From Hyaloraphidium curvatum SAG 235-1 (lineage: Eukaryota; Fungi; Monoblepharomycota), in assembly GCA_025558095.1 (NCBI GenBank), contig JAIVFI010000026.1, positions 1 through 64,000 of the forward strand: a DNA stretch of 64,000 nt. The letters run 5' to 3'. How positions within the stretch are numbered: position 1 is the stretch's first letter; each line of letters begins with the position of its first letter. Below, in pieces: positions 1 through 64,000 of the stretch. The notes beneath the pieces were generated by a model. That model was not told where the DNA came from. It saw nothing but the letters and a program-made list of their open reading frames with translations, and searched no databases. The translations under genes and the position numbers were made by a program.

Positions 1-171
1 CCGATCGTCGCGCTGACGGCCAGCGCGGTGGTGGGCGAGAGGGAGCGGTGCATGGAGGCGGGGATGACGGATTATTTGCCCAAGCCGGTGGAGGCGGACA
101 GGCTGCGGGAGGTGGTCGCGGGGTGCTTGGCCGCGATGGGGATCGATGATGGGGCGGGATCTTCCGGATAG
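1..171 (+). CDS. 3' end of a hybrid histidine kinase/response-regulator receiver domain (partial)
   Basis: Frame 1 reads [30 protein letters not shown]...*, the typical REC C-terminus (LTA, C..AGM.DY..KP). Confidence 0.9.
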
Positions 172-610
172 TTCAGCAGAGATTTCTGTGGAGGACCTGC
201 TCGCTCCCAGTGCCGTCCTGCCGCAGCCAGCCAGCCAGCCACCGAGTCAACGGCATCCCCTCCCCACCGCCCCCGGGACCACCAATCCGCCCGGACACCA
301 CTGCAGCGCTTCCGAACGAGGCCAATCCACCATTCCCGAAACGGGACAAGCACAGATCGGTGTCTTCGGCGCTTGACTGACTGACTTCGTGCGGGCACCA
401 GCCCAGCCTTCCCGTGCTTCCGCGCAAGGAGGCCCGACACCGCCCGCGTCGCTCATCCGGATTGCATTCCCGCGGCCTCCCATCGCCGCAATCGGCCTCC
501 GCCGCCCGCTGCCGCCCCTCTGCCGGCGGACCCGCGCGGAAGAGGTTGGTCGGGACGCGCCTGGCTTTGCGTCCTGCGGCACGCACCGCCGCACCGCACG
601 CACTTCGGGC

Positions 611-1724
611 ATGCGGGGACGGAGGCGCGCCCGGGGCCGGCGGCGCGGGGATGCGCGTGCGCCGGCGGATCGCGCGGGCGATGCGGCGCGGGAAGGGCGC
701 GGGAGGGCGGCGCCGGGGGCACGCGACGCGGGCGCGGGCGGGCGCTCTCGGGGCGTCTGCGGAGGGCTGCACCGGACCACGGCGCTGCTCCTGCTCCTCC
801 TATTGCTTGGGCAACTATTGGGAACCGCGATGGCCGCGGCGGGGCCCGCGGTGGCCGGGGAGGGCGCCGTCAGTGTGCCCGACACCTCGGACGCCGTGCT
901 CCCCCCGGACGCACACCGCCTGGAGCGACGGCAGGCGGTCAAGACCATCACCCGCTTCAAGACCGTCAAGGTCACGCGGACCTCGTGGCGAACAGCGTGG
1001 ACCACTAAGCGCACGACTCGCACAGCGACCACGTTTGTGACGCGCTATCTGACCCGGAAGACCTCGACGAAATGGCTCACAAAGACGGCCTGGAAGACGC
1101 TGCCAACCACCACAACGTCGACCTCGGTCTCGCTGGTCTTCACAACCCAGACGCTGTCGACCACCCAGACGCTAACGGCGACGACCACCACGACCCTCGT
1201 TGCGCTGGCGGCCAACATCGGCGGGCCGTGGGCGCCCGTATGCTCCTCCTTCCAGGCCAACGGGCGCTCCTGCATCGGTGGGCCGCACCGCCGTGCCTCG
1301 CGGCCTCCGGCTCGCTGACGCCTCCCCCGACGTCGCAGACCTCGTCCCCTGCCTCGCCGCCTCCTCCGCGGCCTCCATCTCCCTTCCTCCCCTCACGCTC
1401 GACCTCTCCTCCTCCTCCGTCTCGCTGCTGCAGATCAACCTCCTCCCCCGCACCGCCCGCCCCGCCCAGATTATCATCGACTCGCTCCTCTCCCGCACCT
1501 CGGGCACCGCCCTGCTCTATTCCGACTTTGACGGCAACGCCCGATGGAGCCTCCCGCTGGAGGGCGGCATCCCCACGGCATGGGGCCGCAACGCGACGGC
1601 GAGCTTCGGGAGGTTCCTGGGGCTGACGATGGCGGCGCCCGGGGCGCCGAAGCGGGCGGGGTGGATCGTGGAGCACCAGGGCGGGGCGCTGGTGTGGCAG
1701 AGCATCATCGTGTGCGTCGCCTGA
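611..1724 (+). CDS. Putative secreted/surface protein with Thr/Lys/Arg-rich linker, one intron (~1278-1338)
   Basis: Hydrophobic LLLLLLLGQLLGTAMA segment, T-rich tract, GT...ctgac...CAG intron joining SCI to DLVPCL; start uncertain. Confidence 0.6.
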
Positions 1725-1983
1725 CCCGACGGGAGGAGGGTGGATGGCGGGAAGCTTGGATCTGGACTTCTGGCATCCGTGGGCTGGCCACGGCTACACC
1801 ATGCATTGCTACGTCGCGGGCGGCGGCCCGCACGACCTGGGCGGCATCTGACCTACATCATCTCATTCTGGCCATGGCATATCCCATACTAAACGTCATC
1901 CTCGCGAAGCACGCTCGGACCGACCGGACGGACCCGGGCCACGCATCATTTGCAGCAGGCTCTATTCTCCACCTCCCCCCGTC

Positions 1984-2071
1984 CGGCCGCGGGGCACGCA
2001 CCGTCCGCCGCCCGCCCCCGGGCGTGATGCGCCCGGTTTCCGGCGGGGGCATCATCGCGGCCCCGCGGCCG
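1984..2071 (-). promoter_or_regulatory. SECIS element (type II) in the 3' UTR of the 2922-2112 gene
   Basis: Minus strand: helix I cggccgcgggg/ccccgcggccg; AUGA (2055-2052) ... GA (2005-2004) core; helix II gcccccgcc/ggcggg(c)ggc; unpaired AAA (2039-2037) 12 nt after AUGA; apical mini-helix ccgggcg/cgcccgg. Confidence 0.85.
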
Positions 2072-2111
2072 TCCGTCGCAAGGGGAGTGGAGCGCACCGC
2101 CGCCCGGCGAG

Positions 2112-2922
2112 CTAGCACGCCTTGGCGAGCCGCCGCATGAGGGGCATGAAGACGCCGTCGAGCGGGGCGTGGTCGCCAAAGACGGATTCGCTGCGTCCGG
2201 TGTGTCAAAAATCCACCTCCCGTGGCTCCGTCGTGCGCGATACCCACAGGTGCCCGTACTCCAGCTTCCCATCCTTCGAAACGACCATCGCCCCGCCCGC
2301 GATCATCTCCCCCGACTCGGGCTCCCCGCCGTGCTCCGCGACCGCGTAGCGCTGGTGCGCCGACGCGAGAACGTCGCAGTCCGGGGCCGGGATGCCGGTG
2401 GCGGGTGATCCGCCGGCCAAGGCCGCGAAGAAGGCTGTAACGGGCCTAATGAGCGCGGATAGGGGGTTGCGAGGAGAAAAACGTACCGAGTTCCCGGTCG
2501 ACGAGGACGTCGCCCTTCCAGACGTCCGCAGCCAGCTCGGCGGCGCCCTCGTGGCCGCGGACCATGAGTACCAGACGAAACCCGAGCGCTTCGATCTCCT
2601 CGCGGCGTGCGGCCTGCCCAAGGAGGACGGGTCAGCGACAGCACCTTGCCGCGACGAGCCGACGGAACCCACCCAGAGCCCCGCCTCCTCCCTGCACAGC
2701 GCCTTCCTGCTCCTCCCGTCAGCCCCACTCTCTCCAAAGCACGCGGGCTCCCCACCTCGCGTCCCGCAGCACGAGCACCGCCGCGCCCCTGCCTCCCCGC
2801 CACAGCTCCCCCGCAGACACCTCTGCCCCGCCCGCCGCGGGGGCCAGCGCCGCGTCGCCGCGGGGAGCGACGCCGGAGGAGGCCACGGGCGGGCGGAGGA
2901 GGTGCGTCGGGACTCAGACCAT
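2112..2922 (-). CDS. Peroxiredoxin-like 2 / SelenoU-like (AhpC-TSA_2) protein, candidate selenoprotein with UGA at codon 3; 197 aa, 5 exons
   Basis: Exons 2922-2756, 2706-2673, 2613-2487, 2434-2248, 2190-2112 (all GT-AG) give MV*VPTHLL...ELWRGGRGAAVLVLRDARKALCREEA...WKGDVLVD...GEMIAGGAMVV...HLESVFGDHA; family motifs ELW, LCREEA, GG..VV, E..FGDH; SECIS downstream. Confidence 0.8.
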
Positions 2923-3203
2923 CGTTTTTCGGGGTGGGTCGGATGTGGGAGATGCGGGGTGGATTTGTCAGCGATCGTCTGCCAGGGCGGCAGGGCGCGG
3001 CGCGGCTCGGCCGTCAACCAAGGCGCGGAGCTCGGATCGCAGCGAATCCTTCTCGGTGAGATAACGTATGTGCTTCATCAACCTCTTCCTTAATGGATCC
3101 GGGCCTGGTTTGGGCTCTGGGTGCCGCCACCGCCGCGGCGCAACCCCGAAACTGCCGACGTCTCCCACACCGCACTTCACTCCCGCCCCCGCAGCCCGCC
3201 GAC

Positions 3204-3609
3204 ATGCCCATCCTCACCATCGCCACCCTCACCGCAAAGCCCGAGCGCCTTGCAGAGGTGCTGCCCATCATGAACGACCTCGTCGTCGAGACGAACAAGG
3301 TCCGTCTCCTCGTTCGGCCCACCGCCGACGCTTCACCGCCACCCCTGGGGGCAGGAACCCGGCTGCATCGAGTACGAATACTACTTAAATCCTAAAAAAC
3401 CGGGAGAAATCGTATTCATCGAGCAGTGGCAGGACGAGGCCGCGGTGGAGTTCCACCGGGCCTCGCCGCACATGCAGGCCGTAAACGCCAAGCTAAAGGG
3501 CAAAATGGTGGGCCGACGCCGGTGAGGGGCCTGGGAACCGTTCTTGCTGATGCAGAGGCAGGCCAAGGCGGTGGTCGGAAGGAGGATGGTTATCCCCAGC
3601 AAGCTTTGA
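3204..3609 (+). CDS. Antibiotic biosynthesis monooxygenase (ABM)/quinol monooxygenase-like protein, 2 introns, C-terminal SKL
   Basis: MPILTIATLTAKPE...EPGCIEYEYY...FIEQWQDEAAVEFHRASPHM; spliced end ...VIPSKL*. Confidence 0.85.
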
Positions 3610-3809
3610 TTGAGGCAGGGGCACTGGAGGAGGCGTGGGGAGTGCGGGGCGCCGACGGAGGGCCCAATCATGTTCGATCATGTAGTCGCCCCAATCAGGA
3701 GCAACTTCTCTGCGATCCTTGCTGGACACGACGCGTTTGAATGGCCGGGGGAGGGCGCCACCGGCAGCCAGCGGCCCGAGGCTTGTAAACAAGTCAACAC
3801 TGTCCTAAA

Positions 3810-5057
3810 ATGGATCCCCAGAACGGCCCCGAGGGGCCCGAGGTGGCCGACGACCCGCTTTTGGAGGACAATTGGAGGCCGGGCCCTCGCTACGCGGCCG
3901 ATGCGAGGCGCCACTGCGTGTTCTGCGGCGGCAGCCCGCCCGAACCCTCCGCCGCCTCCGCGCCCTCGCTCGCCAGCGCCTACGACCCTCCGCCCGCCCC
4001 TTTCCCGCCTCCCTCCCTCCCAGAAAATTACGCTTACTCGGATGACGTCACCCTGATCGTCGTCACCTCCGCCGTCCGCTCGCACCCGTCGACGTCCCTG
4101 CTGGACGCCGTGCTGCACTCGGCCTGCCGTGCCGAACCCACCCTCGCGCGCTGCCGCAAGATCATCGTCGCCGATCACCCGCGAACGATACTGGAGGACG
4201 ACCGGACGTGCGAATGGAAGTCGGGCCGGTTCACGCGCACCGCGGCGGACCGCTACAGCGATTACCTGGACCGCGTGCAGGTGCTATGTGACGCGGGGGA
4301 ACACCCGTACCACCGCGCCGAGCTCCTCCGGCTCCCCTCCTTCCGCGGCTTTGCTCTGGCCCTCAAGGCCGGCCTCCTGGCGTGCCGCACGCCCACCGTC
4401 GCGGTGTTCCAGCACGACAGGCTGCTGCTCCGCCCGTGCAACATGGACGGCATCCTGCGCCTCCTCCGAGCCGGAGAGGGGACGGTCAACTACGTCGGGC
4501 TGGCGAGCAACTCGACGATGGACGCGCTGGACGAGAAGCTGCAGATGTCGCGGTACGGCCTCAAGGTCTCGGTGCACGGGCGCGGCGAGTTTTCGTTCGA
4601 GGGCGCACGGTACGTGCCGCTGGGGTTCTGGTACGATTCCGTGCACGCGGCGTCGGTGTCGTACTACCTCGGCACCGTGTTCCGCCCGCGGTACGAGGGC
4701 CGCGCGGCCGTGCTGCGGTTCCGGCTGGGGGATTTCGTGGAGGACAAGTTCGGGCAGATGCTCCGCGCGGACGTCAAGGCCAACGGGTGGGCCGCCGCGG
4801 CAAAGTACGGATGCTTCATGGCGGTGCCCGCCGACGCCCGCGAGGCGGTCGTGCAGCACGTGAACGGGAGGGATCTGGGGTCGACGAGGGCGAGGCGGTT
4901 GGGGCATTTCGTCGACGGGTTGGGGTGGGGGGAGGAGATCGGGGAAGGTGAGGGGGGAGGCGAGGGGGCTGCCGTGGGTGCAGACGGCGAGGCGAAAGCC
5001 ACGGCGGACGCGGACCGCGATGCACAGCACGTGGACACTGAAGGCCACGGCGGATAG
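3810..5057 (+). CDS. Hypothetical protein, possible GT-A fold glycosyltransferase-like
   Basis: Intronless 415 aa with coding-like composition; VTLIVVTS..HPS, IIVAD, GFALAL, VFQHD motifs resemble nucleotide-sugar transferases. Confidence 0.55.
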   Translation: MDPQNGPEGPEVADDPLLEDNWRPGPRYAADARRHCVFCGGSPPEPSAASAPSLASAYDPPPAPFPPPSLPENYAYSDDVTLIVVTSAVRSHPSTSLLDAVLHSACRAEPTLARCRKIIVADHPRTILEDDRTCEWKSGRFTRTAADRYSDYLDRVQVLCDAGEHPYHRAELLRLPSFRGFALALKAGLLACRTPTVAVFQHDRLLLRPCNMDGILRLLRAGEGTVNYVGLASNSTMDALDEKLQMSRYGLKVSVHGRGEFSFEGARYVPLGFWYDSVHAASVSYYLGTVFRPRYEGRAAVLRFRLGDFVEDKFGQMLRADVKANGWAAAAKYGCFMAVPADAREAVVQHVNGRDLGSTRARRLGHFVDGLGWGEEIGEGEGGGEGAAVGADGEAKATADADRDAQHVDTEGHGG

Positions 5058-5170
5058 ATCTTCTGCCCAGCGCAACCACAGTCTCGATTACGGCGGCCCG
5101 TTCCGGCTTCCGTTGCCGCACCCCTTTGTCCTGCCGCGCCGCTCCTCCACCGCGGCGAGCCCCCGCCCCC

Positions 5171-6806
5171 TCAGACGGCCGGGCAGAAGGTCTGGAACGT
5201 GATGTACACACCGAGGGTCCGCAGCACCGTCCACGCGCCGATCGCGAGCGTCACGGCCGTCGCGACGTAGGTTCGGAGCAGCCCGTACGAGATCGGGAAC
5301 CCGAAAAACAGGGCACGGAGGTCGTCCGTCTCGAGGAAGGTCCCCAGCACGCGGTCGTGCACCTCCAGCCCGCGGACCAACCCCTGCTCCGCGCCCGCGG
5401 CAACGGCGTCCGAGACAAGCACCCCGATCTCGCGCCGCGCGGCTCGGTACACGGCCGAGATGGCGCCGAGCTCCTCGTTCAGCGCGGCAAAGCCCGAAAG
5501 AGTGTTGGTTTCCCAGACGAGGACAAAGGCGCCGGCGGCGAGCTGCCACGCCGAGATGCACCCGCCTGCCGCCTGCGCGGACGAGGAAGGAAGTGAGCGT
5601 TGGAGGGGGGACCGGGATGCGACGGCGGTTCCACGCACCACTGTCACGACCAGAGCGAGGAGCAGGCCCACGGGGACGGTGGCGTTGAAAGAGTGGTGTG
5701 CGACCTGGAAGCCGAGCGAGTTCCGCGACAGCCAGAGGGCGGCAAGGCGGTAGTGCAGCCGGATGTACAGGTGCTGTTCTCCTGGACCTGCGGAGGAGAC
5801 GCTTGTACCGTCGCCAGCCAGGGCCGCGCGGTAGCCCTCCAGCAGGCTCGCGAGCGCAAGCGACGTCGCCCGCCGCTGGAGCCTCATCTCAAGATCCGCG
5901 ACTGCGAAATTGGGCTGCCTGAAGAGGACCAAAGCCAGTGACAGGTACGAGGCGAGCAGTGGGGCTGGCAACGCGCGGCCTGAGTTCGGCAGCAGCATGG
6001 CCTTCGGCAAACTGCTCACCCCAGAGAACGACCACCAGGATGCCCCACCAGCCTGCCAAGAGCCGGGAGCCGAACGTAAACAGAGGCGTCGCGGCGAGCA
6101 GAATGTGGAACGCCCAGTAGCTGGCGATGTTGGTGCCGACGGCGAGGAGGGCGTGGAAGGCGGCCCAGCGCGGGGCATTTCCAGCGCAGGAAGTCCGCGG
6201 GCACGGGCACAGGCGGTCGCCGTCCTTGTGGCAGACCAGTTGCGAGGGGCCGTCCCGGACCAGCTGCTCCCAGCGCACCAGCGGCGTGAGGCCAAACGAA
6301 TCCGGGCTATTAGTGTCCCCGGGATTACCGAGGCGGATGAAGTACAGCAGGTAGTAGGCGATGATGCTTAGGAATAAGAGGGCCGCGGCGGCGAGCCCCG
6401 CCGCGAGCTGCGGGGTGGCAAACCGGCCGTCGTTGAGGGCGAACGATGTCGCAGCGAGCCCGAGCGCCGCCGCAAACGTGCAAACATGGTCGGGAAAATG
6501 GAGCCACGAAGGGGCCGTGAGCCCGAGCCCGGCGGCCACCACTAGCTGTGCGAGCTGGTGGCCGGCGAACGCGGCGACCGTCGCGGCGGTGTCGACCGGC
6601 TCGGCAGCGCGCAGGGCAGCCGCGGGATCGTCCACCAGCCACGGCTTGGCGCCGACCGCGTCCTCCGAGAGCACATCGAGCGGCGGGAGCGCCGGCGGGC
6701 AGAGGGCCAGCCACTCGCGCGGCCGGAAGTCGGCGCGCTCCGCCGGCGCGTCGCCCAGGCCGATCCCGTCGCCGGGCAGCAGTGAAATCTGGCTCATTTC
6801 GGCCAT
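5171..6806 (-). CDS. Multi-pass membrane protein of unknown function, one intron (~5966-6019)
   Basis: Several TM segments, Cys-rich loop (CHKDGDRLCPCPRTSC); two ORF frames joined by a GTGAG...CAG intron. Confidence 0.65.
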
Positions 6807-7212
6807 TCCGCTCGGGGAGGCGCGGGAGTCACGGTTGCGTTGGTGGGCCGTCAGCCAGCCGTAGCGGTTCTCGGCGGAACATTCGTCTTCGCCAGGGGAG
6901 GTACACGATTATCAGCGAGCACGTGCTAAGCGACACCGGAAGAGATTCTCGCGGCTCATCTCGGTCTCACATACCCCGATGACTGCGACATCCGACCTGA
7001 TCACAGGCGTCAGGTGGAAGATGGACAACCACCCCGCCGCCAGTCCTACAGTAAGCTCCATGGTGATGCCGCCAAGTATGGGAAGATCTGCAGCTCGATT
7101 CCAAACCGGTTGAAGTGGCCGATCGGTCTCCGCCCATCCTTTCGCCACGATGTGGCGGCCGGCCCGCCTCCGCGCTCCCTCGCCGCTGTCTCCCGCCAAC
7201 CAAACACGCGCG

Positions 7213-8778
7213 ATGTCCACCGCCTCCGCCATCCCCGAGCTCACCCCGGCCCAGGAGGTCGAGGTCCTCTCGGCCCCGTTCGTCCTGCCCTCGGGGATCA
7301 ACGTGCCCAACCGCATCTGGAAGGCCGCCTGCGTGGGTCACATCCCCTTTCCGCGCAGCCCATCGCGCTCATCTTTTGGCGGCGAGCAGACCGAGGGCCT
7401 CGCCGACCCGCTCACGAACCTGCCCAACGCGGAGCACTTCGAGCTGTACCGCGCGTGGGCGGCCGGCGGGTCGGGCGCGATACTGACCGGCAACGTGCTG
7501 GTGGACCGCGAAAGGCTCGAGGGCCCGCGCAACGTGGTGCTGGACAGGGAGACGGGGGAGAACAAGGAGGCGATGAAGCTGTTTGAGGAGTACGCGAGGG
7601 CGTGCAAGGGCGTGGACGGGAGCGTGCCGGTGTTCATGGTGGGCGGAAGCGTCGTCCTGCCGGGCCCGGAGAGCTGACCGAGCGCCATGGTGGGGACAGC
7701 AAATCAACCACCCCGGACGGCAGGGCCCCCGCACGTCGTGCCCCGACCCCGTCGCCCCCTCCGCGGTCCCGATCCGCGCCAACAAGACCGACACCGCCCA
7801 CCTCTACAACGTCCCCCGCGCGCTCACCCTGGAGGAGATCGCCGACCTCAAGCAGCGCTTCGTCACCACCGCCGTGCTCGCGCAAAAGGCCGGCTTCGAC
7901 GGCGTGCAGGTCCATTCGGCGCACGGCTACCTCCTCGCCTCCTTCCTCACCCCCCTCGCCAACGTCCGCACGGACGCGTACGGCGGGTCGGCGGAGAACA
8001 GGCGCAGGCTGCTGTGCGAGATCGTGGCGGGGTGCATCGAGGCCACCCGCGGCGGGAAGCCGTTCGGGGTCGGGGTCAAGCTGAACACGAGCGACCTCTC
8101 GCTGGAAGGCGGGCTGGACGAGGAGGAGGCGCTCGGGGTGGTCGAGGCGCTGGCGGAGCTGGGGGCTGATTTCATCGAGGTGTCCGGGGGGAGCTACGAG
8201 GACGGGGTGATGCTCGCCGGGCCGCCCAACTACGCCAAGGAGAGCACCAAGCGGCGGGAGGCCTTCTTCCTGCACTTCTCCGTGCGCGCGCGGCAGAAGA
8301 TCAAGGACGTGGCGCAGAGGACGGGCAAGGCGCCGACGCCGATGCTGGTCACGGGCGGGTTCAAGACGCGCAGGGGGATGGCGATCGCCGTGGCCACGGG
8401 CGACTGCGAGTTCGTCGGGCTGGGGCGGAGCATCTGCGTCGAGCCGGACCTGCCGGCGCGGATGCTGCGGCTCGAGGCAGACTCGGCGGTGGACCAGTGG
8501 AACGTGTCGTGGGGGCTGGGCGACAGGTTCTTCCCGATCGGGCGGGCGTGGACCTGGTGCGTGGGCGGTCGGGGGCTGGGTGCCACCTGCTCGCTCCTAA
8601 TGCCGCCGCTCCGCGTCGCAGGTTCCAGATCCAGCTGCACTACATCGCGCAGAAGCGCTACGAGCTGCTCAACAAGCCCGTGGGGCTGTTCCCCTGGGGC
8701 CTGGGCATCATGATGCGCGACATCTACACCGACCCCAAGAAGTGGTGGATCGCGCGCAAGCTGTACTATTGGGTCTAG
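7213..8778 (+). CDS. NADH:flavin oxidoreductase (Old Yellow Enzyme family), 3 introns
   Basis: NRIWKAA, QINHPGRQ, AGFDGVQVHSAHGYLL, RTDAYGGS.ENR, DFIEVSGG motifs. Confidence 0.95.
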
Positions 8779-8943
8779 TCTGCGCGTGGTAGAGCTGATT
8801 CCGATGGAATTGGATCGGATAGATGGGGCTTCGAGGGCGACGGTCTTGACGAGCGCTGCGGCTGCGCCCTGCGGCAGACCCTTCCGGACACCCGCTCCCC
8901 GGCCCCCTGCCACCGCGGGGCTCCCGGCACCTCCATTTCCCGC

Positions 8944-9981
8944 ATGGACACTATGCGGCATTCCGGCCAACGACCGGCGGGGCGGCGATGGGCGATCCTG
9001 TCCGCCGTGCTGCTCGCCGCGGCGTCCCTGCTGCCGCGCGCCGCCGCCCAGCTCTCGCCCAACATCGTCGGCGGCAACGCGGTCTCCTCTCAGACGGACT
9101 TTCCGTTCATGGCGGCGATGCGCGCCAACGGGCGGCAGGTGTGCGGCGGCTCGCTGGTCGCGCCGGGGTTGGTGCTGTCCGCAGCGCACTGCGCCGAGGC
9201 GTTCCCCGACCCCGCGAGCTGGACGGTGTTCACGTACCGCCGCGACCGCACGCTCTCCACGGCGGCAGAGGGCGGCACCGAGTACGCCGTGGCGGCGATC
9301 GAGGTGCACCCGCGGTGGGACTCGGCCGCAATCTCCAACGACGCCGCGCTCTTCTTCCTCACCAACCCGACGGTGCTGGGCATCTACCCCCCGCGATGGA
9401 TCGCCCTCAACCGGGACCCGAACTTCCCCGCCCCGGGGTCGGCCTTGAGGGCCGTCGGGTGGGGCACCCTCTTCTCGCTGGGCCCCAAGCCCGACATCCT
9501 GCAGGAGGTCACGCTGTCCGCCCAGGCCAACGACGCCTGCACCAACCTGCTGGGCACCCGCGTTTCCAACCCCGCCTATTTGTGCGCTGGGGCGCCGGGG
9601 AGGGACACGTGCCAGGGCGACTCCGGGGGCCCGCTGTTGGCCGAGATGCCGGGCGGGCCGGTGCTCGTCGGGTTGACGAGCTACGGGATCGGGTGCGCAA
9701 GCCCGTTCTGGCCCAATGCGGTGTACGCGCGGGTGTCGGCGGTGGTCGAGTGGGTGGACGGCCACATACGGAGGCTGGCTCCCGAGGTGCTCGAGACGAG
9801 CACGTCGACGACGACCACAGCGACCACGGCGACCATGACGTCGGACAAGACGACGCGGAGAAAGACGACGCGGAGAAAGACGACTTCGAAGCGGAGAAAG
9901 ACGACGACGAAGCGGAGGAAGAGGACCACGACCCGGCGGCGGAAGACCACGACGAGGCGCGCCCGGATTGGCCTCCCCTGA
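8944..9981 (+). CDS. Secreted trypsin-like (S1) serine protease with basic Thr/Lys/Arg tail
   Basis: Signal peptide, IVGG N-terminus, SAAHC, NDAALF, DTCQGDSGGP catalytic motifs. Confidence 0.95.
   Translation: MDTMRHSGQRPAGRRWAILSAVLLAAASLLPRAAAQLSPNIVGGNAVSSQTDFPFMAAMRANGRQVCGGSLVAPGLVLSAAHCAEAFPDPASWTVFTYRRDRTLSTAAEGGTEYAVAAIEVHPRWDSAAISNDAALFFLTNPTVLGIYPPRWIALNRDPNFPAPGSALRAVGWGTLFSLGPKPDILQEVTLSAQANDACTNLLGTRVSNPAYLCAGAPGRDTCQGDSGGPLLAEMPGGPVLVGLTSYGIGCASPFWPNAVYARVSAVVEWVDGHIRRLAPEVLETSTSTTTTATTATMTSDKTTRRKTTRRKTTSKRRKTTTKRRKRTTTRRRKTTTRRARIGLP
9848..9960 (+). repeat. Degenerate coding tandem repeat (aagacgacgcggaga-like) encoding KTTRR units
   Basis: About six visible 15-24 nt units. 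Confidence 0.8.
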
Positions 9982-10282
9982 ACAAGCCGGACATGTAGGC
10001 ATCGACAATCCATCGATCCGTGCTCCTCCTCCCTCTGCTGACGCCCCGGCCGAATCCCCTTCGTGCGATCCAGCTCACCGTCCGATCTAAACAATCAGTC
10101 AAACGAGGATCGAACGCACACGCGATGCATGCGACCCGGCATCGCGGTCCCCGAGGGTCCTCAGTATACGATCGGGAGGGTGCCTCGCCTCCGTCCCGCG
10201 TCCCGCCGGTTCGGCCGCCGCCCGCCGCCCCGGGGTGCGAAGGGCTTGCCACGTGGGCCCCACGCCGCTCCTCCGGAACGCG

Positions 10283-10816
10283 ATGCCGCTCCGCCTGCTC
10301 CTCCTCCGGCACCTCAAATCCTCGCGGGACTCGCCGACCCCCGACGACCGCGACCGGCCGCTGTCGAAGCGCGGCAGGAAGGCGGGTCCGCTCGTCCGCG
10401 CGTTTCTCGCCTCCCGCGGCCCCGTGCCCGACGCCGTCGTGTGTTCGACGGCGCTGCGGGCGCGGCAGACGTTGGAGCTCGTGCGGGCGGCGCTGGGCGG
10501 CGCGGCGGAGCGGTTCGAGGACAGGGTGTACGAGGCGACGAGGGAAGCGCTGGCGGGGGTGCTGCGGGAGGAGTCGGCGCCGACGCTGCTCCTCGTGGGA
10601 CACAACCCGGGCATGGAGGAGCTGGCGACGTGGCTGACGGAGGGCAACCCGGGGAACGACGGGAAGGCGAGGGGGAGGATGGAGGACAAGTACCCGACGG
10701 GCGCGCTGGCGCTGCTCGAGTGCGACGCGGACACTTGGGGGGAGGCCGTGAAGAAGGGGGCGTGGAGGGTTGTCAGATTCACGACGCCAAAGGAGCTGGG
10801 AGCGGAGGAGGAGTGA
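10283..10816 (+). CDS. SixA-type phosphohistidine phosphatase (histidine phosphatase superfamily)
   Basis: LLLLRHLKS, DRPLSKRG, CSTALRARQT, LLVGHNPGM, YPTGA motifs; intronless. Confidence 0.9.
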   Translation: MPLRLLLLRHLKSSRDSPTPDDRDRPLSKRGRKAGPLVRAFLASRGPVPDAVVCSTALRARQTLELVRAALGGAAERFEDRVYEATREALAGVLREESAPTLLLVGHNPGMEELATWLTEGNPGNDGKARGRMEDKYPTGALALLECDADTWGEAVKKGAWRVVRFTTPKELGAEEE

Positions 10817-10939
10817 TCCCCGGCGGAGAGGGGTGGCGCGTCGGGCGGAGTGGGACGTCTTGGTTCACGGTGCGAGGAATCGGAATCTTTCTCCATCTCT
10901 CCGGGAAGCCGGCGACGCAGATTGTCCTCCACACGGTCT

Positions 10940-11684
10940 TCACAGCTTGACCTTGAGCCCCGACCCGCCCATCTCCCCCCTCGCCTCCTTCCCGTCCACC
11001 TCCTCCACCTTCTCCAGCAACATCTCCAGCGCCACCCTCGCAAACTCGACCATGTTCCACCCCCGCTCCGTCCGCCCCGTCCGCACGGTCTTGTGCGCCG
11101 TCAGGGTCGGCTTGGGGGACAGCCCGGCCTTCTGCGCGCCCTTGGTGCCCACGGCCGAGTACACGACGGCGAACTCGCAGTACCCGGCGGGGTTGGGCGA
11201 GTTCTTGCTCGTGCCCGGCCCCGCGATCCCGAGCTCCACGATGGTCCAGTGCGCTCTGCCCGAAAGCGGTTCGTCGGGAAGGACGAGAGCGCGGGAGAGG
11301 GAGGCCGACGCACCCGAGCTTCTTCCTGCTCCGCTCGCCCAACTCGATCGCCATCTGCCCCGCGCCCCACCGCCGGGACTTCATCTCCCTGATCCCAAAG
11401 TCGGCGAACTGCTCCCGCGCGTCCATCGTGTATATCTTCCCGGGCACGAATAAGGGCGCGTCAGCCCTCCCTGCCCGCCGAACGCGTCGAGGAAGGCAAC
11501 GCACCACGCTCCCGCCCTTGTAGAACGCGCTCGCGCCCGGGAACGCGAGGATGGCTGCCGAGATGATCCCGCCGCACGCGGACTCGGCGACCGATACGGT
11601 CTCCTTCCGCCGGACGAGCAGCGCGGCCAGGCGGTCGACGAGGTCCGCGAGCGCGGGCGGCGGGAAGCCGTGGTCGGCGGACAT
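10940..11684 (-). CDS. CinA C-terminal / PncC (NMN deamidase)-like protein, spliced
   Basis: VSVAESACGGIIS...PGASAFYKGGSV, GIAGPG motifs. Confidence 0.85.
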
Positions 11685-12187
11685 GGCGAAGGGCGCGGAG
11701 AGGCGGTGCGGGGAGCAGGAAAGGGGAGGAGGGCCTGGGAACAGGGAGGCAGACGGGTCGGGCCGTTGTCTCCTCACTTCACTCGCACCGATCCCCACGC
11801 GGCACGAGGATGCCGATCTTCGTCATGACCTCATCAGCACCGAACACTAAGCGGATCGAACCGGCCTGGCCGAAGAAACAGGGGAGATCGTACTCGATCG
11901 CGAGGTCGCGACCTCCCCGCGATCGTGCCCAGGCCCCTACCCGGATCCCAGGGGCGTTCCAAACAAATCCGTCCTCGACCCATTCCTGATGGCTCTAATC
12001 TCATCCCGGTGGGGCATTCGAGGGGCGGTGTGGCGAAGGCGCCGGGGTCCGGTCGACGTCTCCCACGCAGTCGCGGCCCGCGCTCCACCGCAACCCGTCG
12101 ATCGCGCCGCCGCCGCCGCGGAAACGGCCGCGACGCGCGCACTGCCGAGCGCATTCTTCGCGTGACCCCGCCCCGCCGCGCGCCGCG

Positions 12188-14276
12188 ATGCTCGACGTCG
12201 GCACCCTCGCCGCCGCCGGCGCCCTGGCGCTGGTCGCCGGCGCCGTCTACCTGCTGATCAAGGTGCGCCGCCGCACCGCTGCTCCTTGCCCCCGTTCTGA
12301 ACGGCCCGCAGTACCCGAACCGCGCGGCCTTCACCCCCGAAATGCCCGGCGTCCCCCTGGTGGACAACTCGCTGCCCCTGCTCGGCCACGCCTTCGAGCT
12401 CGCGAGGACGGCGCCGTACATGCACGAGTGGTACCTCGAGCTCGCAAAGAAGCACGGCGTGGGTCGTTGAACGGCGGCGGAACGGCCGGGGCGCCGGCTC
12501 ACGGCTACGGTTCGCCCAGGACGTGTTCCGGACGACCATGTGGCTCCCCGGCATGGCGCACGCGGACATGGTGACCACTCTCAACGTCAAGGACGTCGAA
12601 GGTCGGCTTCTCCGCCCCCCCTGGCCGAACTGGCCTGATCCGCGCACCCGAAAGCCATCCTCAGGGACCCGTACCTCTTCGAGAAGGGCGACGGCATGCG
12701 CGACATGAACCAGGACCTGTTCGGCCACGGCATCTTTGCGACGGACGGGGACCTGTGGAAGGTGCAGCGCAAGGTGGCCTCGAACATCTTCAACGTGCGC
12801 AACTTTAGGTGCGGATCCCGGAAACGTCTCCCCTCCTGCGTGCGCGTCCCGCTTACCTCGACCCCGCGCGGCTTGCAGGGACCTCTACGCGCCCATCTTC
12901 GTCGAGGACTCGACCAACCTCCGCCGCCACCTCTCGATCGTCGCCGACCACTGTAAATCGCATCCCGACGCCTGCGTGGACATCCAGGACCTCCTCCTCC
13001 GCTCGACCATGGACTCGTTCGTCAAGCTGAGCATGGGCGGGCAGCTGGGCAACCTCGCCGGCGAGGGCACGTTCGATGCCGAGGGGAGGTACCGGCTGCA
13101 CGAGATACCCTTCGCCAAGGCGTTCGACCTGCTCAACTCGCACGTGACAAAGCGGTTCCAGAACCCGCTGTGGAAGATCACCGAGAGGCTGGATGGCACG
13201 CACGCGCAGATGAGGTCGTACCAGAAGACGCTGGACGACTTTACGCTGTCGATCGTGCGGAGGAAGCGCGCCGAGAGGGAGAAGGACGCGTCCAAGGGGA
13301 GCAAGGAATCCGGCGGCGATTTGCTCGATTATTTCTTGAACGTCAAGGTGGATATCTCGCGTTCCGCCGCCATCATGTGCTCACGCGTGCCGCAGAACGA
13401 GGACGGGACGGACATCTCCGACAGGCAGCTCCAGGACACGGTCCGCAACATGATCGTCGCCGGTTCGTCCCCCGCATCCTTCCGCTCCTCCGCCCCGCTT
13501 TTTTGACGCCCGCCCCGCGATCCGCGCAGGCCGCGACACCACCGCGCAGACCATGTCCTGGGTCGTCTACACCCTCTCGCAGCGCCCCGACGTGGCCGAC
13601 AAGGTCCGCGCCGAGATGGACGCCGTCATCGGGCCCGACAAGGACAAGCTGCCGGACTACTCGCACTTCAACGGGCTCAAGTACTCGATGGCCGTGTTCA
13701 ACGAGGTTCTGCGGCTCCACAGCAACGTCCGTGGGTATCCCCCTCCCGTGCGCCCCTTGCGTCCGACGAAGCAGCTGACATCCCGCGGCCAGCGTTCAAC
13801 TTCAAGCACCCCACCCAGGACACCGTCCTCCCCGGCTCCGGCACCAAGGTCTTTGCCGGGCAGCGCGTGCAGTTCGTCACCTTCGCCATGGGCCGGTACG
13901 ACAAGATCTGGGGGCCCGACGCCGAGGAGTTCAAGCCCGAGAGGTGGCTGGACGAGAAGGGGTCGCTGCGGAAGGAGGATTCGTACAAGTACCCGGTTTT
14001 CAACGCGTGGGTTTGCCCGTCCCTTGGGCCCGCGCGCGTTCACAGGTTGACGGCCGCCCGTACCGCAGAGGCCCGCGCATCTGCCTCGGCATGGACCTCG
14101 CCCGCCAGGAGGCCATGGTGCTCATGGCCGCCATCTTCCGGCGCTTCCGGCTCACCGTGGTGCGCGAGGACGACCCGGAGAAGTACGGAGACCCCGCGGG
14201 GAAGAGGGGGAGGTACGACCTGCAGGTCACGCTGGCGGTGCGCAAGTCGCTGGACGTCAAGGTCGAGGCGATCTGA
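12188..14276 (+). CDS. Cytochrome P450 (fatty-acid/alkane hydroxylase-like), multi-intron
   Basis: GIFATDGDLWKVQRK, AGRDTTA (spliced), EVLRLH, FKPERW, FNAGPRICLG heme motif. Confidence 0.95.
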
Positions 14277-14887
14277 GCATCGGCGGTTCGGTGGCGATCG
14301 GGGCACCGTCGCTTCGGAAGCTGCTTTTTGGCCTTTGGATCGGGTTGCTCGAGTGCGAACCTTTGTAGCAACGTGCGGAGTAAAACAATCGTTGGGATTG
14401 ATCTTGCCCAATGGCCGTTCTTTTCTGGGCTTGATCCGCCGCATCGTGGAAGTGAGTCGCCAACAACGTCGGCGAGTCGACTCGCCTCCACCTCGAGGCG
14501 ACTCGGCCAATCAACCCCAGCTCCTTGTCCACCGACGACGATGGCGCTGCCTCCGCGCGTTGCCTCTACGGTCGTCTGGACCCGGCCCTCTTTCCGGGCC
14601 ACGGTGGGCGCCTTCATGCTGGGCAACGCGTTCGGCAATTTCGCGTTGGTCGGAGGGTTCCTTCTGGTCTTGCTCCGCCTTTGCTAGATCCCGTCCTCTG
14701 ACCTGCTCGTGCTCGTGGCAATCTACTACGTTCATGTGTTTCTGCCGCGCGCCCCAATCACCGGCTGGGCCACGCGAGGCAGCACCCGCGCCATGGATCC
14801 GAACGACGTCTCCCTGTACTTCGACCTCCGAGCCCTGACGATCGACCCTCCCGGCGAAACCGAAATTGTCGCCGGAAGGAGCTACAT

Positions 14888-16209
14888 GTAAATGTAATAT
14901 AACCTCTCTTACGATGGTAGATATGCTATCTACCCTCTCTCTTTTAGGTGTTCATAAGACTCCTGTAGAGATTACGGTACTCCCCTTTCAGTTAACCCAA
15001 CTCCAGCTTCACCTTGTGCTGGTGTCCCTTCTCTTCATTAGCTTAGTGAGTGCGTAAATTGGGAATTATCTCCACAGTGAGCTGGGTTGGCCTTCTTGGA
15101 CTTCTACTACCCTCTCTGGAATCATGCTTATACTATCCTTTTTGGTACGTTGGCCATGATGACTCTAGGGGCTCATGTGATTACCTGTTCCTTTCTAGGA
15201 CTTTACCATTGGTTAACACGTCTTTTATGGTGATTAGCTGTTATCTTCGCTGTAATAAGTCTAACTTTGGCTCTTCCACGTCATGTGGTGCATGCCGACG
15301 AGCCGAAAGGCAAGGAGCATGCCCCCACTCCGGAACCCGAACCCGAATCGGAACCGGAATCGGACGATGAATTTTATGCTTATTACAATGAGGGTTCTTC
15401 TAATCCCCGTATGCCTCAGACCGTTACGGTGCGCCCACCTTCTCCTGGCCTCAATACCAATCCTGAGTCTTCTTCTCGCACGAAATATAATTCTCAGGCC
15501 GGTGTTGATGATTGGGATAATCGCATCGTTAACGTATTACACCCGGCGTTTCGTGAAGCGGACGAGAAACATAAAAAAGTTTCTCGTCACCTTCGTCGAG
15601 CTCGTCGTGAGGGAGGGTCCGAGGCTGTTATCAAATTGGCCAGTCAAGTTGCGATTGGCAAATGGTGGAAGTTGAGTAAGAAAGTTTATAAGGCTGAGCG
15701 CGACCTTCATTCTGAAGATGGTGACGCTCATAACTTGACTCAATCTTATCGCAACGACTTCCTTGATAACTACTTGGATAGTTTTGCAGCCTCTGGGGTT
15801 CTCACTAAAGATGAGTCTATCAAGGCTGCTGCTATTGCTCTCTCTTATATTTTAGACCAAAATAACAATCAATAGTCTGATAAGTTTATCATGGTTTGAT
15901 TAGAGTCTCATCTTCATTAGCTCCCCTTGTTACTTTACTTTCAACTTTCCCCTCACTACAAAAAATTACTTTATTATTTGATGGTTGCTACCATTTATGC
16001 CGATATGCCTTTACCCTGGGCTATTGGATTTCAGGACATTGGAAGCCCTACCTTCTATGGTCTTGTAGAACTACACGATCACATCCTCTTTTATCTGGTC
16101 GTCATTTTGGTACTGGTATCTTGGTTCCTTATTCGCGGAATGCTTATGAACAACGCCATTGTTTATACTCACCACTTCCATGGGCACCTCATTGAGTTTC
16201 TCTGGACCT
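14888..16209. other. Nuclear insertion of mitochondrial DNA (NUMT)
   Basis: Abrupt AT-rich block containing the cox2 5' end; flanked by TACAT at 14883-14887 and 16210-16214. Confidence 0.9.
15267..15875 (+). other. Unidentified mitochondrial-type ORF within the NUMT
   Basis: 202-codon open frame in AT-rich DNA with PEPEPESEPE tract; may extend to ATG 15156 if TGA 15231 is Trp. Confidence 0.45.
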
Positions 16210-16212
16210 TAC
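15981..16212 (+). pseudogene. cox2: cox2 5' fragment (mitochondrial origin)
   Basis: DMPLPWAIGFQDIGSP...LVELHDHILFYL...HGHLIEFLWT, the conserved Cox2 N-terminus, truncated at the insertion edge. Confidence 0.95.
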
Positions 16213-17071
16213 ATCTTCGGCTGCAGCCCGCACGGGATCCACGCCTTCGGCACCCTGCTCTTCGTGGACCGCACACCTCCCCCCTCTACTCGGCATACCC
16301 GTTCCTGCGCGACAGCACGGTCGGCACCGCTGCCAGCGTCGTCTTCCTGATCCCCGTGCTCCGCGAGCTCCTGCTATCGGTCGGGTACCTACACGCCTCC
16401 CGCCCGGCGTGCGAACGGGCGATCGCCGAGGGCAAGAGCCTGTGGATCGTCGTCGGGGGGGAGGCCGAGAGCCTTCGGAGCTGACCGAGGACGGACGATG
16501 TGGTGATCGCGGGCAGGAGGAAGAGGGGCTTCGCGAGGCTGGCACCGGAGACGGGCGCAGAGCTCGTCCCGACGTACTGCTTCCACAAACACCGACACGG
16601 TGCGTTGCAGCTGCCGTTCGCATTGACAGGCCTGATTCATCGTGCCTGCAGTACGCGACCAGCACCGGCTTCCTGTACGGCTTCCGCAAGTGGCTTGCGC
16701 ACCGCACCGCATCTGCATCCGCTCCCTTTCAACGTGCAGCTCACCGTGGCCGTCGGCAACCCCGTCCCATGGCCTGCCGGATACGACGATGCCATGGCGG
16801 AGGCGAGGACGGTGCCGCTGAATGGGGACGGGGAAAGGTGGAGGGCGCCCGAGGGGATGGTGGACGAGTACCAGATCGCGTACCAGGAGGCGCTCGGGGC
16901 GCTGTTCGAGAGGTGCAAGGCGGCGGCAGGGTATCTCCCCGAACGAGCTCTTAGGATCTTTGAGGACTAGGATCGCAAGGCAGCCTCGGGCATCGACCAA
17001 GGTCCACGCCCGGGCAAGGTCGAAGTTCGCGTTGAAGTTCATGTCAAATCTCGTCCACGTTTGCGTCGTCC

Positions 17072-17600
17072 CTATCCCGCGACGTCCGAGCCATCGTCGG
17101 ACTCCACCGGCATCTCCTCCATCGGGTGCGCCGGCCCCGATTCATCGCCAGGCTCCGACACCCGGTCATCCTCGTCGGTCGCGTGGGCGCTCCCGTCCAG
17201 CTCCTCGTCCCCCGGCACCCCCCCTTCGGCCCCGCCAAACCAGCCGACCTCATCCATCCACGCCGCCACGGACTCGGTGTCCCACTCGAGCCCCTCGCCG
17301 GGGACATGCCCCTCGTACCGCTGCGCCTCGCTCTGCACGCCGGCCCTGCGCAGGCGCCGCCGCGCCCGCTTCCCGCCCGCGAACGGCGAGTGGAACACTT
17401 CGGCCAGGGACGTCATCGCCGAGGCAAAGTGGGAGAGCTGCGCGGGGCTTAAGGTGGCGTCGATCACGTCGAGGGTGCGGAGGTTGCGCAGCCGCGCTAC
17501 GGCGGCCAGGGACTCGGTGTCGAGCTCGACGGCGCAGAGGTAGAGGGACAACAGGGCTGGCAGGTTTGCGACGGCTCGTGGGTCGACGTCGTCTTTCGCC
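17072..17600 (-). pseudogene. Startless LRR-like gene remnant
   Basis: LPALLSLYL, LRNLRTLDV repeats and acidic tail; no ATG between the Sec1 stop and the LRR repeats. Confidence 0.4.
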
Positions 17601-17681
17601 GCGTCGTCGTGACCGCCGTCGTGGTCCGTTTGGTCACAGAGCACCGAATCGCGCAAGATCCGGTCGAAGTACACGCGCCCC

Positions 17682-20450
17682 CTACCCCTTGCCCAGCTTG
17701 AGCTTCCCAAACAGCCCCTTCTTCTTCCCCGCCACCTCGTCCAGCGTCCCCTGCCGATTCGGTTCCGGCTTGGGCGGCGCCGCCCGCGCCTGCTGGGGCG
17801 CCGCCGGGGCCTGGGCAAACACGGGGGAGACGGCGACGGCCGGAGGCGGCGACGCCGGCGGGGAGGAGGGTACGGAAGAGGGCGGGGCGCCGCCGGCGGT
17901 AATGGAGGAGATGGCGGATTCGAGGAGGCGCGCGTCCTGGGTGATGTCGGTCTGCGTGCCTGCCGGGTTGCGGAGGTCGCGCAGGTTCTTGACGAACTCG
18001 GCCGGGGTGATGAGCGCGTCGGTTCCTGCGAATCGGTAGGGTCAGCGCTCAGCACGTCGATCTCCGTGCTCGAGACCCACCGAGGACCACATCCCGCCGG
18101 TCCTTCTTCATCACCTCGTACGCGCTCCTCAGCTCCGAGTAGGTCAGGCCCCCCAGGACAAACACCACCACCCTCCCCCCGTTCCTCCTGAGGTCCTCCT
18201 CCGCGCCCATCTCGTCCGCCGCCCTCTTGAGCGGGTTGGTCTCGGCCTCCCGCGCCAGCTGCGCCGCCAGCGTCTGCGGCGTCTTGGTCGCCCAGGTGGG
18301 CTTGGTCGTCCGCAGCGAGACGATCTTTCCCCTGTCCGGATCCAGGCTGGCGATCCGGTTCGGCGGCACCCCGGGCTTGGCGGCCGCCGCGGCGGCCGCG
18401 CTCCCCGAGGGGGCGTCGGGGGGCAGCTCCTTGGTGTAGGGAAACAGCTCCGGGTCCAGGCACCCGCGCGCCTCGTCCTCCATGACGTACTTGAGCGTCG
18501 GCACGTACCGGCTCAGGTCGTACGGCCGCTCCTCCTCCTCCGCGCCCTTCTTCTTGGTCCGGGCGTTGCGCACCGTCGAGCCCTCGTAGTAGCGGCGGGG
18601 TTTCGGGACGGTCGAGGACCGCGGGCCCAGGGAGAGGCGGCAGCCGAGGAAGGTGAGGTTGGAGAGGGACTCGACGTCCTCGGGGGTCAGCCGGGCCGAG
18701 GCGATGAGCTTGCGGCGCTCGTCGTCCGAGATGCCGTCGCGGGCGATGAGGTAGAGGATGAGGAGGCGGAGCTTGTCCAGGTTGCTGGTGTCCGGCGGCG
18801 GGTGAGCTCGAACTCTCCACCGCAGGCGGGAAAGCCCTGACCGACCTGACGAACTGGTCGTCCAGCAGGGGCACCATGTCCACGACCACGTTCTTGGGCA
18901 CCTCCCCCTCGGCCGTAGCCCCCGTCGCCATGTCCTGCTCTATCCCCCCCACGCTCGCCAGCTTGCGCCGCTCGAACAGGCCCATCGATTCCTGGCACAG
19001 GTTGATGTGCGCCGCGAACTTGGTCTTGAGCTCCTGGAACTGCGGCAGCGCCGCCAGCGTGGCCTTCATGTCCTTCAGGCTGGCCGCGGCACCGGCTTTC
19101 GCGCCGCCGGCGCCCAGGGCCGACTTGGCCGCCGCGTTGCCGCCGACAAAGGCGTTGAACTTTTCGATGGTGATGTTGATGGTCTCGGCGATGTGCGAGT
19201 GCCGGATGCGGACCCAGAGCGGGTCGCTCTCGTCCAGCGTAACCGACTGCACGGCCCCCTCGGCGGTGGTGTAGGTGTACTTGTTGCCGTCCTGGATCTG
19301 GAGGAGGTCGTTGATCATGGCCTGGTAGGTGAATTCGTGGAGGAGGGGGGCGACGGGGTCGATGCTGCGGTCGGCGATGATGAGGGTGGCGCGGTGGTAC
19401 GGCGAGGCGGGGGGGAAGTCGGGGTCCAGGCGGCACAGGTCGTCCATTTCCTGGGCGGCGGGCCGGGGTTAGGAACCCCGGCAACGGAGACGGCGACCGT
19501 TACCGCCCACCTGCTGGACCAGGTTCGCCAGCCGCCCCGTCAAGGACTCGCCCCCGACGCGCGCCTGGGTCCCGTCCCACCACCGCACGTTCGGGTACTC
19601 GCCCAGCGTTGCCATGACGCTGACGATCCGCTTCGCGATCGACTGGAGCTCGAAGTTCTGGTTGGCGGGGGGGGAGAGGGGGGAGAAGATGCGGTGGAAG
19701 GTTTCGGGCGAGTCGAGGGTGAAGCAGTGGGATTCGAAGGCTGTGAAGGAGATGGGACGCGTAAGAGGAGGTACACGGGCCGCGCGGGCAGGCGAGATCC
19801 CACTGATGAAGTCGACAAAGAGCTCCTTGCAGGTCTTGATGTAGCGCGACGCCGACGTCGACTTGAGCTTGTTGAACAGCCGGTCCGAGAGTGCTGAGGG
19901 GGGCAGCGATGTCAATGACCGCCGTGATCACCGAAAACGGTCTCCCAAAAGTTCACCGCTGGAGAAGAAAAGGTGTGCGGCCGCGTACAGCGCCTTGCCC
20001 TCAAAGTCTTTGGTGAACCGGTTGACCGAGTCTTCGTCCGGCGACAGGAAGTAGATGGCCTCCAGGTTCGGGTACGGTTGCCGATTCCGCGTCAGGTTCT
20101 CCACCACTGATTCCGGTACCGCGCGGGAAAGAGGGGGGGAGACCAACGGTGAGACTCGGCCGACACGTCGACGGGCGGGAGTCGCGTGCCGCGGCCCCGG
20201 GGCCCGAATCCCCCGGGCATCCCGCCTCTTCCGACAGCCACCGGCTCTACCCACGCGTGACGTTCTCCTCCAGCACGTCCCAGACGCGCAGCACGCCGTT
20301 CATGATCTTGAGCGACTTTGCGTCGACCACCATCAGCTTCCACTTCCCCGGCGGGTCCACCGAGCGGACCATGTCCGTGATCAGCCGCTTCTTGAGCAGC
20401 GCGGGCAGCGTGTGCGGCGCCGGGCCGCCCGCCGGCGCCGGGGCCGCCAT
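17682..20450 (-). CDS. SEC1: Sec1/Munc18 family vesicle-fusion protein, multi-intron
   Basis: KWKLMVVD, RQPYPNLEAIYFLSP, TLGEYP, DRSIDPVAPLLHEFTYQAM, YDLSRYVP, VFVLGGLTYSELR. Confidence 0.95.
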
Positions 20451-20518
20451 GGCTGCTGGTCGTCCCTGCAGCGCTTTCGGGGCGGGCTAGGGATTTGCTG
20501 CACGAACCTCGCCGGGCC

Positions 20519-21283
20519 ATGGCCGGGCTCTCGGTCTATGCGTGCCTGCCCGAGCGCGGCCCGCGGTTCGTCGAGGTCCCGCTGTACGCGACATCGTCTG
20601 GCCGCCGGCTGCGGCGCGCCGTTGCGTGGGAGCTCGGGTTCCGCAGCGGCGACGAAGACCGCGTCGTCGAGCTGCGGCACTGCGGCCCGCTGCGGCCGGA
20701 GCACCCCGAGGCCGAGGCCCTGTGGAGCGCCGCGCGGCCGGTGGCGGAGGACGACGACGTCGACCAGCGCGGCATCGCGGGGGGCTTCTTCGTGGCCCGC
20801 ACGGCCGGCTGGCGGCCGGCGCCCCTCTGTGCCCCGCTCCCTCGCGCCGCCGGGGGCGACCCCGAGCCGGGCTTCCCCTCGATCACCGTCATTTTTCCCG
20901 AGCTCGGGCTGCCCGCACGCATCTCCATGCGTGGCGTCTCGGACGGACGCGCGCTGAAGGCCGCGGTGCGCGAGCGTTTCCGCCTGGACGCCCCACGCTT
21001 CTCGGCCCTCGAATTGCGGCTCGCGGGCTTGCACCCACCGGCACACCCGGACGCGGAACGGGACTGGGACGTCATGGCGCCCATCGAGGACGGGGACCCG
21101 TTCCCGGACAGGGAGAGGGGTTTCGACTGGGGTTGCTTCGTGGTGGCACGTTGCGGAGCGCCGGCGAGAAAGGAGGACGGTCCGCCGACGGCACAGGGGA
21201 TATTGCGTGGCGCTGTGTCGGGGTTGGCGTCCCTGCTTCGGGTGCACGCGGGGGAGCGCAGTGGCGTCGGCATTGTGCGGTAA
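20519..21283 (+). CDS. Hypothetical protein X (copy 1), possible tandem ubiquitin-like domains
   Basis: 254 aa; paralog at 36240-35476 differs mostly at synonymous sites near the 5' end, supporting coding status. Confidence 0.7.
   Translation: MAGLSVYACLPERGPRFVEVPLYATSSGRRLRRAVAWELGFRSGDEDRVVELRHCGPLRPEHPEAEALWSAARPVAEDDDVDQRGIAGGFFVARTAGWRPAPLCAPLPRAAGGDPEPGFPSITVIFPELGLPARISMRGVSDGRALKAAVRERFRLDAPRFSALELRLAGLHPPAHPDAERDWDVMAPIEDGDPFPDRERGFDWGCFVVARCGAPARKEDGPPTAQGILRGAVSGLASLLRVHAGERSGVGIVR
20600..21171 (+). repeat. Left arm of 572-bp apparently identical inverted repeat
   Basis: Reverse complement of 35588-36159; translations match in multiple frames. Confidence 0.92.
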
Positions 21284-21303
21284 TGGTGGAGGCGAATGCC
21301 AGT

Positions 21304-21655
21304 CTACATCATCTTCATTCCCCCGACCCAAGCCTTGCGCAAGATTGGGATCGCCGCCATCGTTGCGGCAAGAAGCGCCACCCAGATCCCAGCTTCCGGG
21401 TCCAGCCCGCGCGCAAACAACCTCATGACCAGCAGTGAAACGCCAAGAAAAGAGGCAAAAGCTTGAAGGAACGGCACTTTTTGAGCTTGCTTCATGTCAT
21501 CCTCCAGCTTTTTGGTGTCCGTTTCGAGTTGTCCCAGGCGGCGTTCCATGCGCAGGAGCCCCTCGTTGTCGTCGCCCTCGAGACCGGAGGCGGCGGATCT
21601 GCGGCGAGAATCAGGGGCCGCCCGCTTATTGGAAGCAGGCTAAGTACCCTGACAT
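21304..21655 (-). CDS. Small coiled-coil + 2-TM protein Y (copy 1), one phase-2 intron after ATGTCAGG
   Basis: ...QKVPFLQAFASFLG...WVALLAATMAAIPIL; homologous to 35090-35451. Confidence 0.65.
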
Positions 21656-22188
21656 GGCTGCCGACGGCGCGTGCGTCCTTGTGACGGGGAGGAAGGTGGT
21701 GACGTGGCACCCCTGCGCAACCAGTCGCCGAGGCACGTCTGCGGGCGTCAGCGCGTCAGCAAGTCTCCGAACGTAAGCAAAGAAGTGCGCTCACGAGCTG
21801 AAGATTGGCAGCCCAAGGGAGCGAGCGCAGGCAGCGAGAACAAGTGTACAAGACTTGGAGTCGAGTGATGGCAGGCCACGTCAACACCCACAAAAGAAGG
21901 CTACGTCAACACTCATAAACCGACTTTCAGGCCGAGACACTTTATTCGTTGAGGTATTGTTTTGGCGGACGGGCCCCTCTATCTTCTCGAGGACCTACTA
22001 CAACTTCTGCAGGGCGGCGGGCGCGCAAACTCGGAGCGGTCGGGGGGTTGCGGCCAGCTGCTGATTCTTCGTAGCTCGTGGCGCATCATGGCGCGGAGTT
22101 GCTCATCACATCGAGGCGGATCGCGATTCCCCGCGTTCCTGAAGGGACTGGTTGTCCCCGAGCCTCACCCGCGGACGTCCCGCTGGCC

Positions 22189-24135
22189 ATGGCGCCCTGC
22201 AAGACGTGCGTCAAGGCGAAGCGCAAGTGCGAGTACGAGTCGGAGGCCGCTCCCGCGTGCGTGCGGTGCTCCCGGCTCGGCCGCTTCCCCTGCGAGCCGT
22301 CTTCACCGCCGCCTGCCGGGGAGCCCACGCCCGCGGAGCCGGGGGCCGCTCCGGCGCCCGCTCCCCGCCCGAAATCGACCAAGCGACAAACAAAGGCCTC
22401 CGACGCCCGCGTTGCGGTGCCGGATGGGGCAAAGGGGCCGGTTGCCGGCGCCGGGGACAGCACGCGTCCGGCGGCGCCGCTTCCGACCGGTCCCGCGCCT
22501 GCGGCCCACGTCGACCGCGGCATCGCCGAGCCTGTTGCCGTGCCGCCGGAAACAATGTTTGCCTGCATGGCGGCGTGGTGGGCCGTCGGGAACCAGTGCG
22601 TCGCGCTGGTCCACCGGGATTCGTTCGAAAGGGCCTTTGCCGGCGCAGACGCCCCGTCACCGATCTACGGTGGCAAGCCGGCCGCCCTCCTGTCGGCCGC
22701 CGCAGCGGAGGGCGTCATGATCGCGGCCCTGTCCGACATCGCGCTGGCCGAGCGGCTCTCTTTGGGAGGCGTCCTCTCCCGGCGCGCCAGGGACCTGCTC
22801 TTCGCCGGCTACTTTGACCGCAGCCCGGGGAGCCGGGCCATGACGGACCTCGAAGCCGCCCAGACCTGCGTCATCCTGGCCCGCAACCTGGTCGGCAGCC
22901 ACCGCGGCCCCGAGGCCGGCGTCCTCCTGGACCGGGCCCTCGCGATCCTGGGCTCCAGCATCGGGCCGTGGGGAGAGTCCGCGGCGGCGGAGCACGACCC
23001 GAAGGACAAGGACGAGTGGGTACGGCAGGAGTGCCTGCTGCGCGTGAGGACCAACGCCGTGTTTGCCAAGCTAGCCCTGATCCTGCACAGCGGCGGGGAC
23101 CGGCCGCCTTTGTCGGCACGGGTGGCGTTACCCTGCCACGAGGTTTACTTTTCCATGGGCTCGGCTGAGGAAGCCTTTGCTCTGCTGCGGGCTCGGCGGC
23201 GGGGTGCACTGCGCCGCGTCGTCGACCAGACACCGTTCCTGGCGTATCTGCCGGACCCGGACGCCTGCGCCGGTGCCGTGGCCTCCTTCGTTTCCCCGAT
23301 CTTTGACTTTTCGACGAGCCGCTTCTCCGTCATCTGGCTCTTTATTGTCCTGATCGGGCTCGTTCGGAGGACGCGCGATATCGAGGCCGAAGCTTCCCTG
23401 GACCTGGCCCGCCTCGCCGCCCAGGATCCCCGCGATGACTCCCCCGCCGAGCTCGCCTACAGGACCTTTGCCCTCGCGCTGGACAGGACCCTGCGCGCGA
23501 TCGTCGACGCGCTGCCCCCTCCCGTCGGCGCCTCACTCTCGGACGGCGACCCCGGCCCGCTGCTCTCGCTTCAAAACACCTACCCCTCCGCACCGCAGCA
23601 GAACCACGCCCTCCTGAGCATGCTCATCTCCCTGTACGCCCTCCCCACCTACACCTGGCTCGGCCCGCGCCCGGACCCCGCCGTCTTCGGCGCGCCCCCC
23701 CTCCTCGCGCTGCTGGAACACGCCCTGCTCGCGACCTCGCTCATGCGCGCCCAGATGGACCGCCGGGGCATCCCCTGGGCGCACCTGTCGGCCGTGGGGT
23801 CGTCGCTCAAGGTCTGCGGGCTGTGGATCGCCGTCGCGGGCGCCTCCGCCGGCGAGCAGAGGGAGCTCTCGCTGGCCGACGCCAGGACCGCGGCGCGGTA
23901 CTTCCTCGGCGCCGGGTCCGCGTTCCCGGGCGCCGTGGGACAGATGTTCCCGCGCATCGAGGGGATGTTCGACGGCGCGGGGCTGGCCTTCAGTGACCGG
24001 GAGGCGGCGGGGGGGGCGCCGAAGGCCGCGTTCGGGGAGATCGTACACGCGCCCGAAACGGCACTGCGGGATCTGTACGTCGTGGGGATCGCGGGCGAGA
24101 TGCCCGAGGCGGAGGCGGTGGTGGCGGCGAAGTAG
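22189..24135 (+). CDS. Zn(II)2Cys6 fungal transcription factor
   Basis: CKTCVKAKRKC...CVRCSRLGRFPC cluster plus middle homology region. Confidence 0.9.
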   Translation: MAPCKTCVKAKRKCEYESEAAPACVRCSRLGRFPCEPSSPPPAGEPTPAEPGAAPAPAPRPKSTKRQTKASDARVAVPDGAKGPVAGAGDSTRPAAPLPTGPAPAAHVDRGIAEPVAVPPETMFACMAAWWAVGNQCVALVHRDSFERAFAGADAPSPIYGGKPAALLSAAAAEGVMIAALSDIALAERLSLGGVLSRRARDLLFAGYFDRSPGSRAMTDLEAAQTCVILARNLVGSHRGPEAGVLLDRALAILGSSIGPWGESAAAEHDPKDKDEWVRQECLLRVRTNAVFAKLALILHSGGDRPPLSARVALPCHEVYFSMGSAEEAFALLRARRRGALRRVVDQTPFLAYLPDPDACAGAVASFVSPIFDFSTSRFSVIWLFIVLIGLVRRTRDIEAEASLDLARLAAQDPRDDSPAELAYRTFALALDRTLRAIVDALPPPVGASLSDGDPGPLLSLQNTYPSAPQQNHALLSMLISLYALPTYTWLGPRPDPAVFGAPPLLALLEHALLATSLMRAQMDRRGIPWAHLSAVGSSLKVCGLWIAVAGASAGEQRELSLADARTAARYFLGAGSAFPGAVGQMFPRIEGMFDGAGLAFSDREAAGGAPKAAFGEIVHAPETALRDLYVVGIAGEMPEAEAVVAAK

Positions 24136-24211
24136 TCACCTGGCGTTTCAGGTGCAACACGATTGATACTTACGAAGCCACCACTACACGTCAAGGCACG
24201 AAGGTCTCCGC

Positions 24212-27025
24212 TTACCCCGCCCCCACCCCCTTGGTTTCGAGCACAGCCACCGCTTCTTCGGCACCTGCCATCGGCCATGCGCCGGCCCAACCCCCGCCGC
24301 CGCCCAGCTCCGCCACCGTCGCCTCCCTCCCCCACACCCTCTTGACGAGCTCCTCGACGACGTCCAGCTCCGCGAGCGTCATCCGCAGCGCAGCTTCGCC
24401 GCCCGCGACCGGCAGCGTCGTTGCGGGGAGCGGATCGGCGGCTGCTCGGGAAAGCATAGGCAAGCGCGGGAGCGGCTTGGCCGTGACGAGGGCCATCGCC
24501 ACGCTGTGCAGCTTCCACACAACCAGGTCCGCCAGCGCGCCGTAGCGCCTCGGCGGCTCCGACGACACGCGGCGGGCGTCGGCGAGGACGCCGGCGAGGA
24601 GCAGCAGCCTCTGCGATGCCGCGACGAGGCCGCGGGTCACGGGGAGGGAGAAAGGGCGGTCCAGGTTGGGTTCGCCCGCGGATTCGGCCAGCGGGCCCAG
24701 GCGGAGGGCTGTCAGCCGGGTCTGCAGCGCGTCGAGCTCCGAACGCAGCAACGCGGGGTCGCGGCCGGCCTGCAGGCCCCTGAACGCCCGGCCGAGACCG
24801 TACAGGAAGTTCCCGAGCCCGACGCGGACCTCCGTCGCAGCGAGGGTGGGGAAGCAGGCGATCTGGAGGAACATGGCGCCCGCCGCGGCTGCAAGTACCC
24901 AGCAAGTCCGCTCCCATGCGAACTGCGGGGCCTTGGCGGGGTCGCCCGAAAGCGCCACGGCGACGTATGCAAACGCGGCCATCCGGCTGGCATAGGGTCG
25001 CGGGAAAGTGCAGATGCCGTAGAAAAGGAGCACGGAGAGGGGGGCGTACATGGGCAGCGCGACGCGGAGGTAGTCTTCGGCGGTCGTGGCCGGAGTCGGA
25101 GCCGCGGCGAGGTAGGTAAAGTAGGCCCACAGCGCAGCGAAAGCCGTGGCGAGCAGCCTGAAGAGGGACTTGGCAACACCGGCGCCGATCGTGGGGGTCA
25201 TCAGGGCCAGCACCGACATGAGCATCCAGAACACGTGGTGACCTTTGAAGAACGTCGCGTACTCCGGCAGAAACGCCCAAACCGAGATCAGGAAGAAAGC
25301 AAGGGCCCGCTTGAAACCGAAGCGGGCTGCATCCGAGGCCATGGCGTTTTGGAACGCGTAGAGCGCGGAGAAGAAGATGCGCACGGGCGGCCAGGGCGCG
25401 GGGTCATTGTGCGGTTGCGCCGCGTAGGGATCGGGCAGAGGTCTTTGCTTCTGTTTTCTCGCCGGCTTGCCGGGGTTGCCAAACAGGTAGAAGCGGTAGC
25501 CCTTGGTGCGGGTCGCCACCAGGTCCATCGCCGAGTCAACGAGCTCCGCTGCTGCGTCCACCGCCATAGCCGTGACGAAACGGTCCAGATCCGCCGGAGA
25601 GTCGCCGCCGAGGGGCGTGCAGCAGGCGAGTGCGGCCTTCTCCTTGGCCAGTTCGTCCGTAGCTCGGTTCAGCAGCTCGGCAGGGTCGATGCTGGGATGC
25701 AGGCGGGGCTCACGGACATAATTCCAGAACGCCGGGTCCCACGGCGGTCGCTCATCGATGACGAGCGCCTCGTGGACGGCTTGCAGCGCCGTGGGTACGG
25801 CTGAAGGGTTCGCACCCGACGCCATGTAGGATCCGGTTCGGAGCGAAGGCGAGTGTCTGGCAAGCGCCCTGATCCTCTCGGCCACGGCGGCAATCCGTGT
25901 GGGCGAGTCCCGGAGGAAGTGCGTATCGGCGAGACAACCTCTGACGTCGGCTTCGAGGGAGGCGAGGTCGTTGCGCATGCGGGTGAGGAGAAAGGTGCGG
26001 TGGGTTTCCGGGTCGCGTGGCGGAGAAAGAGCCGGCTGCGTTGAGGGGGTCTGAAGGACAAAGACATCCCGCAGCGAACCGACGGCGAAAACGGCCGACT
26101 CGCGGGTCGCCTCAGTGCTGCTCTCCGGCAGGACGAACATCGCGACCGCCACGCAAAAGGCCCACGAAATGGCAAAGGGCACGAAGAGAAAGTCAAACAT
26201 GAACTTGACCGGGACCTCCCTGACCTCGGTGATCCCGAGGCCCAAGTCGCCGAGGAGCGCGACTACGATGATTACGAAAAAAGCGAGGCCGCTGGCCGCG
26301 GTGCTGGAGTAGGCAAACTGGATCGACGAGCAGACCCAGGTGATGCTGCAGATCCACGAGACGAATATCAGGGCGCGGACGTACGGGTCCGTCCCGCCCG
26401 CGGTGTTGTACAGCACGGCCCAGAGCAGTCCTAGGTAGGCGCACACCAGGCCGACCACAAGACCCAGCATACCGGCAACTGCACTGATCAACATCCTGAG
26501 CGGCGGTCCGGACGGCAGGACGATTGGGCCCAGGAACGCAAAAACGATGAAGTTGGCGCGCATGTCCGCCGGCCCCAGGAAGCCGAGCAGCACCAGCGCC
26601 CACGCGGTAAGCAGCCCCTTGGACCACCGCGCGAGCTGCACCTTCCGCGGGCGCGCGAAGTGGCGGCGGAGGGCGCGGCGCCATGGCGGCAGAGCGGGGT
26701 CGCCGTCGGCCCACCGCGCCAACGGGGGAACCGTGCGGAGCGCCGCGGCCAGGGCGACCACCGCGTCGGCGTCCGCGGCGACGTGCTCAGAGGCCGCCTG
26801 CTCGTCGCCGTCCATCGTGGCGGGTGGCGGTTGTGACCGGGAAGGAGGTTGGGGACCGCCCGATCCCTCATTGTCGCCGCGTCCCGACATCCCCTCGGCG
26901 GCAAAACCTGTGCGATTTATCACTCGTCCCCGCCAGTCACTCCAGCTTTCGGCGTCTTGTGGTGATCCCCTCGTCGGAGTCACTGCGGGCCGCGATCCAA
27001 GACGGGAACGGGATGCTGGAGCCAT
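24212..27025 (-). CDS. FUSC/ArAE (aromatic acid exporter, ALMT-like) membrane protein; start uncertain
   Basis: Two TM blocks; RFGFKRA, W....V..LMTPTIGA...SLFRLLAT, AWERT motifs. Confidence 0.8.
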   Translation of the reverse strand: MAPASRSRLGSRPAVTPTRGSPQDAESWSDWRGRVINRTGFAAEGMSGRGDNEGSGGPQPPSRSQPPPATMDGDEQAASEHVAADADAVVALAAALRTVPPLARWADGDPALPPWRRALRRHFARPRKVQLARWSKGLLTAWALVLLGFLGPADMRANFIVFAFLGPIVLPSGPPLRMLISAVAGMLGLVVGLVCAYLGLLWAVLYNTAGGTDPYVRALIFVSWICSITWVCSSIQFAYSSTAASGLAFFVIIVVALLGDLGLGITEVREVPVKFMFDFLFVPFAISWAFCVAVAMFVLPESSTEATRESAVFAVGSLRDVFVLQTPSTQPALSPPRDPETHRTFLLTRMRNDLASLEADVRGCLADTHFLRDSPTRIAAVAERIRALARHSPSLRTGSYMASGANPSAVPTALQAVHEALVIDERPPWDPAFWNYVREPRLHPSIDPAELLNRATDELAKEKAALACCTPLGGDSPADLDRFVTAMAVDAAAELVDSAMDLVATRTKGYRFYLFGNPGKPARKQKQRPLPDPYAAQPHNDPAPWPPVRIFFSALYAFQNAMASDAARFGFKRALAFFLISVWAFLPEYATFFKGHHVFWMLMSVLALMTPTIGAGVAKSLFRLLATAFAALWAYFTYLAAAPTPATTAEDYLRVALPMYAPLSVLLFYGICTFPRPYASRMAAFAYVAVALSGDPAKAPQFAWERTCWVLAAAAGAMFLQIACFPTLAATEVRVGLGNFLYGLGRAFRGLQAGRDPALLRSELDALQTRLTALRLGPLAESAGEPNLDRPFSLPVTRGLVAASQRLLLLAGVLADARRVSSEPPRRYGALADLVVWKLHSVAMALVTAKPLPRLPMLSRAAADPLPATTLPVAGGEAALRMTLAELDVVEELVKRVWGREATVAELGGGGGWAGAWPMAGAEEAVAVLETKGVGAG

Positions 27026-27587
27026 GGCAATTCACCAAGTACGCGACATCTACCACGTCCACCACTTCCTGATACCATAAGTGCTGCTGGATGGAGATCT
27101 TTATCCTCGTTGGTCGCCATGTTGACGACCATGGTGAAGGGCGAGGACGGGCTCTTTGTACGCCTGGATGGCTACTTTGCGCTGGAAAGTCGTGCAGTTC
27201 GCCAACCGGTCTGCGCGGGCTGAAGCAGTCCGCCCCAACAGCAGACGGTGAAACGCCATCGAGTGAGCGCGGCGGGACCTCTAGGCGGCGCACGAAAGAG
27301 TGAGCACATGTAGTAGTAGCGCATAGAGCAGGAGGAACATTGGCGAGCGGTTATTGAGCCGGATCCGATCTCTATCGCAGGCGCTGAGCGCCCTCGAACC
27401 CCGATCATGAACAGCTTGGTTGGCCGAAGGATCGGGTTCCCGCCGTCCACGGCGGCTGGCAGAGCGGCCGTTGAGGTGAATAGTTGGGTGTAGGGCACGG
27501 CTCTCTGGCTCTACGAGATAGCAGGGTACCTTTCGAGGGGCGGGGCTTCGCTTTTCGTGTAGAGATCAAGTTCGTGGGCCGCGCACG

Positions 27588-29060
27588 TCATCCGGCCAGT
27601 CCCCACTCCCTGTTCTTGGCCCTCGTCAGCTCGTCCTCCAGCAGCACTTTCTTCCGCACCAGCTCCCCCCTCTCCTTCGGATCCGCATCGAAGATCGCCG
27701 CCCGGAGCCCCTCCAGCTCCGCCTCGATCCTCTCGGCATCGCTGTCGCCCGCCGGCGGCGGTCGGCTGGGGGACCTCGGGGCGGCCGGGGAGGGGGAGGG
27801 CAGGGTGAGTGGACCGAGATCCGCGACGGCGTCGAGGAGCCAGTTCCGTTTTGGGGGAGGCGCGGGATGCGAGGCGACCCGGGGCGGAGACGGTGGAGGG
27901 GATGGGGATCGGGGCCTGGGCAATCGGGGCCGGGGAGGGGGGCAGGGGGCGATCTCCAGGAAGCCGTCGTCGGTCTCTTCAAAGACGGCGAGGAGGGGGC
28001 GGGGGGTTGAAGGGGAGTAACGGGGACGGCGGGGAGGCGCGGATGAAGAGGGCAGCGGTACGGTGGAGGGGTCGCGCGGCGGTTCTGGCGACAGCTCCCG
28101 GAGATCCGGCGATCGCGGGCTCGCCAGGGGCGAGCTCCTCGCCGTCTCAAAAACGGGCGACCGCACCTCGTCGCTCGGAGTGTCGACGTAGATGACCGGG
28201 GCCGTGTCGATGCGCAGATCGCGCGCCCGGAGGGAGCGCGCCGGTCGCTGTAGCGCCCGCGAGTCCGGCGAGAGATCGAGCGGCCCGCTCCTTGACCGTA
28301 CAAGGTGAGGACGCGGCGGGCTTTCCAAGGTCTGCTGGATGGCTGTGCCAAACAGGCGCCCGGGGCCGGCGCTCGCGAGAGAAAGGCGGCGCGGAGGGGA
28401 TGCGAAAGCCTCGGCCCCCCGTTGCCAGTCATCCGGCACGACAGGTCCAGGAGCAGCTGTTGCGTTTATCGGGGGCCTCTGGGGAGGGGATTGTGGGGCG
28501 CGCAGATCTTGGAAGGAAAGCGGCGGCGGCGCTGCAGAGTCCAGCTGCGTCCAGGGGCGTGCCGTGGACCGTCCGGGAGACTTGGACCGCCTCCGTTCTC
28601 CCCGGTTGGAGGTGCGCGGAAGTAAAAGCGGCGGAGAACGTCGAACGTCCCCACGGAACTCCGGTGCCGAGCGCGGCCCCCGATCCACGTCCTCCCCATG
28701 GCACCATTCTTCCGGAGGCGTCCGTTCCCCCCAGCGCTCCCAGCTCCCATCACGACGCCTCGGCGACCTGCTCCTGGGCCTTCGCGGCGGGCTCGGCGGT
28801 CTTTCCCACACCCGTCGCGGCGGCGAAGGAGGCACCGGGGGAGGAGGGGGTTGCCACCTCCAGTCGTCGAAGCGTCCGGCCGGGCCGGGGAAGCTCCATC
28901 TCGGGCCGGGGAACGGGAAGCCGGCCGGCTCGCGCGGGCGGCTGCGTGCGGGCTCGTCCCCAAACCGATGGCCGTCGGGCTGAAAGCGACGCTGGCGGAC
29001 GTCCTCGTCGGGGTCGCGACCGCAATCCCGGCTCTGCGAGCGGCGACGGGGCCGGGACAT
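27588..29060 (-). CDS. Pro/Arg/Ser-rich low-complexity hypothetical protein with C-terminal coiled coil
   Basis: 490-aa ORF from ATG; helical end AERIEAELEGLRAAIF...LEDELTR. Confidence 0.5.
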   Translation of the reverse strand: MSRPRRRSQSRDCGRDPDEDVRQRRFQPDGHRFGDEPARSRPREPAGFPFPGPRWSFPGPAGRFDDWRWQPPPPPVPPSPPRRVWERPPSPPRRPRSRSPRRRDGSWERWGERTPPEEWCHGEDVDRGPRSAPEFRGDVRRSPPLLLPRTSNRGERRRSKSPGRSTARPWTQLDSAAPPPLSFQDLRAPQSPPQRPPINATAAPGPVVPDDWQRGAEAFASPPRRLSLASAGPGRLFGTAIQQTLESPPRPHLVRSRSGPLDLSPDSRALQRPARSLRARDLRIDTAPVIYVDTPSDEVRSPVFETARSSPLASPRSPDLRELSPEPPRDPSTVPLPSSSAPPRRPRYSPSTPRPLLAVFEETDDGFLEIAPCPPPRPRLPRPRSPSPPPSPPRVASHPAPPPKRNWLLDAVADLGPLTLPSPSPAAPRSPSRPPPAGDSDAERIEAELEGLRAAIFDADPKERGELVRKKVLLEDELTRAKNREWGLAG

Positions 29061-29652
29061 TGTTCGCCGCGCCGTGATCGATGAGCTGGCGGTCTGCTCC
29101 GGCCTCCGAACACCTGCAAGCGCGCACGAAACGGGAACTTGTCACAACACTACAACCAGAGATTTCTTCCCCTGGCTCTTTCTTGTCGCAGTGAACGTGC
29201 TTACCCTGCGGGATCAGCCCAGACAGCTTGCGGCTTTCGCGCCGGCCGGAGGCCGGAGCTGTCCAGGACGTGTCTGGCGGATCGCCTTCCTGACCTTCAA
29301 AACGACTAGAATACCATCCTACCAGCCTCATCGTCTCGATCGCAGCCCCAGAGAGCGGCCCGGGGAACCCTTTCACACAGTGCCCTGCAGGACCCGCACG
29401 TGATGGACAGTACGGACGAATCACTCCTTGTCACCGGCTTCCTTGTCTTTTTCGATACCCTGGAAGCCACGGACTCTGTGCGTGCCTCCGCCGCGTGGAA
29501 TCGGCGCTTTGAGAGTGTGATCGGCGCCTGCGGGGGTTCGGGTTGGCCGCGCGGCGGGCGGCTGCTTTTCCCCGCCCGCGAACCCCCGCGCGGGCCACCG
29601 AGACACCCGTGCCGTCCGCCGCCAGCTGGCCCACCGCATCGGCCCGGACGGA

Positions 29653-31170
29653 ATGTCCGCGGACGACGCGCCGGCCGCGCCGGCGGGCGGGGCGGAATCG
29701 CCGCACCACCGGGGGCTGCTCGACCTCGTCGACCTCTCGCCCATGACGGCGCTCCGCTGGGCGCTGTGGTTCCTCGCCGCTGCCGGAACGCTCCTCAACG
29801 GCTTCTCGCTGCTGCTCCTCGGCGTGGCTCTGCCGCTTGCCGTGCAGGCCTTCGGCCTCGACTCGGCCATCGTTGGCATCGTCGGCGCTGCGCTTGTCTT
29901 TGGCTCGGTGCCTGGATCCCTAGCCGGGGGCAGGCTCGCGGACCACTTCGGCCGCAAGCCGCTGCTCATCGCCGACCTGGCCGTCGTCACCCTTGGCGCC
30001 CTCCTGAGCGCGCTGGCCAACGGCTCGGCGCTGCTGATCGTCGGGCAGCTTGTCGTGGGGTTCGGGATCGGCATGGACTTCCCCGTCGGCAGCTCGTACA
30101 TTGCCGAGACGGTGCCGAGCCGCGTCAGGCCGAGGCTGGTGGTCGCCAGCATCGCGCTGCAGTCCGTGGGGATGGTGCTCGGCGCCGCGTTCGGGCTGCT
30201 GCTCGTTTCCAGCATCGACAAGATATCGGCGTGGCGCTGGCTCATGGGGATGCTGGGAATGTCGTCGGTGGTGTTTGCTCTGGCCCGGCTGGCGGCGCCG
30301 GAGAGCCCGAGATGGCTCATGCTCAAGGGCCGCTCCGCCGATGCCGCGAGATCCATCGCGCGGCTGGCGCCCAAGCAGGCGGACGAGGCGAAGTCGCTCG
30401 CCGATCTCGCGGGCAACGAACCACATGTGGTCGCGGGGCAGACCGCGGGCGGCGGGATCGCCGGCCTCTTTGCCAAGCAATGGCTGCGCCGAACGCTCCT
30501 GGTCTCGCTCCCTTGGTTGCTCATGGACATCGCCACCTACGGCGTCGCCCTCTTCACCCCGATCATGATCGGCGCCATGTCAGACAACACGGCCAACGTG
30601 GGCCCCCTGGGGCAGGACGTGGCTGACGCGCGCTCGACAACCTGGGTCGACATCTCCCTCGTCGTCGGCGCCCTGCTGAGCATCTTCCTCGTCCCGTGGC
30701 TCGGCCACCTCCCCATGCAGGAGATCGGCTTCGTTGGGATGACCGCGGGCATGCTCGTCATGGCGATCATGTCCTTCCTCCCCGGTGGCTCCTCGGCCCA
30801 CATCGGCGTTTCCCTCGCCGCCCTGGTGATCTACAACCTTTTCATGAACGCCGGGCCCAACGCGACGACCTACGCGTTGGCACCGGAGATCTTCCCGACC
30901 CAGCTGCGGGGATCGGCGTCGGGGTTCGCGAGCAGCATGGCCAAGGTGGGGGCGACGATCGGCGCCGCCGCTTTGCCGCCGCTGCAGTCGGCCGCGGGGC
31001 CGGGGGTGGTGCTGGCGATCATGGCGGGGGTGAGCTTGGCGGGGCTGCTGGCGACGTGGCTGCTCGCGAGGGGGGTCAAGATCGCCGGGGGTTCGTTGGA
31101 GGAGCGGCATCGCAAGGAGGCGGGAATGGAGGGCTCGAATGGCAAGGCGGATGGCGAGGCTTCGGCTTGA
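29653..31170 (+). CDS. MFS transporter (sugar/phosphate porter-like)
   Basis: GRLADHFGRK, PESPRWL, NAGPNATT, EIFPTQLRG; ~12 TMs; intronless. Confidence 0.93.
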   Translation: MSADDAPAAPAGGAESPHHRGLLDLVDLSPMTALRWALWFLAAAGTLLNGFSLLLLGVALPLAVQAFGLDSAIVGIVGAALVFGSVPGSLAGGRLADHFGRKPLLIADLAVVTLGALLSALANGSALLIVGQLVVGFGIGMDFPVGSSYIAETVPSRVRPRLVVASIALQSVGMVLGAAFGLLLVSSIDKISAWRWLMGMLGMSSVVFALARLAAPESPRWLMLKGRSADAARSIARLAPKQADEAKSLADLAGNEPHVVAGQTAGGGIAGLFAKQWLRRTLLVSLPWLLMDIATYGVALFTPIMIGAMSDNTANVGPLGQDVADARSTTWVDISLVVGALLSIFLVPWLGHLPMQEIGFVGMTAGMLVMAIMSFLPGGSSAHIGVSLAALVIYNLFMNAGPNATTYALAPEIFPTQLRGSASGFASSMAKVGATIGAAALPPLQSAAGPGVVLAIMAGVSLAGLLATWLLARGVKIAGGSLEERHRKEAGMEGSNGKADGEASA

Positions 31171-31409
31171 CGGCGCGGGGCTCGAACGAGGGCCGCGAGC
31201 AGCTAGACAATCCATGTAGGACAAGAACTGAGGCGCGCAGTGTAGATGAGATGTAGCCGACTCATGTAATGTAACCTAACAAAAACGGCAAAGTCACGCG
31301 AGACCAGCTGGCATTCAGAAAACAATTTGTGTGCGTAAGGACGGCTGGGCGGCGGACACCTCGCCATGAGCTGTCGGTCAACACCACGAATCCCAGCACC
31401 GTACACAAT

Positions 31410-32290
31410 ATGGAGGTTCTGGCCGCGAAAAACTCGCAGACGCTTCCTCCTGAGCTCCTTCTGCTCCTTCTGCTCGTGATGGAAGTGCTCGAGCGGCGGG
31501 ACTGGCGCCGCACGTTGACGGCTTTCGCGCGGGCGGCCCGGACCTGCTCGGAACTCGCCCGGCCGCTGGTCTGGCGGAAGGTGACCTCAACGAGCGAAAC
31601 ATAAGCTGTTTCCAGGACGATTTGATGCCCTCGGTTTGGGACCGCGCCCTCGGCTGCGTCCGCGAGCTCTCGATCATCTTCTCGACGACGTGGCCGGCCG
31701 CGGCCTCGAACGAGTCGTGCTTGGGAGTCCTGTCGGCGCCAGTACGGACCATGGGAAGGCTTGAGCGTTTGAGCGTCGAGGTGGCTACCGGAGCGGCCTG
31801 CTCTCCTTCCTCTTTGAAGCCGCACACAGCATGACCGTCGGGACCATCTCCATGTCGAACACCGAGTATCATCTTCTCGTCACCGTACTCTATGACCGGG
31901 TGTTCTTGCCGGAAGAGGTATCCTTGAGCTGCGGAACGTCGTGATATATCTTCTAGGGCGCATCCGGGTGTCGAGGCTGTTTTCGAACTACGAGACCTTG
32001 GGTCCGATCCGCTGGAAGCGTCACGTTCGGCTCATGGAAGAGAGGCGCCCTGGACCTTGGAGAAGCAAAGGGCATTTTGGAAGTCGGTTGCGGGTGCTTT
32101 CGTCGTTGAATGAAGCAGCAGCGCGCGGATCGGATCTGGACGTCTTTCTGTCATCTTTGGACACGAGCATGCGAATGGAGCTGATCCCGCCTCTGATCTT
32201 GGCTGCCGTGTGCCTCGGTCCGGGGGTGCCTTGGACGCGGAGTTCGCCGCCGAATCCGCGACCAACCGCTCACCCCGAATTGGCCTGGCA
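31410..32290 (+). pseudogene. Degenerate F-box/LRR-like gene
   Basis: LPPELLL...LARPLVWRKV followed by stops and frame changes. Confidence 0.5.
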
Positions 32291-34230
32291 TGGTATCCCC
32301 TCCTCCGCCCTCCCCGCGGCCCCCGCGGCGCCGCTCGCGCGTGTCTTCCCGCGTGGCGCTGCCGCTCGAGGCGGCCAAGTCGTCGCTGGCGTTCCTCGGC
32401 GTCCGCACGGCCGGGCGCGGGACCGCCGGCAGCGGTTCGAGCGGGGCCGGAACGGCGGCGTTAAGACATTCAACGGACTCTGCCGGACCGCCGTTCGAGT
32501 TCCTGGAGTCGCTTGTGGCCGGCGGAGGCCCGCAAACACTGCACCCGGCGGGGGCCGCGGACCCGGGCAGCCGCACGCCCTCGCCCCTTCGGCCGTCCCA
32601 CCTGGCCTCCCCGGCGCCCGCCGACGCCGACTCCACCTTCATGCGGCTCACGCAGCCGGCGCCCTCGCCGCGCCCGCCCAAGCGGCCGGCCGGTAGCGTC
32701 CGCGAGGCCTCGCCCGAGAACAAGCGAGGGCGCGCCGCGAGCTGGAGGCGGCGCACCACGCTGCAGAAGCTTCCCGAGCCGCCGCTGGGCTCGTCAACGA
32801 CCGGAAACAGGGGCAGGGAGGCCACGGAGGAGGAGAGGGCCGAGCTGCGGAGGGGCATGAGGGAGCGTTTCCTCGCCCAGCTCAGGGCAGAGAAGGAGCT
32901 GCTGGAGCTCGAGTCGCGGGCCAGGGAGCGCCGCGAGTCGAAGCTAAGGGAGCTGGACGCCAGGATCAGGCCGCGGAGGAGATCGCAGGTCACGGAGCGG
33001 ACGGGACGGTCGCGGGCCGTCGAGACGGACCCGACGTCCTCCTATCCGGACCTGGACCTGCCTCGGGATCCTCCCGGCTCCCCTCCCAGAGCCAGCCAAA
33101 GAGGCAGATCCACGCAGTGGCAACCATCTCCCCCGCGCCACCGCGAACGAGCCATATCGACCTCGCCTCCGCGGGCCTCTTTCGCCGAGCCGTTCCGCAC
33201 CTCCTTCGCGGACCGCGGCCGCTCCACCACCCGGCGGGACGACCTCCCTCCCCTCCCCGATGGCGTCGATCCCCTCGCTGATTTGCTCTCCCGCTCCCGC
33301 TTCGGTGCCGGCAACGACAAATGGGCCATCGTAGAGGTCGTCGCCCGCCGCATGGGCGCCGTCGCACCCCCGGCCCCCGCCCCCGCCTCTCCCCCTCCCC
33401 CTCCCGAACCCCGATTCCGCGCCTCCGCCCCCCCTGCCACGCACGACGACCCCACGACGCCCGACGGCGCCGAAGACTGGGCGCGGTTCCGCGCCTCTGC
33501 CATGTCCCTCCTGGATCTCTGCACCCCCGCCCCGCCGTCCCCGGCAAACATGGGTCCCCCTTCGCCTGCGAGGCAGGCGGCGCTGCCGGAGCTGAGGTTC
33601 CACTACCCGCCTTCGGTGAGGGTGTCGCCCGAAGATCAGGGGAGGAGGTGGGAGGAGTACGAGGTGCGGACGGCGGGGGGTTCGCCGGAGCCCGCTTCGC
33701 GGCGAGACCGCGGCGGTCGGGAGCGGGATCGCGGGGCGGAAAGATCCGCCGCAGCTTCGGCGCGGGTGGAGCTCGGGTTGTCCGAGTCGGTGGAGGACCT
33801 GCTGCGCCTCGACGTCGACCTCGCCCGCGATCTACCGGGGCGCTCCCCTCCCTCCGCCTCCCGGTCGCTCCGCCCTCCCCTGCCCCCCTCCTCCGACGCC
33901 AGCCCAACCACCGCGCACCTCTCTCCGTTGCACGCGCTGACCCCCCTCTCCCGCCCGCGCCATGCCCGCCCGCTGCTCACCCCGCCCGACCCCGCCGCGG
34001 CGGAGAGGGAGCTGGCGCTGCTGGCCGAGACGAGGGGGCTGATCGCGCGGTTGGAGGAGCTCGTTGTGGAGGGGACGCCCGCGCGGGTGGAGGGGAAGGG
34101 GAGGGAGGGGGTGTTGGAGGAGTTGATGGAGGGGAGCGGGGACGTGGGAGCGTTGGTGGAGGATCTGGAGGGGTGGCACTTGCGGGCCGAGGCGAATGGG
34201 GAGGAAGATGGTGGTGTATTGGAAAGCTAG
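32290..34230 (+). CDS. Pro-rich low-complexity protein with coiled-coil segment
   Basis: 646-aa ORF; ERAELRRGMRERFLAQLRAEKELLELE helix. Confidence 0.55.
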   Translation: MVSPPPPSPRPPRRRSRVSSRVALPLEAAKSSLAFLGVRTAGRGTAGSGSSGAGTAALRHSTDSAGPPFEFLESLVAGGGPQTLHPAGAADPGSRTPSPLRPSHLASPAPADADSTFMRLTQPAPSPRPPKRPAGSVREASPENKRGRAASWRRRTTLQKLPEPPLGSSTTGNRGREATEEERAELRRGMRERFLAQLRAEKELLELESRARERRESKLRELDARIRPRRRSQVTERTGRSRAVETDPTSSYPDLDLPRDPPGSPPRASQRGRSTQWQPSPPRHRERAISTSPPRASFAEPFRTSFADRGRSTTRRDDLPPLPDGVDPLADLLSRSRFGAGNDKWAIVEVVARRMGAVAPPAPAPASPPPPPEPRFRASAPPATHDDPTTPDGAEDWARFRASAMSLLDLCTPAPPSPANMGPPSPARQAALPELRFHYPPSVRVSPEDQGRRWEEYEVRTAGGSPEPASRRDRGGRERDRGAERSAAASARVELGLSESVEDLLRLDVDLARDLPGRSPPSASRSLRPPLPPSSDASPTTAHLSPLHALTPLSRPRHARPLLTPPDPAAAERELALLAETRGLIARLEELVVEGTPARVEGKGREGVLEELMEGSGDVGALVEDLEGWHLRAEANGEEDGGVLES

Positions 34231-35089
34231 AGTTCATTCGCGCTGCGTGAACTACCAACGCATTGGCCGTCAAAGACCTTTTCCATCCTATTGAACGTGT
34301 CCAGGTCTCCAACTCTTGGAATACTGCCGCCGACGGGCTTCTCGAGGGACGCCTGGTCCAGGTAGTCTACGTAGAGAGTGCAGGAGCCTTTGCCTTCGTC
34401 CAAGGAGGCGAAGACATGGATGATGGGAGAGGCAACCAAGCCGTCGGCCACGTGCTCGAGGTGGCCCCCCTCCCCCGAAAGCAGGATGTCGTAGCGCTCG
34501 CTTCGGGGCACGAGGGAAGCCTTGCCGATGCCGACCTCGGGGTCGTCCTCGCCTTCCTTCACGGCGGTTAGGAGCCCGCCCTGTCCGCCGCCACGCCCCG
34601 GCCGAAGATATCGGGCATGATGACGTTGTGGGGTGCTTGGTCGTGATCCGCTCCTTCAGGATCTCCCAGAGCGCCTGAACGCGGGGTTTCCGGTGATCCG
34701 CGCTTCACGCGGCCTTTGGCACCTTTGCGAGCGATCCCCACCACGAACAGATCGCACAGCATTAAAGGAAGGTAGATCACTGGATCCGTGTACTGGCTAC
34801 GTGGTCATTGTCACCGCGCCAACGCGCAGGATCGTGGTCTGCCTGCTGACGTGTCACTAGCTTGCATTCCCGCACCGAACCTGCCCAACATCAAACAAAC
34901 GCAGAAAACACCCGCGGACGAATCGCCGTTTCTGCTGCCGCAGAGTACGTCTGTGGTCGGAATGACGACGGCTTGCCCTGACAAGCAGTGCAGCGCGACG
35001 CGTAGTTCGCAAGGCAGCTCAGTTAGACGACGACGGCGACCTCCTCGGGACCGCAGGGCTTTCGGACCGTGACCGACCACAAGCACGCC

Positions 35090-35451
35090 ATGGAGAAGTA
35101 AGCCGTTATTCAACCCCAGAACAGATCCTTTTGCTGATGACCGCGGCCAGCGTGGTCTCCGAGGCCGATGGAGTGGCGTTTCATGACCGCCAGCGTGCCG
35201 AGATCCGGCAGCAGGAAATGGAGCAGGAGCTTCGGGCGGTCAAAGAGGAGCTCAAGGAATCTCAGAAAGTTCCCTTCTTGATGGCCTTGGCGGCGCTGGT
35301 GGGGCTCGTGGGACTCCCCACCAACTACCTCTACTGCCTTCACACGGGGGAAGTTTCCGGGACGCCGACGTGGATCGGACTGTTGGCCGCGACGTTCGTT
35401 GCGATCCCTACGTTGTACCAGGTTCGCACTAGGGGTGTCAAGAAGATATAG
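35090..35451 (+). CDS. Small coiled-coil + 2-TM protein Y' (copy 2), one phase-2 intron after ATGGAGAA
   Basis: ...QKVPFLMALAALVG...WIGLLAATFVAIPTL; same intron position as Y. Confidence 0.65.
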
Positions 35452-35475
35452 ACATGCCAACCAAAGTTCACCAAG

Positions 35476-36240
35476 TCACGACACGGTCCCGACCCCACTG
35501 CGCTCCCCTGCGCGCAACCCGAGCAGCGACGCCAACCCCGACACAGCGCCACGAAATATCCCCTGCCCCGTCGGCGGACCGTCCTCATTTCTCGCCGGCG
35601 CTCCGCAACGTGCCACCACGAAGCAACCCCAGTCGAAACCCCTCTCCCTGTCCGGGAACGGGTCCCCGTCCTCGATGGGCGCCATGACGTCCCAGTCCCG
35701 TTCCGCGTCCGGGTGTGCCGGTGGGTGCAAGCCCGCGAGCCGCAATTCGAGGGCCGAGAAGCGTGGGGCGTCCAGGCGGAAACGCTCGCGCACCGCGGCC
35801 TTCAGCGCGCGTCCGTCCGAGACGCCACGCATGGAGATGCGTGCGGGCAGCCCGAGCTCGGGAAAAATGACGGTGATCGAGGGGAAGCCCGGCTCGGGGT
35901 CGCCCCCGGCGGCGCGAGGGAGCGGGGCACAGAGGGGCGCCGGCCGCCAGCCGGCCGTGCGGGCCACGAAGAAGCCCCCCGCGATGCCGCGCTGGTCGAC
36001 GTCGTCGTCCTCCGCCACCGGCCGCGCGGCGCTCCACAGGGCCTCGGCCTCGGGGTGCTCCGGCCGCAGCGGGCCGCAGTGCCGCAGCTCGACGACGCGG
36101 TCTTCGTCGCCGCTGCGGAACCCGAGCTCCCACGCAACGGCGCGCCGCAGCCGGCGGCCCAGCAGGAGCCCGTAGAGCGGCACTTCCACAAACCGCGGGT
36201 CACGCTCGGGGAGGCACGCGTATATGGACAACCCCGCCAT
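35476..36240 (-). CDS. Hypothetical protein X' (copy 2)
   Basis: 254 aa, near-identical to 20519-21283. Confidence 0.7.
   Translation of the reverse strand: MAGLSIYACLPERDPRFVEVPLYGLLLGRRLRRAVAWELGFRSGDEDRVVELRHCGPLRPEHPEAEALWSAARPVAEDDDVDQRGIAGGFFVARTAGWRPAPLCAPLPRAAGGDPEPGFPSITVIFPELGLPARISMRGVSDGRALKAAVRERFRLDAPRFSALELRLAGLHPPAHPDAERDWDVMAPIEDGDPFPDRERGFDWGCFVVARCGAPARNEDGPPTGQGIFRGAVSGLASLLGLRAGERSGVGTVS
35588..36159 (-). repeat. Right arm of 572-bp inverted repeat
   Basis: Reverse complement of 20600-21171. Confidence 0.92.
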
Positions 36241-36341
36241 GCATGCTTTGGGCGCCTGTGCTGCAAGTCCCTAACAAACAAGATTCAATCGATGCTCTCA
36301 TTGCTCTCATTCAGCACACTGAGGCAGAAATGGACAAGGCA

Positions 36342-36603
36342 TCACGCTCCAAGCTCCTCGTCCCGCCCGCAGCAAGTGGCCGGTTCCGACTCCCGCACGC
36401 CACCGAACCCGCCGGCCCTCAGCCTCTCCACCACCTCCCCCAGCTGCACTGGGTCCAGCGGCTTGGCGATGTACCCGTCCATCCCCGCCTTGAGGCACCT
36501 CTCCCTGTCCCCCCGCATCGCGTTGGCCGTGATCGCGATGATCGGCAGCCTCGCCGCCCCTTCTTCCGCCTCGGCGCGGCGGATCTCGGCGGTGGCTTCG
36601 TAC

Positions 36604-36636
<33 letters not shown>

Positions 36637-38537
36637 CACGCGTCGTACCTTGCCCCCCGCGCGGCGGCGACCGCCTTCGCGCCGTCGGGCACCGTGGTGA
36701 CGTCCAGGCCGAGCTTGGACAGTATCCTTTCGGCGACGCGCTGGTTCACAGGATTGTCCTCCGCGAGCAGCACCCGCAGGCGGCGGAAGGAGGAGGAGCG
36801 GGCGACCATGGAGGAGAAGGACTGCGCGGGGGCCGGGCGGGGGCTGTCGGGGTCGTCCTCGGCGGGGGCGGGGTCGGCGCGGAGGTCCAGTGAGAAGGAG
36901 AAGGAGGAGCCGCGGCCGGGGGAGCTGGCCAGGTCGAGGGTGCCGCCCAGGAGGGTGACGAGCTGGTTGGAGATGGCCAGGCCGAGGCCGGTGCCCCCGA
37001 ATCGGCGCGTGGTCGAGCCGTCCCCTTGTTCGAAGGGGTGGAACAGCCGCGGCCGCACCTCTTCCGGGACCCCGATCCCTGTGTCGTCCACGGAAAAAGT
37101 GCAGCGCACCCGCTCCGTCCCATCGGGATCGGGGGGGAGGCGGGAAAGGAGCAGCCGCAGCTCCACGGACCCGCGTTCCGTGAACTTGACCGCGTTGCCG
37201 ACCAGGTTCGAGAGCACCTGCCTCAGGCGGGGCCCGTCCGTCCGCGCGACCACCTTCCGCGGCCGCGGCCCCGCCCCGTCTTCCCACCGGACGGAATGCG
37301 ACAGGACCAGCCCCTTTGCCCGCGCCACCTCGCCGTACAGGGTGGTGACCTCGCCGCAGAGGGCGCCCAGGTCGGCCGGCAGCACGTCCAGCTCCATCTT
37401 GCCGGCCTCGATCTTGCTCAGGTCCAGGATGGAGTCGAGTACGCCGAGGAGGTTCTCGGCGCTGCGGAGGGCGGTGTCGGCGCAATCTCGTTGGTCCGCA
37501 GTGAGGTCCGTGTCGAGGAGGAGGCGGAGGTGGCCGAGCAGGCCGTTCATGGGTGTCCTGGCCGACGGAGATCAGCCAGCGGAGCACAATTTGGCCGAGA
37601 TAACTCACCGGATCTCGTGGGACATGTTGGCGAGGAACTGTGACTTGACCCGGCTGGCCGACAAGGCTTCGTCGCGGGCCGCGGCGAGCGCGTCGGCCTG
37701 GGCGTGGGCCTCGGTCATGTCGCGCACCAGGGCGAGGTTGTACCCCACGCCCCCGTGCTCCAAATAGGAGGCAACGACCTCGACCGGAAAGATGCGGCCG
37801 TCCTTGGCCTGGTGTGTGGTTCCCAACCGCTGCGTCTTGGCCTCGATCAGCTGCTGCCAATGGTGGCGCCACATCGAGCGGTCATAGTAGATATCGTGGT
37901 CGAACAAAGAGGAAGCCAGCATCTCCTCGCGCGTGCGGCCCAGCATCCTGCAGGCGGCGTCGTTGACGAACACCACGCGGGCGTCCGAGTCGATGAGCCA
38001 CGCCGATTCGTGGACGCGGTTGAGCACGCTCCACGCCAGCAGGCCCTGCGCCTCCTCCGCGCGGCGCGAGGTCACGTCCTCGAACGAGGCGACGCTGCCG
38101 ATGATTTTGCCGGCCGGGTCGCGCAGCGGGCCCAGCCGCGTGTGCAGGATGTGCGGGCGGCCACCGTTCGCCGCCGGCAGGTACAGATCGAACTCGCACG
38201 ACGAGCCGGCGGCGAGCACCTCCGCCAGGCGCTCCTTGAGCGGCTCCCAGGGGCCGCCCGGCGCGAGGTCACCGTCCGTCAGCCCGGTGCCGCTCTCCGG
38301 CACCGCCAGACCGCCCCGCCCTCTTCCGCTGGGGTTCCGGGCCGTAGCGGCCCGGAGGAACGCGGGGTTGGCGTAGATCGGGTGGGATCCCGTGTCGAAA
38401 AGGACGACCGCCCCCGGCAGGTGGTCGGCGAGAGACCGCAGCATCGCCTCCGAGGGGGTCGCCGCCCGGGCGGGTCCGGGTACGCCGTGGCCGGCGTGGC
38501 CGTTGACCGGCCGGGGCGACAGGGCGTCGGCCGCCAT
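36342..38537 (-). CDS. Hybrid histidine kinase (PAS-PAS-HisKA-HATPase-REC), one intron 37558-37608
   Basis: [15 protein letters not shown] (spliced), [36 protein letters not shown]. Confidence 0.95.
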
Positions 38538-39572
38538 CGCCGAAGGAGAGGCGCGAGGGCAGAAAGGGACACGGCCGTCGGGCCGCTCCGCCAACCGCGC
38601 TCAACCGGACCCCAAACCATCAACCGTCCGTCAGGGGTCTTTGACATAGCTGATTGGTTTCTGTGAAGCGGGAAAAGGCCTAATGCAGTGCCATGGTTCA
38701 TTTCCGCCACACGTCACGAACCTCCCAAGTTTCAACGTCCACCGGAAATAGGCTGAATCCGAGTCGTCCCTCATCCCTCACATCAGCTTCATCAGCAGGT
38801 GCAATTGGGACACACCGATTCGGGCCACAGGGCTAGTCCCAAACCCATCATTGTCCACAGTGCTAAGGCAGCGATGCCCAACGCTACGCCGTCGAGATGG
38901 TTTATGGTTTGGACCTCCGTCTCGCGATGAGGAGCGAAAAGGGGAAGACGGCCAGCCTCCACGTCCCCGCAGAACGCGGAAGCCTGTCCGCGCTTCTCCT
39001 CGCGCACCATCGTGTGCCGCTGCCATTGCGAGCCAGTTCGTGGCGCAGGAGCGGCCGGTCGGCCTGGACGTCGACGGAACACCAGCCCCCGGACATCCGG
39101 TCGCAGGCCAAGGGCGACGTTCGGTCCGGTGACCCTTTTACTTACGGTGAGGGACTTGAAAAGCCGAGAAGACAATCCTTATGCACCCGAGAGCGCCGAC
39201 CTGTTCGGATCCGAGCGCAAAGACTCGGTTCACGTGCACTCCGACCAGACCGCCACTGACGCAACGACTCAATCGTGCACGCGCAGCACCGAACCAATAC
39301 CGGAAACAATTTCATTTACCGATATCTCTCTTCCGCAATGGTCCGGAGGTTCGCCACCTCAGGGACCATCGTGTGGCGCCACCCGGCGGCGAGCGGAGGC
39401 GGGGGTTCTCTTGTTTGTGGACCCTGGCCGTGCCGACCCATGACGCCCATGGCCGGGCAATCTTCACAATGGCCTTGAAAACTCTAGTCGCGAGGGCTCC
39501 GGTCTCCCTCCGATAGCATTCTCCGCGACTCCGGGGCCCGGCGGCGCGGGGGACGCGCCGGCGCCGCGCTCC

Positions 39573-41727
39573 ATGGCCGCGCTTCCCGGACCTCCTGGAA
39601 ACCGCCCGCAGTCCACCGCCGCTGCCACCAGGCCGGCATGCGCCACCTGTGCGAATCGCAAAAAACGCTGCACTTGGATCTCGGACGACCCGGCCCACCC
39701 GTGCGACCGGTGCGCGCGGCTGGGGGCCAGCTGCGAGCGGCAGGACTTCTTCGTGAGGCGGATGAAGAAGAGCCCCCAGCTGCCGCAGCAAGTCCCTCGG
39801 GAAGCTTTGTTGGATCTGGCCCAGCCGGAGGGGAGGTCAAGGCAGCCCAGCGCAGCCGGCGGACAGGCGTTCAGGATCGTGTCGCTGGTCCCGGCGGATG
39901 CTTTCGACGGCCGCGTGGAATCCCCGGTTTCGAGGACGCTGACGCCTACCCTCGGCAAGATCGACTCCCCGCGGGCCGTTTCGTTTCCCGTCAGCACGAG
40001 GCTGCCGATCTCCGGCGGTCGAACCCCGCCGACGAACCTGGACAGGACCACGGGCGACTCCAACCTGGTCTACGCCTGCATTTCGGCATTCTGGAACTCG
40101 GTGCATCCCGTCATGGACTTTCTGCACCGGGACTCTGTCGAACGGGCCTTTCTGGACGGCCGGAGCCCGCTGTATGGGCCCCAAAAGCCCATCGCCCTCC
40201 TCTGCGCCATGGCGGCAAACGGATCGCCCTTCCTCGACGCACCGCACCTCTCTCCAAAGGATCGCGCGGGCATTGCCGCCTCGTACGCTGCGCAGGCCGA
40301 GGATCTGCTGGCCTCCCACCTCCGGGATCCCCTTCGGGACCCGATGACGGACATCGAGGCCGCCCAGGTGCTGCTGCTCCTGCAGCGCTTCCACCTGACA
40401 TCCGGTTCTTCACACGACGCCCTCCGGGGCCGCAGCATGCTTGCCGAGGTCGTCTCGCGCCTGCTGCCCCCCGAACGCGAGCTCTTCGGGATCGACCTCG
40501 TGCCCGCCGATCCCGCTGCTTGGGTTCGGTCCGAGTGCCTCGTCAGGCTGGCCATCCAGTGCAGCTCCTCCTGCTCCGACGCGAGGGGCACCCAGGAGGG
40601 GGCGCTGTTTGACTACTGCACGCGGGCGGTGGTCTTGCCCTGCCACGACATCTACTTCAACCTCCGCGCAGAGCACGCCTACGCGCTGCTGTTTGTCGCG
40701 CAGCCCGCCCAAGGCCGCATGGTCGTCGATGCCTCGCCGCTGCTGGCCGGCAACTGCGATCCCGAAGCGGCGATCTCCGCCGTCCAGGCCATTTTCTCGG
40801 GCATCTTCTCGCTGCGATGCAGTAGGCTCGCCAGCCTGTACGTCGCGGACATGATCACCCGCCTCCACGGCAACATCCTGGACCGCGCCTCGGATTCGGG
40901 CATCGACACGGTCCGCCTGGCCACGCAGGATCGCAACCGCGACAGCCCGCACGAGAGGCGGATCAGGGAGGCGAACGCGCTCCTTTCCCGCCTCGGGAGG
41001 GACATCTACGTCGCCCTACCCCCCGACATTGGCCCTGCGCTGGCATCCGGAGACAGCGAGCCTCTCTTTGCGCGCGCCACGGAGCTGCTCTGCGACGATC
41101 GCCACGCGCTCGCGCTCTGCTCGGTCCTGGTCAAGGTTCACTCGCTCATCATTTCGGCGTGGATGCAGGGCGGCACGGCGCCGACCTCGGCCTCTTTCTA
41201 CGCCTCCGAGCCGATGGGGGCCATCCTGGAGTCGGGGATCGTCGGGGCCCGGCTGCTGGAGGCGATGCTCGAGCGGGACCAGGACGTCACGCACTGCCAC
41301 CTCGTGACCTTTCCCGCAGCGCTCATCATCGGGGCCTTGGCCGCCTCGATCGCCGCGGCTTCCGGCGAAGGACAGCAGACGATACCTTCCGCGGTGCACG
41401 ACGCAAAGGTGGCGGAGGATTTCATGCGGGCGTTCGGGCGGCGCTTTCCGATCGCTGGTGATTTCCGTCGCAGCTTCTTCCGCCCTGTAGGATGGCTGAC
41501 CCCCGCGTCCCTGGGCAGGCGCCAAATTGGTTCCCGGGATGCTGCAGATCCTTTCTCACGACGGCGGGGAAGCCACCCCCGCCGCGCGCAGCCGGGCGGC
41601 CTCCGGCGGCTCCGAGGCGTTCGTGGCCCGGATCCAATCCGCAGACATCATGGCGAGCAATATCCTCGGGCTGCGCGGGTCGGAGCAACCCGCGGACGAT
41701 TGGGATTCGGGCAGCGGGACCGTTTGA
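39573..41727 (+). CDS. Zn(II)2Cys6 fungal transcription factor, paralog of 22189-24135; 3' intron
   Basis: CATCANRKKRC...CDRCARLGASC; shared HRDS.ERAF, MTD.EAAQ, LPCH motifs. Confidence 0.9.
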
Positions 41728-41728
41728 T

Positions 41729-43070
41729 TCACAGGCCCACGGCCTCGGGCCCGACGAACCCCACGATCGCCTCTGCCCTCGCCTCGGCGAAGCCCACCAC
41801 CTCCTTGACCGCCGCCGCGAACTTCTCCGCGCCCATCTCCCGCGCTGCCGCCTCCCGCAGCACCCCCTCCCACCTCCGCGCCACCGCGATAACCTTCTCG
41901 GGGTTGGCCGGCCCCACGTAGCACTCGGCGAGGAGCTGCTTGTACCGTTGCAGGTACACCGGGTCGTCGGCGACGTACTTGACAAGCGGGGCCGCGGTTT
42001 CGCGCTTGTCCACGGGGAGGAGGGCGGCCGCCGCGGGCATGAAGGTGTTGTTGTGGTCCCAAGGGATCCACGAGAGGCGGTCGGTGCGGGGATCGTGGTA
42101 CAGGAAGAAGTTGTGGGACGCGGCCCCGTAAGTGTCCCCTGTATTGGATCGGTTAGCAACGTTGCTGCTGACTGCGGAGTCGACGAGGGAACTCACAATG
42201 GCCGATGATGGTCCCTACCGCCAGGCACTTTAGGAACTCGTCCACGTCAAACAGTTTCTCCAGTTTCGCCCGCCACTGCTCCGGCTGCTTCGTCCGCAGG
42301 GGATCGTGCAGCGCGGCATGGAGCGCCTTGATGTCCGACCAGTCCCGGGCCTTCTTGTTGTTCTTCTTCTGAAACGCGGCCTCGAGCCCCGCCGCCGTGG
42401 TCGAGGGAGACAGCATGGCACCGTCGCCGTCGCCCTCGTAGATGTTGCCCGCCTCCGAGCCGTAGAATCCCTGGATGCCCGTGTCGTCGACCATTTCCAC
42501 CAAGGTATAGAGGCCCAGCCGCTCGGGCCCGGAGCCCCGGTCAAAGAACACTTCGTACGGAGCAGCATGAAGGTATGGCAACTTGGCATCGCGGAGGACT
42601 CCGTATGAGAGAAGGTCCCGCATGCAGCTCGAGTCCATGAAGTTGTTCGCCAGGGACAGCTCCGAGAACCCAAAGAAGCTCGCCGCCTCCGCCGCGGCAC
42701 CCTCCGCTGCGTGCCTTGCGAAATCGATCTTGAACGGCAGCTTCAACGATCCTTCCTTCCACGGCCCCTCGAGCGACGACGCGCCCTTGAACCGCACCCC
42801 GACCCGGTCCCACTTCCTTCCCCCCGCCTCTACGCTCCCCTCAACCCACGACGGCACCTTACCGTCCGCCGACCCCGGTTTCCCGCCCCCCTGTGTCCCG
42901 GGCTCGCCGAACAGCGACGCCATGTCCGCCCTCATCGCCGCCCAGGAGGCGGGAGACACGGCTATGACGATGCGGCCGACGGCGTCGGCGGGGAACGCCG
43001 CGGCGAAATCGGGCCCGGGGGCGACCGGGGCCGTTGTGGGCGTCCCCGCAGGGGCGGCGGAGGCCATCAT
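41729..43070 (-). CDS. CotH-family protein kinase, one intron
   Basis: VGVRFKGASS, KLPFKIDF, MRDLLSY, GLYTLVE, HWDTYG (spliced), HNFFLY, IPWDHN. Confidence 0.9.
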
Positions 43071-43266
43071 CGTGGCGCGAATGGAATGCGGGGGGTTGCG
43101 GTGGGGAGCGGCACGCGGGTCCAGCGCCGCGCCGCGCGCGGACCCTGGAAACGGGCCAAGGCCGCGGCTTCGGATGGGACCAAGGAGGACGCCGCCGCGA
43201 CTGCCAGCTTGCGATGCATTAGTCAACCCCGTTGCGAGCTCTTCTACAATAATCCAAACTCTAGTT

Positions 43267-44734
43267 CTAGTTCTGCCGGAAGCCGTCGATCCACCACTGA
43301 GTCTTGTAAGAGTTGGCCGGCGCCGACGCGTTCTGCCACTGTACCAACCCCCTGGACCACTTGTCCATGATGCTCTCGAACGGATCCGACGAAAGATTGT
43401 ATCGGAGCTGGGTGTAGTAGTTGAACGCGGCCCAACCCCCCACGGAGACGCCCTTGTAGGTCCAGATACACCAATGCCAATTCTGGGCGTTCATGGTGTC
43501 GGCCATCCAGCGCGCGCCGGGGGCGGTGTCGTTGCCGGCCTTCATCTCGCCGAGGAAGAGGGGGACGCGGTTGGGACCGGCGTCGATGGAGGCTTTGTAG
43601 CCCTGGAAGCTGGCTTCGTCGTCGAAGGAGTCTGGGCGGCGCGAAAAGAGGCATGCAAATGTCGAGGGGAGCAGGATCGATTGAGTAAATCCGAAGAGGA
43701 AAGCACGTTAGATTCGGGGACGCGGCGACGGAGCGACTCAACCCACAGTGGTCCGAGTACATCGAGTTGTTGCCAAACTCGGCCAGCGTGTTGTTGTACC
43801 CGCTCCACTCGACGATGATCAGCCTATCGGGGTCCTGGGCCTTGATGGCATCCTCGAACGCGTTGTGTGGCGCGTTCCACGGCGAACCCTCAGGCTCGTT
43901 GATCACGTCGAAGCCCGCGACGCGCGGGTCGCCGCGGAAGTGCTTCGCAATTTCGGTCCAGATGGCGGCCATCTGCTGGCGGACGATGCCGCCGTCGGTG
44001 GTCCAGCGGGAGGGGAGGCCGTAGTTGTTGGGCTCGGCCTGCCGCGGCCAGTAGTGGAAGTCCAGGATGACGTAGATGCCCCTGTTGCCGGCCTCAGTCA
44101 CCACCCAGTCGAAGCGAGAAAAGTCGATGTTGCCCGACGGGTCCAAAATCCAGTTGCCCGCGGCGTCCTGCAGGTTCCTCCAGCTGAAGGGCACGCGGAT
44201 GCAGTTGAACCCCCAGCTCTTGATCAGATCCAGGTCCGCGGCGGTGAACCAGCTGTCCTGCCACGCCTTCATAAGCTGCGCCGCCGGCCCCGTCCCGAAC
44301 CGGGCCTCGAGCTGCTCCAGCGCCGCGCGGCCGTTGAGGTACGAGTCCACCTGTCCGTTCATCCACGCTTCGGTGACGAGCCAACCCCCGATGTTGACGC
44401 CGCGGAGAAGGACAGACTGGCCGAGTCGGTTGACGAGGAGAGAGCCGTTGGCCTTGAGGAAATCGGAGGGGCCGAGTGCGCCGGGAGGCGAGGGCGGAAG
44501 CGGGGCGGTGGCGGTCGGCGTGGGCGGCGCGGTGGTCAGCGTCGCGGTGGTCGTCGGCGTGGCTGTCGGTGTCGGTGTGCGCGTCGTCGTGGTGGCGCTC
44601 GTTGACGTGCGGCGGCGGGTCGTCGAGGGGCGGACCTTGGCGCGCTCCTGCAGGCGCGCGGGGAGCGCTTCCGCGGCCGCGGCGAGCAGTGCGAGCACGA
44701 GCGCCCCTGCGAGGAGGGCGAGGCGGGCGCGCAT
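43267..44734 (-). CDS. Secreted glycoside hydrolase family 5 with T/P linker, spliced
   Basis: Signal peptide, LRGVNIGGWLVTE, GFNCIRVP, ILDFH, INEP, GEM nucleophile, WTYK. Confidence 0.9.
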
Positions 44735-44962
44735 GGTTCTTTCGGGTGGTTCGGTGGGAATGCGTCGATTGGCGGCGAGGCGGACTCAACACCGCCTTGG
44801 GATAGGATGACACAGCCCTATCCTCAAAAACCGAGATGCCGCAGTCGGTGGTCTGACGTAGCCGACCCCTCTCGTTTCTTTGCGACGAAGTTCTAATCAT
44901 TGACAGCAGTACAATCATTTTGCTCGCGGCATCTGCAACCGTGCCCAGCTCACATCCACCAA

Positions 44963-47705
44963 CTAGACCCCCCAAGCAGGCATCTTGCTGCTCCCCAGCA
45001 TCTCATCCTTCAGAGGACCATACCCGTCCTTTCCCGCCCTCTGACCGGCATCACGCTCCCTCCGCCGGAAAGTCAGCAGTGCGGCCCCCATAGCGCAGCA
45101 GCTCGCGACCATCGCCGCCGCGCAGACGGCGACGGCCAGCACGGCGAGCACGTCGGTGCTGCCCCCGGCGGTGGCGGTGGCTGCGGGTGCAGATGCCGGA
45201 TTCTGCGTCGGTCCAGCGACCGACGGGTCGGGAGGCACCACCATCCCCGCCCTCGCATCGGCATCCGCGGACGTCGTCTGCCTGACCCCCTTTGAAGGGA
45301 AGCTGGCGTCGCGGGTGTACAGTCTCCGCCTGCGCCCGCCGTTGGCGGTGACGACGTCGAAGTAGATACGGAAAGTGGCGTAGAAGGTGTAGTCGGTGAC
45401 CGAGTCGAAGTCGTCGGTGGTGAGGAACGAGAGGCTGGCGTAGTCCTTGCCCGGATCATCGCGGGGGAGCATGTTGGGCGTGATGTGCATGACCACCTCG
45501 TCTGCACCGGGGGTGTAGCTGAAGTTGGTGTTGACGGCCAGCTGCGACAGAGCACCGGGTGCGCCGGGCCCGGCAGGCGAGTCAACGAGATCGGTCTTGA
45601 TGAACCGCTTGAGGAAGCCCGGGGCCGATGCCTGGGCGGGGCTGCGCAGGACAACGTTGCGGCCGACGGAGAGCTTGATGAGGCGGGACTCGAAGATGGG
45701 AAGGTCCGGTGAGACGAAGGTCGCGGTGAGCTTGACGGTGTCGCCGAAGAAGTAGCCGCCCGCGGCTTGGCGGGCGCGGAGGCGGCGCGGGGCCGTCGAC
45801 ACGCGTGCCGTCTGCGGGCCATGGGCGTTAGCTTCACCGCCGCGGGCACATGCATGCCGCAGGTCGACCCACCAGTGAGGTGCACAGGTATTGCCCGTAG
45901 GCAGCAATTCCGCCTGCCCCCTCGAAGGTCGCGATGGTCGCCGCATCCGACATCGAATCCGCCGAGAACACGCCGGCGGGGGCGTTCGCGTACCTCGCCC
46001 CAGTCTGGTACGCCCGTGCGACACCCCCCACGACCTCGACGTTCAGGGACACCATCTTGACCAAAGGCAGGTCGAAACGCGCGAGGACGTACGCGGCGGC
46101 GCCGGCATTCGAGCCCGCGGGCCAGCGGACGACCTTGGCCGGCCCCGAGTTGAGCAGCCACGACCCCCCGATGGTGGCCGCCAGGACCTCGACCGAGTCG
46201 AGGCCGAACGCGGGGCCGAGGTCCGTCCCGGGCGCACCGCCGGCGACGTTGCCCACCGTCGTGTCCTTGGTCGTGTACGGCGACCCCGCGGCGTCCTGGA
46301 CGTCGGCCTCTATCCAGCACTGCTTGTCGTAGCCGTACGCCGGGTCGTTGGCCCCGAGCGCCAAGCCGTCCTGGGAGCAGACCGCGGAGCCGGTGCGGGT
46401 GAGGTAGAGGTAGGCGCCGATGACTGAGTTGCCGTAGCGCACGCGGCGGGTGCCGGGAAACGTGCACGTCGCGCCGTAAGTGGCGCATTGGACCCTGGGT
46501 GATGCATGGCCGGGTAAACTCGACCTCGCCCAACGCATGGCGCTGCGCTCACCAAGGATCGACCGGCGTGCCTGGCTTGTCCGAGACCATCTGCGCCGTC
46601 ACCGATGCGGCGGTGTGGAACAGCGAGTTACACAGGTTGAGCACCAGCGTCTGGTCGTCGGCCGGGTCGCCGACGAGGGCGTTGGCCGAGAGCACCTTGC
46701 CCTTGCAGTCCTGCGTGTCGGCGGCGCCGGGGAAGCAGTCCGTGTCGAAGTTGAACTTGTACTTGCCGCCAACCTGGCAGACGTCGCCGATGAAGATGCG
46801 GACCTGACCGTATTGCCTGAATGGTCAGGGGCAATTTGGATTAGCCGTCTGCAGGTGCGTGGCGGACTTGCGATACGAACCAGCAAAAGTCGTCCGTGGT
46901 GAAGGCACCCGAACTACCGTCCGTCTTGACGCACGTAGGTTTCTGATAGCTCGCCAGTGTGGCCTGCCCAGGGTAGCCCGGCACGTCCACGAGGTTGTTC
47001 GTGTTCAAGGTGAGGTTGTTTGGCCATCTTGAGTACATCTGGAAGTCGAGCACCAGGAACCGCTGCAAGCCGTCCTGATCGAAGCTGACCCCCGTGAGGT
47101 TGAAGTTCTTGATGCCCGATTCCTCGAGGAGCTTGGTGCTGGCCTGCAGCTGAACGGCCAGGGGCAGCTGGATGGACACGGGGTAGGCGAGGCGCGAGGA
47201 GCGCTTGCCCGTGGGGAACTGGTCCTCCCACTCGAGGTCTGCCAACAGTTGAGCCCCACGGGAAGCGAATATGGACGACGGCCGGCAACCCACAGATGGT
47301 GTTGTTCCTGACCTCGAATCCCGGCTTGCTTGCCGTGTCGGGCCCCGTCCACCCGCAGGCTCGAAGCGAGCGCCACGTGCCCGCCAGCGCGAGCTCGTGG
47401 CGGCACGATGCTTCGTTTCCCGCGGCCGCCGCCACGCACTCCGCCCTCCCCGAGGTCTCCTTTCCCAGCCGCAGCTCGATCTTGCGGCCGTCAACGGGGA
47501 GCGACCACGCGGCCACGGCCACGGCGTCCCGGGTCATGTTCGTGCGCGCGGCATCGAGCGCCGGCGGCGCGGTGCCCGCGGCCGAGGGCGTGCAGCCCGA
47601 GAGGGCGGGCAGCGGGTCGAGCTGCGTGAAGTTGGTCGCGGCTGCCGCGTTCCCGGCGAGGGCGGCGAGCGCCAGCGAGGCCAGGGCAAGCCGCGCGAGG
47701 GCCAT
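44963..47705 (-). CDS. Cys-containing type I membrane protein, multi-intron, basic cleavage site before TM
   Basis: Signal peptide MALARLALASL, beta-rich ectodomain, RRRRL, C-terminal TM and short tail. Confidence 0.7.
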
Positions 47706-48538
47706 CTCCGCACGATCCCCCCGTGGCGTGCGCGGGGAAAGCTTTGATAGGGACTTCTGTTTCGGGAGAGAGAATGTCCCCAACCCGGCGAGTGTCCCTG
47801 GCCTGGGCCCCGCCGCCCCGCCTTGCCGCCGCCCCCCAAAATTGGCGCACCCCGTGCCCAGATGCGCGATGCATCCGAGCTGTCCGGCGGACTTCTGGGC
47901 AAAATACAGATACTTCCCTGGTGCCTCGCGCATCCCGTAGCCTTGTAAGCAGGGAAGCGGAGATGCGGGCGGGGCCCAGAGTCCTCATGACTCAATTCCA
48001 TCCCAACCGAATCGGGGATCCGGGACGCTCCGTAGTTAGCCCAAACGACACGTCCTGGCCGCCCAGCTTACCGCACAAAGGCCTGCATGTGACCGCGGCC
48101 GCGTTTCCTCCCCGGAGGAGGTTCGCCGCGGAAACCCCCTGTATCCTTCAGCGAGGGCGCGCCGGCGCGGCCGACGGGCCCGTACGCCTTTTGTCCCGGC
48201 TCTCACGGTTTTCGATGCGCTTTGCTCACGGTCCCTGCGTACCCGGTCCCTGGACGTCCGCTCTCTCGCGTCCGGGCTCACGGCCCCAGCCGTACCCGCC
48301 GCCTTGGAACGGAGTCAGGGGCGCCAGGCGGGCCGCCGTTCCGGCAGACACGATGAAGTTTGATTTCACAGTAGAGATCGTCAAGAATCTCCATGGACGT
48401 GCGATGCCTGGGGAACGGCCGGTCTCCTGGACCGCGTCGCGGCAACACGATCGCGACGTCGCGTTGTGGCCTCCTGGTCCGCAACGCGTTCGCTCCAGTC
48501 TTCTTCGGCTTCCCGCGCCTCCGCCCCTTTCCGGCACC

Positions 48539-49427
48539 ATGGCACTCGCGCCCTACTTCGCCGGTACTCCACCCCCACCCCTCCCCGCCGCACGCGCTCA
48601 CACCTCCATCCCAGGCCGCACCATCGGCCCCCCCACCGCGCCCAACGTCGTCGAAGGTCCTCCGCTCCCGTTCTCCCTTTACGCGTCCTGACGTGTCCCT
48701 TTCCGCGATGCAGCGTACCTCGACTACGTCTGCCCCTTCTCCAAGCGCCTCTTCGAGCGCATCGTCGCGGACGTCGCGCCCGGCGCGGAGAAGGAGCACG
48801 GGGGCAAGGTGCGGTTCGTGTTCCGGCACCAGGTGCAGCCGTGGCATCCCCAGGTGGGCCGCTCCGCTCCGAAACGGGGTCGTAGGAAGGGTGCTGACGG
48901 GCGGGGTGGGGACGACAAGTCGACGCTCGTGCACGAGGCCGCGATCGCGGTGGGCAGGCTGCACCCGGACGGGTTCGTGGCGTTTTCGAAGCTGCTCTTC
49001 GAGCGCCAGACCGAGTGGGTCTCCCGCTACTTCCCTCTCCCGAGCGCGCGGCTGACGGCGACGGGGAAGCTTTTTCGACCTGAACGTATTCGACAAGAGC
49101 CGGCAGCAGGTCTACACCGACCTTGCGGCTCTGGCGGGCCAAATCGGCGCCGACCCCGCGGCGGTGCTCAAGCTGCTGGATCGAAAGCCGAGCGAGGAGT
49201 TCCTGAACACCGGAAACGCGGTCACGGACGAGCTGAAGGTGGGGCGCCGCCGGCCAGGGTCAGTGCAGTCTGTGCTGATTGCCGCCCGCAAGATCCACAT
49301 CCGCATCGCGCGGCAGAACGGGATCCACGTCTCCCCGACGGTGCTCTTCAACGGGCTGGTGGACAACGCGGTGTCGTCGGGGTGGACGCCGGACCAGTGG
49401 CGCGAGTACCTCGCCGCCAAGCTCTGA
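48539..49427 (+). CDS. Thioredoxin-fold DsbA-like protein (CxxS), ends AKL; multi-intron
   Basis: YLDYVCPFS, QVQPWHP, RQNGIHVSPT, SSGWT..QW. Confidence 0.88.
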
Positions 49428-49497
49428 ACCAACGCCACGAAGCGGTTCCCCCTTTTCTTGGGGCGCGATGCCGTCCATCGTCCCGTGTCCCGTGCAG

Positions 49498-50634
49498 TCA
49501 ACACGGGGGTAGCACCCCCGCCGCCAGCGGCCACAGCTCCATCGCCTCCCCCTCGCCCGCAGCCCCCACCACGATCCCCGTGTCCGCCAAGACGAGGAAC
49601 TCGGCGTTGCCGTGCGCCTCCCCCCGCGTCCGCACCGTCGCCAGCTCCCCGCCGGGCTCGATCCGCACGCTTTCCACTGCAACGTGGAACTTCTGCCGGA
49701 TCTCGAGGCCTGTGGGGGGGTTGTGGGGAAGGTGGTGGGCGAGGATGAAGCGTGCGGCGACGGATGATTCGGGGGTGCGGGAGGAGAGGAGGGCGGGGTG
49801 GATCTGGTAGGGGTAGATGAAGGGGTGGTCGGTGGGGTGGAGGAGGTGCAGGAGGGCGCCGTGCGGGGTTGGGTCGGGGTCGAGGAGGGCGGTGAGGTCC
49901 GGTGCCTCGGGCGGTTTGGCGGGCTGGGCGCCGGCTGCGAGGGCAAGAAACGCCGACAATGATGGTGCAGCCGGCTTGGGCTCATAGCCGGGCAGCTCGG
50001 CGACGACGGCCTGCCCGGTCTGCCACAGGAATAGCCTGTCCCCGAGCGTGGTTTTCGCCACAGCGAGCGGCGAGTGCGGGCCGGGCACGTAGCGGCGCCC
50101 GTTGAGCGCCTCGAGTTCGAACGGGGCGGCAAAAGGGGCGCGGATCTCCAGCACCATGGGAAGCTCCTCGGCGGGTGGTTGGGAAGGGTCGCCGCCTTCC
50201 AGGCCCGCCAACGTCGAGGCACGCAGGGCCACCTGCCACACCACGAACCGCATCGCGATCCGCCCGTCCAGCTCCGAGTGCCGGCATCTGAACACGTCGC
50301 GGGAGACGCCCGCCGCGAACCCAGCCCGCCCCGCCGCCTCGGGCGCGTAGGCATCGAGCAGCCGCGCGCACACCGAGCTCCACGCGGCCTCCAGCTGGGC
50401 TGCGAACTCCGCGCGGCGTTGCCGCAGATAGGATTTCCACCCTTCCGGCGGGCTTCCGCCCGCGAACGCGTCGGTGCGCGCGCCGCCGAACTCGGCGATG
50501 CAGCGGTCCTTCCACGACCCGCGCGCCGCCGCCGAGAGCTGCCGGCACGCCGCCGCGGCGCGCGACACGTCAGCCGCGTCCAGCCGGAGCAGGAGCAGCA
50601 GGAGCAGCTCAGAGGGCAGGTCGAGGAGGTGCAT
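49498..50634 (-). CDS. F-box protein, possible SMI1/KNR4 (SUKH)-like domain
   Basis: LLDLPSELLL...VSRAAAACRQL...W F-box. Confidence 0.75.
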   Translation of the reverse strand: MHLLDLPSELLLLLLLRLDAADVSRAAAACRQLSAAARGSWKDRCIAEFGGARTDAFAGGSPPEGWKSYLRQRRAEFAAQLEAAWSSVCARLLDAYAPEAAGRAGFAAGVSRDVFRCRHSELDGRIAMRFVVWQVALRASTLAGLEGGDPSQPPAEELPMVLEIRAPFAAPFELEALNGRRYVPGPHSPLAVAKTTLGDRLFLWQTGQAVVAELPGYEPKPAAPSLSAFLALAAGAQPAKPPEAPDLTALLDPDPTPHGALLHLLHPTDHPFIYPYQIHPALLSSRTPESSVAARFILAHHLPHNPPTGLEIRQKFHVAVESVRIEPGGELATVRTRGEAHGNAEFLVLADTGIVVGAAGEGEAMELWPLAAGVLPPC

Positions 50635-50844
50635 CGCGAATGCGGGCTGACGACCCTGGGCAGCCCGCGTCGGCTCCGATATCCCCGACACATCACCGTT
50701 TCCGGGCGTTGGCATTCGGCGAAGGACGGCACCTATGCTACGGATTGAAATGTGCATTTCATCCCGGTTCCCACGCGGGGAGGAACCTGATCGACGGCCG
50801 CAGCGGCCTCGCTGAATCGGACAGCACGGGCATCACCCCCCTGA

Positions 50845-51657
50845 CTACGTATCTCCTCCTGCCGCGAGCGCCGCGCACCCGGCCAGGAAGCCCCACATGC
50901 TCCGCGAGGTCAGGTACGCGGTGCGCCCCGGCTCGAAGGGGTGGCCCCCGAACTGCACGAACACCTTGGCGTCCTCACCTCCATCCGCTTCCTTGCCCTT
51001 CTTGCTTTGCTCCCCGTCGTGCGGCGGCTCCCACACAGCGTACCAATAGCAGGTCCCATGCCCATCCATCAGTATCAGCCTCCCCCTCAAGTTCGCGGCC
51101 TCGACGCGGAGCGGCATCCCCCACGCCCCGGGGCCAGCGCGCGGGTCGGGCACCAGCGGCGCCGACGGCAGCCTCTGCAGCATCGCAGCGTGCAGCCCCG
51201 GGCGGGAGAGCAGGTCGCGCACGCAGGCGGGCAGGTCGGGTTCCGCGGAAAGCGCCGCCAGCGCGTCCGGCGAGGGGGAGGGGTCCCACGTCCCCGGGAT
51301 GCGGCGCAGTTCGCGGAGCAGGGAATCGAGCGACGCGTGCGCCGGGTCCGGGGGGCCGCCGAGGGGCACGTCGTTCAGCACGAAGGGGTGCTCCCGCCCG
51401 TCAAAGAGGTACTCGGAGGCCGCGTTCTTGAGGGCCTTCAGCACGGGCGCCTGAGTGCCGCGCATCGAGACGGGGCCATGGATCCTGACGTAGCGCCACC
51501 AGAGCCTCGCGGCAGCGGTCTGGAGCGGGCGCACGAGGAAGCACCGACGGAGCGCACTGGGGTCGTCGGACACGAGCGACACAACAATATCGATGACCTC
51601 AGCGGGCAGGGAATTCAGGTCCGCCGCGGGCCGCGTCTTCGGCACTTGGGCTGCCAT
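50845..51657 (-). CDS. F-box-like protein, possible SUKH-like domain
   Basis: LNSLPAEVIDIVV...ALRRCFLV....AARLWWR. Confidence 0.7.
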   Translation of the reverse strand: MAAQVPKTRPAADLNSLPAEVIDIVVSLVSDDPSALRRCFLVRPLQTAAARLWWRYVRIHGPVSMRGTQAPVLKALKNAASEYLFDGREHPFVLNDVPLGGPPDPAHASLDSLLRELRRIPGTWDPSPSPDALAALSAEPDLPACVRDLLSRPGLHAAMLQRLPSAPLVPDPRAGPGAWGMPLRVEAANLRGRLILMDGHGTCYWYAVWEPPHDGEQSKKGKEADGGEDAKVFVQFGGHPFEPGRTAYLTSRSMWGFLAGCAALAAGGDT

Positions 51658-51923
51658 GTCGTCGGTCCTTGGCAGCGGCAGGGGACTGACAGAGGCAGAG
51701 GAGGGCGTGAAGTAGTTGGACAGCCGGGGCGGGCCGGGACTAAGGTCACGCATATCGAGTTCTTGAGAGCAAGCAAGCGGGAATTCGCACGAAGTATACA
51801 AGACAAGGCTGTCGGCATAGCCCAAAAGCCGGATCGAGTACGAAGCGATCCGCGATTGAGCTTGTGCCTCATTCACCAACTCCCCACCCACCCTCCAAAG
51901 AAGACGGTCGTCGCGCTCGGCGT

Positions 51924-52240
51924 TCAGATCTCCCTGACCTCGACCTCCAGTCCGCCGCGCATGGCCTGCGTGAGCTGCAGGTCGAAACGCTCCTTCTTGT
52001 TCTCGAAGTCGCCCCACTGCGGCGCAGCGCGCTCAGTCTTCGGTCGACCCAACCCCTGGCTTTGCCATCGCCTGTCCGTGACGTTTCACGTCAGAGCTGC
52101 AGCCAAGGAAGGCCGTTAGAACCGCACCAGTACGGGGCCTATGACAGGCAGGGCACCGGGGGCCTGGGGAACGCCCGGCATCTTGCGAGTACATGCCGCG
52201 CGGTCGGGGTACAGGATCGTGCTCACAAGCCACTTTCTGT
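51924..52240 (-). pseudogene. Internally deleted cytochrome P450 relic
   Basis: YPDRAACTRKMPGVP..PGALPVIG and WGDFENKKERFDLQLTQAMRGGLEVEVREI* match the N- and C-termini of the 12188-14276 P450. Confidence 0.7.
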
Positions 52241-52394
52241 CACAGAGCAGCTCACGTCCTTGTGCTAAAACGTCGAGTCGCCTAGAAGCCGGCAAGGACG
52301 GCGACCGAGACAAGACGGAGATGGAATCTGATCTTGCTTCCGCTGGGTATAACAGGTCATCAGTCTACGAGGCATCAAGCCGGGACACGCCAGA

Positions 52395-53315
52395 CTAGTG
52401 CAGCGAGGCAGCATCGCCGTTCCCGTTCACCTTCACCTCCTCGATCTCCACCTCGACCTCCCCTTCCACCAAACCCCCAGTCTCTTCCCCGACGGGAGCA
52501 AAATCCACCCCGCCCACACCTCTCCTCGACGGGGTACCGGGTGAGCCCGTCCGAAAAGCCAACCCGACCGCGATCTGCGCCGCCGCGCTCGCCAGTCCGA
52601 CGGTGTTGGGCCCCCAGACGGCGGCCTTGCCGATCGCCGCCCCGTAGGCCACCCAGAAGCACGCGTTGACGAGCATGGTCCCCGCCACGGGGAGGTACAC
52701 GGCCGAGCCGTCCCGCCGGCGGACCGCGCGGGGGAGCGTCCACAGGGGCGCGGAAAAGAGGAAGACGAGCGAGGCGGCGGCCGCGAGGCCCTGCACGGCC
52801 TCTGCCGACGCGGGGGAGAGCTGTACGGTGGCGAATGAGGTGACGAGGAGCGCGGCGAGGAGGGCGCCGAAGAGGAGGGCGAGCAGGGAGCGGAAGCGAG
52901 GCAACGGGGCCACGCGGAGCAAGGCCGCCGAGTACGCGACTCCAAGCGTGAGGCCCGACAGGTTGGGGAACACGATCCACCAGTCGCGCAGCAGGTAGCC
53001 AAATCCCAGGTTGACCGTCGACGCGGGAACCACTTGTCGCCGGGAGGGGAACACCCGGTTAGGGGAACGGAACGCGTCCCGGGTCGACCACCCACTCATA
53101 AGCATGAAGAGCGGGTTCAGGTCGCCCAGCTCGCCCTTCTGCACGGCCGCCGCGACGCCGAACGCCGGCGCGACGTTCAGGCAGAGCGCAAGGAGGTTGC
53201 CGCAGAGCGGTGCGACCACCGACAGCAGCTTGGCATTCCGGGTTCAGAGACGTCCGGCGACGCCGCAGGCCACGCTCACCACCGAGCAGTCCGCGGTCGA
53301 CGGATCGCACGGCAT
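52395..53315 (-). CDS. SWEET (MtN3/saliva) sugar transporter, spliced
   Basis: LGDLNPL, PNLSG, FSAPL, N...W..YG, PNTVG motifs. Confidence 0.88.
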
Positions 53316-53506
53316 CCTGCGGTCAGGTTGGCCCCGAGCGGGGCGGGATTGGAGTGCGGTTCGAGCGTCAACCGCCGGCCGCCCAGCCCGCCCGCCCCCT
53401 GTCCCGCTCGAGCGACTTCATTCCACGTAGTCGTATTGTCCCTTCCTCAAAGACATCAAGAACGCCGCCCGTCTATGTACATTTTTCTATGACCGCCCCG
53501 CCGCGG

Positions 53507-55684
53507 TCACTTGTACTTGTCCATGAATGCCCTGTGGAACTTCTCTATCCGCCCCATGAACCCGTCAAACTCCTCCTCCGGGGGCAGGAACGTCTGCGCG
53601 ACAAAGATCAGCACGGACACATAGTCACGACGCGCGCAGGACACGCACCGATCTGAAGTGCCACGTCCCGGGCTCCTGCAGGAACCCGCTCCCCGGCACC
53701 ACGCACACCCCGGTCGAGCGGAGCATCTCCATGGCGTAGAACTCGTCCGGCTCCTGCCCCTTTTCCCGCGCCTCGGCGGCGGCGGCGGCGGGGATCGCGA
53801 CGCGGGGGTGCACGTACAGCGCGCCCTCGGGGGGGGCGCAGCTGACGCCGGGGAGGGTGTTGAAGAAGGCGACGAGCTTGATCGCGCGGCGCTTGAGCGA
53901 TTCTGTGCCATCGCGTCAGCGAGCGATCCTGGTTGTACCTTAACACCGACGCTCACCGTAGGTCCCGATCGTCTCCTCCTTGTACTGCTCGTAGCTCGGG
54001 TCGCCCGGCCGCGGAGGGTCCACCATCAGGTCCACGAGGATCTGGCCCGAGGTGTTGGAGCACAGCGAGATTGAGGCCACCTTGTACATCTCGGCCACGG
54101 CGTCGGGGTCCACGTTGACGCACTCAACGTAGCCGCCTGGGCCAAACCGGGGTCAGCCGAGTCGGGCGCCGAGTGATCTTGGTTCACGTACCGCGCTGCC
54201 CGCACTCGCCGACGACGCCCTTGGACACCGAGTGGAAGCTGAAGAGCTCCACGTCTGCGTACGACGGGTCGGCGGCCTGCTTCTCGAGCAGGACCTTGCG
54301 GAACGAGATGAAGGGCCGCGAGTCGAGGTAGGTGTTGGCTGTGGGCGAAATCGAACCGTTTCTGTCAGCCAAACAGAGTTCGACCGACAGCGGCCGCGCG
54401 CAACCCACTCTGGTAGACCTCGTCCGCGAGCACCACAAGCCGCTCCTCCTTGGCAATGTCGATCACCTTCTCCACATCCTCCCTGCTCAGGCAGTTGCCC
54501 GTCGGGTTCCCCGGGTTGATAACGCACACCGCGCGCACGTCCAGCCCCTCCCCCCTCGCCTTCCGCACGCTGTCCCTGATGCTCTCGGGCGACATCTTCC
54601 ACCCGTCCTTGGACTCGACGAGCCCGTAGCTGACCAGCTGCCCGCCCAGCAGCGAGATGCTGGCCGAGTAGAGCGGGTACTGCGGCACCGGCACGAGGAT
54701 GCCGACGTGCTGGTGTGCGATCAGCGCCTCGAGGACCAGCTGCACGGCAGGGGACGCGCCGGCGGTGACGAAGATGTTGGAGGGCTCGGCGGCGGGGAGG
54801 TGCGCGCCGTCGCGCTCCGTGATGAAGCGGGCGACGGAGCGGCGGACGTGCACGGCGCCCTGGGAGTGCGTGTAGGCGCCGGTGGAGCCGCCGAAGGCTT
54901 TGATGAGGGTGCGGGCGCGCGCGATGGCGTCCGGGGGGAAGAGTTGGACGGCGAGGGGCGAGTCCATCAGCGGCGGGTGCGACGTCAGGGCCAGGACCTG
55001 CAGAAGCGGGGCGAGCACGTCAGCGTCGGTGAAACAAAACTGGCGAACGTATTGCCCATGGGTATAGAAGGCCGTGTGAAGACCGACGAGGTCGAGGGGC
55101 CCCTCTCGCGGCCAGTGATCCCCCGACCCCGGCCAAACTCCGACCCCGGCCGGCCCGGAACCGCGCCTCAGATCGATATTATCCGCTTCCAAAGAGCAAG
55201 GAAAACCATTCCCGGGGCGGCCAGCCCGCCGAAAAGCCCGAGATACCCCGACGAAGACCATCCTCAAATCGATGCCCACCTGGCGGAAAAAGGTAATCGG
55301 CACCTGGCCCAGCGCCTGCGGGTTGCCGATGTTTGTGAGGACGACGTTCTTCCAGCCGCGGCGGGCGACCAGCGCCTCCTCCTCGCCGGGGCCGCGCTGC
55401 TTCGCGGCCAGCCGCTCCTCGTTGAGCTGGTCGGCGAGGATCGCCAGCGGGCCGCGCACGGCGTACGACGTCCGCAGCAGCGCGGGGCTGAGCGTGTCGC
55501 GCGTGAGCACTTTGGCGTGCGGCGGCACCGACGGCGGCGTGGCGGCGCGGAGCACCGGCGACGACACGAGCGTCCGCGGGTGCGGCGGCGCCAGGCCGTT
55601 GCCGTTCGGCTGCCCGGCGTTGCCCATCGCGCTCCGCAAAAGTCCCCTATTAGGCGTCCGCAGCCGGTGGAGGGCGCTCCGCAT
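53507..55684 (-). CDS. ALT1: Alanine aminotransferase, multi-intron
   Basis: YAVRG, NIGNPQ, GAYTHSQG, PQYPLYSA, INPGNPTG, DEVYQ, SFHSVSKG, GECGQRG, VVPGSGF. Confidence 0.95.
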
Positions 55685-56507
55685 GAACGGGGAGACGGGG
55701 TTGGCGGTGGAGCGGTTTTCTTGCAAGGGACCAAGCCCCTCGGCCGGAGTCCGGCCGGGAGTCCGGGCCGGCGGCACGTCTCCCGGGCAAACAAGACTGG
55801 GACCATCGCGAAATCGCTCCACTCAGCGTCATTTTGACTTCGATGGATGGATTGAAGACGTCTTCGGCTGCCCGGGGCTGCTGGTCGCAAGGTGCAGAAG
55901 CTGTGACGCTCATTCTCCCCCGCCGTCATCAGCGGCCGCGCCTGCTTCGTCCAGATACAAGCGCAGATTGAAGAAGAAGGCAAAATTTGCCTTCGAAACG
56001 TTCAGCCCGGGGCGGATGTTTTATCCGACGACCCGGCCTTGATGGCTCGTGCGTGATCTCGCCGGATCGGAGTTTCGCTGCCCGCAACCAACCCGCATCA
56101 TTCTTCACATCGCGAAACTATGGGACCTTGGGGTTGACGAATACGGCTTTGCTGCTTTGGATCTGTCTTGGGGTTCGGCGACGGCAGTCTGCGCAAGCCA
56201 GCTGGAACAGCACGCGCTTCCGGAGCTCGCGCGAAGCGCGGAGCGCCGAACCCGTATCCATTTCCGTCGCCTGCTTCATGGTTTCGGACAAAATGGGATT
56301 TACAAAAGCTGGATCCATTGCTTATTCGGGCGCACGGCCCATTTGCACGGGCATGACGGCGCGTCAGCGCCGGGATGCCCTAACTCGGCTTCACCCTTGA
56401 GGGGCCCAAACCTCCAAGAACGCGTTCCCTGCGGCCCGGAAAGCAGCTCATGAACGCAACCTTCGGTGGACTGGGCACACCCGAAGCCAGCCGCAACAAA
56501 ATTCGGG

Positions 56508-56564
56508 AGGGACTGCGGACGGACCTCGCGATGAAAGCATTCTTTGAATCGCACGCTCGTGCCG
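56508..56564 (-). pseudogene. Degenerate intron-bearing tRNA-Cys fragment
   Basis: gagcgtgcgattcaaa-gaatgctttc-atcgcgaggtcc...agtccct matches the adjacent tRNA plus an insert; 5' acceptor strand and T-arm missing. Confidence 0.65.
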
Positions 56565-56598
56565 GGAAGACCAAAACAATCTTATGAAGAAAGACATG

Positions 56599-56671
56599 AG
56601 GGACTACCCAGGATCGAACCGGGGACCTCGCGATTTGCAATCGCACGCTCTAAGCCACTGAGCTATAGCCC
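56599..56671 (-). tRNA. tRNA-Cys(GCA), intronless
   Basis: gggctatagctcagtgg...tgcga-ttGCAaa-tcgcg...ggttcgatcc...tagtccct cloverleaf. Confidence 0.95.
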
Positions 56672-57941
56672 AAAGTCTATGCTTAAGAGTATAGTGGTCT
56701 TACTGACCGCAAGCATTTGCCAGTCCAGCGGGCGGTCCCGGGCCATGCAGCCAACACCAGTGGTTCACCCCTTTGGCGCCTTCCTGCCTCGGCTCCGGGC
56801 CTGGCTGCCCGAGTCGGGCTGTCACGGCGGGGTGGTGCAGGCCTGGAGTTGCTTCCACCCAATCAACGTGCGCGGGGCGAGGCTCGGCATCTGCGGTTGT
56901 CGCAGCCCCTCGACCGCTCCAGGCGCACCGATCCAGTCTCCATGGTTGACGGCCCCGAGAGCCGCCCGGAGCAGTCTCGGAGCCATCTCGACCGACCTGC
57001 GGGGGCGGCGACGATCGGCCTTCTTCGGGCCCTCATTGCTCGCCAGAATCCCTACCTCCGGGGCGTGGCAACGGACCGTTTTTTTTTCATAGTCCTCTTT
57101 GCCCCAGCACTGATGCGGCAATGCCGAATCGCCCGCCGGTCGAGAAAAGCCGAGATGCGACGGCGCCAGCGATTTGCCAGCATGCGAGAAATTGCCGCAA
57201 TGGTGCAATGGATTTGGCTGGCCACGGAGCACCCAGGGAGGCGGATAAGTGCTTAAAGGGACAGCCGGTACGGAAGCCCACGGATTGCACCCTGCTAGGG
57301 CTGAGATGAAAGCACGCGGACAGCTAAGCGTGATCTCCTACTCCTAGCTATAGTGTGGCATCCGGCCGTCCAGTTGGCAGAGCAGTGACTGGACTGAACC
57401 TGGAGGTGAGTCCCTTCGCCCAAAGTCAAACGGCCGCCCTCAGGCGAACATGCGCGCGATCCCGCCCTCCGTCGTGGACAAAGATTGCCGATGACGACGC
57501 CACCCGAGGCTCCGGGCTGCAGTCCACAAGATGACTCTGCGGGCCACAGTGACCGTCGCGCGGGAACCTTCCCGATTTCCGAAACGCATGGGCCGCCGTC
57601 CGCGGCAGCACATCGCGGGGTCTAATCGGCACAAGCAAGCGAAGGACACTGCGGATCCCGAGCTGGAAGATGTACACAAGGATCAGTCGTCTGGATGAAA
57701 TGTTGACCTATTCACGCAAGGGGCCCCTTGCCCGATGATGTCCCGCCGTCCGACCTCAGGTACGGCGGGCAGAGCAAACGACGGCCATCAAGCCCCTCCT
57801 CTGTCCGTCGCTGGCGTCCCCGGCGCGTTGCTTGCCGAACACGCGGTCCACCTCGCTATCCGGCAACCTCCCGGCAATGACCCACTGGCGACCAACGTCC
57901 GTGCGCACGCAGCGTCCCGGGTCCCGCTAAAGAGCATTCCT

Positions 57942-58060
57942 GGGGCTGTAGCTCAGCGGCACGAGCAGTGCGATTGCAAAGAATGCCTGAGTGGCAGAGC
58001 GGGCTGCAAAGAATGCCCGAGTGGCAGAGCGGGCTGGGCCAGGTTCCCGGATCACCGGAT
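57942..58060 (+). pseudogene. Degenerate tRNA-Cys copy with expanded intron-like insert
   Basis: ggggctgtagctcagcggcacgagcagtgcgattgcaaa-gaatgc... 5' half; decayed 3' half. Confidence 0.65.
57975..58034 (+). repeat. 30-bp tandem duplication
   Basis: tgcaaagaatgcc(t/c)gagtggcagagcgggc x2, one mismatch. Confidence 0.9.
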
Positions 58061-58460
58061 AGGAACGCGGGCTCTTGCTGGCTGCCAGGTATCAGTTGCC
58101 TCGGGTGCTGCATATCGACGTGAAATAGCTGTTAAAAACACGGATGTTTGAGGCTACCGTGCGCTAGGACGTCGCTCGCATTCCGTGCTTCTGAGCGCCT
58201 CAGGAGGCAGAGGCGTCGCGTGACTCGACGCTACGCGAAACAAAACCGGCAGTCCTCACAGCGCCGCCACCCTACCGCCACTCCGAATCAACTTAGGTCG
58301 ACATGATTCCAGACGTCGACGCCTACGGAGGCGCCCGGACGGTCGCCACGGGCTCCCGGGATTCGATGCAACGCCGCGACGCCGGCGACAACGGCGACCG
58401 CACCAGCGACGCTTCCCCGCCCGTAATCCCGACGAAATCCTCATCCACGTCGGAGATTTC

Positions 58461-59420
58461 ATGGAGCCCGGCTCGAAGCCGCTCCTTGAGCTCACGCTGG
58501 TTCGCCGCGGCATGCTGGATCTGCATGCTCGCGCCGAGGCTCTTCCTGGAGTTCCCGGCATCCGCCTCGGTTCTCAGAGGAGCGAGGACGATTCGCTGCG
58601 TATCATCGAGGTCTGGGAGCGTCAAGATCGTTTCCGGCACGTCCGACGCGTTTCGCTGGACGGTGAGCTTTTCGACGCCGTCGTTGGCCGGGTCCTCGGG
58701 CAGTGCCAGGAGGCGACCTCGGCGAGACTCATCTTCTGCACCGAAGAGGCAATCCGGGGCGCTCCTTCGCTGATGAAATGACTTGCCTGAACCTCTACAT
58801 GTGCGCCGAGTATCTGAGGCTCGCGTACCGGTTTGCCAAAAGCAAGCTGTCCGACCTGCCTGCGCTCCGATCGCTCGAGTACGAGGACCCGTGGTCCAAC
58901 CGGCTCATGGAGCTCTTTGCCGAACGGTGCCCGATGCTCGCGGACGTCGCCCTGAACCTCTGTTGGCTGCCCGAGGGCCTGGGCCCGCGGCCCGAGGCGT
59001 TCGTGCGCAAGGTGTCCGCGCGGATCGCCGTCCCAACGGACGTCACGCACGCCATGGCATCCGTGCCGGGCTTCGTCCCCCTGGTCATCCGGGACGTCCC
59101 CGCAGCGGAGGGCTCTTTCCTGTGTGTCGAGGAGCACCGGCTGGGGACCGTGTGGTAGAGCATCCGGAATCTCGGCTCCGTCGAGGAGATCGGCCTGTAG
59201 CGCCTGCGCTCCGGGTTCTTCGCCGGTTCCGAGCCCTTCCCGCGGAAGCCTGCCCCCACTCTGGTTTCCCAGTTCCATCCGGACGGATATTGCGCTGCGT
59301 CAGGTGGACCTGTTCGAAACGTCGGCGCGACTGAGGGCGGCCTGGTGCAGCAGCGAGGAAGGTCTCGGCGGGGTGATCGCCGCGCCATGGGACGCGTCAG
59401 GCGAAGACGTGCAGTGCTCA
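58461..59420 (+). pseudogene. Degenerate LRR/F-box-like gene
   Basis: LPALRSLEY, ERCPMLADV with in-frame TAG stops and frame breaks. Confidence 0.4.
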
Positions 59421-59662
59421 GTGATTTGTCGGAGTGAACAACGACGAGGGCCGAGATGGACCGGACCGTTCCATCCGCCCCCGGAACCTGGCCGGCGTGC
59501 CGTCCATCCGCTCTATCCCCGCTCGCTCCGAGTACATTTCCGCCCTCTCCGGCCCCCCTCCCCCCTCGTCGCTCTCTATCTTTCCTGGTGGTAGTTATGC
59601 CGCGCGCTCGCCCGCCCGCCCGCACGACCGGGTGGTCGGACGGGCCCGGGATCCGGCCGCCC

Positions 59663-61332
59663 TCATTTCTCCCTCCTCATCTCCCCGTCCCGCTCCCGCC
59701 CGCGCATCATCTCCTCGATAGAGGGGAGCAGGCTCTGCCTCTGCTGCTGCTGCTCCGGCTGCTGCAGCGCGGGAGCGGGGGGCAGCAGCCCGCCCCCCTG
59801 GCCCGGGTACGGCGGGAGCAGCGCGCCGGCCGCGGGAACCGGCGACCCCATGCCGACAGCCGGAGCAGCGTACGGCGGCGCGTACGGCTGCAGCCCCGCC
59901 GCGGCCGGCGGCACGGGAGAACCCGCGGCACCCGGGTACGGCTGGAGTCCCGCCGCGGCGGGCGCGACGGGCGAGCCGTACCCGCGCCCGCCCGACGCCC
60001 GTCCGGATCCGGAACCGCGCTCGGGCGTCCGCGGGGGATCGTTCGCGTGCGTCCGCTCGTGCTTGCGCAGGTCCTGCGGGCGCTTGAAGGCCTTGTCGCA
60101 CGCCTGCGGATCGCGGGCCGGTCAGCCATTCCAAAGCGAGGCGGCAAAGGAGCGGAACGCACCGCGCACCGCCACGGCTTGAGCCCCACATGCACCCTCG
60201 CGTGGCTCGTCACGTGGTCCCGCTTGGCGAACCTGGCCCCGGCCTGGCTCCCCGCGTGCGCGCACCCGTCCCACCAGCACCGCAGCGAGAGGTTGCCCGT
60301 GGACTTGCGGCCGACGTGCACGGTGCAGAGGTGCGCGTACAGCTCGTCCGGGGTCGCGAACGTGCGCAGGCACTTGGTCGGTGCCGGCGGGGGCGCGCCG
60401 AGTGGAGGGACGGGGGGGAAGGCGAGGGCGCCGTTGGTGATCCAGTGGCAGGTGTTTGCCGAGGACCATTCCGGGGATCCGGCGCCCGTGTTGTGCGGGG
60501 GGAGGTCGCCGGATGCCGAGGCCGATGCGGATGCGGAGGCGGAGGGGGAGGCGTCGCGCGCGGGGGGGCTGCCTGCGGCCGCGGGGGAGGGGGTTTCGAG
60601 GAGGTCCGAGATGGAGAGGCGCGCGGGGCGGGTTGAGGGCGCGGATGGGCCCGGGGGCGGGGCGTCGGAGCGCCGCTGGTGGTTGCTCGAAGGCGCCTGG
60701 CGGGGGGAGCGGGGCTCCGGCTTGGCGGGCTGGGCGGGGGCGGGCGGGTTGCCCTGCGGGGGCCACGCGAGGTACGGTGCCGCGCCGGGTCCCGGAACGG
60801 TCGGAACGTAGCCCCGCGGCCATCCCGGCACCGGCGCGGGGTACGGCGGGGCGTACGCGCCCGCGGGCGGGTAGGGCGACGCGCCGTCCCTGCGATCCCT
60901 CGCCGAGGAGCCTGGGCCGGTCCGCAAGGGACCGCCACCGCCCGGCTCCGGGGGCGCGAAAGCCGGTGACGGGTACGACGGGTAGGCCGGCGGGTATGCC
61001 GGGTAGTAGTGGTGCGGAGGCATGCCCGGCATTGGCGGCGGGTAGCCCGAGGTTGGGGCGGGTGAAGGTGCGGGGAAGGAGGCCGGGGGGGGGTGGAAGG
61101 GGTAGCCCGGGGGGGGCGGCGGCCAGCGCGGCGCGGCGTACCCCGGAGCGACCCAGCCGGAGCCCCAGGAGGCGGATGGCGGGTTGCCGGGCGGTGGCGC
61201 GGGGTACGGCGGGAACGGCGGCGGTTCGGGGAACGACCGGCCGGTGGGCCGCCCGGGCGCCCCGAGCGGCGGCTGCCCGGGCTCCGCCGGCGTCTGCCTG
61301 TCCGGCGCCCATCGTCCGTCGCCGTCCGCCAT
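59663..61332 (-). CDS. PacC/Rim101-like C2H2 zinc-finger transcription factor, one intron
   Basis: [59 protein letters not shown]. Confidence 0.88.
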
Positions 61333-62867
61333 TTTTCAGCGGCCGTTTGGGGCCGTCCGGCGCGTTCGCCGCACGTCCAGTGGGATCCGCTCACGCGCGC
61401 TCAGCGGCTACGGCCTCGGCATTCCGCGACCGCGGCCTCCGGCAGAGAGACGTCGCGTAACGGCGCCGCTGAGAGCGGGCCGCGAAGGGCGCGGGGGGCG
61501 AAGCCGCACAGTCCCCTCGGCCGCCTGGGCGCCAAGCCGTCCCCGCCCGCCCGCAGCCGCCCCGCCTTCGCCGCACCGTGCGCGCGCGCCGCGCCCTTCT
61601 GAGACCGCGCCGGCGCGCGTCGGTCGGCCCCGGCGCCCGTGGCCCGGCGCGGCCAGCGGCCCCCGTGCGTGCCCGACCGCCGGCGCCGCCCGTCCGCCCG
61701 CCCGCCGGGGTCCCGTTCCGCACGGTGCCGGTCCCGCGACGGCCGGCCTCGCCTCGGAGGCTGTCCTGCCGGCCGCAGTAGCCGGGTCACCAAATAGCCT
61801 CAACGAGGTCGAGTAGGATACGTGCGGGCTGAAGCGGTCGGGGCCCGACCAACAACCATCCGTGGCGAAAAACTCCCCGCCCGCCCTGCCGCCTCCCGCG
61901 GCCGCCAGGCTCCCGGACTCCCACCGCCGCACTGGGCACGCTCCCGTCCAGTTTCTCCGCCGGTGGGCGCCCCGGCGGCCCCGTCCCAACCGCTTGGAAG
62001 CGGCGAATGGTGGCAGCCAAGCCCATCCCCGGCGGATCGGCCACCGGCTTGCGCATGGCTTTGCACGGCAGCCGGGCCATCCGCGTTCAACCGGGCTATT
62101 CCGGACGCCGCTCTGGTCCCCGTGGCACGTTTTGTCCCACCAACAGCGCGGCTCCCCTCGCCCGCGGCCCGTCCCTAGGAGGTTTTTCCCGCCTTCGGGC
62201 AACAACCCCCGGCCCCGCCCATCCCGGCTCGCCAACCCCCAGGGCCCACGCCATCCACGTCTCCGACCCCTCTCCCGCCCAACCGACCCCCCGACCTGCC
62301 CCGCAGCCTCCCCTCCCCTCCCCGGCTGCCGCAGCCGCATTTGCCCGCCCTGGCTGCCGCGGCCACGCACTTCGCCACACCCCCCCCCCTTCCCACCCCC
62401 CTCCCTCCCCTCCCCGCCCTCGCAATCATCGGCGGCAAGCTACGCACGCGCCCGGGCGGCCCGGCACGGGCCCGGATGCGTCCGCCGTGCGGGGGCGGCG
62501 GTGCGCTGCCGCAGCATCCAGGGGGAGGTTGCCGCCGGAACCCGCCCGGCCGCGGTCCGCCTTGCCGCCCGGCTGGCTTGGCCTCCGATTACCCGGACGC
62601 TGCCGGCCGTTCGCGAGAACCGCCCCGCGGGCGGCGGTGGGGTCAAGGCACGGTGGACCCTCGGTGTCCCTTGGTCCCCTCAGCTCCCTCCGCCACACGG
62701 CACGTGAAATAACCGGGATATATTGCGGCCGCCCCCGCAGCGCCGCGAACGGATGACTAGATGCCCGGATGCCCAGACGACTAGAATGATATAGGACCCA
62801 GTTGCTCCCCCATGCAGCCGCGCTGCACGCTCCCCCGGCCCCCACCCTGTCCCCCCCACGGGACCAC

Positions 62868-64000
62868 TCACGCGACGGTAAAGTACAGCGGGTACGCCCT
62901 CCCCGCCTCCGAAAACTCGACGTCTGCGCACCCCGGGCGGCACACCGTTAGCTTCCCCCCTCACTGCGCCGCGCGACGCAAAAGGCACCCACAATCCTGC
63001 CACGCCACGTTCCCCTTGACGTCCCACGCCATGGCCACCAGCTCGTGGGCCCCCGGTGCCAGCTGCGCCGTGTCGAGCGCGAAGGAGCCGCCGTAGGTCA
63101 CGATGTTGCCCGGGAACATCACTTCGTGGACGACGGTGCCGTCCAGCGTCAGCTCGAAGCGGGCGAGGGGGACCGCGGAGCCCAGGGCGGTCACCGCGTT
63201 GCCCGGCCTGAGGCGGTACCGCACCTCCTGCATCCCCCTGGGCACCTGCGGCCCCGGCCGGAGGAGCAATTTGGGGAACAGCGGGTGCGTGGAGTCGACG
63301 GGCACGCACTCGCTCGTGAGATCGAGGGGGTTGGCCCGCTCGCACGGGACCTCGGTCGAGAAGTTGCCGACGGCGGTGATCTTCGCGAGGGGGCCCGCCG
63401 AGGTGGTGGTGGCGCGGGGGTGGAAGCTGGGGGGCAGGGCGGGGAACCACGTCGGTGCTGGATCGGGGGTTCGGTCAGCGGATGCACCGCGGCGGGGGGA
63501 GCGGAGGAGGTACCTCGCAGCTCGGCGTTGTCAGCGGGCGTCCCCGTCCTCGCGAAATCCAGCTCCAGGTGCGCGCCCGTGAGGAACCCGTCGTTGGCGA
63601 AGGAAAACCTGAACGTGTGGTTTCCCGGCGCCGCCAACGAAGCCGCGAGCGCCGCGTCCAGGTACAGCACAAAGTGGTTCGCCGGCGCCGACCTGTTCAT
63701 GGCGTCCGGGTACACGTTGGTGAAGTCCCTCCCAGCCCTCCAGAAGCTCCCGTTGAACACGGGGAGCACCGCCGTGCCGTCGACGAGGATGGTGTCGTTC
63801 TTGCTCCACGCGAGCGTGCCGTTGTCGGGCTGGAACCGGTACATGAACCTGCCCCCCCGCACCTGCCCCGGCGGCAGCGCGCCCGCCACCTGCACCGTGG
63901 CGACGCCGCCAAAGGACGAAAGCTGCTTCCACGAGGCATCGAGCTGCTCCCACGCGCGGAAGTTGCGCGTGACCGAATCCGGCGCGGGCCCGTCGAACCC
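62868..64000 (-). CDS. 3' part of a spliced gene with a C-terminal Ig-like (Big) domain
   Basis: LDTAQLAPGAHELVAMAWDVKGN motif; introns; runs off the window. Confidence 0.6.

Follow-up and report, generated by a model that had tools for sequence, protein, structure and literature searches.

A very probable form 2 SECIS element behind a PRXL2-like gene whose third codon is an in-frame UGA, in the early-branching fungus Hyaloraphidium curvatum

The carrier gene and its transcript

The window analyzed herein is a stretch of 64,000 nucleotides of the genome of Hyaloraphidium curvatum SAG 235-1 (assembly GCA_025558095.1, contig JAIVFI010000026.1, positions 1 to 64,000), and near its beginning lies an 88-nt hairpin on the minus strand (1984-2071, read from 2071 to 1984) which, by sequence reading and folding, has the features of a form 2 SECIS. 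It follows a gene of five exons on the same strand, whose coding sequence (2922-2756, 2706-2673, 2613-2487, 2434-2248, and 2190-2112) amounts to 594 nt. Exon 1 (2756-2922) begins with ATG GTC TGA GTC and was defined by its translation and by an RNA contig that is unbroken over 2755-3297; exon 2 (2673-2706), defined by RNA joints and translation, encodes K-A-L-C-R-E-E-A at the usual U/CxxC site. RNA joints also delimit exon 3 (2487-2613), which gives a match to PF13911 below the cut-off of 27 (13.5 bits, E 0.096), exon 4 (2248-2434), and exon 5 (2112-2190, joint 2190|2248), which ends with the stop codon TAG at 2114-2112. The introns are short and of the GT..CTGAC..AG type, which would suit a fungus, as would the genome size of 32 Mb.

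Transcript evidence came from a public run, to all appearances a transcriptome assembly, which supplied one contig, aligned in blocks at 1338-2190, 2248-2434, 2487-2612, 2672-2705, 2755-3297, and 3353-3500 with zero letters differing from the window. Four of its joints are exactly the predicted minus-strand GT..AG introns, and the same contig carries the four splices, the TGA of codon 3, and the hairpin together. It also extends into both neighboring genes and is therefore no proof of a single transcript, nor of polyadenylation past the hairpin. On one side it confirms a plus-strand GT..AG intron (3298-3352) of a divergent neighbor, a small gene starting at about 3200; on the other, a convergent plus-strand gene stops at 1722-1724, which places the hairpin in a gap of about 390 nt between convergent stops. 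That a single assembled contig crosses three genes located on both strands points to transcripts that overlap or to an assembly without strand information. The earlier note had located the hairpin inside the 3' UTR, where it would probably lie, the RNA contig covering it 40 nt past the stop but also continuing through the neighbors.

Comparison of the carrier protein with known families, carried out exon by exon, points to the SelenoU/PRXL2 group (PF13911, AhpC-TSA_2), which it resembles in the C-R-E-E-A and F-G-D-H-A-P-L motifs and in the weak similarity to PF13911. The stretch K-A-L-C-R-E-E-A of exon 2 is the counterpart of the U/CxxC-R-E-E-A site that a canonical SelenoU found on contig 27 of the same genome also has, and exon 5 matches the segment E-x-x-F-G-D-H-A-P-L-E/D-G of a PRXL2-like gene of contig 20 (E 3e-6). 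Unlike SelenoU/PRXL2 proteins, the carrier has K-A-L-C at this site, with Lys in the usual Sec position of UxxC and thus neither Sec nor Cys at the first U/CxxC position of PF13911, and its sole UGA is at codon 3.

Structure of the hairpin and its distinction from background

Read on the minus strand, the hairpin combines the AUGA/GA quartet, a helix II within the range of about 9-12 bp, an unpaired AA(R) with a mini-helix, and the helix I that characterize form 2 eukaryotic SECIS elements, so that all the type II features described in the earlier note are present with canonical spacing, according to both sequence and fold. The element as a whole (1984-2071) is supported by folding, by the alignment to Rfam SECIS_1, and by a descriptor match. 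In helix I the 5' strand (2060-2071) pairs with the 3' strand (1984-1995) through 12 bp, all of them G-C (the 11 bp previously counted, plus the closing pair), and four further pairs (2059-2056 with 2000-1997) prolong it as far as the core. Within the core, both A of the AUGA (2052-2055) are unpaired (probability 0.97-1.0), as is the 3' GA (2004-2005; 0.98-1.0), while the U and G can be opened at 0.2 kcal/mol, the whole cost of forcing the AUGA/GA core open being only +0.2 kcal/mol. Helix II is formed by 10 bp between 2042-2051 and 2006-2016, with one bulged C, and in the alignment to the species-specific covariance model R2, described below, 9/9 modelled pairs are standard. The AAA (2037-2039; unpaired probability 1.0) starts exactly 12 nt after the AUGA, as had been claimed, a spacing also found in 6/9 other SECIS elements of the H. 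curvatum genome, and it is followed by an apical mini-helix of 7 bp (2036-2030 with 2024-2018) closed by a 5-nt loop, which together span 2018-2036. From the stop codon there are 40 nt to the hairpin, the distance given in the earlier note, and 56 nt to the SECIS core.

These features, together with the 10-bp helix II and the 3' location, are those of the form 2 elements of RF00031, and in motifs and spacing the hairpin also agrees with nine other SECIS elements of the genome. In comparison with RF00031, helix I is unusually long (12 + 4 bp) and abuts the core, and for that reason only a minimal internal loop is left, with 0-1 nt in its 5' part and 3 nt in its 3' part. In comparison with the other SECIS elements of the genome, the apical part is longer, with 31 nt from AAA to GA against 19-26.

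Because the window is rich in G+C (65-77%), stable hairpins come cheap in it. The genome, of 32 Mb, has 68-70% G+C, and the window has 62-77% outside one island of 53% G+C at 14001-16000. The minimum free energy of the hairpin is -70.6 kcal/mol, against -53.7 +/- 3.9 kcal/mol in dinucleotide shuffles (z -4.35), and none of the 200 shuffles was as good; the plus strand, as is to be expected of a hairpin, folds about equally well (-68 kcal/mol), with the SECIS motifs absent there.

The hairpin was also tested with a descriptor of motifs and helices. The first, stricter descriptor matched the SECIS hairpin alone but missed every known SECIS element, and was consequently loosened. The loosened version requires ATGA and, after 10-13 nt, AA; a helix II that ends at this AA and has 8 or more pairs, with no more than one defect; GA on the 3' side; and a helix I with 4 or more pairs lying within 8 nt. 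In the real window this descriptor has two matches, namely the SECIS hairpin (helix II of 10 bp, helix I of 12 bp) and a second, weak match at 17416-17371, with helices of 8 and 5 bp. The latter, SECIS-like on the minus strand (17371-17416) with AAG replacing AAA, is at chance level. When the window was dinucleotide-shuffled 300 times, the descriptor found 0.63 matches per 128 kb. Five matches reached helices of 10 and 6 bp, whereas 0/300 shuffled windows contained one with 10 or more pairs in helix II and 8 or more in helix I. Applied to 228 kb of other loci of the same genome, it recovered six SECIS elements, with a single additional match that was weak; since it misses four of the ten known elements, it is specific rather than sensitive.

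Covariance models gave weak scores. At the gathering threshold, Rfam reported in the whole window a tRNA alone and no SECIS (an ordinary tRNA gene on the minus strand, 56599-56672, 50.3 bits, with anticodon loop GCA for Cys), and a search at E<=10 on 501 nt around the hairpin also gave no SECIS match. On 161 nt, SECIS_1 (RF00031) was the sole family, on the minus strand only, at 1991-2064 over model positions 1-64, with an alignment that includes helix I, AUGA, helix II, AAA, the mini-helix, and GA. A model search of the kind proposed in the earlier note thus yields a full-length match on the expected strand, but with a score of 13.9 bits (E 4.8 in 161 nt; bias 9.2), which is below the curated threshold of 35. 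This cut-off is uninformative in the genome of H. curvatum, because control SECIS elements of its own fail it too: the one behind the SPS gene scores 18.3 bits and that of contig 37 13.0 bits, and that of the canonical SelenoU has no match. The 18.3 bits of the SPS element in particular indicate that the general Rfam model is insensitive in a G+C-rich genome.

Species-specific covariance models were built, R1 from two SECIS elements and R2 from seven others and restricted to the core and helix II; the register of helix I differs in each SECIS element, and MAFFT placed gaps inside helix II. R2 gave the hairpin 12.2 bits, with an E of 0.0054 in the 301-nt 3' region and of 1.2 (rank 8) in the whole window. 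It is a weak model, under which the true, held-out SECIS elements of contigs 27 and 37 score 11.6 and 12.3 bits and the top of the window background 14.6 bits. R2 also revealed one further SECIS, on contig 29 (21.4 bits).

Selenocysteine use in the H. curvatum genome

The genome of H. curvatum uses selenocysteine. From the hairpin, the earlier note had predicted a set of Sec genes, most of which could be located. A tRNA-Sec is present on contig 14 (RF01852, 78.2 bits), where ARAGORN also calls tRNA-SeC(tca); SepSecS was found on contig 8 with 199 bits, answering the expectation of a SecS; and the predicted SPS corresponds to a selD model match on contig 2 with an in-frame TGA. For eEFSec, the fourth domain (PF21131) scores above the Pfam cut-off on contig 1 and gave no match in 14 control genomes. 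The anticipated PSTK has a candidate in a PSTK-like P-loop kinase on contig 2, for both exons of which the two PSTK models are the best NCBIfam matches, but the scores are sub-threshold because the queries are fragments. Other routes to these last two genes led elsewhere: the bacterial selB model, used for eEFSec, had the mitochondrial IF-2 as its best match, followed by ordinary translation GTPases, and PF08433, used for PSTK, matched a single locus of the KTI12 family on contig 22, taken as KTI12, and did not match the PSTK-like gene of contig 2.

Genome-wide, RF00031 identified five SECIS elements (21.6-36.2 bits), and further ones were recognized by eye or by pattern behind the SPS gene (contig 2, 989966-993439, locus 598-665, minus strand), behind the SelenoU of contig 27, and behind the PRXL2-like genes of contigs 20 and 29. 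The SelenoU-type gene of contig 27 (500628-503852, minus strand) encodes V-I-R-R-P-G and, after an intron, U-W-F-C-R-E-E-A (G-U-W-F-C), and past its stop there is a SECIS with AUGA..AAA..UGA that Rfam SECIS_1 leaves undetected. The element of contig 29 (387520-390822, locus 1207-1267, minus strand) is a long form 2 SECIS, with a helix II of 12 bp and a helix I of 11 bp, near the strongest PF13911 match of the genome. On contig 3 (1121810-1124873, plus strand), a SECIS of 32.8 bits comes after an ORF that resembles deiodinases and contains G-S-H-S-U-P-P-F, and on contig 22 (278082-281142, minus strand) a SelH-like ORF with N-S-U-G-T-Y-R-G-R-A-N-K is followed by a form 1-like SECIS of 21.6 bits.

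The use of Sec by early-branching fungi has been published for Gonapodya prolifera and four others (Mariotti et al., 10.1101/314781). The fungal SECIS elements of that study start about 40-420 nt after the stop, with AhpC/SelenoU-type genes among their carriers, and were found for only 5/16 fungal selenoprotein genes in a survey that did not include the H. curvatum genome (10.1101/314781). A later phylogenomic study counts 11 Sec-encoding genomes of early-diverging fungi and has Hyaloraphidium in its taxon set (PMC9457484). The statement in the earlier note that Sec is known only from a few early-diverging fungal lineages is in keeping with these reports, and Hyaloraphidium, a member of the Monoblepharomycota, would fit among them, its relative G. 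prolifera being a published Sec user (10.1101/314781). The hairpin described here resembles the published fungal elements in belonging to an early-branching lineage with eukaryotic Sec machinery, and differs from two AhpC SECIS elements of G. prolifera, which are without apical adenines, in that it has them (10.1101/314781).

The UGA at codon 3 and the possible role of the hairpin

The carrier gene was said in the earlier note to have an in-frame UGA. The mid-frame TGAs (near 2720 and 2630) were considered as possible in-frame codons and rejected, as they lie within CTGAC branch sites and are spliced out with the introns, but the claim holds for the UGA at codon 3 (2914-2916, minus strand), the presumed Sec codon, which remains in the mature mRNA as the sole in-frame TGA of the spliced coding sequence. 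There is an in-frame stop upstream of the ATG, and the next in-frame ATG occurs only in exon 3, past the redox motif, so that codon 3 has to be read through if a complete protein with the thioredoxin fold is to be made. The hairpin itself is ordinary, and the unusual part is the codon that it would serve; to our knowledge, no described selenoprotein has its Sec at codon 3. Two other loci of the genome share this start. In the study of Mariotti et al. (10.1101/314781), a Sec codon at the gene start goes unmentioned and the term 'N-terminal' is absent from the text.

The genome has four copies of the 12-mer ATGGTCTGAGTC and three of a control, a number that by itself is at chance level. Three of its four sites are starts of PRXL2-like genes, namely the window gene and one gene each on contigs 30 and 37; the site on contig 5 was discarded as a gene start for being antisense to another gene. 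In the genes of contigs 30 and 37, the start ATGGTCTGAGTC is followed by V-D-x-x-L-L. The gene of contig 30 (526168-529229, minus strand) begins M-V-U-V-D-P-R-L-L-R-W-P-P, has an intact site C-C-L-C, and has a SECIS core 46 nt past its stop, with the best Rfam SECIS score of the genome (36.2 bits, above the cut-off). That of contig 37 (431460-434471, minus strand, locus 913-1512) is intronless, with 200 codons, a beginning M-V-U-V-D-T-C-L-L, a site C-G-Y-V, and a SECIS core beginning 35 nt after the stop; the nearest Atlas clusters of its protein are AhpC-TSA_2 at 0.95, and a word search with it gave no relative outside the H. curvatum genome. The exons of the window gene are collinear with the contig 37 protein. 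In tblastn searches among the three codon-3 genes the similarity was not significant, and their kinship consequently rests on layout, on a weak common Pfam family, and on short motifs, so that they could be no more than very distant paralogues. With the proteins so diverged, the shared start and SECIS placement are the more telling.

It is likely, in our view, that the hairpin is a working form 2 SECIS that recodes the UGA of codon 3 as selenocysteine via SBP2 and eEFSec. By analogy with known eukaryotic elements, the AUGA/GA core would form a kink-turn-like quartet of non-Watson-Crick pairs, to which SBP2 would bind, recruiting eEFSec with Sec-tRNA(Sec), and this complex would recode codon 3, the sole in-frame UGA, which in the mRNA precedes the hairpin by about 640 nt. 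Met-Val-Sec, followed by Val-Pro-Thr-His, would accordingly be the start of the protein, and the poly(A) site would lie beyond the hairpin.

Three other explanations have to be weighed against this one. The hairpin could be a nonfunctional relic, left behind when a SelenoU-type ancestor lost the Sec of its UxxC site (now K-A-L-C), and ATG-GTC-TGA would then be either coincidental or an upstream ORF of just two codons. In favor of this, Lys stands at the usual Sec position, a canonical SelenoU with G-U-W-F-C persists elsewhere in the genome, and the scores of the SECIS models are weak. Nevertheless, every motif of the hairpin is intact and its fold is very stable; three barely alignable proteins keep an identical 12-nt start with the TGA and a SECIS 35-56 nt past the stop; the peptide just after the UGA is conserved (V-P/D-x-x-L-L); and no alternative in-frame ATG lies ahead of exon 3. 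We regard decay from a former selenoprotein as unlikely.

Even less probable is a hairpin that belongs to the junction between convergent genes, that is, a 3'-end or termination element shared with the plus-strand gene that stops at 1722-1724 and having no Sec role. The position in the gap between the two stops, the equally good fold of the plus strand, and the single RNA contig that crosses both genes would all suit such an element, but the SECIS motifs and the Rfam match are restricted to the minus strand, and the genes of contigs 30 and 37 bear the same motif set in other surroundings. Least credible of all is a G+C-rich palindrome that carries AUGA, AAA, and GA by chance. A genome of 68-70% G+C folds readily, its shuffled sequences already reaching -53.7 kcal/mol, and neither covariance model separates the hairpin from the background in a blind scan; on the other hand, 0/300 shuffled windows contain a structure of equal quality, the hairpin is on the right strand, its distance from the stop is 40 nt, the gene that it follows has an in-frame UGA, and the same arrangement recurs at two other loci. 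Taken as a whole, the evidence makes it very probable that the hairpin is a genuine SECIS, which follows a small gene for a redox enzyme in an early-branching fungus that uses selenium.

The recoding of codon 3 by this SECIS also has a wider, less secure version, towards which we lean: the element would serve the codon-3 UGA as part of a small, lineage-specific PRXL2-like group (contigs 26, 30, and 37) whose proteins start Met-Val-Sec and in which the CxxC motif has become degenerate (KxxC, CxxC, and CxxV). The hairpin is the main support for reading the UGA of codon 3 as selenocysteine, in an unusual position for this residue. A clear canonical SECIS from a fungus matters because fungal SECIS elements are scarce (10.1101/314781), and the hairpin together with about ten other SECIS elements indicates that the signal used by this fungus is the standard one of eukaryotes. 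The set from H. curvatum is material for a fungal SECIS model, an effort made worthwhile by the fact that the general Rfam model misses most of the elements here. If the proposed reading of the codon-3 group is true, the reactive selenium of these proteins would have moved to the extreme N-terminus.

Follow-up and report, generated by a model that had tools for sequence, protein, structure and literature searches.

A PRXL2/SelenoU-family gene of the fungus Hyaloraphidium curvatum with an in-frame UGA at codon 3, a candidate N-terminal selenocysteine

The question raised by this locus is whether a UGA that lies two codons past the start of a thioredoxin-fold gene is decoded as selenocysteine (Sec), and what such a residue would do at the N-terminus of a protein whose family carries it in the active site. 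The window analysed here, a stretch of 64,000 nucleotides, comprises the initial 64 kb of contig C26 in the assembly of H. curvatum (31.93 Mb in 55 contigs), an early-branching, aquatic monoblepharid fungus. The candidate selenoprotein gene lies on its minus strand and has five exons and 197 codons, with a single in-frame UGA as codon 3 (Table 1). An earlier note, made from the sequence alone, had proposed this GT-AG structure with the TGA at 2916-2914 as sole interruption, and this is borne out by a contig assembled from RNA (run X1) which contains exactly the four predicted joints, together with two in a neighbouring gene, and which thus derives from spliced RNA. All four introns are of the GT..CAG type. 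The start codon is directly followed by GTC and TGA, no ATG occurs within the 150 nt upstream, and the next in-frame ATG is Met84, located beyond the active-site helix, in line with the note's statement that no other one precedes the conserved ELW...LCREEA core. The N-terminal arm, about residues 1-20, is encoded in exon 1.

Table 1. Features of the candidate selenoprotein gene (window coordinates). L007 is a canonical SelenoU paralog; L009, L020 and L033 are homologs that share the codon-3 UGA.
Feature	Position	Strand	Remarks
Start codon	2920..2922	-	Context A -3, G +4; start shared by three homologs
In-frame UGA, codon 3, putative selenocysteine	2914..2916	-	Conserved in L009, L033, L020
Exon 1, coding part	2756..2922	-	N-terminal arm, beta-hairpin, ELW helix, strand preceding active site
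Intron 1, 49 nt, phase 2	2707..2755	-	Site and phase common to L009, L020
Exon 2, degenerate active-site motif KxxC	2673..2706	-	
Intron 2, 59 nt, phase 0	2614..2672	-	Common to L009 and canonical paralog L007
Exon 3	2487..2613	-	
Intron 3, 52 nt, phase 1	2435..2486	-	Site common to L009, L033
Exon 4	2248..2434	-	
Intron 4, 57 nt, phase 2	2191..2247	-	
Exon 5, coding part	2112..2190	-	C-terminal helix to Cys197 (2117-2115), then TAG 2114-2112
Type II SECIS	1983..2073	-	Helix I, core 2055-2051 / 2006-2003, 9-bp helix II, AAA 2039-2037, 7-bp apical mini-stem

Elsewhere in the window, a divergent three-exon gene encoding an ABM domain (3204-3607, plus strand; Pfam PF03992) starts 281 nt from the selenoprotein ATG; it is spliced in the RNA contig and its product ends in SKL, a PTS1-like signal. 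A 415-aa intronless ORF (3810-5057, plus strand) has no Pfam match above the cut-off, and a tRNA-Cys (GCA) is located at 56598-56672 on the minus strand.

The RNA contig follows the genome colinearly, with no mismatch, between 2755 and 3297 as well as along the 3' UTR, and covers the SECIS. It is a single strandless contig, fused with neighbouring transcripts, in which the 5' end is absent and rare isoforms are dropped. Within these bounds, the UGA is retained in the mature mRNA, the spliced contig running unbroken across 2916-2914, and neither a transcript that splices out the TGA nor one with another first exon, either of which the earlier note had named as refuting its proposal, is found in it. 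Several other gene structures were also considered. An intron beginning directly after ATG 2922 is absent from the contig, no other acceptor brings the UGA in frame to the canonical Sec site, and among other splice combinations a family protein is obtained only from the exon set of the earlier note and near variants of it.

The gene had been described as invisible to ORF callers, but it has not escaped annotation: NCBI annotates the locus as DFJ74DRAFT_709883 (P0001), albeit with another N-terminus that bypasses the UGA. P0001 begins at ATG 3078 and differs from the 197-codon model only in its first five residues, and GT-AG splicing can produce it in one way only, through a 153-nt intron (3065-2913) by which an upstream exon is joined to position 2912 and the UGA is removed. 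A rival reading is that this model is correct or that the gene is a pseudogene. The model does give an open frame of 198 aa, and a contig that loses rare isoforms and is fused with a neighbouring transcript might hide such a product. Its joint is nevertheless absent from the RNA contig, the intron differs from the four real ones in its GTTATC donor, its GAG acceptor and the lack of a branch site nearby, and the conserved ATG and SECIS of the homologs would be left unexplained. This reading is largely refuted, and we give it the least credence of all those considered here.

The gene belongs to the PRXL2/SelenoU protein family, as the earlier note had proposed for this thioredoxin-fold protein. 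Family searches and fold prediction used single exons or the public protein P0001, whose first five residues differ from the true N-terminus. P0001 scores 31.2 bits against Pfam AhpC-TSA_2 (PF13911; cut-off 27), and its AlphaFold2 model has a pLDDT of 87, with values mostly above 90 beyond residue 20 and of 48-69, that is low confidence, in the N-terminal arm. The top structure matches of this model (Foldseek, Atlas) are PRXL2 proteins, including PRXL2A clusters, and the best PDB structure match is human PGFS/PRXL2B (E 6e-11, TM 0.68/0.81); searching the PDB by sequence gave no match. With phmmer, 89 relatives were retrieved, those bearing names being PRXL2A, and RRPG-CxxC occurs in nearly all of the full-length ones; word-based protein searches recovered nothing apart from the gene and P0017 themselves. 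The position of the first residue of (U/C)xxC, at which a SELENOU protein has Sec or Cys, is occupied by Lys57 (2705-2703), and the second Cys of the motif (CREEA) is present as Cys60 (2696-2694).

The same genome contains four canonical SelenoU paralogs, L005 (C20), L006 (C23), L007 (C27) and L008 (C43), whose UGA lies within RRPG-UxxC and whose N-termini are ordinary, all with SECIS-like hairpins in their 3' UTR; public models of these paralogs (P0004, P0063) bypass the UGA or begin past it. Metagenome and Logan contigs contain further Sec-using relatives (L018/L019 and L052), canonical-looking genes close to L007 with UGA at the usual site and without the N-terminal arm; in L052 an intron lies two codons past the UGA. 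Other genes of the H. curvatum genome include a PRXL2C/AhpC-like gene (L004, C29) with an in-frame UGA beside an intron and a long SECIS, and SECIS matches behind deiodinase-like, SelenoK-like, small SelW/Rdx-like and SelenoH-like genes (L010, L011, L012 and L013, respectively), assigned by eye from their translations.

The SECIS that had been reported past the stop of the window gene is confirmed as a type II element 56 nt downstream, with an AUGAU core (AUGA at 2055, GA at 2005), AAA 11 nt on from the core, GGAC and a long helix I, in agreement with what defines a eukaryotic 3' UTR element (AUGA/GA core, helix II of 11-13 nt, apical AA). Its fold has a z-score of -5.09, none of 200 shuffles being equally stable, and it ranks first among the five matches of a simple geometric scan of the 64-kb window for which the chance expectation is about 0.0014 per 150 nt. 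The Rfam SECIS_1 model (RF00031) did not score this element; its top score in the genome (36.2 bits) falls on the SECIS of L009. The genome further encodes a tRNA-Sec (UCA anticodon, 78 bits), SecS and eEFSec domain 4. Codon 3 is the sole UGA that the window SECIS could serve, which points to Sec at residue 3, and on this sequence evidence decoding of the UGA as Sec appears highly probable. Readthrough with another amino acid (Cys, Trp or Arg), such as non-Sec readthrough proposed for insect SPS1-UGA genes, would suit a position that is not a known catalytic site, but the presence of tRNA-Sec, SecS and eEFSec together with a canonical SECIS, and the fact that L007 and L008 end at UGA as a normal stop codon, make it very improbable.

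Three further genes start with Met-Val-UGA-Val. Two of them, L009 (C30, ATG 528662, minus strand) and L033 (C37, ATG 432971, minus strand), are located in the H. curvatum genome, were absent from the phmmer hits, and each have a SECIS-like hairpin no more stable than shuffles. L009 has an intact CxxC and a C-terminal Cys. In L033 the motif has decayed, extra Cys residues occur at positions 7 and 54, and the C-terminus of the protein is ARL, a PTS1-like signal by which it may be directed to peroxisomes; its single-sequence fold reaches a pLDDT of 39. L033 would thus display Sec3-x-x-x-Cys7 without a CxxC, and is apparently missing from public proteins. The third gene, L020 (Logan SRR23967301, 54% GC), came to light on the contig from which the phmmer hit P0017 derives. 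It starts with Met-Val-UGA-Val-Pro, carries intron 1 at the same phase-2 site, and has an intact CxxC, a Cys near its C-terminus and a SECIS 57 nt past the stop (z -4.81). Its source organism is probably a related fungus, since the chitin synthase gene beside it is 93-96% identical to one of H. curvatum over the stretch tested. The window protein and L020 nevertheless share only 45% identity, and their genes differ at 23 of 38 fourfold sites, with synonymous sites near saturation; no synteny was found between L020 and the H. curvatum loci.

This subfamily, sampled as four genes from two species, combines the Met-Val-UGA-Val start and a SECIS-like hairpin in proteins that are only 32-45% identical. 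The canonical Sec site is occupied by Lys in the window gene, by Cys in L009 and L020 and by Gly in L033, and RRPG is altered in all four. A Cys at or adjoining the start of the active-site helix is retained in every member, and equivalents of Cys197 are kept in L009 and L020; L033 has neither an equivalent of Cys60 nor a C-terminal Cys, so that the partner Cys would not be uniform across members. The earlier note had called for UGA or Cys at position 3 of orthologs: UGA is indeed found in L009, L033 and L020, but Cys is found in none of the 89 relatives and the arm is absent outside the subfamily, so that the usual pairing of Sec with Cys has no counterpart here.

All four genes share their first 11 nt exactly, even at the third base of codon 2. 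The pattern ATG-GTN-TGA-GT occurs at only 10 sites in the 31.9-Mb genome, three of which are the starts of the window gene, L009 and L033. The other seven genomic sites do not correspond to PRXL2/SelenoU family genes, and a pattern scan of metagenomes gave seven matches, all due to chance. The identity of the first 11 nt could also be expected if Met-Val-stop were a conserved minimal uORF and translation of the protein began at a downstream non-AUG codon (for instance GTG 2886), the SECIS being a leftover or a modulator of the uORF, and in-frame near-cognate codons do precede the folded core. Yet no stem-loop or other RNA structure common to the homologs was detected around the start or past the UGA, Val4 and the arm behind it are conserved in frame, and all four genes have retained the SECIS although their proteins diverge by 55-68%. 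Third-position GC is also at odds with a uORF: it amounts to 12/12 in codons 4-15 of the window gene and, over the four genes, to 45/48 in these codons vs 29/48 upstream, so that a coding-type bias starts directly after the UGA and the sequence past it looks coding. We consider a uORF improbable; like non-Sec readthrough and the public splice model, it is unlikely to account for the locus.

In trees built without the arm, a clade (support 98/96) unites L009 with the window gene and L020, the latter two pairing together (95/83); it adjoins L019, a canonical UxxC gene of metagenomic origin (87/80). The placement of L033, a long branch, is uncertain, and a four-member clade is compatible with the data rather than established (p-AU 0.19). 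The simplest reading is that a SECIS-bearing UxxC SelenoU gene was duplicated and that one copy was extended at its N-terminus and so came to have UGA at codon 3, for whose decoding the inherited SECIS was available; the old Sec would then have been exchanged for Cys, and the CxxC would have decayed in two descendants, leaving Lys in the window gene.

If decoded, Sec3 would be carried by an arm of roughly 20 residues, flexible in part, and act as the reactive selenol in a thiol/peroxide oxidoreductase. A retained Cys might join it in a Se-S bond, either Cys60, where the active-site helix begins, or Cys197 at the C-terminus, much in the manner of the mobile Sec tail of thioredoxin reductase. 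Once Met had been removed ahead of Val, Sec would become the second residue of the chain. Given decoding, we regard a catalytic role of Sec3 as likely. Its main rival is a selenium-dependent translation gate, in which UGA3 would be read as Sec without the residue being catalytic, the protein being made only when Sec-tRNA is available and a dipeptide being otherwise released at almost no cost. Codon 3 would be the cheapest position for such a gate, the CxxC has decayed in two of the four members, Val2 and Val4 may be a matter of start and stop context, with G at +4 both times, and a gate fits the lack of a Cys homolog at position 3. However, a gate needs neither a fixed position nor a conserved Leu- and Pro-rich arm behind the UGA, and the loss of Sec and then of Cys from the old site is more easily explained by a new Sec taking over the chemistry; the gate thus seems rather unlikely, although it deserves more weight than the other alternatives. 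Overall, we favour with reasonable confidence an expressed selenoprotein gene of the PRXL2A/SelenoU family, representing a lineage-specific subfamily with a moved and catalytic Sec. That Sec has left the UxxC active site for residue 3 of the same fold (residue 2 once Met is removed), and is inserted two codons past initiation, is on balance probable.

If true, this would provide a natural example of Sec shifting position within one family, for which canonical paralogs alongside it in the genome could serve as controls, and an N-terminal Sec design invisible to homology-based selenoprotein searches. These searches rely on a UGA aligned with a known Sec or Cys, neither of which the codon-3 class offers, and its members are mis-annotated or missing among public proteins; similar genes may therefore hide elsewhere. 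The locus would also be a natural test of whether and how UGA recoding takes place directly after initiation. How well Sec is inserted can vary with the position of the codon; in one test, a natural Sec codon at position 9 was decoded less efficiently than one at position 85 (PMC3737529), a point that weighs against the favoured reading. Position 9 is the earliest natural eukaryotic Sec position found in a limited literature check (PMC3737529). Within the same limited check, no codon-3 form is mentioned in fungal, algal and vertebrate selenoproteome surveys (10.1101/314781, PMC7539508, PMC13134290), and no description of H. curvatum selenoproteins was found. Sec use in early fungi is already known (10.1101/314781; PMC9457484), and SelenoU has been reported as a fungal selenoprotein (10.1101/314781).

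Among known systems, SELENOU1/PRXL2A (FAM213A; PF13911) shares with the window gene the fold, the ELW, CREEA, GG-strand and GDHAP motifs and a SECIS in the 3' UTR, and intron sites are common with the canonical paralog L007; it carries Sec in RRPG-UxxC, whereas the window gene has Lys there and UGA as codon 3 on an added arm, the RRPG motif being altered in all four codon-3 members and a C-terminal Cys present in three of them. The AhpC of Gonapodya prolifera and other fungal selenoproteins (10.1101/314781) come from the same fungal group and share a thioredoxin fold and a canonical SECIS, but they were found through a UGA aligned to a known Sec position and none is N-terminal. In Euplotes SelW (PMC3737529), which is not homologous, Sec9 also lies near the end of the chain but inside the CxxU motif of the fold. 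Plant SAM-domain PRXL2A proteins (e.g. P0038) are the best full-length predicted-structure match (TM 0.84-0.86); they have an intact CxxC and, at a distance ahead of it similar to that of Sec3, a Cys-Gly-Cys-Val...Pro-Pro-Pro stretch which shows no significant similarity to the window arm and is a lead only. Human prostamide/prostaglandin F synthase (PRXL2B; PDB 9usa, 9us9), the best solved-structure match, is 22% identical to the window protein and has a CxxC dithiol without Sec. Finally, animal thioredoxin reductase carries its Sec on a mobile arm and, although not homologous, offers a functional analogy, the arm being C-terminal in that enzyme and N-terminal in the window protein.
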